Origin: Trichosphaerium sp. ATCC 40318
Taxonomy: Eukaryota > Protista > Tubulinea
NCBI GenBank assembly: GCA_038496445.1
Contig: JALMLS010000612.1
Location: 496,001 to 560,000 of the forward strand
Direction: 5' to 3'
Length of the DNA stretch: 64,000 bases
Part shown: one piece after another, positions 1 through 64,000 of the stretch
How positions within the stretch are numbered: the first letter of the stretch is position 1
How the letters are laid out: each line of letters starts with the position of its first letter
Made by a program: the position numbers and the translations under genes
The notes under the pieces: generated by a model
Told to the model about the DNA's origin: nothing
Database searches by the model: none
What the model saw: the letters and a program-made list of their open reading frames with translations, nothing else

Positions 1-321
1 GGGTTTTTTTTAATGACGCTATAGGTTTTTATGATGACGCCACCACCTCTGTATCCACCAGATCCATACTCCATGAATAAGACCGTGATAAATGATATTT
101 TCCCAACACTCATGCCAAGCATCGCTCGCGCTAATGGCCTACCAATACCTATCGACATATTCAATGCTTTAGGTACACAACTTTAGAATGTTTGACCTAA
201 ATTGTTTTCAGGTGGTGTAAATCTGAGTCAACCTGGGATAACATGTGATGGGTGTCACCCTACGTTAAAGGGATATACCGAAATGACGAAGACAATATTT
301 GAGTACATACAAAAGCATTAG
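1..321 (+). CDS. SGNH/GDSL hydrolase family protein, 3' end (last two exons)
   Basis: Spliced translation VFMMTPPPLYPP...IDIFNALG|GVNLSQPGITCDGCHPTLKGY...QKH*; the DGxHP block V motif is typical of SGNH hydrolases. Confidence 0.75.
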
Positions 322-649
322 CTACAGTAAACAGCACTGTAATCTAACAAAGCTTCTTTTGTTAAACTTAAATACATTTTGCTCTTGCTCAACCAATAAT
401 ACTAAACCTATGAATACTACAATTACACTAGTGAAACTAAATGTCTTCAAATCACTGTACTTAACGTAAAGTGAGAAACTATCAATATTCCACCTGCATA
501 CTGACTGCATTTTGGTCTATATTTTTGTAGTGCTAACACGTCTATCCTTCAAGTAACAACTAACAATAATTATACGCCAAAGTTCGGGTGTGACAACAAC
601 TTCAGTGTCTTTACCACGAAGATAGATACACGTTCTTGACAGCACGTGC

Positions 650-714
650 AGGAGTCATTAGCTTGCGCTCGCTCCGCTCGCTTGAAAAAAAAAAAAAAGG
701 AGTCATTAGCTTGC
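650..714 (+). mobile_element. Tiny polyA-tailed retro-insertion with 17-bp target-site duplication
   Basis: aggagtcattagcttgc at 650-666 and 698-714 flanks gctcgctccgctcgcttg plus an A-run. Confidence 0.8.
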
Positions 715-772
715 AGTTACGAAAAGTCAACACTTTCCTTATTTGTGCAAAAAAAAAGTACTCACATTTGCG

Positions 773-1765
773 ATGGACACTTTTGATGAATCCCTATTAG
801 ATGGGGATCGTAGAAATAAGAAACGTGGCGGCATGCATTGGATGGTTCAGACTCTCATTGTCGTATTATTAGTTGTACTCGTTGCTCTAATAGCCGCGGA
901 CGTTTATTTTACGTACAAAAACCATCAAAACGTGCGTAGTATTGGTTTTACAATCAATAAAGCTAAAATAAGCGGTAGCTCCATAAAACCGACACTAACA
1001 CCGATAAACCGTACCTAGTTAACTTGGGTATTATGGGACCAAGAGTACAAGGATATAGAGTGTACTCACAATGCTACAATTTATTTATTTAACCTGTGAA
1101 TAGCTCTGGGCAATTTAGCAACGATTTAGATGCACTAACGGAAAAATGGTGGTCATATTTAAACAACCGCAAAGTAGGACCAAACGATACCATCATTTCA
1201 GACATAGACGATACAGTTCTATCAACGTACAAAGAGTGAGTATACATTAAAAATTTTGACATCTTGATACTGCACGTAGGCTACTTACAACAAAATGGTT
1301 TTGTTATATCCCAGCAAAAGACGTTGCATACATTGAAGCCGCAAAGGCACCTGCAATACCACAAACTAAGCAACTTGTGTCAAATATTGTAGATAAAGGC
1401 TACACGCTCATATTTCTAACAGGCAACAACACACGCACAGCCCACTTCTCACTGCAATGTAGGTCGCCCTGAAAAGTTTAAGAATGCAACATTTGTAAAT
1501 CTCGAAAGAGAAGGCATAAAAGGCTTTTCAAAGATCATTTTCCGTACTCCCGCGCAAGAAAGCCTTTCAGCGATGGCATATAAAGTAAGTCTACAATGAA
1601 TTCCATGATAACTTTAACATCAAAACATAGTCACAGACGCGTGAAGAGCTTCAAAAGAGCGGTTATAACATTATTGGCAGCATGGGCGACCAAATGAGCG
1701 ATATAGTGGGTGGTAATGCCCCATACCAAATGAAAGTACCAAACTACATGTACCTCATACCTTGA
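773..1765 (+). CDS. HAD-superfamily class B (plant-type) acid phosphatase with N-terminal TM anchor, multi-exon
   Basis: Hydrophobic N-terminal segment; motifs SDIDDTVLS (DxD), FLTGRP, GDQMSD and C-terminal KVPNYMYLIP*. Confidence 0.88.
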
Positions 1766-1941
1766 TTGCACAAAACTTGTAGAGCGAAAGAAGTAGATCA
1801 AATACAAGAAAAAATTTCAAAAAACAATTAATAAAACTAACCTTCATCTTGTACGCCTCTAGTATTGTCAGACACTGGGCGCAACCTACTATCCATTTCT
1901 TGGCTCTAAGTCATACAAGCTAATTTATTTCTGTTTCGCGT

Positions 1942-2678
1942 CTACGCAAGCCACAAAGCCCATAGGGCGAATAATAATACAATGAAAAAGCTTGGTACTC
2001 CTAGGATGGATGATGGCGAGCAGTGGTCGCTACTGTCGCCATTCTTCGTATTCAAGGTCCAAGTGCGATTGACTAGGATAAGTTTTAGTGCATCAACGTT
2101 AAACAGCAGAAAATCTCTTACCAATATTGAAACTCCATACGTCTGAAAAAGCGCATGGCCAGCATGATACAGACCAACACGGTTGATTTGTTCCACCTGT
2201 TACCATTAACGTGTTACTATCTCTCATAGTTGCTAAATGGAACACGCGCGCTAATAGCGTAATATTAGTACATTGGTAGTAGCTAGAGGATCAAAGTAGC
2301 AAAATTAGAAACATTTAGTGTATTTTACCAGGTGGGAACGTAGGATTGTTTGGATCGTTGTTTTTGCCGCCATCACTCAATTTAACCCACTCAAGAGTAT
2401 CTAAACGACAATCAGTTACAGACCTTTGTAGGACACAGCACCTTTGTGAAGCATCCAAACGTCATTAAACATGCTTCGTGAGACAGTTTGAAGTTTAGTT
2501 TGTTCCTTTCTGCTTCCGCCAAATGCTATCGCGGAGGTAGCGTTTACGTCAACCACTGTCTGTCCGAAACGCATGGATTCTATACTAGGTTACCAATAAT
2601 TATACTAGATAGCGTACGCGCATCAACCGCGATAACCAACACCAAAATACAGCATGCCAGCTGCCAAGCTCTGTGCAT
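1942..2678 (-). CDS. Small secreted, probably GPI-anchored protein with two kelch repeats (about 175 aa, 5 exons)
   Basis: Signal peptide MHRAWQLACCILVLVIAVDA; kelch blades RFGQTVV..AIAFGG..FNDVW..LEW and ARVFHLA..MVTGG..FSDVWSFNI.NRTW; hydrophobic C-terminal tail. Confidence 0.75.
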
Positions 2679-2767
2679 TTTTTAGTCGTGAAGTGGTTTT
2701 GCGGCAAGAATTTACCGAAGTGGTCAAGAAACGTCAGGTTGAATTTTTTGCTAACTAGATCACATCA

Positions 2768-3698
2768 ATGCCTCGCTGTACATCATACACCTACTCACCA
2801 ACGAAGGAGGCAAAAGGTACAGCGTATTCGTGGGTTTTTATCGTGTATTAACATTGGATAGCCGCTAAGGCCCGCGCCAGCCGCTTGCGTGTGCATTTCA
2901 AGGTATGTAATTAGCACCGTATAGAGCAGAAAAAAACTTGGGTGGGGAAAGATCCGCGAACAAGTTTTTGTTTAGGGATATCTTCCTCATTCTAGTCGTC
3001 TTTGGCATTTTTACGCTTAAAAGCGTTTTTCTAAGCGATCTGTTAGAACACATACGAAACTGCCCGCACTATCAAAGGAAAGACTTTGGGTGATGCCAAA
3101 CGCTACCTCCATGATGTCTTGCACTTCAGAAGGATTGTGCCATTTAGAAAATTTACTGGTGGTCCAGGCAAACACGCACAAAACAAAGAGCACAAAAAAC
3201 ACTACGCTGGTGGTAAATGGCCTCTTAAGAGCGCCAAACACTTGCTCAACCTTTTGCGTAATGTTGAAGCCAACGCACAGGTATGTATATTCGTCAGGGT
3301 GGCTCAGTAAGCGTATAAAACGCGTTTCGATGCAGATTACGACAAAAAACTCCAATTGCCTTTTCTTTGTCCATTTTGTACCAAATTCTTGATTCTGACG
3401 TTCCTAATTAGATGAAAAATCTCGACCTTAACCGTTGTGTAATCAAACACATCCAAGTTAACCGCGCCAGCAACTTGCGTAGACGTACTTACAGAGCTCA
3501 TGGTCGTATCAACCGTACGTATTTTGCGAATGCAATGTAATATTTGATTTAAATCTGTTTCTTACGCCTGTTTTTTTAGCATACTTGTGCTCCCCTTGCC
3601 ATGTTGAAATTATTGTTGAAGAGAAACAAGAAACCGTTCAAAAGCCAAGCAAAAAGGCCGACAAAGCCCCAGCTGAGGAAGAAATGGCACTCGATTAA
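2768..3698 (+). CDS. RPL17: 60S ribosomal protein L17 (uL22), multi-exon
   Basis: [13 protein letters not shown]|[26 protein letters not shown]|[12 protein letters not shown] motifs. Confidence 0.97.
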
Positions 3699-4253
3699 AA
3701 CAATAAATTTTCAAGCGTGTACCATTTGTTTAATTATGTGTCTTGTTCTGTTTGTTGTATAGCCGTATTTTTTATGGATATCACTTAGTAATGACACGTC
3801 TGCGCAGTTGTAACGAAACAGTTAAAATGTCATTTGACACCATCAAAGCGAAATGTTGTTTTCGCGGTAATTGAAGCGTTGCATTTCCAATACAAGCACA
3901 ACCGTAATTTTTTTGTGCTGGTTCGGAACCTAATTATTTTGCGGACAAATTTTATAGTTTTGAGTCAACGCTTATCAAGGTGTCATTGTAACTTGTTTGG
4001 CACAGTATTGAAGACACACGTACTGACACTAGATAACGGTAAGAGAAGCACTGGTACATATAATGTCGCTTTGTAGTTGTTTTTGTAATACATACAAACG
4101 CAAAGTATTCCATAGGCGATCTATCGCGTGTGCGATTGCGCTGCGCGAGTACTGTAATTAAACTCTAGCTCAGAAGAGATATCAAAAGTGTTCCAAATAA
4201 AAGTTTTATCAAACTGGCGTTAGCTTAATTTACAACATAATTACACGAATCAA

Positions 4254-7135
4254 ATGAACATTATAGATAGGCAACCAGGCCTCTCCACGCGAATTGCAGT
4301 GGTAATGCCATCACGCTGCAAACCGAGTAGATGCGCTTTAGAATGCAAAAAATCATGTATGTACGCCAAATGGCGCGAGTTAGCTTCAAATGTCAGTATT
4401 GCTAAAATGTTTGTAGGTCCTGTAAACAAGACTGGCAAGAAATGTATGACCGTCACGCGCAAAGACAAGCAAGTAGATATAGCTGAGGATTTATGTATTG
4501 GTTGTGGCATTTGTGTTACAGCCTGCCCATTCAAAGCTATCAAGATAATCAACCTACCAAAGGCATTGTTGAAAGAAGCTACTCACAGATATGGCGCGAA
4601 CGGATTCAAACTACATCGTTTTCCTCTACCGAGAAGAGGAGAAGTGCTCGGTCTCTTGGGAATGAATGGTATCGGCAAATCAACTGCTGTGCGTATACTA
4701 TGTGGTAAACTGAAGCCAAACCTTGGGGTGGCTGGTGAGGCACCAGGTTGGTCAGAAATCATAAAGAACTTCAGAGGATCTCCTGTACAAGCCTTGCTTC
4801 TGAATCTTCTAGACGAAAAATCTAAGGTACATACTCTAGTAGTACATCAGTTGAAGTAATGTTGTGTTAGGCTGTAGTTAAACCTCAACACGTTGACTTT
4901 TTGCCTAAAATCATCAAAAAAACTGTTGGCGAAATTTTGCGTAAAAAAGATGAACGTGGTTGTTTAGATAAAGTAGTAAAGGTGAGATTTTACACATACA
5001 TTGTGTATTTGTAGTACGTGGCATTAATTTTCTTTTTTGTAGATTCTTGATTTACGTCATCGTCTTGATACTCCAGTTCCAGAACTCAGTGGAGGTGAAC
5101 TTCAACGCTTTGCTATTGCTGTGGCTTGCTTAAGAAAAGCTAGCATGTACGAGTTTTATTTTGAACTTATTGCTCTTGGGTTAACGACTATCATAGCTAT
5201 ATCTTCGATGAGCCATGCTCATACCTCGATATTAAACAGCGCATACGCGCTGCACGTGTCATTCGCGATGTACGACTAATTTCATTTTTTTTGTTGATAG
5301 CTAATTTTTTGTATGTAGCTTGTAGACATGGACACATACGTAGTCGTTGTTGAACATGATCTAGCGATGCTTAATTATATGTGTGACGCTGTTCAGTTAT
5401 TCTATGGTAAACCTGGAGGTTATGGGGTTGTAACAAAACCTATTGGATGCAGCCAAGGTATGTACTAAAAGCTTTTGGCGTTTGCTCAAAAACTATAATT
5501 TCGACCCAACCGGATTCAAAAATCTCGTCTCTTCAATTGGATACGGCCATACAACCATGAAAACTCCGTGTCTCTTTCCGAACCGCGAAGATAAGCATGG
5601 TATGGCCCTGCCAGTACTTGGGTCCGTGAGGACCAGGGAACGTAGGGTGCTGTATTCATTTTGCTTTTTCTTCCTGCCCAATACCTCGCATGGGTTGTCT
5701 CCCCGTTACTCGTTTTGAAAGAGCAGTTACTTACATTAACAGACACAGATAATATTTTTACTTATCCTTCTTTTCTACCGATATATATATCGTTTTCTTC
5801 TTACAATTGTTTTAGGGATAAACATTTTCATGAATGGTTACATTCCAACAGAGAACATTAAATTCCGTAAAGAAGCATTGCAGTTTAGCGTAACAGCCTA
5901 TGATGACCTTGAGCTTAATCAGCCCAAATCCAAATTAAGTGCACGGACATACCCCAAATTAGTAAAAACGCTTGGTATGTAAACTATCCTTTATTGGTCA
6001 TTTTCTTACTCACATATCAATAGGAAACTTTGAATTAACTATAGAAGAGGGATACTATAAAGAATCAGAAGTAACTGTACTATTGGGCGAAAACGCCACA
6101 GGGAAATCTACTTTTATGAAGTACGTGTTTTAAAGAGATTTCCTTAGTTTAACTGGCTTCTCTTTAGGCTGCTTGCTGGTAGACTTGTTGATGACAATAA
6201 AACCAAAGTGATAGATGAGCGCGTAAAGGTTAGCTACAAGCCTCAGTTGGTATCAGTCACATCTACTGTACGTCGTATACAAAAAGAGCTTTGACTTTTT
6301 TTGACTATTTGCGTCTAAGTGACTTTGTTTAGGTGAGAATAACAGTTGAAGAACTACTAAATAATAAAACTCGTGGTACTTGGACTAATACAAGATTCAT
6401 GAAAGATGTCATAAAACCTCTTGGGATACATACTATGGTAGACGCTCAACGAAAAGTACGTCTCAAGAAGAGAACTCATTCCCAAGAACGAAAACCACCT
6501 CGAACTTATTTTGTAAACTAATACGAATGTAGGTTAGAGACCTCTCTGGTGGTGAAATGCAACGTGTTGCAATAGCACTATGCCTTTGTAAACCAGCTGA
6601 AGTATATCTCATAGATGAGCCTTCTGCGTATTTGGATTCAGATCAACGTATCCTATTAGCTAAAGTAATCAAAAGGTAAATCGAAACAGTTTCTTGCAAG
6701 TAAACGAAGTATTGTTTACGTGTTCTTTAGGTATATCTTACAGTCCAAGAAAACAGCTTTTATCGTTGAACATGATCTTATTATGGCAACATATATGGCT
6801 GACAAGATTATTTGCTACTCTGGCACACCCTCAGCCAAGTGTGTAGCATCAAGGTATTAAGTTTGTTTTAACGACGACTAAACTATGGTGTAGGCCTCTC
6901 TCGATCAAAGATGGTATCAGTATGTTCCTAGCATCCCTAGAGATTACAATGCGTCTTATCCAACCATCCATGAGACCTAGGTTCAACAAATTTGGATCTG
7001 AAAAGGACAAGTACGCATAGAAGACATCCCTTCAACTAGCCAATGTCTTACCTATTTTTTTCGTTTTATAGGATTCAAAAAAGGAAAGGAGATTACTTTC
7101 TAACGAGTTACGATGCCAATTATTGGCGCTCATAA
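4254..7135 (+). CDS. ABCE1: ABCE1/RLI1 ribosome recycling ATPase (divergent), multi-exon
   Basis: N-terminal 2x[4Fe-4S] motifs ([29 protein letters not shown]); two ABC domains ([38 protein letters not shown]). Confidence 0.95.
5539..5658 (+). rRNA. 5S rRNA gene nested in ABCE1 intron (intron 5458-5815)
   Basis: 120 nt; 5' GGATACGGCCATAC; helix I GGATACGGC/GCTGTATTC; CCGAAC loop; AGTACT loop E; GTCC-GTGA-GGAC GNRA hairpin; GGGAA. Confidence 0.95.
5659..5669 (+). terminator. Pol III oligo-T terminator of the 5S gene
   Basis: TTTT-GC-TTTTT immediately follows the 5S 3' end. Confidence 0.8.
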
Positions 7136-7604
7136 AAGGGGCTACAAGGGACCAAAGTAAGTGAACATTAAACTCCAATACAGTACTAAATACGCAATTA
7201 GTCCAAGCCAAAAAACCCAATCTGCAACAAAGCCATGGTAGGCTCTCTAAGCGCTCTTTGTGTCATTGAATGTACGTTCATAATATCTGTATAGGATTTA
7301 ACTAAGTCTTACTAGCAGCTCAGTTATGAACAGAGCGAACAAGATGAACATTTAAAGCAACATCTGTAAAGATGATAAGTTCTTAAAGACCAATAAATAG
7401 TTTTCTAACAAAGACATTCCTTCCAATCTACATTGCTGTCAAGGTTTTACCTGTTGTTGCTATTAAACTTTACGAGAAAAAATTAAAAAAGTTCAGTGGT
7501 GACATAGCGTTCGGGCTCATTCTTCAATGAAACGTTCAAGAGTTTTTCACAAAATTCTCACAGTCAAACGATAGTTTACACCCTTATTCTTCCTAAACCC
7601 TACA

Positions 7605-8030
7605 ATGTCTGCAGAAAAGGATGTAGCACAAGCCCAAACACTTGAAGAGCGTGTTATAGCTATGTTTCGTACTTATGGTGAAATGCGTACGAAAGCAAGG
7701 ACAAAAGAAGATGTAGAGGCAGCTCTTGGTTTCTTAAACGCAAAGGAGAACTCCTGTACATTTATTATAAACAATAGTAAAAAAATAGCATTTTCTGGAT
7801 ACAAGGAATGGCTCAAACATATTGATGACGCGAGGCTACAACAATCGATCGATATGGTACCTATTAGTGATAAAATCACGTTTTGTGAAAAGACAATGGT
7901 ACTTGATTGTACTTGCTTCAAAGTGATTAAGGGTATCAAGTCGCCACCCTTCCATATCATAGCACAGATTGTTCTAGAAGACGGACAGCCTAAGTTCAGC
8001 CACTGTGATATCTATACCAGTCAAACCTAA
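7605..8030 (+). CDS. Intronless hypothetical protein, possibly NTF2/SnoaL-like fold
   Basis: 141-aa ORF with AATAAA after the stop; the fold guess rests only on a helix-then-beta pattern. Confidence 0.65.
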   Translation: MSAEKDVAQAQTLEERVIAMFRTYGEMRTKARTKEDVEAALGFLNAKENSCTFIINNSKKIAFSGYKEWLKHIDDARLQQSIDMVPISDKITFCEKTMVLDCTCFKVIKGIKSPPFHIIAQIVLEDGQPKFSHCDIYTSQT

Positions 8031-8724
8031 AATAAACCTTTTTGTAACATAATCAGGCTGAATTGATTTACACATTTTAGTTTCTAATGTTGGGGACATA
8101 GTGTTACATATCACAACGTTTTCATAGAGTACCATTTTCGTCCGAAACAGTAAAAATGGTTTAGCCCAAAAGATACCACATATTTAGTCGAATTTTCCTA
8201 CATTTTGGCACTGCCACACCTACCAGTGGTTAACAATATGTGCGAAGGTCAAATTATTACACCGAACAAGCGAAGGCTTGACCGAAAGCGAACACGCCAT
8301 TACATATTTGCATTTGCTGTCCTACTCAAACACCTTCTCTTTTTTTTTTCTGTTGGTTTCAGCACCTTCGGTAAAATGTGTAGCCCAACGCTTAGTCTGG
8401 CGTGCTACAACAGCTTACTAAGTTACAAAGCGAAGTTCCGAACTTTGTATCACGTTATAAGTATGTGTAAAACGGTTCACAAGCACGTGCGATACGTAAA
8501 AAGTGATAAACAAGCACAACAGACCTATCAACAAATACAACAGCTTTTGTCACAAACCTTTTTTTTGCAAGTTGCAACGCAGTGCACATTAAGATAAATA
8601 TGCATTGTTTCCTGAATACCCTACTATTATTCAGCGATTGTATTTAACGAGACTGTCCAAAACTCTCCAACTTTTTTACGAACACTTTTTGAAAGTTGTA
8701 GCAATACACCACAACAGACTAAGT

Positions 8725-10588
8725 ATGTTCTCCTTTAGATGCGTTTTTATACTGGCTTCCATTGTTATCGCTGGTACTTATCCGCCTTTAAAGTACTTCG
8801 TTTAAAAACAAGAATTGCTAGCTCATGTCACTGTGGGTGCCAACAAGTGGGAGGATATTCAAGCGTTTAATGATGTCGCAAAAATGCTTGATGACACTGA
8901 ACACCTTGATAACCCTTTAGTAGCCACTGGTGATATCACTGGTCATGGTTCTACAATATGCATTGTGTCATCAATTGAAAACAAAACCTTTGTTGGCGAT
9001 ACCTTATCATTTGTGGATGCTAGTGGCGTTTTGGTGGTAGTAGGAACGCAAGAGAGTACGAACTTGTTGATCCTTTTGGGCTTTGCTAACATAAGTGCTA
9101 GGCATCTCTTCTAAAACAGCGACAGTACTTCGCGTATTCGGTAAGGATAGAACGTACGGTGTTGTGTATGGAAACAATGAGTTTTCCATTGTTTCTTGCG
9201 ATAAACTACGTGAACTCAAGCGTGGATTTAACCCTTTAGCTTGCCGTATGAGGTTCATTAGTGCTAATGCAGCAGGAGTACGTTGTCACATTTTGGTTTT
9301 AGGTCTTCAGTTTAAAGAATCACGTGATACCAAATACAAGGCATCATTGTTTTTAAAACATTGTCAGGTGTTCCAGATATCAGAAGCAATTGAATTTATC
9401 GAACCTTCAGTGGTGGCTCCTTTCAGGTTTGGATTCACTTACGATTCTTGTATGTTTTGTTTGCAACGTTCCACTAATAGGTACCTAGCTTCAAAAACGT
9501 ATGTCATTGTAAACGACTATGCTAACATGGAGGATGTATTTCCAATTTATGTTGATGCAGTGTCACGAAATGTTACCATTGATTTTGGTGAAGGCACTTG
9601 TACGTGAAATTCAAAGCATCTAACCATCGAAACTGTGTATTAGATTCATTTTTTGACCTTTTTTTTTTCATTCCAGTTACTACTGCGAGACTATTTGGTG
9701 GTGATGTTTCTGTTGATGATAGTGGGTGTATTGTTGCTGTCTTTAGGAGCGAGAAATCATCGATTATGAAAAGATCTAATGATAATGGTATAATGAGAAT
9801 GACCGTATTGAAGGGAAACGAGACAGTAAGCCAAACAAACTTTTGTATGTTTTTCATCGCACATTTTTACACGTGATAGTTTCTCTATGACTACACTCTC
9901 ATAAATACGTCATTCGTATTACAACCATCCATTGATCTCGCATATGATTCTGTATTCGACCAGTTCGCATTAATTTATGGAGAAAGAACAGACGTTGGTG
10001 CTATCGAAATTAAAGTAGTTCAATTCCAAGTCATGTGTGCAGCAAATGCAAAAGTTACAGTGATCGGTACAGCAAATGTCTCAACAAGCACTAATCGCAA
10101 TGCTGTTTCATATTCAATTGTTGCATCTCCGTCAGCTGAAAGCACTTTCATTGCAACTTATACCAACGGAACAAACACGTACATGTCAGCGTTGTCATCT
10201 ACAGCTTCGTCTGTTAACATTGCTCTCCCAAATAATGTGTTTGAAGATCCCAGGATAACTAGAGTGGCATGGATTCAAGGACAATCGAATGGTATTGGAA
10301 TTGTAAGTTAGACTGTATCTCAATAGGCATTATTTTATGACATTTATTTAGGTTGTAGCTCGAACTGAAAGAAGTCTGCCTGAAGGGTATAACTCAACAA
10401 CATCATTTATTGTTGTCGACACTTGTCCAATGTCTCCATCTGGGTCAGGACCAACAAGCATGACAGAACCTGGCATGGTGACGGCACCACCAACGGTTTC
10501 CCCTACCACTATCAGCGCACCTACAAGCAATGCTCATGAGCTTGCAACACGCTTACTATTCTTTGTATTCACCCTATTGATCTTGTAA
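8725..10588 (+). CDS. Secreted/GPI-anchored cell-surface protein, multi-exon
   Basis: Signal peptide MFSFRCVFILASIVIA; Ser/Thr/Pro-rich stalk (PTSMTEPGMVTAPPTVSPTT); hydrophobic end RLLFFVFTLLIL*. Confidence 0.7.
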
Positions 10589-10780
10589 ACGTAAAACAGA
10601 ACAGTTCCGTCCCTCTAGTCTACCGCTATTTGTAGTACCAATAAACATACTTTACCTCACACTTTGGAGGATAGAAGAGAAACAATGAACAGAAAGGTGA
10701 TGTGTAAGTGTCAAACTATTTAATTTATTCCCTTTAAAACAAAACAGCTGTTTCTTGTGTTTTTTCTCTTGGGTGTTGGT

Positions 10781-13700
10781 TTAAAATGGTCTAGATACCA
10801 AGTTTGTAACAGCTTTACCCTTGTAATGAGCTACAACGAGTTTAGCCTTCTCAGCAATGCTCTCGTTTGTAAAACCGAATTTGGCTTGAACTTTCTTTCC
10901 TGGGCCTGAAGCTCCGAATGTCTTCATACCATGGACAGCATGAGCGTACTTGTACCAAGCATCAGTAGATCCAGCCTAAACATACAAATATAAGAAAAAC
11001 GCCAAGATTATCTGTTTGCTTAATCACTCCTTACCTCAACAGCGAGTACTGGTACTCCTTCTGGGAATACTGATTGTCTGTAGCTCTCTGGTTGCTCATC
11101 GAACAATTTCCAGCAAGGCATAGATACAACACGGACCTTACGATGAAGCTGTTAGCAATCTACAAAAAAGAGCGTAATGACTGAGTTTAGTACCTTGAGG
11201 TCTCCGAGTGCCTTTCTGGCGCCTACGCAGAATTCTACTTCAGAACCAGTACCGACAATGACGATATCTGGGGTTCCATCACATCCTTCTAGGACGTAAC
11301 CACCCTTTGCGGTGTTCTCAACTGAGGAATTGGCGTAGTGTGGTACATTCTGTCTTGTGAGAGCGAGTACACTTGGTCTGTGCTTGTTCTCAACAGCAAG
11401 GGCCCAAGCACCAACAGTCTACATATTTTAGTTAGCGCGTAGTGGCTTCCAAGTAAACGGAAAACGGTAAACCAATTTGTTTTCTGCGAATGAAAAGCTC
11501 GGACAAGCATCAAGAATCACAAATAGGGTACAAAAGGTTTCGGACAGTAGTCTACAAAATTGCCTTTGGTGTTTTGCGTACCTCGTTACCATCAGCTGGT
11601 CTGAAGAACAACAAGTTAGGTGTAGATCGGCAAAGCATAGCTTTCTCGATAGCTTGATGAGTTGGACCATCTTCACCCAAAGCGATAGAATCGTGGGTCA
11701 TAACCATAACACAACGCAAGTGGGACAATGCGCTGAGGATAACAGCACCGTATGCGTATCTAAGTAGAGAATATGTTAGCCATATAATAATCACTTCTGA
11801 CCATACGGAGAAACCAGTTTAAAATAAAATAAAAAGAACAAAAACTGATCAAAATCATCTTTTGTCTAATAATGTGCCGTACCCAATGAAGTTAAAGAAA
11901 GTAGAACCGAATGGAATGAAACCACCGTATGCGGCAATACCGTTCAAGATAGAAACCATACCGTGTTCGCGAACACCAAATCTAAACAAGTTGGTTAAAA
12001 AATGGTGAAAAAAAAAACAAAGAAAGATAAGCTGGGACTAACCTCAAGTTTCTGCCGTAAGCATTCTTTTGAAAGTCAGTGTCTTTGTTTAGGTATGTGA
12101 AGCATGAAGGGTTCAAATCAGCTGAACCACCAAAGAGTTCAGGCAAGACATCAGCCAAAGCGTTAATTACTTTACCGCCCAATTTACGGGTGGCAAGTGG
12201 GCTGTCAGCTAAAGTGTTTGTTAGTAATATCCTGTCATATTCTACTACACGTACCTGGGGTGTATTTTGGCAAGGCCTTTTTCCAATCTTTTGGAAGTTC
12301 TCCAGACATACGGCGTTCGAATTCAGCAGCAAGTTCTGGGTATTTTGATTTGTATGTGGCAAAAAGTTTGTTCCATTCAGCATGTTCTTCAGCACCCTTC
12401 TTTACATGGTTAAGTGCGTCAGAGGCTTCCTTGGCGACATGGAATTTTTCTTCGCTGAGTCCAAACCTATAATCTGTGAGTACTGGATGATTCCAAAAAG
12501 AAAAATCCGCCAAAAACAATGTGCTTACTTTTTCTTGCATTGAGCGATATCTTCTTCGCTAAGAGGGGAACCGTGTACGCCATGGGTACCTTCTTTTAGT
12601 GAACCAAAACCAATAGTTGTTTTGACCTGTTATAAGCTTGTAAGTACCAGTACAGCCAAATTTGACTGTTGTTAAATTTTACTAGAGAAACACGTACTGA
12701 AATGAGGGTAGGTTTATCGGTAACGGCTTTAGCAGCATTGATGGCCTTGAGGATACCTTCCAAGTCGCTATCACCATTCTCTACAGTGGCTACATCCCAT
12801 CCATATGATTTGTAACGCATATGAACATCCTCTGTGAAGGAAAGATCGGTATCACCTAGTAGTAAAAATTTAGTGTCAACTATTTTCTTGATTCTCTGGC
12901 GAACATACCATCAATTGTGATTTTGTTGTCATCGTACAAAACGATAAGTTTACCCAAACCGAGATGTCCGGCAATAGAAGAAGCTTCAGCGGATACACCT
13001 TCCTAATAGTAGAGGGTTAAACTCTTTGTTGTGCAAAGCATGTACGAAAGAAAAACGTACTTGGAGACAACCATCACCGCAGAATACGTAGGTGAAGTTA
13101 TCAACAATTTTTGCGTCATCCTTGTTGAATTCCTTTCCAAGGCGAGCCTTGGGAAAAAGAGTTTGTAATTGATAATGATAGTGCGTAAGGTACCTCAGCA
13201 ATGGCAAGACCGACTGCGTTGGAGATACCTTGACCAAGTGGGCCAGTAGTCACTTCAATGCCAGGGAAGTCGTTCTCTGGGTGACCAGGAGTCCTAGTTA
13301 AGTATGAGTGAGCTAGTTTTAATCGATTCTTGAGGTACTTTGAGCCAATTTGTCTGAATGATTTCAAATCATCCATGGTCCAGTCTGTGTAGCCAGTGAG
13401 GTGGAGCATAACGTATTGTAGTGCGCAAGCGTGTCCGTTTGACAAGACAAAGCGATCGCGGTTTGCCTAAGTGCAACATAAACAACAACGCGCAGGACGA
13501 GGTAAAACGTACCCACTTTGGGTCTACAGGATCGTACTTCATTACAGATCCCCAAAGTACGTGAGCCATAGGAGCCATACCCATAGGTGCACCTGGGTGA
13601 CCGCTGTTGGCTTTACGTACTGTATCAGCACTATACGAAACGTTACGAACAATTGGGCCAATTTACAGAAATACGTACCTCAACATGCGGATAGTGTTTA

Positions 13701-13905
13701 CGCTAACATTTGAAGATTGCTAGCAGAAAAATTAGCTGTTTCTCCATTGCGAATAAATTGTAAAAAAGCCTGGCACGCGTTTTTATGTGCCTTTTTCGCA
13801 ACAACAGAACAGTGGGAAGTGTTAGACAATTTTTTTTTTCATTTTCAGACCAAGCGGACAAAGCATAGTTGCGCATGGCAAGGTTTTTAGAGTACGTACA
13901 GACAT
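10781..13905 (-). CDS. TKT: Transketolase, multi-exon
   Basis: [60 protein letters not shown] motifs. Confidence 0.97.
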
Positions 13906-14391
13906 GTGTGTTGTAGTGGTTGAAGACTCGCCGACTGTTTCTTAAAGTGGTTAAGCACGCGTTTTACGCTTAGTCACGTCACCTTTTGCTTCCTTTGTCT
14001 CTACTCTTTGTCGTTTGCTTCTATCATCCTAAATAGCACTCAGTACATTGCACACATTCAACGCTATGGGCATGTGGCATAAAACCGTTAGTGTTGTGGT
14101 GTAACATACATCAGTATCTCCAGCGTTTAGCCTACGTTTTTTAGAACTGTTTGACATTCCAGTGATCGCGTGAGTTGGTAATAAGTATGTAACAAATGTC
14201 CGTTAGGTTTGAAAATAAATCGGCCTAACTGGCGGTAAGAGTTCGTCAAAGGATCCAAAATTGATTTAAACCACAACAGCAGCCCTTACAATGCATAAAA
14301 ATAACACGTTGTTTGAAGCAAAATCACGTGGTTGCCAAACAATTGGCTCGATAATTTTTCAGTTAGTTTTATTGTAGTAAACACACAGTCG

Positions 14392-14868
14392 TCACTTATC
14401 TAAAATCACTCGTATAAAACCGTTTTTCCAAGTCTTCCAAGCCTTAGAGTCCCAATACCGAAATACACCACCACTCCATACTGGTATTTGTATGTCGGTT
14501 GTAGTTAACTTAAAGGAGCCGCTGATAAATGCTGAGTTCTGACCGTGATGATTACAGTAGTTTTGGCACCATGTAATATCGTACACGTCATTAGCTGGCA
14601 TGGATGGTGTGAAGTGAACTGTTACATGAGCAGGACAAGAGCCAAAGGTATGCTTAAATGTTAGCACATTACATTTTGACGCATTGGCAGGCACCCAATC
14701 GCTTGTGAAGCGGTTTGGCTTTTGTAAATCAAGCTCGAGTTTTTTAATTCGTTCGATAGCGTCTTGTAGAGTTAAAAGTGGTTTTGTAGTACTCTTCTCT
14801 TTAGTTTGCTTGTTAAACCACCATTTAGATCCATCGAAGTTTTCGCGTTCTTCCCACTGTCCACTCAT
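14392..14868 (-). CDS. Intronless protein: WW-like N-terminus, coiled coil and beta-rich C-terminal domain
   Basis: WEERENFDGSKWWFNKQTKEKSTTKP fits the WW pattern; LQDAIERIKKLE heptads follow. Confidence 0.7.
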   Translation of the reverse strand: MSGQWEERENFDGSKWWFNKQTKEKSTTKPLLTLQDAIERIKKLELDLQKPNRFTSDWVPANASKCNVLTFKHTFGSCPAHVTVHFTPSMPANDVYDITWCQNYCNHHGQNSAFISGSFKLTTTDIQIPVWSGGVFRYWDSKAWKTWKNGFIRVILDK

Positions 14869-14993
14869 TATAAGACGCAGCTAGCTTTGAACAATAATAA
14901 TTTTTGAAGTTCCTTTGACCGACACCGTTCCTTGTGTTTACATTTCGGTTTTTTTTCTTTGAATTACCAATGAGGAAAACCAAATATGTTTTA

Positions 14994-15154
14994 GTATTGT
15001 CCGTTTCAGTCAAGTTAGTCAACTAGTTATTTCGCCAGTTATTTTTCGCTCTGGAAGCACTTTATTTGTGTTGTAGTAGCCATTGGAGCACTTTTTACGA
15101 GAAAAATAACTGACGAAATAACTAGTTGACTAACTTGACTGAAACGGACAATAC
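14994..15154. mobile_element. MITE / fold-back element
   Basis: 54-bp inverted repeats at 14994-15047 and 15101-15154 with one mismatch; TA at both ends (14995-96, 15152-53) fits a TA TSD. Confidence 0.85.
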
Positions 15155-15215
15155 ACACCACCAATGATACTTTACAGCAAACAAACTAACAAGAATAAAA
15201 GGTGTCGTGACTTGT

Positions 15216-18166
15216 TTATTTTATCAATGTGTTGTCTTCTTTTTTGTTTGGGAGTGGTGTATTTAATCTGTTGTTAGTTTTTTCAGCAAGGAAGTACTGG
15301 ATATCTGGTTCTTCTCCAAGGAGGTTCATTAACATCTTTTTTGGGCTACCAACACCAGCAGGTCGTAAAAGACCTTCTTCAAGAATTCTACCAGCTTCTC
15401 TACTGAGAGGCTCTTTCAAGAAGATTTTATGCCACATGTGCGCACTAGAAACTTCACAAAACAAGTATGAGTAATAAGTACTTGCATAACTACAACGAAG
15501 AGATCAGACATGACAGAACAGCAAACAACATTCTAACTTACTTCTGAAGATGACCACATAACGTATGACTGTAAGTTCCAGGAACATGTGGAATACTTCC
15601 AAAGCATTCATTTACTGTCTTTTCACAATCTTGCCAATCCTAAGCAAGTTATTCATTGACAATCAGTGGAATAAAGAGTTTCGTACCATTGCTGTTGGTC
15701 CATGTACAACTTGATCTAAAGCAGATGATACAAGTTGTTCCTGTATATTTACTGCTCCCCAAATACGTTTACTACGAAGATATGCGTCCAGAGTGTCTTT
15801 TGGAAGTGTCTCTCCTAGTATAAGATAAGCAAAGAAAGGTCAAATCAAAAAACCACTTGCCTGTTTTGTAATGCTTTGCGAATTTACTGAGAACGCGATA
15901 ATCACGGATAAAGTGCTCAAAGAGCGTAGAAGGTGTCTCATTAAAATCTAGGGCAGTTCTTGTACCTATTAAAAAGCGAGGGTATTAGCTTTAATGCAAT
16001 AAAGAAAATAATCATCATACCACTGCATGATTGTAGCTGTGTATCTGCTAGTACAGCGTGCATTAGATGACCGAACTCATGAAATATTGTTTCTGCATCT
16101 TGGAACTCCAAAGTAAGGACATTAGTACCATCTTCAGGAAACCTTTTAAATAATAAGAAGCGTTTGTAAAGAGAATACATGAAATTATGAAAACTGAATG
16201 TACTTGGCGTTGATGTTATGAACCATCATCACCTTTGGGATTTTATTGTATCTATTCCTGAATTTTATAGGCATATTTGCAGCACCATTAAACCGACTTT
16301 CTATGTGAATATACGCCTAGAAAACATATTTTAATCTACCAACAAAATCCAAACAGAAAAATATTTTTCTCACCTCTCCCATCAACTCACTTGTTTCTCC
16401 TCTTGTGAACTGGAACTACAAATAAAAGTTTACACCCAAATCCATAATATAAAGAATCACTCACCTTTCTTCCTACAGCGTCAATCATTTCTCCTTTAGC
16501 TGCAGGTACTTCCACCATGTCTAAATCGAACAATGATTTTGCTACCAAAGCCAATCCATTAAATACGTTCTCAATAGTAAGATAATTGCTCATTGATGGT
16601 ATTTCGCGTCCATCCCCTCTAGTCAAGAAAGGTATATCCCATTTCTGTACTTTTGGATCTGTATCTCTTGGACAAAGTGTTTTTTTCCTTTTAGCAATAT
16701 CCTCAAGTGCTTTTTCAACAATTGGATTTACAGTCGCTGCATACTTCTACACATGGCGTTATAACGTGATTTAAAATATGACAAGACGAACCTCAAGTAG
16801 TCTTATAACATCTTTGCCTTTATATATACGTAACACATCATTCATGTCAGCAAAAGACTCAAAATCAAGAAAATTAGCAAGTTCTCTTCTTCGTTCAAAT
16901 GTTTCATCCATAATTCTTGTTGTTGCTTTTTAACTTTTAGTTCTCGTCTTGCTTGAAGTATGCGGTGACTTACGTGTGGGTCCTAGTGAACTTTTATATA
17001 CTTGTTCACGGATACTACCAATAGGACAGTATTTTATTAGCCTATTTCTGTAGGCATACGGTACTTCAGCCTTTCCTTTTGTAGCAGTTGTACATCCAGG
17101 TAATAATGCTTCCATTATTTGTCTCTCTTCTTCATCGAGATCATTTGGTACATCAATAAAACAGGGTCCATATGTCTCAGGTTTTCCCTCTTGATCATAA
17201 TATAAGCGCTTTAGATGTCTTCGAAGTTAAGATAGAGAATAGCTTGCAAATTTTGGATTTCCTTGCAGATTGTTAAAAGTTCAAAGTTGGATACTGTATT
17301 TCATCGTTTATCTCTCTCAGAACCTCTTTTTGTTCTGGTATAACTTTTGTTATACCAAACTTCTCAAACTCACGCTTAAGTTGCTTTGCAACCTTTGACT
17401 CTTCTTCTGATAAATGCTCCCTACATTGTAATATAAATAAAAACCCAGAAAAATCGCAAGATCCTCACGTACTTGTTCTCAAGTGCCTCTGAAATCTTTT
17501 GAAACAAACCTTCGTTTGTATGTAATTCCGTTAGCTTTGGTGCAAAAGAATCTAAAGCATCCATTGCTCCTACCATCAATCAAAATTATATTGTATTTAC
17601 CAATCAAAAAAGCACGTGATGACATACCCTCAGCCCATTCACTGTTAGGATGCACGCTAGCACATGACTCTGCTGGGTCTGCTACAGCACATAGAGTATC
17701 AGAAATACGATCCATATTCCTTACGATCTAGAGAAAGTTAAAATGCAACTGCTGTATCCGTGTTCAGTGCAGGCTTGTCTATTTTCTTTTTTAAAGCCAT
17801 AAATACGCTTGAACATTGGGAACCTAAGCGTTCAGGGGTATTGTACTCTGTTTTTGGTTCCATTATGACAAAAAGACTTACCTCAGCGTAGTTTTGCGAT
17901 TTATCGGTAGTTATAGTATGTACTAATGCATCTATGTCCTCCAATTTTTTTTTTGCCTCTTTACTCCAATCACTGGGTTTATGTATTCCTTTTAGTCCAA
18001 AAAGTGGAGATTCTACGCTCTCGTTTACTACTGGAGGGCTAGAAAAATCAAATTGCGTGGCTGCAGTTCGTTTGGGGTAACGAATAGATACTCGCGATTT
18101 AATACGTCGTGTAGCATCTGGAATACCACTGAGCCTCGTAATAGAGGCGCAACGCGCTAGCAACAT
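15216..18166 (-). CDS. MIPEP: Mitochondrial intermediate peptidase (M3A metallopeptidase), multi-exon
   Basis: Arg-rich presequence [13 protein letters not shown]; [13 protein letters not shown]; FHEFGHLMH; [13 protein letters not shown]; HYKTGETLP; YYSYLF. Confidence 0.9.
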
Positions 18167-18493
18167 CTCAAAACAGCATTAAGGCAGTACAGCATTTCTT
18201 GTTAAGGGTAGATCAAATTTATCACTTTGCAGAACAAGTGAAGATGTTATTTCACGTTCATTGCACTTGACAAGAGTTGGGATTTGAAACAATGTGCAGC
18301 TCGTTTTCATTTAGTGCTCTATTGTGTTGTATTTTGTCTCAATACTAGCCATTTTTAACCGTCAACCATATTTTCTACTGACTTGAGAACAAATGTGCTA
18401 AAACCAATTGCTGATTTCGTTACTTAACAAGGCTGTTTAACTACAACAAGCTTTGAATGTAGAAACAAGTATACTCTTCTCTGGTTTATTGTC

Positions 18494-21400
18494 CTACAGC
18501 GTTAAATCTTTTGGTCTCACATTGCATTTTTCGTGAACTACCTTTACTGTAGCTGGCGCATCAAGAGGTAAGTAACCACTGCCTTGTCCAGAAGCCTTGC
18601 GATAAGCTCTAATAGCCTGTTTGATGGCAAAGAAAACGGAGATTGAGAGAGATAAAGGCGGTTCTCCAGCTGACTTACTTGAAAGTACACCTGAAAGGTT
18701 TGGCTAAAAAAAGTGATCAATGACATTGTTGCACTCTAGCGAAAGATAACGTACAGCGTTTTTAAGAAGAGATACCCTGAAGTCTATTGGAATATCCTTA
18801 ATACTAGGAGGTTTATATTCCCAGGTTCCATCGTTGATCATGTTAGCTTTATCGTCATACTCAATCTCTTCCGTCAGGAAATATCCCAATCCCATAACAA
18901 AAGCACCTTGTACCTGTCCAATATCAACCTTAAACGGATTTTAGTGATGCGAACGTGAGTTTGTTAGTGTTGATTTAAGAAATGGCTTGATAATGTAATG
19001 CGTACAGCTACATTCAAGGAGATACCACAATCGAATAAAATATCACATCGTTCAATTTGGATAGCACCAGTAAGTATATCAACTTCTACCTTGAGAAAAA
19101 AGTGAGATTGTATTTTCATTGGCGAGCTAAAAATACCTGGGAGACGCATGCACTGTATGATTGGTAAGAAATCGTATTACTTGATGGCGTGTTCTTTACA
19201 TGACCAAAAGCCTACATATGGTTAAAGATACGATAAAAGATGAAGGCGTACTTGAAGGTCAACGCGATTTCTTAGAGCAACGCTAACAAGAGCTGGCCAT
19301 TCTTCGGTAGGAAATAAACTTCTAAATGGGTCCAAACTTGTATTAATAGTTTTGCATGCACGTAAAACTGCTTCAACACACACACCAGAGGTAATAGAAC
19401 CAGCTAACAGGTTTTAGGAAAAGTGGCTAAACAGTCCAAAATATTTGTTTTTTTTGTTTTCTACCTGTAGGTGAACTGCCGGGTGTCACAAAAGTGGAAG
19501 TAGGTGTAACAGTAAAATACTTCATAGGCACACGCAAAGCATAAGCAGCAGCTTGAATTGCTTTCGTAAAGATTCCTACAAAGGAATAAACTTAATACGT
19601 TTGAAAAAGAAAGAAAAAACGAAGAAATCTGCTTTATTCTCCCTTACCCTGTCCAATCTCAACCCCTGAAATAGTCATAATAACAGTTCCGTCGCCCTGT
19701 ATACTAATAAGGGCAGTATGACGCGAAACTAATGTCAAGTTAGTTGGATAAGGCGCAGTTTTTTAAAAAGTATCTTACAGAGCCATCCTAATGCATAACG
19801 TGAAGGCATAATTGATAGGCCTTTTTTCTTCCAAGTATTTGCTTTATTAAATTTATCAACTTTTCTTTTTCTTTCCTAAACTTCAGTTATCTACGCAGTA
19901 TTTGATGACCTGAAAATACTTTACCTTAAAGTCGGATGTTTTCATAACATTAGCATATATCTCATCTATATTGCAATAATGCAGTGTTGTACCAGAAGGT
20001 GTTACATCGCCTGCAAATGTTAAATTAGTCGACTTCTTTAGCCAAGTTTGTTCTTGCCTTTACTGAAAAAGTTCTTGGCACGTAAAACATCTGTGTCCAT
20101 TTTAAGAGCACATGAAACGTGTTCAACAATATGCTCAGTAAAGAAATTACCAGCAACATAACCAGGACCTCTTGTATAAGTATTTGAAACAAGATTTGTC
20201 TGGCAAAGTTTTCCAGCGGTTGAGAAATTATCTATTTTGTACGTCGTTCCCATAGTTACTAATATTCCAAACAGCGGACCACCACTATCTCCTGCAGTAC
20301 ATCCACCTAATTCGAATCTCATAAATAAAAGGAATAAAGAAGTAAACAATAGCCGTACCATCAACGTAAATATTAGAATCAAGAGCTATAATTTTTCCTT
20401 CTTTTGAAAATCCAACCTATGGTGTATATGTTAATCAAGCAGCTGATTCAAATCCGTTTTCTTTACCTTGTAGTCACATCTAGCTGGATGGCGGTTTCCC
20501 ATACTCTTCATACTAGTACTGAGAGATACCATCATACGTACTGGTTTACCAAGTGCTTTAGATGCAACAGCAACAGCAGATGCATTATCTACATAAAAAG
20601 TCTCAAAAACAAAGCACTTGCCTAATTACGCACTGACGGAATTGGACACTTTTCCTCCGTATCCACCTCCGCAACGTCGCACTTCCGCGATTACTGAATT
20701 ATTGTCGACTCCTAAGGCTTTAGATACAAAGTCTTGAACATAAGGAGGTGCTTGTGTGGCACAGTAAATGGTATATGAGTCGCCTAAAGATACAGTTATC
20801 TTTCATAGTTTTTGCGCAATGTTAGTATTATTACTCACTGTCAGTAGGTACAGCCATAGCAGTTTGATTCTCCATATAAAAGTGGTACTGACTACCACAT
20901 TGTACTGAGCCTTCTACAATGAAATCTGACTCTTCAAATCCTTTCTCGAGGTCTCCTATGGCATAAACTGGCAATTGCTATAGACAATATTAGTGTTTTC
21001 TTGACGACCCATGCCAAAAACCAAGATCAAAAACTTATGTTTCTCTGACATTAACAAGTCACGTACAATTGGATAAAACGATTCTTTTTCAATAGCTTCA
21101 TCAAGGGACACGATAGGTGGTTGAATGTTTGTATAGGTAATTTTGACTAACTTTGCGGCTTCGTCTGCAATCTCTTGTGTTTTTGCAACAATAAGTCCAA
21201 CAGGTTGACCAGAGAATATTATCTCATCGCTTGCAAATATAGGCACGGCTAAAAAGTCAGTGAAAGAGTCGAAGTCAGTTTCAAAGGGATTACCTTTTCC
21301 TCCAATATTAGAGCCTGGTACATCATTTGCTGATATAAACGATACAACGCCTTTCATCGCTACTGCTTCAGAAACATCTATAGATTCTAGAGTAGCATTG

Positions 21401-24189
21401 GCTACATCAGTGAGTACATATTGAGCGTATAAACATCCTTTAGGTGATGGCAAATCGTCTACATATTCAGCCTCTCCAGAAGTTTGTTTTAGGCCAGAAA
21501 CTTTTGGAATGTATTCGGATATTGGGTACTCTAAATATGCCATCAATACACGTGATTTCTTATTTGTGATAAAAACTCACGTGCTGGGTCTGTTTGGTAC
21601 GTTTCGCTCCCTGAAGATACTGCGCGATCGTAGTATTGTGTTGCTGAAATTAGCCTCGGTGGTAAGGACTTGACGCAAGTCAATGCATATTTGTAGAACA
21701 TTGATGCAATCAAAGATTGTCGGTACGCAATCGATCCATGTACAGGGTCTAGAAACGAGATGTTCAGCACAACTGCTAAACTAGCACAAGGAGTTACCTG
21801 GCTCGTATTGTCTTATAATCCTGCGTATGGCTCTTTGTATGACCATAGTGCTATCAAATCTCTTACCAGTCAAGAACTTTTCAGCATCCGTCATTCGACA
21901 TAGCCGAGTAGTCCAACCTCCATATGCGATCACGGGACTCGATATAATACCTTTATCGTTTATAACCATCGATATACCGCCGTTTACAAATGCATGCGAA
22001 TTAACATGTCTCTTGGCAACCTTGTAGCATCTTACAACGCTCTGAGGTGCTGAGAATGGGATGATAACAGCAACTATTACTTTCCTTGCCAAACTGGTAT
22101 TGAGGAAAGAATCGAGATTGACTACTTTAGTGCTTCCAGTGGCTGCATCACCGATGGCATACATAGCATTTGCGGCTGCAAGAGTAGTAAAAAGATCAGA
22201 AGGAAACGCTTTTTCCTTATCATGAGCCATCGCAATCTGCAATGTATAATTAGAAAAACCAGGTGTATATAAAACTAAGTGCGTACATTCCCAGCAATGG
22301 AACCAATGTTTCGCACTTGCGTATTAGCAACACGCTTCAACAAATAAAGTAGCGATTTGAATGAAGAATACTCTGGTTTTCCTGTATCCGCTGCTTCTTG
22401 TATTGTTCTTATGAGGGCTTGGATTGATGTACAAGCACCGAATGTGAATGCTGTCGGCCCTTTGACTATTCCGTTAAGTCCAGGGACATCAGCAATGTAT
22501 AATAAGTGCTTTTGTGGAGGGTCTTTGTATATTCCAACAGAGGTGTTGCCAGCAACGAGACGGACTTTCTCTGGTGGGTACTTATTCAGTAACTCATAAA
22601 GCTGACCAATAGATGAAACAGTATGCCAAACGAATCCGTTGTCGCCAAAGAATGAAGGAGTTGGTACACGAACAAGTTTTCTCTAGAAATCAGAACCGTG
22701 AGTGCTTACACAGTCCAGCATTGATGTACCTCGTTTTTCTTGGAACAGTGATGGTGCTCTTTGAACTTCATTTGTTTGATAGGCATAACCTCGACATCAC
22801 GGTAATGCTCTGAAATGGTCGATTTCAGCTCTTGGCTATTCTCCTATTATAAATTTTAGATCATGAAGTTGTAGTTCTATTAATAGTAAGCTTACCTTGT
22901 GGTCGTTGTCAGTAGCAAAGGTATTGAAGGAGTCCAGAATACTGGAAAAGAGGAGGTTAGCATAGCAAAAGTAACTGGAATTATACCTTCTGTAGCCTGT
23001 GCAGCGACATAAGTTGCCGTCAAAGTAATCTTCAATGTCCTTTACTGTCTGTTTGGGATTCTCCTCCAGTAAGTTATACATATTCATAGCAAATCCAGGC
23101 GTGCCTAAAAACAGAGTATTAGCAGCACAAAACGTTGCTATATAACGTACAGAAACCGCATTGCGTGGCATTCATCGAAGCCATACGCTCTTGAATAGGA
23201 TGGTATCCTGATGCTGCAGAACCTAAACCTTCAATTGTTTCTACGTCCCATCCATTGCAAGACGCTAGCGGACGAAGACAAGAATTGACAGAAAGCGTAC
23301 TAAAAAAAAATCACAAACTCGAATAAAAAAATAATAAGGCATACACGAATTTGTTTGTATTGGGATCTTTCCGAGATATAACCACTGTACATACACCACA
23401 GCCACCTTCACCGCAGGTTTTCTTTGTCCCCGTTAACCCAACTAACTTGCAGTTACAGAACGGCATATGAGGTTACAAAAAATAAAATAAAAAATATGCA
23501 AAAAAACCGGTTTAAATCACGTGGGTGATTTGTTTCATCACGTGATTTGCTAATGTATTAAACCCTTTTTATAAATAGTTTTTGAGTGTTTTTTACGTCA
23601 CGTAGGTTTTAAAAAAAGCTCGGTTTGGGTAACGCACCTTTTGTTCTTAAATAGGTGTTTAGCGTCATTTTGGGATCGACTTTCTGTAATGTGTATTTTT
23701 TTCCGTTCACACATATTTTGAATTTACCAGTGATATCTTCTTTCTTTTTGTTTCCATGTATCAATACTTGAGGGCATTTTTCGTCTTCGTCGTCTTGCTC
23801 CGTTTTTCCTTGTCTTCGCAGTTTTTTTCTGTTGTCATAAAATTAACCAACTGTTTAGTTGTATCTAAGCGTACGTTGTGCTTTGGCCTAGAGGAACAAT
23901 TTCCGGTTTCAATGGTTCTTCAAGCACTGCACGAGAAGCTAATTTGTCTCTCTTTACTTTCTCTTCACTGTTCAGTGCTTCAATTGCTAAAGAGCATTGC
24001 TACAAAAGATTAAGCGGTTTTAGTTTTTGGAAGGGATTCCAATTTTACACTCGTACCTCATAAGTGGGAGGAGAATGTACCGCGTGACGCTTGGAGAAGA
24101 AATTAAATCACTCCTAAGTTATATTTAAACGGTACCTCACGAGTGTCCAACGACGGATAGAGTCTAGGACTCTTATTATTCCTATCCAT
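18494..24189 (-). CDS. Molybdo-flavoenzyme (aldehyde oxidase / xanthine dehydrogenase family) with N-terminal extension, multi-exon
   Basis: [81 protein letters not shown]; YTRGPG in place of XDH FRGFG points to aldehyde-oxidase-like. Confidence 0.93.
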
Positions 24190-24977
24190 ACTAAATTCTT
24201 GTCACAGCGAGCTGTACAAGAGGTGTGATGATTTTAATAGAAAGATTTTATGTGTGAAAGTCAAAAATTATCTGATCCTTTTTTCGGGAGTGATTCTGCC
24301 ACGTCAAGCGATTATCGAAAAAAGTTAGAAAACGTGACAATAAATAAAATTTTAAACACCAAAGGCTTAAATATCATCAGATACTCGACATGGACCAGTC
24401 CTTAGCAGTTAAATATAAACAACGAGCCGTTTAGTTATCAGTATTGTTAATGAACGCCGGTCTTCGCAAGTGTCACAAGCAAATTAGAACTCTGAACTCT
24501 TTCGGAAGTTTGTTGTTCAAATAGTATTTTGGAAGTGATTCCCAAATTCACTTTTAGGTCACCGGACGCGGGCAAAAGCACTGGTCCTCATGGAGAAGAT
24601 ACGTGGAATTCATTGACTACTTTCCAAGTGAGCTAAAACCTGGAAGTTGAGAATTGCCTATGTAGCATCACGTGCTTCGCACAATAGCATAAGAGTACAA
24701 TCTGAAGTCGTAACTATGCAGAAAATTGGTTGAACGCAAAGAAATGCTAGAATTTCTTTGGAATCCATTGTAGATAACTGTGATTAATTTGTATTCAGTG
24801 CATGTTTTTCAAGACTGTCCACGCAATCTATTACTATGCTTCAGAAACACAGAAACGGGATTGTTTTAGGTTTACAATTTGTGTGCCACAGCAAACGCAA
24901 TGAAGTTAAGTCCACTATTCTTAACAGCAGCTAACTTTGTTAATTATTGCCAACATTGACGATAAACGTATCACGTG

Positions 24978-27206
24978 ATGTTTATAAAACAAACTACAGT
25001 TTACTTAGTGCTTATCGTACTTCTGTCAGTCTCCTTGGCTAAATGGAGAGGTTGTGGTGACACCTGCAACAACAACAACCAAGTGAGTTACATTATCAGT
25101 TTGGGAAGAGCCAAAAAGTTTTTCTTCGCGCCACGCTTTAGCGTCTTCTTCGTTTATAAAGCAGCCCCATTAACTCTACATAGTGTAGTAACGCTCTTTG
25201 CTCTGACTGCGTTGACGGCATTTGTAAATCAGGTACGCTAAATTTTACCGACTACACCTGTTCGTACACGCACGTGCGGTAGAACGTTAAACATTCTGTA
25301 AAAATACCAAAAAAACTATTGCCGTTGATCTTTTCTGTTTGCCGCTTTGTCGTTGTCTAATAGGAACTCAGGTCTCAAGTGTAACAACACATGTACAGTA
25401 GACTCTGACTGCGAAAGGCTTCGTTATTGCTATTCTTGTACTGGAAACAGATGTAGCCCAGGACCTCTTTACCCTATTGAGTGCCCTATCTGTAAAACAG
25501 ACGCCGACTGCCCAAAAACAGGGTGCACAAAGTGTATTGGAGGTACCTTCCAACAAAAGTCTCTTTCTTTGCCTAATTGTTATTAGATGATCCAGAAGCC
25601 CCAAAACGTTGCGTAGCTGGATGTGGCGTCGAATGTGAACATAACTACGAGGTAGGAGCATGCGTTTCTGAAGAATTAACAAATTAAACTGCTTTTTTTT
25701 CTTTTAGTGTGGTTATGATACTCCTTGCTCTTACTGTGACCACGACACCAAAAAATGTTCAAAGGGCGGTCCTTGTGGAACGAGATGCGGTACACAATTT
25801 ATTTATTGGATTTTTTTTGTGCTACACATGTTTTGTTCTAGGAACTCACTTTTTCTTTTTTCTCTAGGTAACGACGGAGACTGTGATAGTGCAACAAATT
25901 GCCACACTTGTATTGACTTTACATGCAGCGTACCTTGTGGTAAAAAGTGCGATCATAGCTCACAATGTAACGGACCTATCACTGGTATGTTTTTTTTTCT
26001 CACCTGATAAAAAAGCGAATGTTAACGTGGTCTTCAGGTTGTGGTATCTGCTCCAACGGTGTCTGTAGCCCAGGAACTGAGTGTGGTGCTCGCTGTGTAT
26101 ACGACAGAGATTGCCCAGGTACACTTTGAACTAAAGCAAGGCTCCTTCAACTAAAACATCCTATTAGCTACATGCAGCAACTGTAACCAAGGTATTTGCA
26201 GCGGTGTCGTATGTAACGCGTAAGTAAAACACGAAAATAGCTTTGCCAATCCATGCACGGTTTTTTGGTCAACACGTGCTCAATTTTTTTTCTATTTTTT
26301 AGTCACTTAAATAACCACCACTAGCACTTGTAAGGTAAACACAGATTGCATTGGCGCTGAGCCATGTTCCTCTTGCACTGATGGTAAGTAGTTCTTTTAT
26401 TTGTTTTCGAAAAACCAAACGTAGTTTAACTCGTAAAAGGTCAATGTGGTGTTGCTATTTGCGGAAGTAACTGTGATGGCGATCAAGACTGCGGTAATGC
26501 AGGAGAATGCAAATCTTGCCTCAACGGAAAATGCAACCCATTGCAATGCGGAAGCCACTGTAAAATGGTACTTGACTGACTCATTCCTCTTATTTTCTTA
26601 TAATCGCTAGGATACTGATTGTAACGGTGCTGCTGGTGGATGTGGTGCTTGTCTCAATGGAAAGTACGTACAACAGCTTTAGAACCGTTGGTATCTTTAT
26701 TAAATCTTAAACAGATGCGGTAAACGTGGATGCGGAAGTCCATGTCAAACGAACACACAATGTGCTAATTCCGAAAGTGAGTGTCGTGTATGTAAAGAAG
26801 GTACATGTACCCCAGCTATTCCTCCAGATCAATGCGATTTGAACAGACCTTGCATATCAGGAAACAAGTAAGCACAGAACAAAAACATAAAAAGCGTTTT
26901 GAGTTAACAAACCTCTTTAGCAACATGTGCCCAATGGATACTTGCTCAAGATGTGATCCATACACTAACACTTGCCGGTAAGATATTTTATTTAACGTAT
27001 TACTTTGCTTAACACATTGTTTTAGTCTCGGTGGACCTTGTGGCGCTGCTTGCATTGTTAACACAGGTATGTATTTATCTTCTTGCGAATATGTTTTATG
27101 GCTGTTTTAACCTTCGTTTTAGATTGTGACCAAACTGGTACATGCAAATTCTGTAAAAACATTTGCGTTACTACCACTGAATATTATGGCAGTGACAAAG
27201 CTGTAA
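24978..27206 (+). CDS. Secreted Cys-rich repeat protein (about 13 six-Cys modules), multi-exon
   Basis: Signal peptide, then repeats of C-x3-C-x5-C-x3-6-C-x2-C-x4-C (e.g. CGSNCDGDQDCGNAGECKSCLNGKC). Confidence 0.88.
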
Positions 27207-28036
27207 TTAACTGAGTAAATACCTAAATAAAAGTGTTGAAATGTCAAAAAATCTGTCAGTTTTATGTATTCTGTTTTTGGCAAACAAAAGGTTCGCATTG
27301 TACACCACAAGTTATTATTTTAAATCATCCGTCAAACTGAATCCTTGAAAGTACCATTCAAGCGTCTCGTACTTCCTGAATCTCTATATTTCTCATTGCT
27401 TCTAGTCTCCAAGGTACTCTACAATAGCTAGCATATCACTTGCAGCCTTTTTACAACAGACAATGAAGAAAATCTCGGAACTGGCGGCAATTTCGCTTCA
27501 TTTAGAGATCTAGATATCAGAACATCTCTTTTGGACTGGAGTTACTACTATATCGTTGAAACGAATAGTATTAGCGCTAGCATGTTTTTGATGTGATTTA
27601 AAGGTGTTCTACACTGTTGCGCAACTTCTTATCTTTGGACTCCTTGTTCATTAGATTAGATGGTCGTACTTTTAATGGCGCTTTGACGTCGTGTTCGCTA
27701 GTGTTGTAATAGTTTAACTAGTTGTATGAAGGTTTCGGCTCCAGAAGTTGCTACGAGGAAGCGAGAAAACATTCAAAAATTTCGATACCGTCCTACTTTA
27801 TTTTTGAGAATCTTCTAGTCACGTGATAAAAACGCTCAAAAAATCAAACACTTGTACTCGTTATAAAGTTTATTTGAAGGTGATTGCAGTTCGAGCGTAG
27901 CTCACAACTTAATGCAACACCTAGGCCCTTTGACTAAGTAACATCCAAAACTGGTAAAGGTAGCCACTCTAGCGAATACAATACAAAGGCTTGGTGAAGT
28001 GATTAAGCTAACAAATTTATTGGCGAGAACAGATTT

Positions 28037-28462
28037 TTATACGAGTTGCCATTGCGGAGCGCTGCCACAACTGGTTCCTTGAATACGACTACCAGTATTT
28101 CCGCTGGTTACACATGTACCAGAAGCAACCTTTAACTTTTTATCGCTACCAAGATTGAATAATTGCTTGCCAGAGTAAGTGCATGGAGAGGTTCCAACGT
28201 AAAGATTAGGGTTTGTTAAGTTGATATCCAATTCAAGGCACCACCCTGTTGCATAATTTCTGTAAGCTTTTCCGCCAGGGCGAGATATTTGATACCAATA
28301 CTGTGATGGCGACTGCGAGGTGCTCAAAGCTATGGTTTGCATTCTCACAAGGCTGCTAGGAGCTTCCATGGCAATGTTAATGCCTACTCTTTTGAACTGA
28401 ACAAGCGCAGAGATCGATGATGCGAAGGAACATACCAACAGAAGGAGTAAGAGGTGATGCAT
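28037..28462 (-). CDS. Secreted ricin-B (beta-trefoil) lectin-like protein, intronless
   Basis: Signal peptide MHHLLLLLLVCSFASS; QxW-type repeats SQYWY, KQLF, PQWQ; NYATGWCLE and ASGTCV motifs. Confidence 0.8.
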   Translation of the reverse strand: MHHLLLLLLVCSFASSISALVQFKRVGINIAMEAPSSLVRMQTIALSTSQSPSQYWYQISRPGGKAYRNYATGWCLELDINLTNPNLYVGTSPCTYSGKQLFNLGSDKKLKVASGTCVTSGNTGSRIQGTSCGSAPQWQLV

Positions 28463-30317
28463 TGCGTGTTTATATTTTGGTTTTGGTTTTGTGATGTGAT
28501 AAGTGTCATGTTCACTTGTTTGGTTTGGGTTTCCATTTGTACCACTAGTTATGGCGTTCGTTGTTGGAATACATGATCTATGTAACATGTTGATTAATAG
28601 TACTAAGGATTGAAGTAGTACAGAATTCTGTGTTTCTAGAAGCAATCTTTTTCTTCGTTTTTTTTGAAACACTGTAATTAAATGGTCCCGATATTATTAT
28701 ACGTTTGCTATTTCCGGGTTTTTCTTATGTTCTGTTTAGTTTCGAATTGAATCACATGAAGCAGCGGACAGTGATTTCCAACCATTGCTGTTTTACCGAC
28801 TGTACACGCTGTAGTATAGCATGTGTAAAGGCCTTGGCTTTGTTTAAGGTTGGTTTATGGCCTACAATCCTTTTTCTCTATTGTTTGTAAAAAAGGTTTG
28901 TAGCGTACTCTAGTACGTTTAGACACGCGTATGACATTGGAAATTATGCAGAACTGTTTTATTATTTTTATTCACATTACATTGTGCGCCACACCTATTT
29001 AGGGTTTTTATGTGCACTACAAGTCCACTACCCAGTCGTTTCTTTTCGAACGTCAAAGATACTTCAGATAAGAAGAACTGTGGTACTGGGACTTTTTTCC
29101 TTGCTGTTGTTTATATTCGAAGGGTCACGTGATTGTTTGGCCAAAATCTTGTTTTGAGGCGATATTGCTTCTCGAGTTCTTTAACTTTGTAAAACAAGTC
29201 TTGATCACTACACTACGTCAAAGGCAAAAAAAACAAAACCGGCAAATCGAAGCATACAAGTCTTGTAATCGCTACCATGGCTTCAGGTTTATAGATCACG
29301 TAACCACTGGTTGCCATTGGTTTAATAGTGTACATTAGGCGTTACCAAGATTCGAACCTGAACATTGAACAAACTGACGAGGCCATCAGCATCTACACAT
29401 TAACCTCGCACAACAGTAAATTACACTACATCGCAAACGTAGCACGCGTTATATGTCGTTTCATTTCTGTTGCAGAACCATCGTGAGTAGCGATGTTCCA
29501 AACGGATACATCCTGCGTTAAAAATTCGTGCGAAAAAAATTTTCTCAGTTTAGAAGAGAATTTAGATATTCTTCCAGGTTTTATGGTGGGACAATACAGC
29601 ACGAATTACATTCTTGTTAATATCCCAAACCATTTTGAAACATCCTCACGGCCGCAGCTGAGACATTTTTTCACACAGCGACTGATCAAACTACAGAATT
29701 TTGAATTCAATTTTTATCCCGATTGCTTTGTCCAGAAGTAACAATGCCTGACAGCCAAAACTAGAAGAACTTGTAAATACAAAAAACATGAAAAAGTTGA
29801 AAAATAGTGACGTCACTTGTACTTCTCGAAAAAACGCCAAATTTCCGTGAGTTCCTTGTTTCGTTTTCAATTTCAATAAATTCTTGCCTTCCCACTTTTC
29901 AGAAAACCAAAGTTTGCTACTGGTAGGTACCAATGGCCATAATTGCGATCATGTACAACTACGTACTTTGAGTAAAGCCACAATAAGTTGTTTTTATTGC
30001 AAATTTTAAACCTTTTTCGCTTTGTATTAAACCCAGGAACGCCTTGGTAACTGGGACGCGTAACCCAAATGTCTCTAAAAAAAGTACTTACGTTGGTTAT
30101 GATACGACTTGTGTAGGCGGGTGCTGATCCTAAGAATCAGCACCTGCCACTATCAACTCAAAACCCAAACGATTTACCACTATAAGCTCACCATAATTGG
30201 AAGGCAAGTCTGGCAATGATTCTCCGATACTCTTTTGCAACAAGTTAGCACGTTTATTTACGAGCAAGCTCTGGCAATACCCAACTTCATCTACCGGCAG
30301 TGTGTTTCACAAAAAAA

Positions 30318-30436
30318 GAGCCAAAGGATGCAAAGGATTCACTACAATGCGTCTACTTGTTCCTGCACGCCACTGACTCAATCACCTCTAATATGGGTGC
30401 TCTCAGGTCACTGCACCTTCGCCTCACAGCCAGCCC
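30318..30436 (-). ncRNA. Candidate 119-nt structured Pol III-type small RNA
   Basis: Nested end-pairing helices GGGCUGG/UUGGCUC, GCGAAGG/CCUUUGC and UGCAGUG/CAUUGUA, ending in a T7 run; alternatively the end of a decayed + strand gene. Confidence 0.3.
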
Positions 30437-31452
30437 ATTGAATAAAGAAAGTACAACAAACTGATTTCTCAGTTCTGAATAATGTAGAACAATGTTGAGA
30501 ACCTCTTTAGTCGTGAACTTTTACAATCATCCAAGGCGAATTTATTGAACTGCACAATTTCAAGTTGTGCGATTGCTTTCTGCAAAAAACTGGCATATTA
30601 AAAAATGTATCATGATTCATTCTATGAATATCTTCAAATCCGCACGAGCGAATACTCATTAAATATTGAAGGTACACATACAAGGGCAGGTTTAATTAAG
30701 GTTTAGTATCAAACAATTTTGCCACGTCATTTTTTTACAAACAGAAAACAATCGTTACAACTATGAACCGCAAGGCCTCTAAGATCAATACAAAGCAAAC
30801 ACTGTGAACCACAATATTTTCTGTACATACAGTTTGGAATACTTAGCTTCATATGCTCACACTAGCTACTGGGATGGTGTAAACCTGAAAGCATGGGAGG
30901 AGACTCCCTACGGCCAGTGTACTACATCGAAACAAAACTATCAAAACTCATCTACTGTAATACAAACTATGTCATGTGCAACCTGTGTATTGATATACAT
31001 TGCATCTTAGTGGCACAGAGATTCAGCGTAGCGGGGAGGCTATAGAGCCGTCCATGAGACACCCGTACTCTGTGGCCTACAGCTCTGATTTAACGAGATG
31101 TTCAACTGCAAATATCTCATCCAAGCACTTTCAAAGGATAGCAGCGTATAAAGACCTAGCTATCCTTGTGCTGGTATTTTACCTTGATATAACAACGCGA
31201 CTATAGTGAACTTAAGGTGTAATAAAATGACACCTGGAAGTCAGTAATATGTCTATAGTAGGCGTGATTAAACCCACAAACCGATTGATACAGAAATGTA
31301 TCTTATCTGTACATGCTGCGGTCTTTCAATGGTGATCCATCCCTTTTTGACAAACATCCTGCGGTTTTGAAACTGGCATTTTTTTGAAAAAGCTATTTGT
31401 ACAATTTTTATTTCCATCTTTTCATAGCTGGACAGCAAGTATGCTGGAGTTA

Positions 31453-32124
31453 CTAATCATTGGAAAACATATAGTTATTAGTGCCGCCATACACCATCAT
31501 TGGAGGCTCGCATTCGAGGCATGCTATCCCAATATCAACAAAGAGATAGGGCTCTGCACCCTTTTTTATTATTCTCTTGCACTTTGTGCATCTCTCCGGT
31601 ATGAAACTTGGCGGGTTGGCAAGTTTTTCAAAATTGTAGTCGTTCGTGCCGTAATACGCTACAATCTCCTTATCGTTGCTCATATTTCGGCATTTTGGGC
31701 AATTTGTCCATTTGTTGGGATGACGTTTGAGGTGATGAAATCCGCACATTGTGTACCGTTCATGGTTAATGTAGCAACTGTCTCTTGCGTAAATGGATGT
31801 TGGAGACATTTGATAACTGTCGTCACAAATCCATTGAGTACAACAAGCTGTACGTGTTAACTTGTTTGTTTTGCCACATATGCCGCACTAGCTTCGTTGT
31901 TAAAACAGTGTCAACCATATTTCATCGTTAAAGCGTACGCAGGGCGCTGTTTTAGATCTAGCAGCGTTTTTGGCTTGAAACCCACAAGACGACTTGTGCG
32001 TGTTCCAATGTATCTTTTGACACCTTCTGCTACAATAACGTACTTTACGGCAACCGCTACAGCGTGCCAACTTTTTCTTCCCAGACTGTTGGCAATTGGC
32101 GCATTTTTGGGGTTTTTCAGCCAT
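31453..32124 (-). CDS. MYND zinc finger fused to a Cys/His-rich domain, 2 exons
   Basis: CANC...CSGCRKVRYCSRRCQKIHWNTHKSSC; exon 2 CGICGKTNKLTRTACCTQWICDD...YYGTNDYNFEKLANPP. Confidence 0.85.
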
Positions 32125-32308
32125 TTCTGTGTCATCAACAAAGTAATCAGAACTTTACACGCGTGACTTAATCACACGCGTAACAATGAACACGGATTTT
32201 ATCTTGTTTCGTTTCGTTGATATTTCAATAGCTCGTATTCGCTTAGTAAGAACTGAAGAGTTGAGCCAACGTTTTTGTGGACATTATATTTTTATTTCTT
32301 TCATATTT

Positions 32309-34464
32309 TTAATGCTCCTCTTCTTCCTCATCTTTAAGATGCCATGTTTTCTCTTGCCATTTCTCCCAAATCCATTCACCATCATCGTACTTAATCAAGT
32401 AAGAATCTTCATCCTTTCTATACTTTATAATCACTCCCTTATACCATGTATTGTATAACGGCCAATATAATCGCACAGATTGACCTACGCAAAAAAAAAT
32501 AAGTAAGACGAGTAAACAATCAATCGCTACGCGTACCTAAAGTTACACCATGCTCTTCAGGTACTTGATCTGTAGGTGCTCCGTCATCTTTAACACCTTC
32601 ATCAGAGTAGTACTAAACAATTAATAAGCTCAAACAGCGCATTTTGTAAATACTTGCCTGTGGATCGTAGTACGGATCAATTAATTCTGGATATTGCTCT
32701 TGGTAGACACATCTGTCACACTAGACACTTTTTAGATACAACGCCGAAAGTGATGTAATACCTTGCAAACAAAGAAATATTTATCAGATAGGCACTCTCG
32801 CCTATCTTTTAAGCCTGTAGAGATATCAATGTATGATATACACACCTCTGCATCCTTTAAAACAGAAAACAATTAGTAATGCCTAGATACAACAGGAGGA
32901 GTTAACGCACTTTTGCAATATCGTATACACTTGTAAACTCCATAAAAGGACTTAACTGTGTTTTACAGCGACCAAAAGTAGCATTAGGCCAACAAGAGTG
33001 ATTAAAAAATGAAGCTCTAGGGTAGACCTAAAGAAAAAAATGAGAAAACTAAACATGGTTTTACGTAAGAAAAATGAGCTTACACCATATCCTAGACATT
33101 CACCAGTATCGCCCCAGATACCAAACATATTAACACGATGTTGACAATACATTTCCAAGAGATCATCTTCATCCATTCTAGCTTTCTACAAAAGAAATAA
33201 ACTAAGCTTTTGTTGTAACTGTAGTTGCATCCAGCAATTTTTACCTCAGGCATGAGCCAATTGGCTACTCTTACTATAGACATTAATGTCTGTAAAGTGT
33301 CTGGATCATAACATTCTTTATTAGATATCAAGTGAGCATATTGTTCAGTAAATGAGTCGACCTACAATTTGTTACTAAAAAACAACAAAATACATAAGGG
33401 ATCCAGCACATAATTTCAACAACCCAATAACACGTACTTCTATACTAGGATCTGCCTCTTTTTTATCACGAGCAATTTGACGCTTATTCATAGCTCTAAT
33501 AAGAAGTCTGACATCTGTCAATAAGTCATCGCAAAGGCCATAATATTCCTTAACCCATTCAGTGTCAAGTGCAGATAACGCTGCCAATTCATATCCCTCG
33601 TGCTCATCTTTATCTAACTCTTTACATTTACCACAACAATACCAAAGCTGACGTGAAGCAGATTGTATAGGGTCGATTGGCAACTCAGCCCAAACATCAA
33701 CTGGTTTTTCAATTACTGCAGGCTCAACGCCTTCAGGTAGATCTGGAAGGTCCCTTTTTGGCGGTTGAGATTGCTTAGCCTTTCCTTTACCCTTCACAGT
33801 TGATGGTGCTAGCATTTATAAGCATATTAGGCGTTTTAACGCTTTCTATTTTTTGTTTGTTTGGTATCTGTTTAAACTGGTACCTTTCATTGACGACGCA
33901 GTACTTTCAGTGTTATAACCATCGTTTAGACCTTCTGGGTCGTCGCCAAATTTTCGAAAGCAGTGAGCGCATACCTAAATTACTAATGTTACTATTATAG
34001 GCGTAATAAGGTTGCGGAGCAAGGTAATTTACTACGTACGTTGTTCTTTCTTGGTTCGTACGGTACAAAGACAAAAGGCTCGCATAGCATGACAATTTCG
34101 CCGCTTTTGGCGTCACCACTGCCTGTCATACCGTATCCTGGCTTTATTAGATCACAATGTAAAAATAATAAAAAGAAATCGTTCGGTCATTGTTGTGGCT
34201 ACTATTTCAATTTTTAAAGTAGATTGAGTGGCGATTAAGCGTAAAAGAAAATATTTTGTCACCTTTGTGCTCCATTTGCGTTAATTCTAGATCCCACTTG
34301 CTCTGCTTGAACCACGTTTGTAATCTAGACTCAACAGTCTCTCTGTACGCTTTTTAGCACAAATTGTACTGTAAAAACGCGCGGGCTGTCACAAAAGTAA
34401 CGCACCGTCCTTCAAGCCGAGATTCCGGAAAGGCTGGTGCCGCATTTGACTCAGAGGTTGTCAT
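32309..34464 (-). CDS. SET and MYND domain lysine methyltransferase (SMYD family), multi-exon
   Basis: ASFFNHSCWPNA, ISYID, YFFVCKCDRC post-SET motifs; split MYND cysteines. Confidence 0.88.
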
Positions 34465-34724
34465 AACGATTGACTAGTACTTTATTGTCTATACAAGCCA
34501 CCTACGCGTTAACAAGATAAGTGCCTAAACGTAAATTTAGCAAAACGAGGCGAACAACTTATCGCAATCGCGCTTAAGTCGACACGCATGTCAACTGTCG
34601 CGAAACAATAAACTACGACGCATAGCAACAACACGCAAACGCCGGAATTAAGTAAAGATGAACATTTCACATTGTGTGCGCTACTGCACATCCTCACGAC
34701 AGCACGACATAGACAACACCTCCT

Positions 34725-37302
34725 ATGACCGAAGAACAAGTAGATAAGAAGACAGCATGGATTAGAGCTCAAAAGAGAGTGCGTAAACTGCTTTCATTTA
34801 CAAGTCTTCTATTCAAGCTCCGTGAGCGCTGTTTAGTAGCGCATTCGTCTCCAACAGCGTTTCTAAGTGCTTTTAGACCTTCTCTCGCTGGTTCACCTCT
34901 CAACTGAAGAGAAAAGGCTACAAAGCAGTCACTGATGTAGTAGAAGACCTAGACACTGGTACGAAACCGAGACCGTTATAACCTTGTGTACTTTTTCCAT
35001 CGAACGTATCTGCCAACGCTTCAGAGTTTTGTTTACAAAATGTGTTTGTGTTTTTTGGAAAAAAAACTAATATAGCGCCATAGGTATCAAGATAATGGAA
35101 CTGTGTAATGCTCTTTATGATACACCTATTCCTAAACATAGCAAGAACCCAAAAATCCGTGCTCAAAAACTTGACAACTTGGTTCAAGCCTTCAAGTGTT
35201 TGGAAAGCAGTGGTATTAGTACCATTAACTACTCACTTGTTGGACCTCATAATCTCTGTAACAAGGACGAAAATTTGGTGCGTTCTTTCCATGTATTAAT
35301 GGAGTTCTTATCGAATATATTTTAGATACTTGGTGTCGTTTGGGGTATTATCCTTGATTACCAAATTAAGGGTATTTCTGTTGATGGCACGTGATAAAAT
35401 TTTTTCAAACCATTTCGGACTTGAGGAGTTCTTGTTTTATTTTTGTTCCCTGACATTTATTTAGAGCTCACCGCAAAGGAGGGTCTACTATTATGGTGTC
35501 AACAAGTTACAAAGGACTATGATAATGTTGATGTGAAGAACTTTAGCACTAGGTAACAACGCAATTTCCTTTTTTTTTTTCGCAGTTTTTTTACAAATGA
35601 CGTTATTGTTGACTCTATAATATTTTAGTTTCAAAGATGGTTTAGCTTTCAATGCTATCATTCACCACTTTGCGCCAAACTTGATTGACTACAGCAACAT
35701 GTCTTGTGTGCGTAACCTAAAACAAACTTTTCGATCTTAAAAGTCTTTTTGTGATTTCGCCTAACACCTATCAGGATGATGTAGAAAATAACATCAACAA
35801 TGCATTAACTGTAGCCGAAGATAACTTTGATATTCCTCGTCTACTAGAACCAGAGGTACTTTCACAAAAAACCGTTTTTTTATTGGATTTAACCTTCGTT
35901 GTTAGGATCTTATGGTAGACGTCCCAGATGAGAAGGCTGTACGTTTTTTTAACAATTAGATGCTCTAGGATATATCTAAGTCTTATAATTTGTCATAGGT
36001 TATGACCTACATTTCTGAGTACTACCATAAAGTGCGTAGATTTAACGAGTTTTTTCGCAGTTCGATTTTTTTTGTGCTTACAGTTTTTTCAAGTTCTCTG
36101 AGTTGGAACAAAACCAAGCTTACACCAACCGCGTTCGTCGTTTCTTGGAGTTAGCGCGTTCTGTTGAAGAACTTCGTGAGTTCTACAATAACCACAGTGT
36201 CCCTTTTGTAAACTGGTGTGCTGAAAAAATTGAGGAATTGAATGCTCCTACTGGTGATACAACAGAGGAGATAAGAGTAAGTTTCCACTAATTTTTGTTA
36301 TTACTTCTTCGATATGCTACATACATATGCCTTTTACTCACCAATGATCGTTTTATAGGCTGCCTTGAGCAAACTGTTGGAATGGCGTTCAAAAGAAAAA
36401 GCAGCAAAAGTAGCAACAAAATATGAATTACTTGGAAAGTATCATACACTGGACGCTCTTATCCAAACAGTACGTCTTTTATTTAATATTAAAAACGATG
36501 AACTGTAATTAACAAAACGATATAGAACCAATTCAAGTCATACACTGCACCTGATGGTAAGTTTAAAAAAACTTGAAGTCCCTTGCATTTTTTCTTATTT
36601 TATTCTTAAGGCGCTGACACTGAAACTATCGAGAAACTTTGGGATCAAGTTGATGCTGCTGATAAAGCAAGATCTGCTTCTCTTGGAGAAAAATTCAAAG
36701 AGTACAAATATTCATTTTTCTTAGTGGCGTGTTGCTGATAAATATCATAGAAATGTTCGCGCTATCTTTAAGAAATTTGACAAGTCCAAAGATGGATTCC
36801 TAAACATTGTCGAATTTAAGGCCGTCCTTACCAGTCTCGGCTGTAAACTATCTGTATGAGCTAATTGTTGTATCTTATAAGTGCTAAGTATATTGTATAG
36901 GACAGCGAAGTAGCATTGGTATTCGAACGTGTTGATGTAGACGGTGACGGAAACAAAGTAAGTTCCTTTTTTTTCTAAACTATTCTTGGTACTCATATTC
37001 TTTGTAGTTGATCTCATTGCAAGAGTTTGAAGATTACATGGTCAACGAATATGTAACATTGGATACTAAAGATGATATCATCAGAGCGTTCAAACAAGTC
37101 GCCAAAAACAAGGTAAATCAAAACAAAAAAAAAGTGACTCTTTGAATGTTGACACGTTTTTTAGGATATTGTACTTGCCAGTGATTTGCAAGGTATTGAT
37201 CCTCCACTCGACCAAGACTTAATCGCTTGGGCTACAAGCACTATGCCTTCAAGTGGTGAAGGAAACGATTATTCTACATACGTATCAGCTCAATTCGACT
37301 AA
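34725..37302 (+). CDS. Alpha-actinin-like protein (CH-CH, short rod, EF-hands), multi-exon
   Basis: WIRAQKRTFSRW, ILGVVWGIILDYQI, ELTAKEGLLLWCQ, SFKDGLAFNAIIH, PDEKAVMTYISEYY; EF-hands FDKSKDGFL and DVDGDG. Confidence 0.92.
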
Positions 37303-37500
37303 AATAGATTAAATTGTTACTTGTCTTCCTAAAATAAACTTTGAGTGCATGTCAACTTGATTTTATAGCGTAGTTTACATTTGATTGTATTATATATCCC
37401 GTTTGACGTAGTTTAGAGCGTTTTTGAGCCTTATGCGCAAATTAAGTGAAGGTTTTCAGAAAAGAAACCTAAAATTACTTAAACTTGTCATTTAGGAGTT

Positions 37501-38073
37501 ATGGCAGTAGCTGCTGTGGCCATTATTGGCAAAGCAAATAACCCACTGTATATAAAGTCGTTACGGAACGATGCTGGATTACAATTTCACCATATTGTCC
37601 ATACGTCGTTGGATGTTATAGAAGAATCAAGTACATAGCGTAAAACGCTATTATTTTATGCTTACGCTGTTTTTAGTTGACAAAACACGCGGCTCTGCCT
37701 CAGGTAGCTTAGCCGCTAATTTTTTAGGCATGCTGTACCCCACACAAGAGTATAAAGTGTATGGCTACCTTACAAGCACTTTGATCAAGTTTGTTTTGGT
37801 TCTTGATTATAGTTGCCCAGCGCGCGATGCAGAGACTAAATCGGTGCGTTTGGAAACGTAGACAATTTAACTGGGGTGGTTTTCAGAAAAATCTGCTTGA
37901 AAAGGATTTAACGCTTCAAATACGCGTTTTTAACTAACCACTATTAGTTTTTTACAAGATTACACCGTTTATACGCTGACGTTGTATGTAACCCGTTTTA
38001 CACACTTGATTCTAGCATTCAATCGCCGGCATTTGAACGACAACTTGATCAACTACTAGCCAAAGGTCTTTAA
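37501..38073 (+). CDS. TRAPPC2L: TRAPP complex subunit 2-like (sedlin family), 3 exons
   Basis: VAIIGKANNPLYI, HTSLDVIEE, FLGMLYPTQEYKVYGYLTST, YADVVCNPFY. Confidence 0.92.
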
Positions 38074-38140
38074 ACTCTGTTTCACAAACCCCATTAACCA
38101 CTGTACATTTTATCAATAAACCTAAAAATACAAGCTCAAC

Positions 38141-38217
38141 ATGTACTTGATTCGTCTATAACATCCAACGACGTATGGTGAATATGGTGAAATTGTAATC
38201 CAGCATCATTCCGTAAC
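38141..38217 (-). repeat. Inverted 77-bp copy of TRAPPC2L exon 1 end and intron start (37560-37636)
   Basis: The reverse complement matches 37560-37636 with 4 mismatches. Confidence 0.93.
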
Positions 38218-38385
38218 TGAGTTTGTAACTCAAGATAAACTAGACATCGGACATAACTTCGATCCTAACTATGAAACTGCCGCGAAACGCACGTGTGCTT
38301 TCTGAAATCTCGAGGTTTTTCAAACGCTGTAATATCAATAGTTCCAAGACAACTTTTTTTCCACACTTTTTACTTGAAGTTTAAA

Positions 38386-40429
38386 TCACAAGAGTGTAGC
38401 GTAAAATACAAGAGGTCCAAATACATTATCTATTTGACTTGTTATACCCTCATAAACTGATGTCATTACAACTGCAATGACTATATTTACCTATCGAGAC
38501 CAATAAGTTCTCTTAAACATAATATAAGGCGACATACCTGTAAGGCTTGTACGTATCCCAGCCGGTTAAACAGCGTGATCATCGCTAATACGGATAATGC
38601 TGCAGCTATTGATCCTTCGAGTGTTTTGGAAGATCCTCTCCTCCATGAAGTACGACCTATCTGCATACCAACAACACAAGCCTACAATATCTTTAGGAAC
38701 AAAGTATATAAACCCAACTTTTTGTACCATTGTATCTCCAACTGCAAGTTGAAGGACACCCGACATAACTAACATCTTGCTACCCACCCCGCCATTTATT
38801 ACTATTGGTATCGCACAACCAATAAGAAGATATAGAGGGGTTACCTAAGTAATAAATAAATATCCACAAAAGACCAAAAACCTTGTGCATTTTCCATTAT
38901 CACAGCTAAATTACGTACAATTATTGGCCCATTATCTCGACTATCAATGTAATCCCTTAGTATAGAATGTATTTGAGATCTTAGTTTTGTCACAGATGCG
39001 TAGGAGATGTTTACAGATAAGAATAGGATGATTGAAACTGTAAATGGTAATACGAGGTATTGAGCATTACCTTGTATAATAGGTGGTACAAACATACTCC
39101 CAACAAATACATGAAACACCTACCAACAGTTTTAACATATAGCACAGAAAAGGATAGACAAAAGGAGCCAAAGCATAGTTGTTTTGACTAGGATAGAGTT
39201 TTTTTGGTAATCCAAGTTCGTACCTTACGTTGCCAAGCAGGGTTATTCTTAATTCTCATCAAGTGCTTATTTGAGGATATTATAAAGAATGTAATACACA
39301 CCAATGTTACTATCCAGTTAACGTGCGTATAAATCATGCTTTTAGGACTGCTTATAAAGTAGACATAAACCAACCTACATAGGAAAAAAATAAGGCAAAT
39401 GGTTCAACGAAAAAAGCTAATAGTACCTTTGTGGTATTCCTTGTATAATACTCAGCGCCAAGCAAGATACGACTGTGATTGTGAAAGTAACCACGCGTAC
39501 ATTCTTTGGTAGTAGGAATGAACTGACTATATACAAGACTGCCAAAGCTGACCACAACACTATTATTTGTCGTGCAATTCCCAAGATAGAAGTTGTAGGA
39601 CCATACTCGTATGTAAGAATACAATAACTCAAAGACCATGATATACCACTCAAAGAGAGCATGAATTCGCCAAGTGTAAACGATGACATTATACCACTTT
39701 TAAAGAATATGATGCAACTACATGCCCACGTAGCGAATAAAACTATAATGAACGTTTTATCTAAGCAAATCATGTTAAAAAAAATCACGTGGTGAAATGT
39801 ATTTCTAAGTCAGTACCCACATCCACAAGATATAAGTAACCACTGGCAATGGAGAATAATAGACAAGGCATTGCTTTAAGTAACTTTTTTACAGTCACGT
39901 GCTATAAATCACGTGAGCATGAACAGCAACATCAAAAAAACTTGTACTTGAATGTCAAGAAGTAGAATATAACTTAATATTGTAGATAGGATTGTGGCGG
40001 CCATACCAAGGCGAGTGTACGGAGATGGAGGTAACATGTATGCTGCACAACTTAAAGGATTTAGTTTTAACCACTTCACGGTGACAAAGAGCGCTATAGC
40101 GCTGTTTTGGGACACGGAATAACTGTATGTTTATGACGCACGTTAAAGCGAGTGAACCTGCCCAAAGGCATTCCCTTGTAATTTTTCTACGCATATTTAG
40201 ACGACTTACGCCGTTTAATGTACCTCAAGCCGAATTTCAACCGTGAAATTGGTTGTACTAGTATTTCCCAAAACCATAGTGATGTTATTAAACTAATAAT
40301 AGCCATAGTACGCTTATCCCGAAGTTGGTGTTGAAATGATGCAGTTGTACGCAAATATAGCGTGTATAAGCTGAAGATGCTCCAATACAATCCATATACA
40401 AAGGCATCATTACAAGTAAGCGCTGGCAT
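38386..40429 (-). CDS. DOLK: Dolichol kinase, multi-exon
   Basis: Multi-TM protein; RK.FHV, GVLQLAVGDTMACVVG...KTLEGS and EGITSQIDNVFGPL (CTP-transferase-type motifs). Confidence 0.85.
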
Positions 40430-40653
40430 GGCTAGTTTGCCAAAAGGCAGCTGAACAAGTCGCGTAGAATAAAAATGACTTGGAGAAGTTCACTTAACAG
40501 GACATTGACGTTGACTTGTAACTCAAAACGAAATTTGAGTACTAGCCACTTAAAAGTTACTATCTACGCTATCATTTTACCCAGTGCTGACAAATTGTTT
40601 ATCGTATGTAACAGGTAGTAATTATCATTTCGGGGGTTTTTTGTTGGTACAGT

Positions 40654-42105
40654 TTATGCGTTCTTCTTGCCTTCTTTTAGCATTTTAAGGTATTCTCTTT
40701 TATCCTTATATGAAGCTTGTATAGTGGTAACACCAAGTGCTTCATTGATAAGCTATAATGCCAGTTATTTACCATGTAACAATAAGGTCTTAATGTGTAA
40801 GAAAAGTACCTTTTGTACATTTGCTGCATAGAGCTTTGGATCATTCTTCTCCTCTTCTGAAGGGTAATATACTGGTAAGTATGTAATCTCAACATAGTTT
40901 GTGAACTGCGTAAGGCAGAAAAATGCGTGTTCAACGGCACCAATAGCATCTAGAGTTGGAGAAAAATGTGTGCAAGCATATCTACCAAAAATAATTATTT
41001 TCTGTTAGAAAGGAGCTAATATTATTACCTTGTGGCAATTGGTTTAACTGGATGACCACCTACAAATGCACCACTTCTGAATGGAACTGAACTAGGTTAG
41101 TAGAATACAATAACGATATTTTTTCAGAGCTATTAGTTCACAGAACCAGACTTCAAATTCTCGACTCCATGACGTACTGGTGTATTCTCCGTTTGTTGTG
41201 GTGCCTTCTGGGAATATAACAAGAGGTCTTCCATCTAAAAATAATGCGTCATTACAAAGTTTCTACGTGACAAACTTGAACATGTTACAAACCTTTGACC
41301 TTTCCGCGAGCAGTAATCTGTTCTGTTATGCTGGCACCTTTAGTAGTAGCTTTACCTCCAGCACGTCTATTCTCATCAACGTAAATAGATCCCCAAACAT
41401 CTGCCAAATATCCTATCAACCATACTTTGGAAACAGCAGCCTTTAATGTCACGTGTCAAAAATAATTGGTTCTTCAAAACAAAAATAGAATTTATGTACC
41501 TTTGACACGAATCCAGGTACCACTTCAGCAAGTCCCATCATGAGAAGAATATCCCATTCAGCCGTGTGGTTCATTACTATTATATTTGCACGTCCATGTG
41601 GACCATCGCACTTGTGATTAGGTTAGAGTTTTTTTGTAAGAGCAGAATGATGCATACAGACTTATCACCATGTTCTTCGATATGAAATACATAGCGCAGC
41701 CACAGGCGCACCAGTGGTGATGATATGTACGAGAAATACTTTCTACGCCATGCTGGTATTCTAGCGACAAAATAAGGCTTTCGAACAACAATGATGGACT
41801 TTCAAGCCGTTATTATACGCACCCTTTGCTAATATCGCAACCAAGCATAACTACGCGTATGTAGGTGCAATACCAACAGCATAATACAAATCCAGCCATG
41901 AACCGTATTGGTAAGATAAATATAGTACAAATAATAATCTACAACATTGTTATGGCATCTACAAGCCTACAGGCGTTCGACTCACCTTAATCACCTCGTA
42001 AAGCGTCCATCCATGAGGCTTGAACCTAACAAACGGGTGGAACCTCTCAGGGAGGCCTTTCTTGTTTGCGACTTTGATTGGGTGTTCCCGTGGTATATGT
42101 GACAT
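40654..42105 (-). CDS. Lysophospholipid acyltransferase (LPCAT/LPEAT, PlsC family), multi-exon
   Basis: NHTAEWD (HxxxxD), FPEGTTTNG, GAFVGGHPVKP, LPVYYPSEEEKNDPKLYAANVQ. Confidence 0.9.
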
Positions 42106-42224
42106 CCTTGGTACGTTTTCACGTTAACGAACGCGTTGTGAAGTGTGTCAGGTGTTTTGTTGTGGTTTAAATTAAGTCACTTGTTGAATTGTTTTTATTT
42201 GCACACAATTGTACATAACAAGCC

Positions 42225-44324
42225 ATGCCCATTAGCGGTATATTTATTTTAAACACCAAAGGCGACACGCTGATAACAAAATTTTATCGCGATGATGTGA
42301 CGTGCGTATTTGTACCTATTAGTGTTATAACAGTGTTGTAAGCTATTTTGCAAAATACTGACTTGTACGTAAGGACATTTCGTGGTGCAGCTGAAGTATT
42401 TCGTTTAAAGGTGGTAACATCAAAGGACGTGCGTTCTCCGGTGCTCACAGTAGCAAATACGACCTTTTGCCACATCAAGATCGGAGATCTGTTTGTTGTA
42501 GCTGTTACAGCTTCAAACTTAAACGTTGCAATGGCCTTCGAAATCTTGTATCGTTTTTCGAATATCTGCTACCAATACTTTGGGCAAAAGTTTACGCACA
42601 CTGAAATCAAAGCAAATTACTCTCTTGTCCTTGAAATACTCGAAGGTGAGCGAATGACGCTAATTACGGGCTTATCGAAAGTTTTTTTGTACAAATCAAA
42701 CCGTTTTTATTGAAAAACTTTGTATTTAGAAATTATGGACAATGGATACCCTCAGACATCTGATATTGATTCATTGAGAGCTCTAGTACTACAAAAAAAC
42801 AAATTAGGTGGTAAAAAGGTAAATGACAGACCTGTCGATTGGAGTGACATAAAACTGATTTATTCGTTTTTACTCATTTTTGATTTTTTTTTAGATTAAA
42901 GAAAAAGACCTTCATAGTCGTATTTCTCAAGCAACTGGTGCTATACCTTGGAGAAGAGAGGGCATAGTTTACACTAAGAATGAGTTATTCATTGACGTTG
43001 TTGAGAGTATTGATTTATTGGTGTCACAAGATAGTATGCTTTTCTCCTTCACTTAATTGTTTAAATTTAATGCATTTTCTGACCTCTGTTATAGACGAGA
43101 TTTTGAATGTTGCTGTCGCTGGACAAATTTTAATGCGTACTCGCTTGTCAGGTACACTTTTTTCTTGGTTTTACTGTTTTCTTCATAATTCTCTTGTCTG
43201 ATCCTTTGTAAGGCAAACCTGAATGTATATTTGGTATGAATGATACATTGACATTGAATTCTGAACAAGGAAAAGCACATCGTGAGCAATCTGGTGCAAT
43301 GTATGAGTTTCCGTGGTTTTTTTTGGAATTTTGAATGAAAAATGAACTAAAAATGTTTTGTAGGCCTAGTGGAGGTGTAGAGCTTGATGATGTTACATTC
43401 CATCAATGTGTTAACCTAGCAAAATTTGAAAGCGAATCAACTATTAGTTTTATTCCTCCAGATGGAGCCTTTGAACTCATGAGGTACTGGTTGTTGAAAG
43501 AAGTTTTTACCAAATTTGAATCTATTTCTAAAGTTTTTTTGTTTAGATACCGCTATACAGAGCTTGTCAAGAAAAATTTACCTTTCAGAATAATTTCTAA
43601 TATAAGAGAAGTTGGAACGTACGTTGAGGAATAGTTTGTTTGTGTTCAAATATGGAAGAGAATATTTAATGATGTTTTACTTTAGAACAAAAGTTGAAGT
43701 ACAAATCACTGTCAAGTCTACATTCGATAGCAAGACTGAGGCTTTGAATATTACAATATTTGTACCAACACCAGATAACACTGCCATATGTAGATGCCAG
43801 GTTGTTCAGGTGCGTAGTAACAAAGAAAAAACGAAAAAAGAAAAATTGCCTAAATTTTCTTCTTTTTTGACATACTTGATTTAATCATCTATTAGGGTCC
43901 AGGTAAAGCTAAATATAAAGCAGAAGAAGGAGGTATTGTATGGAAGTACGTTACTACTCTACACCACGCATATTTGAGTCCATTGAACAACTTTTATTAA
44001 ATTGTTATGATAGGATGAAACGGTTCCCTGGATGTCGTCAGTTTGTAATGCGTGGCGTTGTCGAACTTATAAATACAAATAATAGTGATGAACGTCGTGC
44101 TTGGTCACGACCACCAATTAGAATGACATTTAACGTACCTGGATTTGCTGCTTCTGGGTTACAAACAAAGTTTGTTAAAGTAATCGAAAAAAGCGGATAC
44201 CACACAACCAGGGTACGCTACCTTATTTTTAATCTTTTCATATATTTTTTGACACATTGATTAACTATATGCTTAGTGGGTGCGATATTTAACAAAGTCA
44301 GGAAACTATCAAATCCGAATGTAA
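42225..44324 (+). CDS. AP2M1: AP-2 complex subunit mu, multi-exon
   Basis: [84 protein letters not shown]. Confidence 0.9.
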
Positions 44325-44588
44325 GAACAAACCAAGAAACTTTACAAAAAAAAAAAAAGTGTTTAATGTACATTGTGAACGCGAAAAACACGTGGTGGTA
44401 TTTGCTTTCCACGTGTATAATAATACAAAAAAGACTGTATTCTAAAAGATGTTTGTAAAATGAATGGTTCAAACAATTCCTAAAGTAGATTTTGGTGAAA
44501 GAACAAAACCACAAAAGCCACTTTTGGGTAACTTAAGAAAAAGAGTCGGTTAAGACATTTCTACAACTACAATTGTATAAAACGCACT

Positions 44589-46039
44589 ATGGCTAATACA
44601 GGCGCAGGATCTGCTACTGATTTACGTTCTAAAGCTGGCTCAGCACAAAATTGTAACGACTTGAGTCTTGTAGACGCTCCTATTTCGAATCTGTTCCCTG
44701 TTGTCATAAACAAACAAGATATGGAACGTTTTATGCTATCTAAGGAGCAATTGGCCGATTACAAACGCGACGGTTTTTTAAAGAACATACAAGTACTCCC
44801 TGTGCCTTCGTTATATTGTATTTAAGCATGTGAATAGGTATTAACCGAGTCACAATGCGACAAAATGCTTGAAGCGCTAGAAATTCTAAAAGACCCAAAT
44901 CACCCTTCCTTTCCGCTTTGGTACCTTCAATACACCGTAAACACAAACTCTAATGACATGACAGGCACGAATTTCACGCTAACGAAACGGGCGATCCAAA
45001 TCACGTGTTATTCCATGCATTAGGTAACTATCACGTGCTAGTACAGTTCGAGGTTTAATGGTATGTTGTAGGTGCTTGGAGAATTTCTGAGCTGTTTCAT
45101 GACATCATACGCCATCCAGCAGTTACTGTAGCTGCTTCTCAGTGTTTTGGCGTAGACGATGGTTCTAATGAATGTCAAAAAGTTAGGTTTTGGCATGACC
45201 AGCTATTCTGTAAACCACCAAAGCATGGTGCAATTGTAGCATGGCATCAGGTATGTTTTTAAGAGCGAGTCTATTTTTAAGAATAAAGTAGGATTACTCG
45301 TACTGGACAAGAACTGCTCCAATGGCGCATTTAACTGTTCATATTGCTCTCGAAGATCAGGTTAGTAAAAAGAGAAGCCCAACAAATGCAGTGACGTATT
45401 GTATAGACATTAGAAAACGGGTCTCTCCACTACGTTCCCGGTTCTCATAATTGGCCATTACTTCCAGGTTTGTTTTGAATTGAAATGGTAGTGTTATTTA
45501 TCTTATTATAGTTACTTCGAGACACTTTGATAATATGGACTCTATCATGACTGTACTCGATGAAGATCAAAAGAAGCAGTTCAAAACTGTACCAACGCTA
45601 CTAAAGGTAAACAAAGCTAATGACAAGACCGAACAAAACTTTTTGGTTGCCATTTTGTTAACCAGTTTACAGACCCTTGTGTGTAGGTTGATTAATTTAT
45701 AGTATAATATATACTTGCTTGTTGTAATCAAGTTTTGATTATTGTTTTCTTTAGAAAGGTCAAGCATCAATACATCATCCTAAACTTGTTCATGGATCTT
45801 GGGGAAACAAGTCAGATAAACAAAGAAGAGCTACTGTTGTGAATTTATTCAAAGATGGTGTTACATCCGTTACAGATGACGTTCTCTTAGAAGGTGTACC
45901 AGTCTTCAAAAAAGGCAAAAAACTAGAGGTATAGTTACTCGTCACTTTCTTTTTCAATGAATAGGAGAAGTTAATTAATCTTATTTTTTTTAAGGGTCAA
46001 TTCTTTCCGTTGGTTTTTGATCCAGCTCGTGTTGCTTAG
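44589..46039 (+). CDS. Phytanoyl-CoA dioxygenase (PhyH) family 2OG-Fe(II) oxygenase, multi-exon
   Basis: [48 protein letters not shown]. Confidence 0.9.
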
Positions 46040-46218
46040 ATATAACAGACTTTTTTACCCAACACTCTATATAATAGTTTACAGTGTATAACCATTTACT
46101 TGTATCTCTAGTCAAATACTTTGCCATTACTAAATTTTTTGTCACAATTTTCTTATTGTCCAGATACTTATTTTGGATTACACGTCCTCTTTGGTGTTAA
46201 GCTTAACATGTGTTTTGT

Positions 46219-46299
46219 TTATTTTGAGCTACTCCATACACGAAATGGTTTTAGATTTCTTTGATTATTGTTTGTTGGTAAATTAAAGGTGTCACCTTG
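46219..46299 (-). pseudogene. Orphaned 3' end of the minus-strand F-box-PPP copy
   Basis: The reverse complement matches 50768-50841 (KPFRVWS..K* end). Confidence 0.75.
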
Positions 46300-46721
46300 A
46301 ATTGGCAGCGTTATCTGCACTGACACTGAATGGGTTAAGGAATATTATGGCCTTTGCGATATTTTGACAGATATTCTGAGCTATGAATAAGCGTCAAATT
46401 GCTCGTGATAAAAAAGAGGCAGATCCTAGTATAGAAGTACGTGTTATTGGGTTGTTGAAATTATGTTTGTTTTGTGTTTTGTTCTTTTACCAAATTGTAG
46501 GTCGACTCATTTTGAACAATATGCTCACTTGATATCTAATAAAGAATGTTATGATAGACACTTTACAGACATTGTTGTCTACAGTTACAGTAGCCAATTG
46601 GCTATGCCTGAGGTAAAAATTGACGTGGCAACTAATTATGCCAACAAAAGCTAACTGTCTTTCTTTTGTAGAAACTAGAATGGATGAAGATGATCTCTTG
46701 GAAATGTATTGTCAACATCGT
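46297..46721 (+). pseudogene. Inverted, frameshifted fragment of the SET-MYND gene (source about 33137-33592)
   Basis: Near-identity to the reverse complement of the source, introns included (e.g. gctatgaataagcgtcaaattgctcgtgataaaaaagaggcagatcctagtatagaagtacg), with small indels. Confidence 0.92.
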
Positions 46722-47808
46722 TTAAAAGAAACCCATCAACTTATATGAAAAACCTACAACAAACATACCTGCTCTACGCAAACAACCCCAACCACTTCTT
46801 TCGTCATAATTTGTCCACAAAAAGTCGTTTATTGGTCCATCATGCGGTACATCATCATCTCGAGAAAGTGCTCTTATATCACCTAATGTATCTGTAGAAG
46901 GACTAAGGCCGCCATGAACGCAAAAATACGTATCACCAATGATAGCTACTGTACAAAACGGTTATTGAATTCAAACAACAATAAAGTCCAAGTACCCAGA
47001 GGAAGAGCATTGAATGCCGAGCAAAACATCTTCCATATTGATTTATCATATAGTTTGGTACATGTATCATAGAGGCCGTACACCTGTGTTACCTGCAACG
47101 ATTCATGACTGCCTCGTAGCATATGTATTTGATGAGGATACTTGAGCTTCAAAGCAAATAGTAGTGTTATCACACGGATTGAAAAATGACCTCTTGACAT
47201 AAATGTAAGGAAGGTAATTGTAGATAAACAACCATTGGTGAACACAAAAGAGCATGTGTTTTTACATTACCTGTTGACATAGTTCCCCAAGAAAAGAAAG
47301 TTGACATCTGGAGGCACACCCTCTATTTTAAATATCTCGAGCAAGTCTGACAAATGTCCTTGAATATTACCAACAACAGAGATGGGTGCATCAATAGTGA
47401 GAATATTATCTTCTTTTAAGAATACTTTCCTTGCTTGTGTTGCAATGATGACAAGTGTTTCAACTCGAATTGGTTTGTGACACATGCAAGCATGTATAGC
47501 TGATGTCAAGATGGAGTCCATACAGTAAGATAACATAAACCTAAATCGTGGCTTATAGTTCATCTACGATGCCGTTAACAGTAAAAGAGAACTCATGCTT
47601 AAGCATACACTTGTGACGTTTGTTTCACTGTCATCAATTGGAGTAAGATCGTATTTTTAAGCATAAACGTCCAAAATCGATTGTTACTCACCACGTTATG
47701 CATATAAACGCATGAAGCGCTCAAACAGCATAAATGAGTGTAATTTAAATTAGTTGTTATTTGAAGAAACGTTTCCAACGGCAGATACTGTAAATGTGGA
47801 GTTGTCAT
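46722..47808 (-). pseudogene. F-box + PPP-phosphatase-like gene, 3'-disrupted copy
   Basis: F-box [12 protein letters not shown]..; PPP-like [22 protein letters not shown]; broken within an intron by the SET-MYND fragment. Confidence 0.85.
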
Positions 47809-48289
47809 GATGCCTTCGACCCAGAAATAGATCACTGACATTGAACAGTTTAAGCCACCATTGAGTCAAACTTTTTCGACCAAGCAAACAGTGTCAATTT
47901 GTTCTATTTGGTTTCATTGTTTTTGTGAAGGTACGAAAGGACCTTTGAATCTTGGAAGATGTAAAACGATCATAGATCCTTTTGTTAGTCACCAAGAATT
48001 GAAATATGACTAGTATGAGTTGTACTTGATGATGTTTCAACCATTGAGACAGAAAAGATTCACTAAAACGATTTACTACAAGCACCAATGTACCTTGTGG
48101 TCCTCTTTCAGATTGGGTAGTTGTCCTACATGTGGCACTATATATGACGAAAATTTAAAACCACAGGAATGGCCCAGACATTTGCCTCTAGACTAATCAC
48201 GTGTACACCTTTGAGCAAAATAAGGAACATTTTGAGAATGTTAAGGTATGCTTGGTTTTTGTTGAACGTCAGTTTTCTATGGGCGGATC

Positions 48290-50841
48290 ATGACAGCACA
48301 TTTACAGTATCTACCATTGGAAACGTTACTTCAAATAACAACTAATTTAAATTACACTCATTTATGCTGTTTGAGCGCTTCATGTGTTTATATGCATAAC
48401 ATGGTGAGTAACAATAGATTCTGGACGTTTATGCTCAAAAATACGGCTCTTAAGCAGATTGATAACTCCAAAACATACAATATATCTCTGTCGACTGAAT
48501 AAGCTACAAGTCCTTTGTGAGCATTTAAACTGTCTCAATAGTTATTAGAGTGTGGTGTGATGCGTTACAGAAAGAGTAAAGCTCATATTGTTAGCACAGT
48601 GGGTGGTAGATTTTCTGTATTTCTATGAAAAAACTCATTTTTTTGTATGCCAAACTTACTACCTCACGTGATTAATTAATGTCGCATTTTATAAGTAATT
48701 ATTAATCTGTGCACCTTTGAATACTTATGGTATGTTTAAAAGGGATTTAAACAAAAAATACAATTTAACTGCTTGAAAAGTATGTATACGCATTAGTAAT
48801 GCTGTTAAGTTAATTTGTGTTGATTTATAAAACTATAGCAATTCAAACTTTTTAAAACAACACACAATTAGTGCGAATAGAATAGCTTGATATTCTTGTG
48901 GCTTAAACCACCATTTTGGTGTTTTTTATTTTCTTAGCACCACGCTTGTAACCCTAATTTGAATTAGGGCTGTGACACTAACCCTATTTTGTAATTAGGG
49001 TTTATTCTGCAATGACATCTTACAACAACCTACACATGCTGATCTAACAACAAAAGTATCTGTAACCCATAAGACAAGAATTTAGATCTAAACAGTTGTG
49101 TTTGAAGCTGCACATACAGTACGTTTTATATGAAACCCTACTTTGAATTAGGGTTAGACACTGTTTGGTGATTAGGGTTAGGGTTTATCCATTGTGACAT
49201 CCGTGTGATCCATAGTTGCACTCAGTTTGATACCAACAAAAGACTTATGTATTGTATTTATTGTACTGTTTTTGAGTTTGTTGGTACCCTTTGTACATGG
49301 GTACTTGATGAATGTGGACATTAGCAATGTCAGAAAATAAACTTCAGCTTTCTGTGAACACAAAAAAAGGCTGCGGATGCTGCTCAAATTTGAGTAAAAA
49401 ATTGTCCAAAATTCCACCCGCTTGTACTCCTTGTGTGTAGTCGCTTGTGTGTGGAGAGTGGATATATGTATGAAATGACTGGCTAACTATTTGTGGTGTT
49501 ATTCAGTCGATAGAGATATGTGTACGCTAGTAGAAACATGTTTGTAACTGTTTTTTGAGAACATCTTTCATTACTCATACTAAGACCAACACGTGTCGCC
49601 ATTAACAGACTTGTAGATGAATCCAAGATTTAGGTTTATGTTATCTTACTGTATGGACTCCATCTTGACATCAGTGATACATGCTTGCATGTGTCACAAA
49701 CCAATTCGAATTGAAACACTTGTCATCATTGCAACACAAGCAAGAAAAATATTCTTAAAAGAAGATAATATTCTCGCTATTGATGCACCCATCTCTGTTG
49801 TTGGTAATATTCAAGGACATTTGTCAGACTTGCTTGAGATATTTAAAATAGAGGGTATGCCTCCAGATGTCAACTTTCTTTTCTTGGGAAACTATGTCAA
49901 CAGGTAATGTAAAAACACGTGCTCTTTTGTTCATCAATGGTTCTTCATCTACGATTCTCTTACATTTATGTCAAGAGGTCAATTTTCAATCCGTGTGATA
50001 ACACTACTATTTGCTTTGAAGCTCAAGTATCCTTATCAAATACATATGCTACGAGGGAATCATGAATCATATTTAACACAACGTTATGGCTTTAAAAACG
50101 AGTGTATCAAGAAATATGATGAATCAATCTGCAATTTGTTTTGTTCTGCATTCAATGCTCTTCCTCTGGGTACTTGACTTTATTGTTGTTTGAATTCAAT
50201 AACCCCTTTGTACAGTAGGTATCGTTGGTGATACGTATTTTTGTGTTCATGGTAGCCTTAGTCCTTCTGTGGATACACTAGATGATATAAGAGCACTTCC
50301 TCGAGATGATGATGTTCCATATGATGGACCAATTTGTGACTTATTGTGGAGCCATTATTGCGAAGATACACTTGGCTGGAAATTGCCAAATAGAAGTAGT
50401 GAGTTTTCTTTATCATTCTTTATGACGGCTAATTGTTACCCAGCAGAATTCACATTTGGAGAAGATATCACAGAGCAGTTTCTAAACAGAAATAACTTAC
50501 AGGGCATAATTAGATCACACGATTTGGTGATGGAAGGATATGTAAATGTCCATAACAACAAACTACATCACATATATAGTGCTTCGAGCTATTGCAATAG
50601 GTGTGATAACAATGGTACGAGAATTTGACACAAAACAAACTTGTTTTTCTAATTACATACCTGTCTCTATTTAGGTGCTGTTCTTCGTATCATGGAAGAC
50701 TTGAGTGTACATCCACAATATCATAAAATAACTAAAGAACAACGGATATCATTTCAGAAAGTTGTAAGCAAGGTAGACACCAAGAATAGTCCAACAAACA
50801 AACATCCAAAACCATTTCGTGTATGGAGTAGATCAAAATAA
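48290..50841 (+). CDS. F-box + PP2A/PP4-like pseudophosphatase, exon 1 interrupted by a TIR element
   Basis: F-box exon; GNIQG, GNYVNRG, RGNHE, HGSLSP, DLLWSH, IRSHD, SASSYC; removing the 48485-49516 insertion and one TA restores ...KTYNIC|MNPRF. Confidence 0.8.
48483..49518. mobile_element. Non-autonomous TIR DNA transposon (about 1.03 kb) with TA TSD
   Basis: Inverted repeats atatctctgtcgactgaataa (48482-48502) and ttattcagtcgatagagatat (49499-49519); absent from the paralogous copy; no recognisable transposase. Confidence 0.85.
48949..49186. repeat. Telomere-like AACCCTA..TTAGGG palindromic motifs inside the transposon
   Basis: Three hairpins (48949-48969, 48979-49002, 49133-49155) plus TTAGGGTTAGGG at 49172-49183. 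Confidence 0.8.
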
Positions 50842-52186
50842 ATACCTACGAAAACCACAACACCAAAATAGTTTGCGCTCCATAATTGCGTAGGGTGAGA
50901 CCTTAAGCAAGGTCACAAAAGCACAAGTAAACTAGAGCCAGATTATGTAAGCACTCCACTTTTAAAACAAAATTATTTTGATGTTGAAAATAGTTTTTTA
51001 TGATTGACGCTTGAGTAAATAGTAGCCATACATACTGTGAATAATATATAGAGAGTATGAAACATTCACCAACAGTGATGTAGCCTACAATGACTCTAAA
51101 AAATAGTTTAATTTTGTGACTTTTTAAGCATTGTTTAGCTAAGTTATACTTATTGCACACATTATCAATTATGTTTTCATCACTTTGAGTAGGTGTCAAT
51201 GGTAGTATTTAATAGCCTCAAAGCATGTTATTGAAAAGTAAACGCACAATAAAGTGCGTCAAATGTGGGAGTTTGTTGAATGATATTTGATGAAACAAAA
51301 GGTTTACTATTCTACACTGATGTTATATGTTATGTTCTACACTTTTCTTCATTAGAAAATGAGTATATGGCATAGTGGTGCCACTATGATCAATTGTAAA
51401 AATACACATGCCAATAGCGTTTGCACCAAAAGTACTCACTTACTTTTTTTTTTTTCCCAAAGTTATCACACAATCAATTTTACATCTCAGTTATTGCCAC
51501 CGATATACTCACATGCGTTGCAAGTGATGTATTTTAGCTGGCACGTTTATGTGTTGTTAAAAATGGCCCAGTTTTCTACAGCTGGAATTTTTCGTAAAAC
51601 CAATATTAAAGGCTAGGGCCAAAACGGTCCAAACCGTGACTATGTAGAAACAGAAGTATATGATCTGTTTATATAGTTTAGAGAATATCGATGGCATTGC
51701 CTGGCATTATACCTTTTTCTTGCCTTTTTGTTTGAAACAGCGTTTTATGCTTGGAAACGCATATTCTACGCACGAATAACGCTTGTATAGTATTGTTCTT
51801 TGATTTTAAAGAGCAATTAACTTTTTTAGCCACTAAACGCTGTAAAACACTTATAACTTCAGTTCCTACATATTTGGAACAATTAAAAGGCTGTGTAATG
51901 TGCAGGCATCATGAAACCGTGTTCAAGGAGTTTATGTTGCTACTTTCCTTTTAAGGCAAAAAGTTTTTGCTTTTAAGTAAGTACTTTTTTCCGTGCTTAC
52001 AACGTAATTTTATGCTCTCACACTCCTCTACCTTGTTTAACAGCATCTTTTAAAGCCGATAAGCATGTGTGGAATGCTTACGTAATCTGGCTCTACAAAG
52101 GCAACAATCATTTACATCAAAATTTATTCTATTTTTGATAAATTTCATAAAACCCTTTTGTACAGTGTGCAGGCTATGAGGTTAAT

Positions 52187-52823
52187 TCAGCCATAATTAA
52201 GCCTAAGTGAGAATTACGATTGTGAGTAACACAAAGTCAAAAATCTTTTATACGAGGTGACCAGGGTTGAGAGGAAATGTGGCGGAAGAGATGTCATACC
52301 TGAAGATCTCGTTCATAACGTATAGTCCTCCATCAGATTGAGCGAGAATAAACACGTGTGAAAACTTGAAGGGAGGTGCACCATCAAGCTGCCAAGGTAT
52401 TAGTAAAAAACGTACGAGATCTAATGCTAGCAAAGCTATTGATAACATACTGAAAGGCTACCACTGACAAACGCGCATAGTGTTCCACCAGGTGTCTCTT
52501 GAACGTCCAAACTCACTAGTTTGTGAGCAATTTGTTCAAAGGAGAAGGACTACAATGGATTCTTAGAGTATGAACGGTTTTGTAGCGGGAAATTGATGAA
52601 AAAAAACTTACTGTTGTTAGCTTTTCTATTATTGCTTTTGAGCCTTTAAATACAGCTCCTTCGAATGATAGCGTTGAATTCTCCCTCTAAATACAGTAAA
52701 ACAGAGTGTTAGCCTATTTTTGCTTACATAAAGAGCAGCAAGAGCTCCACGGTTACTAGCGAATAGCTTATAGTATTTTACAGCGAAATCACGAGCAATG
52801 GCATTGTTTTGTGGACTTGTCAT
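52187..52823 (-). CDS. NTF2: Nuclear transport factor 2 family protein, multi-exon
   Basis: FAVKYYKLFASNRGALAALY..STLSFEG, FVSGSL..FSHVFIL..VMNEIFRLNYG*. Confidence 0.9.
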
Positions 52824-52957
52824 GTAGTGCTTATGCCAATTAACCAAAAAACTTAACGTTTTCAGTTCACTTAATTACTCTCGAGAAACTTCTTTTTAGA
52901 AGCTTCTAGAAGATCAAGCATGTAATCAAATATTTTCTTTGCACTGAACAAATCTTT

Positions 52958-54040
52958 TCAAGAGCAAAAATATGCTCGTGTATCATGCAGAAGGTGTGAA
53001 AAATAACGGACATTGAAACTTTGAATTTTTGTTTTGTTATGAGTGCCAAGGGCACTCATCCATTTTTTGTCTGTACTTGTACTATCTACAACAAAAGTAT
53101 ATCCACCTCCACCCCAATTTATAGGTCTTTCATCTGAAGGAGAAGCAGGAACGACCTCAATAGCCGAAATCTTAGGCGTCCAAGCAATACCTTGAAGCTC
53201 AACTACCAACACATTATCTGTCACTTGCACAATGAATGTCTGGTTAAACGCAGCATTTTTACCAACTGAAGCGAATATATCAAAATTATGAAGCCTATAA
53301 TCACGTGTTGGTAAGAAAAAAACAGAACAAAATCCAAAACAACGAAGCAATTCACAGAATAACACCAAAAAAAAAAAGTGCGCGTACACATAAGTGTCCT
53401 GTAATATGACATTTTGCACACGTTTTTCCTCAATGTCATGTAATAACTCTGCAAAATGAAGCGTTACTCTATAATTACCATCTTGTAACGCCATGTAATA
53501 CTTTAAGTTTGTTTTAGGAACATTTCCCCATCTCTCTGATCTGTAAAGAGCATCATCTTCAGTACCTACGCTTAAACCGATTAAAAAAAAACCAACATGC
53601 GACATCTCCTGACATACCTCTAATATTGACACTATGAGATACAGCCCAAGAAGCCCCTAGGTCATCGCTAAGTAGAGAACAAGAGCTTGTGTAAATTTTT
53701 GTGACATCAACAAAACAAGTGACGTGTCAGGCGAAGAAAAACTCTTGTGGCGGCGTACCAGCGTTGGAAACCCATGATCTCTGTTTTTTATTTGTCATGT
53801 GCATATCTGCAGCAAAAATACGACCATCCCTGGTTCTATAGCCTCTACCACCACAATTAATGCGAATAACGCTGTCTAGAATTGATGTTTGTTACAAAAA
53901 CGATTATAACTGTTAAAACTACTGATTTAGGCGACAATACCTTCATCCAAGGCTAGCGTGAGTTTCTTGGCTTTAATACATGGCAAATAAGTAACGCTTA
54001 GCCACAATATTAAAATAACGCCCAGAGACGTGATGCCCAT
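52958..54040 (-). CDS. Secreted malectin-domain protein, multi-exon (3' end uncertain)
   Basis: Signal peptide; IRINCGG, DDALYRSERWG, YRVTLHFAE, FDIFASVGKNAA, PKISAIEV. Confidence 0.8.
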
Positions 54041-54472
54041 AGTGCGTTAGAGGTACTCACAATAGTAGTAAAGAAATTAAGATCAATTAAGTACTAAGAG
54101 AGTACTTAACCTACTGTTGTTTCAGTTTCAGTCCAGAGCTAGGTACAACAAGCTCATTGAAGAACCTTGAAATTGCACTATCACGTGTTCAAAAATGTGA
54201 CCATATTCATTAAGAAACAAAATCCACGAGCTTCCTGTGATAAAACGGCATCAACTTATTTGCAACACATAAATCACATACTGTATCTGGTGGTATGATT
54301 ATGAACATCCTTTGGTGGCTCTTACATACAGTACAATACGAAATCCTTAAAAATAGGAATTTTATCCTGTAATTCCCACGTTGTGGTTTTAAAGTTTGTT
54401 TGTATGATTAATGCATATAATCGAAAGTAACCTTGCATGGACTAGTATAAAGACAAATGCTTTGCATTGGAT

Positions 54473-55725
54473 TTACAAAGAGATTGGTGTATCTAAAATC
54501 TTTACATTTTGTTTTTCAATTGGATAAACCTTTACGGATACATTCCATGGATATGCATATCTGACATGACCTCCAAGCATAATAGGTGGTTTAAGCCAAC
54601 CGTGTAAATGTATAGTTTGGTTAAAATCACAAATATAAGGGTATACCTTCATGTCTGTGGTGAAAACACCTGCCTGTTGAAAAAAAAAAGTTAAAACAAG
54701 CTATTTCTTAGAGTCACGTGATTTACCATGTGCCATGAACCTGAGTCTAAAGTATGCACAATGTTCGCAGGCCCTTTTGAAGTATCTATATAATCACCTA
54801 CGGAGTACACTACATTGCCAAAATCACCTTCAATCTACACCACAACAATTAACCACAAACTCCAAACTAAGAAAAAGCGAAAGAAAAAAAACTAACCAGA
54901 AGAAAATTGTTTTGAGTTTTCCTAAGAAATTGGAGTGCCCAAAAAGACTAGAGTAGCGTATTTGGATACGAAAAAGAAAGGAAAGGGGCTTATACAAATG
55001 AAACTTCTTTGTGTGTTTTTAAAACGTACAATAGCACCAGCGTATTTAATATCTAATCCCTTTAGCGTATTTGTTACCCACTCATGCATCTCCATCTTAT
55101 CATTGCCATAATTCTTGTATGTAAACTCTTTTACTTCCTTCGGGTCAACAATACCAACGCCAAAGAATGGAACTCTAATAGGTACGCTCTACGAAGGCCT
55201 GTAAGCAAGCTCGCAATTATTTTTTCGAAAAAACAAGAAAAAAAAATTGAACTAGCGTCGCTTCGATAACGCACGTGCTCGCGGAAAGGACTGTCACTTC
55301 CTTCTATATCTATTACAGTAGAATTCGCATATCCATGAGGATCTGCCCAATAGTATGTCATATTTGAAACAGTACCATAAGGTATCATCTCACCATGTCT
55401 TTTACAGGAGGTTAAAACAAGGAGGAAAGCAAAAGTGGGAACACTCTATCTAATGGACATTATGGTACCTAGTTGGGTAGTTTGTAGTGCCCATACCAAA
55501 GACAACGTGGTCTGTAGGGTATTTGGCTATCTGAGTCTTCACGTATTCTTAAAACAACGTTAAACTGATTTTCACGCTAAAAAAAGTACCTAGAGGGAAT
55601 GTAACCGAATAATTGTTGGCAACTACAGCCGCTACATCTCCTATTGCCAACAGTTCATTAAATGCATTACTAGCCACCACAAAAGTGACAATAACAAATA
55701 AAAAAGTCTCCACAGCACGTGTCAT
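54473..55725 (-). CDS. Secreted alpha-acetolactate decarboxylase-like protein, multi-exon
   Basis: Signal peptide; FGMGT, VPFFGVG, AIIEGDF, HLHG..GGHV occur in the ALDC order (FGLGT, TPFA, IEG.F, HxH..GGH). Confidence 0.6.
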
Positions 55726-56728
55726 TGTGACAAAAAAAGTTGGTTTGATGCGCTAGTTAAGTCTCTTGTTGGAAGAATCAAGACCAATCATAGACCGGCC
55801 TTAGCCACCAACTTTATCGACAAAAACTATAATTACGTCTTCAAGTTATTGCTGCGTGCTTCATAACGTTAGAACTCAAATTCACTTTTGTTTGCCCTGA
55901 AACAGCTATTTTGTTGTTGCATAGCCTAGTTTTTTAAGATGGTTTGTGTACAGGCAACCCCACTAGAGTACACAAGCTAGCCTATCGATGTATCTGTATG
56001 GAATACTATATGATAGTAGGAACAGAATCACATGCTTGCTACTGAGCAAGATTTACCTTTGAACAGTAGCGTAACGTTAAATTGAAAACCCTGTTGCCTA
56101 TGATTGGCGCAAGCGAAACTACGCTCGTACTCTTACTTGCACAAGCACTGTTATAGTTCTTGCATAACAATCTCATGATCAAGTATCCTAGATAAGCAGC
56201 TTCGCATTTTTATCGCATGCTCAAGCACTGCTGGTAACAAATTGGTAGTTAGTTCTCTTAGTTGGTTCCTACTTTTACAAGGAACCAATGCTGTTCTATG
56301 AACCTCTATTTTTATAGCTGTGGCCACAACCGCTCTTGTAGTAATAACAACAGACAAAAGGTAGCTATGGTTTTTTTTTGTAGTTTCACCAAAATCAAAT
56401 CTGTCCACATCACCATTCGCTGTATTAAAACTACACTATGGTTTTTAGATCCTAGTTACACAGACGCAGTTCTTTGTTTTAGGTGAAATCAAAATGTAAG
56501 CGAAATTAACCGCGTTAAGTGAAAATAATTTCATAACAGGAATTTTCGAACAATATCTACGACTGTAATAAAAAAAATTGTGTACCCAGAATATTATTTT
56601 CTAGCGTTTAAAGATTATAAAGACGTGGTTTATTTTCTAACAAGATATATTTAAATGATACTTTACAGATTGGGTTTTTTTTTACATTTTACACTTTTCT
56701 ACAATTTTCTCCAAAAACGGTATTCAGC

Positions 56729-57085
56729 TCATCTTAGTTCTGGTCCACATTGCATTTGGTGCGCGTAGTGTGTTTTTGTAAAAGTAGTTGGGTTTACTTT
56801 ATTTTGTCTTTGTATTTGCTTGATTCTCTTATGTACCAACGTCTTCTTCATCGTTTGCTTTGATTTACAAGCAAAGGAACAGAAGTTTCCGCCTTTGGCA
56901 TTGAAAATTCTTTTAGAGCAGCAAGAGCATGTATGAAACACGTAAGGGTCTTCTGATATGCGTTTCGAAGAAGTAGCAGGTGATTTTACACGCTTCATGA
57001 TTGTTTTACCCGGTTTCGGTTTTGGCGACGTTTTACGTGGTGATCTTGTCTTCATTGTAGTCTGTTTGTTGAGGAGAAGTTGCAT
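56729..57085 (-). CDS. Small basic protein with FCS-type zinc finger, intronless
   Basis: CSCC...FCSFAC motif; Lys/Arg/SP-rich N-terminus. Confidence 0.6.
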   Translation of the reverse strand: MQLLLNKQTTMKTRSPRKTSPKPKPGKTIMKRVKSPATSSKRISEDPYVFHTCSCCSKRIFNAKGGNFCSFACKSKQTMKKTLVHKRIKQIQRQNKVNPTTFTKTHYAHQMQCGPELR

Positions 57086-57357
57086 ATTGTGTTGTTTCGT
57101 TGTGGAATTGATGAAATAGCAGTTTCAGGAATGAAAATTATCGAAATTTCACCCTTTTCAAGAAAAAGGAGGCGAGTTTTTATTTCAACTTGTCTCGAGC
57201 TCAACCGATATTTTGTACCTTCAAAAGCAAGTATAAGGATACCAAAGTAGTATGGAATGGGATTATAAGTTCTACCGACCCAGACAATCACGTGGCATGA
57301 ATTCAACTGACAGAAACTAATCTCTGAAAAGAAATTCTAAAGCTCACTTCCATAACA

Positions 57358-57722
57358 ATGCTCAGGTTACGGGTTTCGAAAACTGCGTGTCAAAAACGCT
57401 ATATTACGCGTAGTTATTGTCAGCAGTCCACAGTGAAAGGTTAGTCTGAACTTCGCGTGACAATTACCCGTAAGATTGTTGTGTTAACCAATATCTAAAG
57501 GTAAGGGCGCATTTAACTATGACACAGCTGAGCTCGCTAAATTACGTTGTCCAATAACTAAACAACCGCTTGAATATGATCCAAAACGCAATGAATTGGT
57601 AAATAAGACTAATAACATTGCATACCCAGTGCGTTACTTTAAAATACGTTAAAACAATCTAAATCCTAAAGATTCGGGACGGCATACCAATCTTACGCCC
57701 AGACGAAGCAGAGCACGTCTAA
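57358..57722 (+). CDS. Mitochondrial Trm112-like protein (PYURF/preY-like), 3 exons; absent from the ORF track
   Basis: Presequence MLRLRVSKT; LRCPITKQPLEYD..NELV..IAYP|IRDGIPILRPDEA*. Confidence 0.85.
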
Positions 57723-57961
57723 TCAACACATAAAAACGAGAAAATCCTAAAAACCAATCAACAGTGCACACAAGCACGCCCAACAAACCCGGAAACAGGA
57801 AAAAAATGACAGCTTGACATGTATTCACCGTAACGGACAATGACGGGTTTATTTTACAATTTTTTTTTGAAATGTTTCATGCGTTGTAAGATTTGGAAGG
57901 AACAAAGGCGGGCTAATAATTTAGCCACACCAAGTCTTCCCCAAACTTCTCGAAAATCACG

Positions 57962-60013
57962 TCATAAAATCTCTTTATCTCTCGTTAAAGTCATCCGATA
58001 TTCATTGTATCTTTTTTCTGGAATAAAGTATTAGAGAATAAGATACTTATGGTTTGGTGGAGTTGGGGGCAAGGGAGAAAAATGGAAAGACATTGATTAA
58101 AAAATTGTAAAAACGTGAAGTTTTACGTACGAATTCGTATTCGTCAGTGAAGCTGCCGACAATGTCTGTGAGGTTTTCGAATAGCTTGCTTACGTAGAGG
58201 TTAGGCAATGATAATGCCATATCTCTTGGTGTTGCCCATGTCAATACAACGCGTTCTTTTGTTTGTTGGAACCTTAAAAACTCAAAGTCAGCATACTTAA
58301 TTTTACAAATCGTTTTGTTTTTTCTTGGAGTCAAAAATCTTTTTCTGTTGCATACCTAACGTGACATCCAAGCTCAGTTTGAATATCCTTTTGCCATACT
58401 CCAATAGGAATAGAAGTTAATGGTTTGCCTAAACATCATTATGAGAACAAAGGCGAAAAGGGGTTCAGTTGCATAACAAAAAACTCGAGTAAACCATACC
58501 AACAATACGCTTCAAAATGACACTATTTTTCCTCGTGTCAGCAAAGTTAAGGTATGCAGAATCAGCTCCAAATTTTGAAACTATTTCGTCATGGATTTCT
58601 TGTGCTTTATCAATCTCTGGGAATGCAACCATAAAGTACTTACTACAGAGACAAGAAAATGAGAAAAAACAACCCGAAAGAAACGAAGAGAGAAAAAAAA
58701 AACCAAAAAAATCTTGTTTCATGTCATCTGCAACGTACTCATCTGAAGTGATTGTAACAGGTGGTTTATGTGGTTCTAAGAGTGCTGAGATCTTTGCGAT
58801 ATCTTTTCCCCATGTAGGAATCTGCAAGCAAAATACAGGCGCTTTGTAAATTTGCTCTTTAGGTCCACTGATTTTTCTAGTAAAAAGCGCTGTATTGAAC
58901 ACGCTTGGGATACCGTTTGTGAAGATTCTATTAATGCCACTACGTGTAGTAAACTTTGCAGTAATAAATCTAAAGTCTTATGAGATTACGGCCATATAAA
59001 AAGAAATACAATGCAAACCAAAAAAGGCAAAAAAAAATAAAGTACAAATAAGTCGCGAGTGTCACTCTTACCTGCTGCATGTAAGAGGTCGGAAACCAAC
59101 TTTAAACTCAGAAATAGGTCCAAAGTGATCTATCAAACGTTGCTTTAAAGCACCAACAGTAGGCCAAAATGACACGCCATCAAAAACGACATCTACCCAA
59201 TCAGGTGTATCCATAGGACATCCTTTCTTCTCTATAGCTTTAAAGCCCAATCCAGCTGTAAAAACACGACCTCTAATTTGAAGGCCGTTTAATTTACGCA
59301 TAGCAATCATACAATCTCTACGCTTATAGAATTCCACTCTGAACCTAAAACGAAGCGTCAGTCACTGAAGAGAAAAAAAATACAAATAAAAAAGAAGAAA
59401 AGTGCGCTTGTATTAGGTTCATAGCGTACGTATTGACTGGAAATAATGAGCTGGAAGTACCACGGACTTTTGTAAGCTTATATATCTGATGAATGTTAGA
59501 ATTATTGCGCTTGAAAGGTGTTTCAAAAAAAAAACAACAAAAAAGTGTCACGCACCTTTGGTAAGTGTAATTCGGACAAAACCTCTTGCATGTCTTTGTA
59601 ACTGAGTATATCTGAGCTAATATCAAGCCTGTTGTCGTAAACAATTAGACTTTCTGAGCACACTTTTTCTTTACGGAGCGCTAATGGGTGTGTTAGCATA
59701 TTAAAACTCGTTTTGATCACGTACCAACGTCGCTTTTGTTTTCCCAACAGCTTTGCCATACTTTTGGTTCAAAATTTAGTTTCCACTTCCTACGAAGCTG
59801 TACAGGTTAGCCACGGAACATAAACGGCGAGGAAACATTTCAGAAATTGAATGAATTTTACAACAGGCTTACTTGTCTTGTACGAAGCTCTTTCACCTTG
59901 TTGGTGTAGCCAGGGCCTGATTTCTTCTTATACCGACCAATACTACTGGATAATCTTTGAATATCCTTTTGTTCCTTTTGCCTGGCGACAGCGACGCGTT
60001 TACGAGAGGGCAT
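57962..60013 (-). CDS. Multi-RRM RNA-binding protein, multi-exon (3' end approximate)
   Basis: Basic N-terminus; RRM-like segment (VEFYKRRDCMIAMRKLNGLQIRGR) and further RRM-like blocks. Confidence 0.65.
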
Positions 60014-60333
60014 GATCAAAAATAACCGTGTACAATGTTGTAATTTACTCGCAATGACCCAATTTCTGCAAAACAGCAACTATAAACACTCTAAACGGCT
60101 TCAACTGACAACCACTACATGCAAAACTACGACTCGTGAAGATTGAGCAAGTTTTGAGACATTTCACATAACTCAAACATTTTGTTTGTTTAAAGTTTAG
60201 TCCTTACAACGACGTTCGCGGCTAGTACTTTACACAATATCTTTGTTTTGTATAATAACATCACAGGTTATGTTTCTTTTTTTTCTTTCTTTTCGGCTTT
60301 GTCAACAACTTCAATAACTGCAACTACAATCTT

Positions 60334-61304
60334 CTAGATGGCTGGTTTCGCAGCTTCAATGATCATTTCAGCCATAGTAGTGAACAACTCATCAAGGTGT
60401 TTGCCAGTAGCAGCAGATGTTTCAATATAAGATACTTCTTCCTTATTAGCCAACGCCTATTTAAAACAGAAGTCAGACTACTAAACAAGGCACACAGTTC
60501 CGAAAATAAAAGAAAAACAAACAACAGAACAACAAATAATTTGAGAAATTACCTCTGCTTGTTCTCTTGTAATTACGCGATCTCCTTCTAAATCAGCCTT
60601 GTTTCCAACCAAAATTAACTGTACGCCTTGCTTGGCATACCTCTTTACCTCCGTAAACCATAATTCAAGTTGTTCGTAGCTCTCTTGACTAGTAATATCG
60701 TATACAATAACAACACCTTCTGAATTTCCGTAGAAAGAACTGGTTATTGTCCTAAATTTTTCTTGGCCTGCTGTGTCGTGCTGGTGGTTCGTTAAGGGTT
60801 TTTTCAATAGAAAAAGCGCGTGTAAGCACAAGTTTTGTCAAAATTATACGAAAAGTTGTCCGTTTTTCTGCATTTTAAGTTAACAAGGGCGTTGTTTGGA
60901 AAGGATACAAGCGTAATTTTCACTTTTTGCCTGTCAGCAACTTCAATTATTTTTGTTTTGGATGCGCTAACGTCAATGCCATCTGCAGGAAATTGATTAT
61001 CCTATGGAAGTAGTTGGTTAGTTTTAAATTAACGGTTGTTTGCCACAATAAAACTCAATAATAAAACTGACAAGCGTGTCACGCACCGTGAACTTTACCA
61101 ACATGCTAGTTTTGCCCACACCTTTGGTTTGTTAATTAAAACAATTTATTCCTTATAATGTTATGCACCTGGATGGCCCACCAAAAAGAACTGCTGGTGA
61201 TGGCTATATGCTCAGTTAATCCTTGCAGCGAACTTAGGGACTTACTCGTGGTTACTTTGATCTGAAGAGCCCGAACCAGACTCACTGCAACACATTCCCC
61301 CCAT
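60334..61304 (-). CDS. Atypical Rab-family GTPase with N-terminal MGGMCC and no C-terminal cysteines, 5 exons
   Basis: GHPGVGKTS, HDTAGQEKFRTITSSFY, VGNKADL, ETSA; ends EAAKPAI*. Confidence 0.9.
60781..60908 (-). other. U12-type (minor spliceosome) GT-AG intron
   Basis: 5' site GTATCCTTT; branch site CCTTAAC about 11 nt before the CAG; no polypyrimidine tract. Confidence 0.88.
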
Positions 61305-61778
61305 TGTAAATAAACCAAGCTTTGTAAATGGATTTATATACTACTAACCTCGTTAGGTCGATATCAAACAGCTGAGGTTCTTGAGCTCCAAACAAGGGCG
61401 TGTGCATACTATGTACGTAGTACGGTTCACGAAAGTTTTGTAAAAGGAGTGAAAGGTCATTGACACAATTTAGTGTAAAAAAGCGCTCAAGTAATTGCCT
61501 AACGTACAGTAAGCGGGGTTGCGTCCACCAAATGCTACTAAAGCCTAAAAATATTCGCGAAATTTGACTTTTATGCAAATTGTTGCCAAACTGCAACTCA
61601 CAAGTTTTTAAGGCAAAATCACGAAAAAATACCACCGCAAACTATGCTGTCAATACTCTAACGTAATCGCTGTGTTCCTTTTCAAAAAAATAAAAAAAAA
61701 CGGTTCAAATCATCACATCTGATCAGAATACTATCGCGTTTTGAGTTTATTGACACTTCACAAAGATCAGAATAATGT

Positions 61779-63112
61779 CTATTGTTTAGCACGAAGGTGT
61801 TTAGCGAATTGCTCAACAACATGTTTGTTTGCTTCTGCAACTGGCTTTTTATATGGGCCATCAATGGTAGTGTTATCACTAAACGCAACATTAGTTAATT
61901 GTTTCCACAACAAGCAGCGTAAAACCTAAAAACCAAAAAGTTCTGAGAAAAACAGAAACGTACGTAGATACATCCTTTGTCTCGTTCTTGGATACAAGTG
62001 CTTGCCAGTAAGCGTGGGTCTCTTCGACTACTTCAATAGCGAATTTCTAGATTCAGTGAGCATAGAAAGGCGCATGGTATTGTGTTTAAATTACCTTTGG
62101 TTGAGGTTGGTTATCATACGCAAAGACATTTTGTGGTTTGCCGTCAGGGACCTTGTAGTCGCGCAAGAACTCGAATACTTGCTTCAATTTTCCTGGGTAA
62201 ACCTTTTCGACATCTTCGAGCTCTAAATCTCAAACAGTGAGCAAAAACAAGAAAGGTTTTCCCGTTTTATCAATAAAACAAGAGAAAATAATGTACCGTT
62301 AATTTGGCTGGCCTTTGGGTCGTTGACGTCAATGGCAATAATTTTCCAGTCAGTCTCGCCTATATTTCATTACTTTCGGGCAAGTTGCGAAAGTATTTCT
62401 GCAGAATAACAAAAAAACTGCATACCTTCGTCAATCATAGCGTAAACGCCTACTACTTTGACGGCAATGGCATCGCCAGTGTTATGTTGTACGTCACCAA
62501 TCTCGCAAACGTCCAAAGGATCGTTATCACCTACAGTAGCGGTAAGACAACGTAAAATCGGGAAGTAAACAGAAACATATTTTTAAAAGACTGAGCGTGG
62601 CGTTGAGAACAGCAATAGTTGTGTTGCACATTTGACCTTTGCTCATGATTTGTTTTCGTTGATTGTAAGCTGATAAATTAAAGTTGTACCTTTAGCTTTA
62701 GTGCCCTCATGGGTCTTGGTTGGGTCCTCCCATGTTTGTGGGATAGCACCATAGTTGAATGGGTATTTAAGGGCTACGTAGCGCAATTTTCCTTTCTATC
62801 ATTGTTATTTTAGCTGTAGAGGCGTAGGGTACCTTAGTATCTTGCTTGATTGGGTTGAAAGGCTCGTCACGGCTGATCTCGAGTTTTGGTTGTGTAGTAC
62901 GTGGAATCTCTACAATCATGGTGGCAACAGCATTGGCTTTGTCTAACCAGCAAGGAATATCATGGAAAGGCGAAACAACAGCTCCGTCAGCAGAAACTGA
63001 TAATACATGTCAAAACAACGCTTGTAGGGCATGGTAAGGCAGTACCGAAAAATTGTCTCCACTCTAAAGTGCCAAAGTGTCCAACAGTTGCTGTAGTGTA
63101 TTTTTGTGCCAT
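61779..63112 (-). CDS. PPA1: Soluble inorganic pyrophosphatase (family I), multi-exon
   Basis: [57 protein letters not shown]. Confidence 0.95.
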
Positions 63113-63368
63113 ATGTGGTTGTAATCGGTAATTGAGACTCGAGATAAGGTAGATTAATTAAGTCATTTTTACGCTCCTACACTTTTCGCAATTTTAAACA
63201 CAATTGTTGGTACAGTGATCGTTTTTTAAAAGGTGTCGCTGTTTTTATATCCATTTTGAGCATGTGAAACTATTAATTAGTTGAACGGTTTTCTGTAGTG
63301 AGAGAGGAACACGTGAGTTAGGTGAAAAATGTTGTTTATTTTTACTTTTTGTACTTTATTTTTCCGAT

Positions 63369-64000
63369 TTACCACCAGAAATTGCTGTCATTAAAGAAGT
63401 TATCTCTTCGTCTACCAAACGGATACATATCTTGTTGTCTAAATTGAGGTGCCCTTCTTACTTTAGGAATTGTTACACGTATATTACCTCCCTTGTCTAA
63501 AAAAATCAAAGATGTCAGCCACAACTGTTAAATTTTGGGGCATGCCAACCCAGAACGTACATGTTGCTGTTATTTCTGATGCATTGCAATCATCGGGTAC
63601 ATAATATGACTTTGTAAATGACCCAAAGCGCCCTGAACCAAGACGTAACATCAACTAAACAAAACCATTAACCAGCTGTTTTGGTGAGTCCTTTATCAGT
63701 ACCTCATCATCTTCTATGTCGTCTATATCGTACATAGATCCTTCCCTAACTTGTCTTATTTTCTGTTTCATAAGTGCTATATCACGTGGGGTAGGTCCAC
63801 GGAATCCCTACATTAAACGTCAATGAAAAACAATGCCGAAAAGAGACTCACCTTAATTACAAGTGTATCGCCCTTTTCTGTCAATGTAATTGACATATCT
63901 TCATCCGATACACCTGGTACATATCCTGTAATAACATATGCGCCTGTCTGTTCTCTAACCTAAACTCATCGTTAAAACTAAAAGTGGTCTAACTATGCAA
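63369..64000 (-). CDS. HSP20/alpha-crystallin domain protein, 3' part
   Basis: DVPGVSDEDMSITL..TLVIKG, RFGSFTKSYYVPDD, GNIRVTIPK. Confidence 0.75.

Follow-up and report, generated by a model that had tools for sequence, protein, structure and literature searches.

In the 64,000-nucleotide stretch of the genome of the marine amoeba Trichosphaerium sp. ATCC 40318 that was analysed here (the window), two related genes stand head-to-head, one on each strand (hereafter the plus copy and the minus copy), with their start codons 481 bp apart across what is presumably a promoter region common to both (Table 1). A first-pass annotation had described them as a divergent inverted pair, and the arrangement is real, with five inverted-repeat blocks of 76-96% identity. 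The N-terminal F-box that it had read in both copies scores above the Pfam gathering cut-off (F-box-like, PF12937: 30.1 bits in the plus copy and 26.7 bits in the minus copy, against 24.3), and the plus copy exon also passes the cut-off of PF00646 (22.4 against 20.5). The PPP phosphatase domain proposed for both copies is supported as well by the collinear order of its motifs and by matches to Metallophos (PF00149) in PPP exon 2 of both copies and PPP exon 3 of the plus copy, while PPP exon 1 alone gave no Pfam match in either copy. The minus copy is likely to start at the ATG at 47808; an in-frame upstream ATG at 47841 is absent from the paralogues. All searches were made exon by exon, and joined models were used for alignments, dN/dS, and trees.

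Table 1. Features of the inverted pair, in window coordinates.
Feature	Position	Strand	Details
Minus copy, last-exon remnant	46218..46299	-	about 27 codons (...KPFRVWSSSK); found by tblastn; 77% DNA match to 50769-50842
Foreign duplicate in the minus copy	46298..46725		428 bp; inverted, 87% match to window 33130-33591
Minus copy, PPP exon 3	46769..46945	-	VHGGLSP, WTNY; ends ...RRAG, GTATGT donor intact
Minus copy, PPP exon 2	46996..47192	-	RGSHES (N117S); Pfam match; covered by X1 contig record 2
Minus copy, PPP exon 1	47271..47563	-	GNIQG, GNYVN-R
Minus copy, intron from F-box exon to PPP exon 1	47564..47610	-	47 nt, phase-0, GTGTAT..TAG
Minus copy, F-box exon	47611..47808	-	Pfam F-box-like 4.7e-6; gene model
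Spacer between the divergent start codons	47809..48289		481 bp; from gene-model positions
Plus copy, F-box exon up to the insertion	48290..48481	+	Pfam F-box-like 4e-7
Non-autonomous DNA transposon	48482..49521		1,040 bp; terminal inverted repeats of about 21 bp
Plus copy, original first intron, severed from its exon	49522..49616	+	from alignment of the element-removed plus copy to the minus copy
Plus copy, PPP exon 1	49617..49903	+	GNIQG, GNYVN-R
Plus copy, PPP exon 2	49976..50169	+	RGNHES
Plus copy, PPP exon 3	50219..50398	+	VHGSLSP, WSHY
Plus copy, PPP exon 4	50447..50614	+	FTFGED, IRSHDL; acceptor and donor consistent with X1 contig joints
Plus copy, last exon including stop codon	50675..50841	+	Lys-rich tail, without TPDYFL

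The PPP exons were aligned by phmmer, exon by exon, to solved PPP structures, and exons 1 to 4 correspond to residues 31-271 of PP2A C-alpha, whose numbering is used throughout. The top structure match of exon 1 is PP1 and that of exon 2 is calcineurin, with PP2A C-alpha among the best solved-structure matches of exons 3 and 4. In place of the intact GDxHG, GDxVDRG, and GNHE set, both copies carry GNIQG and GNYVNRG, just as the first reading had reported, and the alignment places its shared D>N and H>Q swaps at D57N, H59Q, D85N, and D88N. The plus copy retains R89, N117, H118, H167, and H241, and the minus copy has in addition N117S, within RGSHES; the WSHY noted earlier in the plus copy is indeed there, with WTNY as its minus copy counterpart.

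It is an inserted transposon, and not an ordinary intron, that separates the F-box exon of the plus copy from its PPP exon 1. The element recurs at 98% identity on G000:C614 and at 97% on C3, besides more than 20 partial copies. It lies directly after the last F-box codon, exactly in front of the GTGTAC donor, and displaces this first splice donor, so that the F-box frame enters the element and stops six codons on, at 48500-48502, without any in-frame join to the PPP exons. No in-frame GT/AG pairing of the full F-box exon with the normal acceptor at 49616 was found, and the sole in-frame option towards this acceptor is a cryptic donor at 48404, the use of which removes the last F-box helix. 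At the other end of the gene, the 60-nt GT..AG intron preceding the last exon is skipped in an X1 contig.

The minus copy had been drawn as ending at 46722, and this end had to be given up, because homology is already gone at the donor of its PPP exon 3 (46768), a GTATGT that is the exact splice point in an X1 contig. A 428-bp foreign fragment, derived from the 3' exons of an unrelated minus-strand gene of the window, stands in place of exon 5 and of the last exon's first half. Exon 5 was not found at the locus by tblastn, and a decayed exon 5 suspected by eye was rejected, as tblastn gives it no support. As assembled, the minus copy is therefore without His241 and the C-terminal third of the PPP fold. 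Both assembled copies carry a structural lesion that prevents a full product, and we infer that they are null alleles or very young pseudogenes. Their mutual dN/dS (0.51) lies above the values of the intact paralogues, and introns and exons of the pair are equally conserved; since 0.51 is still below 1, part of the history of the pair was constrained. The locus is a small case study of two young lesions of different kinds, one in each member of an inverted pair: in the plus copy a transposon has landed at a splice donor, and the minus copy has captured a piece of another gene.

Among the contigs of one public run is a spliced one that resembles the minus copy in exons 2-3 and extends, complete, through the stop codon; for this reason, an intact allele probably survives on the haplotype removed from the assembly. 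Splicing at the exon 3/4 and 4/5 junctions is seen in a contig of this run. The published assembly was made from mixed long reads and haplotype-reduced with Redundans (PMC10521059). Each of the two lesions could be heterozygous; that they are assembly errors is less likely. A paralogue is represented in the same run by a contig in which exon 1 is spliced to exon 2 (reading GNYVNRGYFCVRVIA), and no RNA from this one run covers an F-box exon or an F-box/PPP junction anywhere in the genome, with a depth of 0 over 47632-48555. The type of the run is unrecorded and the contigs like the minus copy keep two introns, so part of the run may come from DNA or from unspliced RNA.

The pair belongs to a gene family with at least eight loci in this genome, itself included, in which an F-box exon lies 55-85 nt upstream of PPP exon 1. 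Six members are intact according to their gene models (361-394 aa), and share an N-terminal F-box, a linker of about 20 residues, and a PPP-fold domain of about 300 residues. In the models of C177, C109, C25, and C127, as in the minus copy, a short GT..AG intron lies at the corresponding place between F-box exon and PPP exons; in C144 this intron was fixed by eye, and in C170 the junction is ambiguous. The first intron of the intact members is predicted to be 45-57 nt long. The members are 32-83% identical in protein sequence, and dN/dS among the intact paralogues is 0.20-0.37, not about 1, with bootstrap limits below 0.53; taken by part, it is 0.12-0.47 for the F-box and 0.25-0.38 for the PPP domain. 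In the C177/C144 comparison, the exons are 75-90% identical, against 49-73% for the introns. At the level of sequence, these comparisons demonstrate an old gene family that has kept its architecture, with both domains under purifying selection.

The catalytic residues have taken another course. The metal-bridging Asp85 is lost in all eight members, being replaced by Asn or Ala, and so is Asp88, while further ligands were lost copy by copy, with Ser, Asn, Gln, Arg, Ile, or Tyr at positions 57, 59, 117, 118, and 167; C170 and C25 retain GDIHG (Asp57 and His59), His167, and His241. The TPDYFL tail is absent from all modelled members, which have a Lys-rich tail instead. As is characteristic of a pseudophosphatase, the fold is under purifying selection while the catalytic residues go. 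The selected F-box pseudophosphatase proposed in the first-pass annotation consequently holds for the family, with its six intact paralogues, their low dN/dS, and the loss of Asp85 throughout, and does not hold for the two copies for which it was proposed, both of which are disrupted and have the higher dN/dS and the equally conserved introns described above. None of the three findings named beforehand as speaking against that reading (no intact expressed member, a dN/dS of about 1, or an F-box exon not spliced to the PPP exons) was encountered, with F-box-to-PPP splicing documented by RNA in Acanthamoeba only.

In trees of PPP phosphatases, the family forms a separate clade (100/100) outside the sampled PP2A and PP4 groups, PP6 not being sampled by name. 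The second tree leaves out rep_P0044, rep_P0032, and rep_P0068 because of their very long branches, and all trees leave out C8m, which is truncated. The family shares with PP2A, PP4, and PP6 the fold, the motif order, RGNHES, and a YRCGN-like CNRCDN; unlike them, the pair has the D57N, H59Q, D85N, and D88N changes, an N-terminal F-box, and no TPDYFL. The earlier label "PP2A/PP4-like" is thus loosely supported, by CNRCDN and RGNHES, and fails as regards the position outside the PP2A and PP4 clades and the missing tail. We also considered a giant-virus origin, because putative viral transfers often carry an F-box according to the genome paper, and rejected it: the 12 giant-virus PPP loci compared have canonical catalytic residues and lack an F-box, and they group in a clade of their own.

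A word search with PPP exon 1, confined to a limited length window and to records not close to this genome, gave an uninformative blank. A profile of exon 1 built from the eight paralogues was searched against 1.84 billion representatives, and among the best 150 of 7,681 matches there was none above 120 bits or with E below 1e-30; when 30 of the matches listed (from the best 150 of 7,681) were examined with Pfam, an F-box was found in the Acanthamoeba cluster only. This counterpart, ELR12561.1 / XP_004334574.1 of Acanthamoeba castellanii str. Neff (UniProt L8GK49), is annotated merely as "Ser/Thr phosphatase family superfamily protein", and combines an F-box-like domain (2.9e-8) with Metallophos. 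An expressed mRNA that lacks the seven genomic introns encodes the protein in a single ORF. Like the Trichosphaerium family, it has the F-box followed by the PPP domain, has lost Asp85, and lacks the TPDYFL tail; its changes are Asp85Asn, Asn117Lys, and His167Ser, within the motifs GNWGDRG, RGKHE, and VSSGLSP. It differs in its linker of about 150 residues, against about 20, and, unlike the pair, it retains GDLHG and Asp88; its PPP part is 43-47% identical to PP2A/PP4. The Acanthamoeba and Trichosphaerium genes have no intron positions in common, and the grouping of the two as sisters is supported in one tree (86/77); two others leave it unresolved or do not contain it. The F-box and linker of ELR12561.1 (residues 1-215), used as a query, gave no match beyond its own cluster. 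It is a tentative and rather doubtful proposal that the F-box plus dead-PPP proteins form an ancient amoebozoan class of SCF receptors (Trichosphaerium in the Tubulinea, Acanthamoeba in the Discosea) that would read phospho-degrons through a metal-free pocket.

We consider it reasonably probable that the pair consists of two disrupted paralogues of a family of F-box/pseudophosphatases, which would be non-catalytic, putative SCF receptors, with an intact allele elsewhere. The family proteins are predicted from their residues to be non-catalytic; docking on Skp1/cullin would fall to the F-box, and substrates of the SCF ligase would be bound by the dead phosphatase domain, which may hold phosphoproteins through the retained pocket of Arg89, His118, and Arg214, or alternatively may bind proteins that usually bind PPP catalytic subunits. 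Within the pair as assembled, a young transposon disrupts the plus copy and a duplicated gene fragment the minus copy. It is decidedly unlikely that both copies are instead functional, selected pseudophosphatases, with the transposon removed inside a long first intron and a shorter minus copy product. The plus copy PPP exons are all open with good splice sites, the dN/dS of the pair is below 1, and a transcript like the minus copy exists; yet the full plus copy F-box exon has no in-frame join to the acceptor at 49616, the cryptic donor at 48404 would cost the last F-box helix, the assembled minus copy misses His241 and a third of its fold, and conservation is equal in the introns and the exons of the pair. 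An assembly artefact behind the inverted pair, or behind its two lesions, is highly improbable: the mixed long reads, the haplotype reduction, and an intact allele seen in RNA contigs only would suit such an origin, but divergence between the two arms is mosaic, at 4-24%, the transposon is cleanly bounded by its inverted repeats at a precise site, and the foreign fragment is just 87% identical to its source, whereas chimeric joins would be near-identical.

The family members could also be still, or differently, active phosphoesterases, in which the F-box places the enzyme on SCF or controls its own turnover rather than delivering substrates. Such activity could be argued from the ligands kept in C170 and C25, from the ability of Asn to ligate metals, and from yeast Ppn2, a PPP-like protein classed as a pseudophosphatase and yet catalytically active (PMC13216928). 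We judge it very unlikely, because Asp85 and Asp88 are lost in all eight members and further ligands were lost independently in different copies, a pattern expected if catalysis is not under selection. A dead PPP domain could also be a decoy for PP2A-type partners (scaffold, alpha4/TIPRL-like regulators, toxins, or inhibitors) that are then degraded by SCF, in keeping with its retention of the PP2A-type fold and of many motifs on the surface of such subunits; this is unlikely, since the TPDYFL tail, needed for methylation-dependent assembly of PP2A with its regulatory subunits, is missing in every member, and in the trees the family falls within neither the PP2A nor the PP4 clade.

Both F-box receptors and pseudophosphatases are familiar classes of protein, and many of the former read phospho-degrons. 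The predicted SCF role of the Trichosphaerium family follows the same plan as receptors of the FBXW7 and Skp2 type, an N-terminal F-box and then a separate binding domain, which is WD40, LRR, or Kelch in theirs and a dead PPP fold in ours. The kinetoplastid PPP pseudophosphatases (kSTPs) also have mutated catalytic residues and were proposed as natural substrate traps (PMC2994645), but they have no F-box. The pseudophosphatase STYX binds the F-box protein FBXW7 (PMC13216928); it has a tyrosine-phosphatase fold and acts in trans on the F-box protein, whereas in the Trichosphaerium family both modules are in one chain. [quoted passage not shown] The architecture had been put forward as one not known from characterised proteins, and in the literature searched we met with no account of a fusion between an F-box and a dead PPP domain, although the databases do include the Acanthamoeba example. 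Should the domain read phosphoproteins, phospho-degron readers would gain a new type, made from an enzyme that normally erases the mark, and the domain would also be a natural substrate trap usable for finding PPP substrates. Acanthamoeba castellanii is amenable to laboratory culture and manipulation, and the idea is therefore testable there.

The two head-to-head genes in the window (the + copy and the - copy) belong to a Trichosphaerium gene family in which an F-box is joined to a PPP phosphatase domain that has lost Asp85; this architecture is conserved, and both of its domains are under selection. The window is eukaryotic DNA (~37% G+C, short introns), and all homology searches were made exon by exon, joined spliced models existing in scripts only. 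The first exon matched the Pfam F-box-like profile at 30.1 bits in the + copy and 26.7 bits in the - copy, both above the gathering cut-off of 24.3, and Metallophos was matched by exon 2 in both copies and by the third PPP exon of the + copy, with PPP exon 1 alone giving no Metallophos match in either. By exon-by-exon phmmer against solved structures, the + copy exons are collinear with PPP catalytic subunits and correspond to PP2A C-alpha residues 31-271; in PP2A numbering, D57N and H59Q (GNIQG), D85N and D88N (GNYVNRG), and WSHY for WSDP are found together with retained R89, N117, H118, H167, and H241. The - copy has the same GNIQG and GNYVNRG, and also RGSHES (N117S) and WTNY. The first-pass annotation was therefore right about the divergent inverted pair, the F-box at both starts, GNIQG and GNYVNRG in both copies, and WSHY in the + copy.

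We searched an assembly of 70,278,838 bases in 642 contigs; the published draft is 70.87 Mb in 710 scaffolds, with 37.69% G+C and introns averaging 75 bp, and Redundans had been used to keep one representative per heterozygous region (PMC10521059). Six-frame searches with PPP exon 1 and the F-box exon yielded a family of at least eight loci, with an F-box exon preceding PPP exon 1 by 55-85 nt at every one of the eight. Six loci gave uninterrupted exon models of 361-394 aa, built by script from the stored loci, and protein identity between members ranges from 31 to 83%. In the - copy and most intact members, the F-box exon and PPP exon 1 are bridged, at one shared position, by a short GT..AG intron of 45-60 nt, this junction being ambiguous in the C170 model. 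Introns have been lost within the family, since C170, C25, and C127 have none between PPP exons 2 and 3, and C127 additionally lacks the last one.

Features of the gene pair, family loci, and states of catalytic residues across the family (PP2A numbering)
Feature	Position or locus	Structure or states	Remark
Gene pair	46.2-50.8 kb	head-to-head (- and +)	five inverted-repeat blocks, 76-96% identity
Non-autonomous element, 1,040 bp	48482-49521	~21-bp terminal inverted repeats	genomic copies
Foreign fragment, 428 bp	46298-46725	inverted	87% duplicate of 33130-33591
Family loci	+ copy, - copy, one each on contigs C177, C144, C109, C170, C25, C127		
Asp57		Asn, Ser or Asp	
His59		Gln, His or Asn	
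Asn117		Asn, Ser, Arg or Ile	
His118		His or Arg	
His167		His, Asn or Tyr	
Asp85		Asn in 7 copies, Ala in 1	
Asp88			lost in 8/8

The dN/dS among paralogues, a check suggested at first reading, proved to be below 1 in the intact members (Nei-Gojobori): 0.20-0.37 overall, no bootstrap upper limit exceeding 0.53, including 0.24 for C177/C144 (dS 0.37) and 0.37 for C170/C25. Taken by part, the F-box gave 0.12-0.47 and the PPP domain 0.25-0.38, and in C177/C144 the exons are 75-90% identical vs. 49-73% for the introns; therefore, both domains are maintained by selection. The pair in the window gave 0.51 (0.36-0.71), its introns (83-94% identity) being as conserved as its exons (71-91%), which fits a recent duplication or gene conversion with relaxed constraint.

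Both window copies are damaged. Homology between them breaks off at 48445 and restarts at 49620, around a transposon with copies at 98% on contig C614 and 97% on contig C3 and more than 20 partial copies. Since the + copy with the element excised (...TAC AAT|GTGTAC) matches the - copy (...TCA CAA|GTGTAT), the insertion point falls precisely after the final F-box codon and before the splice donor. In the assembled + copy, the F-box frame enters the element and stops at 48500, and no GT/AG pair links the whole F-box exon in frame with the normal acceptor at 49616, the sole in-frame donor for which is a cryptic GTGAGT at 48404 whose use would delete the last F-box helix. The element contains several internal CCCTAA/TTAGGG-like palindromes, and pieces of it occur in RNA-like contigs of public run X1. 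The - copy is normal as far as the donor after ...RRAG (46769|46768); its exon 5 was not found by tblastn, and past the foreign fragment only the last ~27 codons remain (46299-46218). This fragment was copied from an unrelated gene on the - strand at 33-34 kb and covers three pieces of its 3' exons; a well-covered 1,551-nt X1 contig overlapping the fragment probably comes from that source gene.

X1, the only public run with parts of the stretch, is of unrecorded type and is stored as contigs, which we aligned to 46400-51000. One contig of 799 nt runs from 47211 to 46768 with exons identical to the - copy, all differences falling within a retained intron. At precisely the exon-3 donor it switches to sequence 98% like exon 4 of the + copy, then skips a 60-nt GT..AG intron and runs on through the last exon, where 9 nt are inserted in frame. 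The rest of the assembly has no matching exon 4, so this contig probably comes from an intact allele or copy missing there. A second contig, from a paralogue, is spliced at the exon 1/2 junction and reads GNYVNRGYFCVRVIA as in C177. Since no X1 contig covers the F-box exons in this region, the predicted F-box/PPP junction draws its support in this genome from conservation across paralogues, not from RNA.

A word search with PPP exon 1 gave no match. An exon 1 profile built on all eight copies (alignment A1) was run on 1.84 billion representatives and matched 7,681 PPP proteins (best 120 bits), with no family-level relative among them. Out of 30 matches scanned with Pfam, one, P0054, has an F-box, and its cluster includes Acanthamoeba castellanii Neff ELR12561.1 / XP_004334574.1, with GDLHG, GNWGDRG (D85N), RGKHE (N117K), and VSSGLSP (H167S). 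A Logan contig contains the entire 493-aa ORF and follows the Neff genome collinearly except for seven introns that it lacks, so a single spliced mRNA encodes both F-box and PPP domain in Acanthamoeba. Immediately upstream of this gene is one for a DUSP-UCH deubiquitinase (L043 1-1407, L045 1-1413, both Acanthamoeba sequences); only ~90 nt separate the two ORFs in the Logan contig, which is RNA-derived. With the Acanthamoeba protein, whole or as its N-terminal 215 residues, as query, no further F-box members were found, the single relative being P0161 (GSLHG, GRYVNRG), without an F-box and probably 5'-truncated.

A common origin of the Acanthamoeba and Trichosphaerium genes is possible. Site-heterogeneous IQ-TREE placed the Acanthamoeba pair as sister to the Trichosphaerium family (support 86/77), a node that lost resolution in a tree with giant-virus PPPs included and three rows of very long branches dropped and that FastTree did not recover, and the two sets of genes have no intron positions in common. 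The Trichosphaerium family forms a clade of its own (100/100) that falls outside the PP2A and PP4 groups sampled. Dead PPP domains seem to have had several origins: Asp85/Asp88 replacements of the family's kind occur without an F-box in other protist or metagenomic PPPs, P0045, P0117, P0134, and P0161 (GNYINKG, GGYANSI, GNYVNHG, GRYVNRG), and P0134 has a start resembling a signal peptide. The genome paper (PMC10521059) reports that putative viral transfers commonly contain an F-box; the PPPs at 12 giant-virus loci (MAG contigs L046-L057) are catalytically canonical and without an F-box, and they group in a separate clade. They share 'PFRFNIS' just before the catalytic core, like the family's 'PRFRFMLS', which may be chance.

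Across the family, five of the eight copies have Arg or Lys at position 89, six of the eight keep His118, and Arg214 and His241 are kept in at least six of seven full-length models. This pattern reads as the signature of a fold kept for a non-catalytic role, phosphatase activity presumably having been lost. The motifs CNRCDN and RGNHES are of PP2A type, but the TPDYFL tail occurs in no family member, and with this tail missing, a role of the dead PPP domain as a decoy for PP2A partners is less likely. Instead, we propose that the F-box would dock on Skp1 and that the dead PPP domain would act as a substrate-binding module, its pocket still holding phosphate as a natural substrate trap, an idea raised for kinetoplastid PPP pseudophosphatases (PMC2994645); in keeping with such a pocket, Arg89, His118, Arg214, and His241 are retained more often than the Asp ligands. 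Literature searches found no paper on an F-box fused to a dead PPP, the nearest described link being STYX, which binds FBXW7 in trans (PMC13216928).
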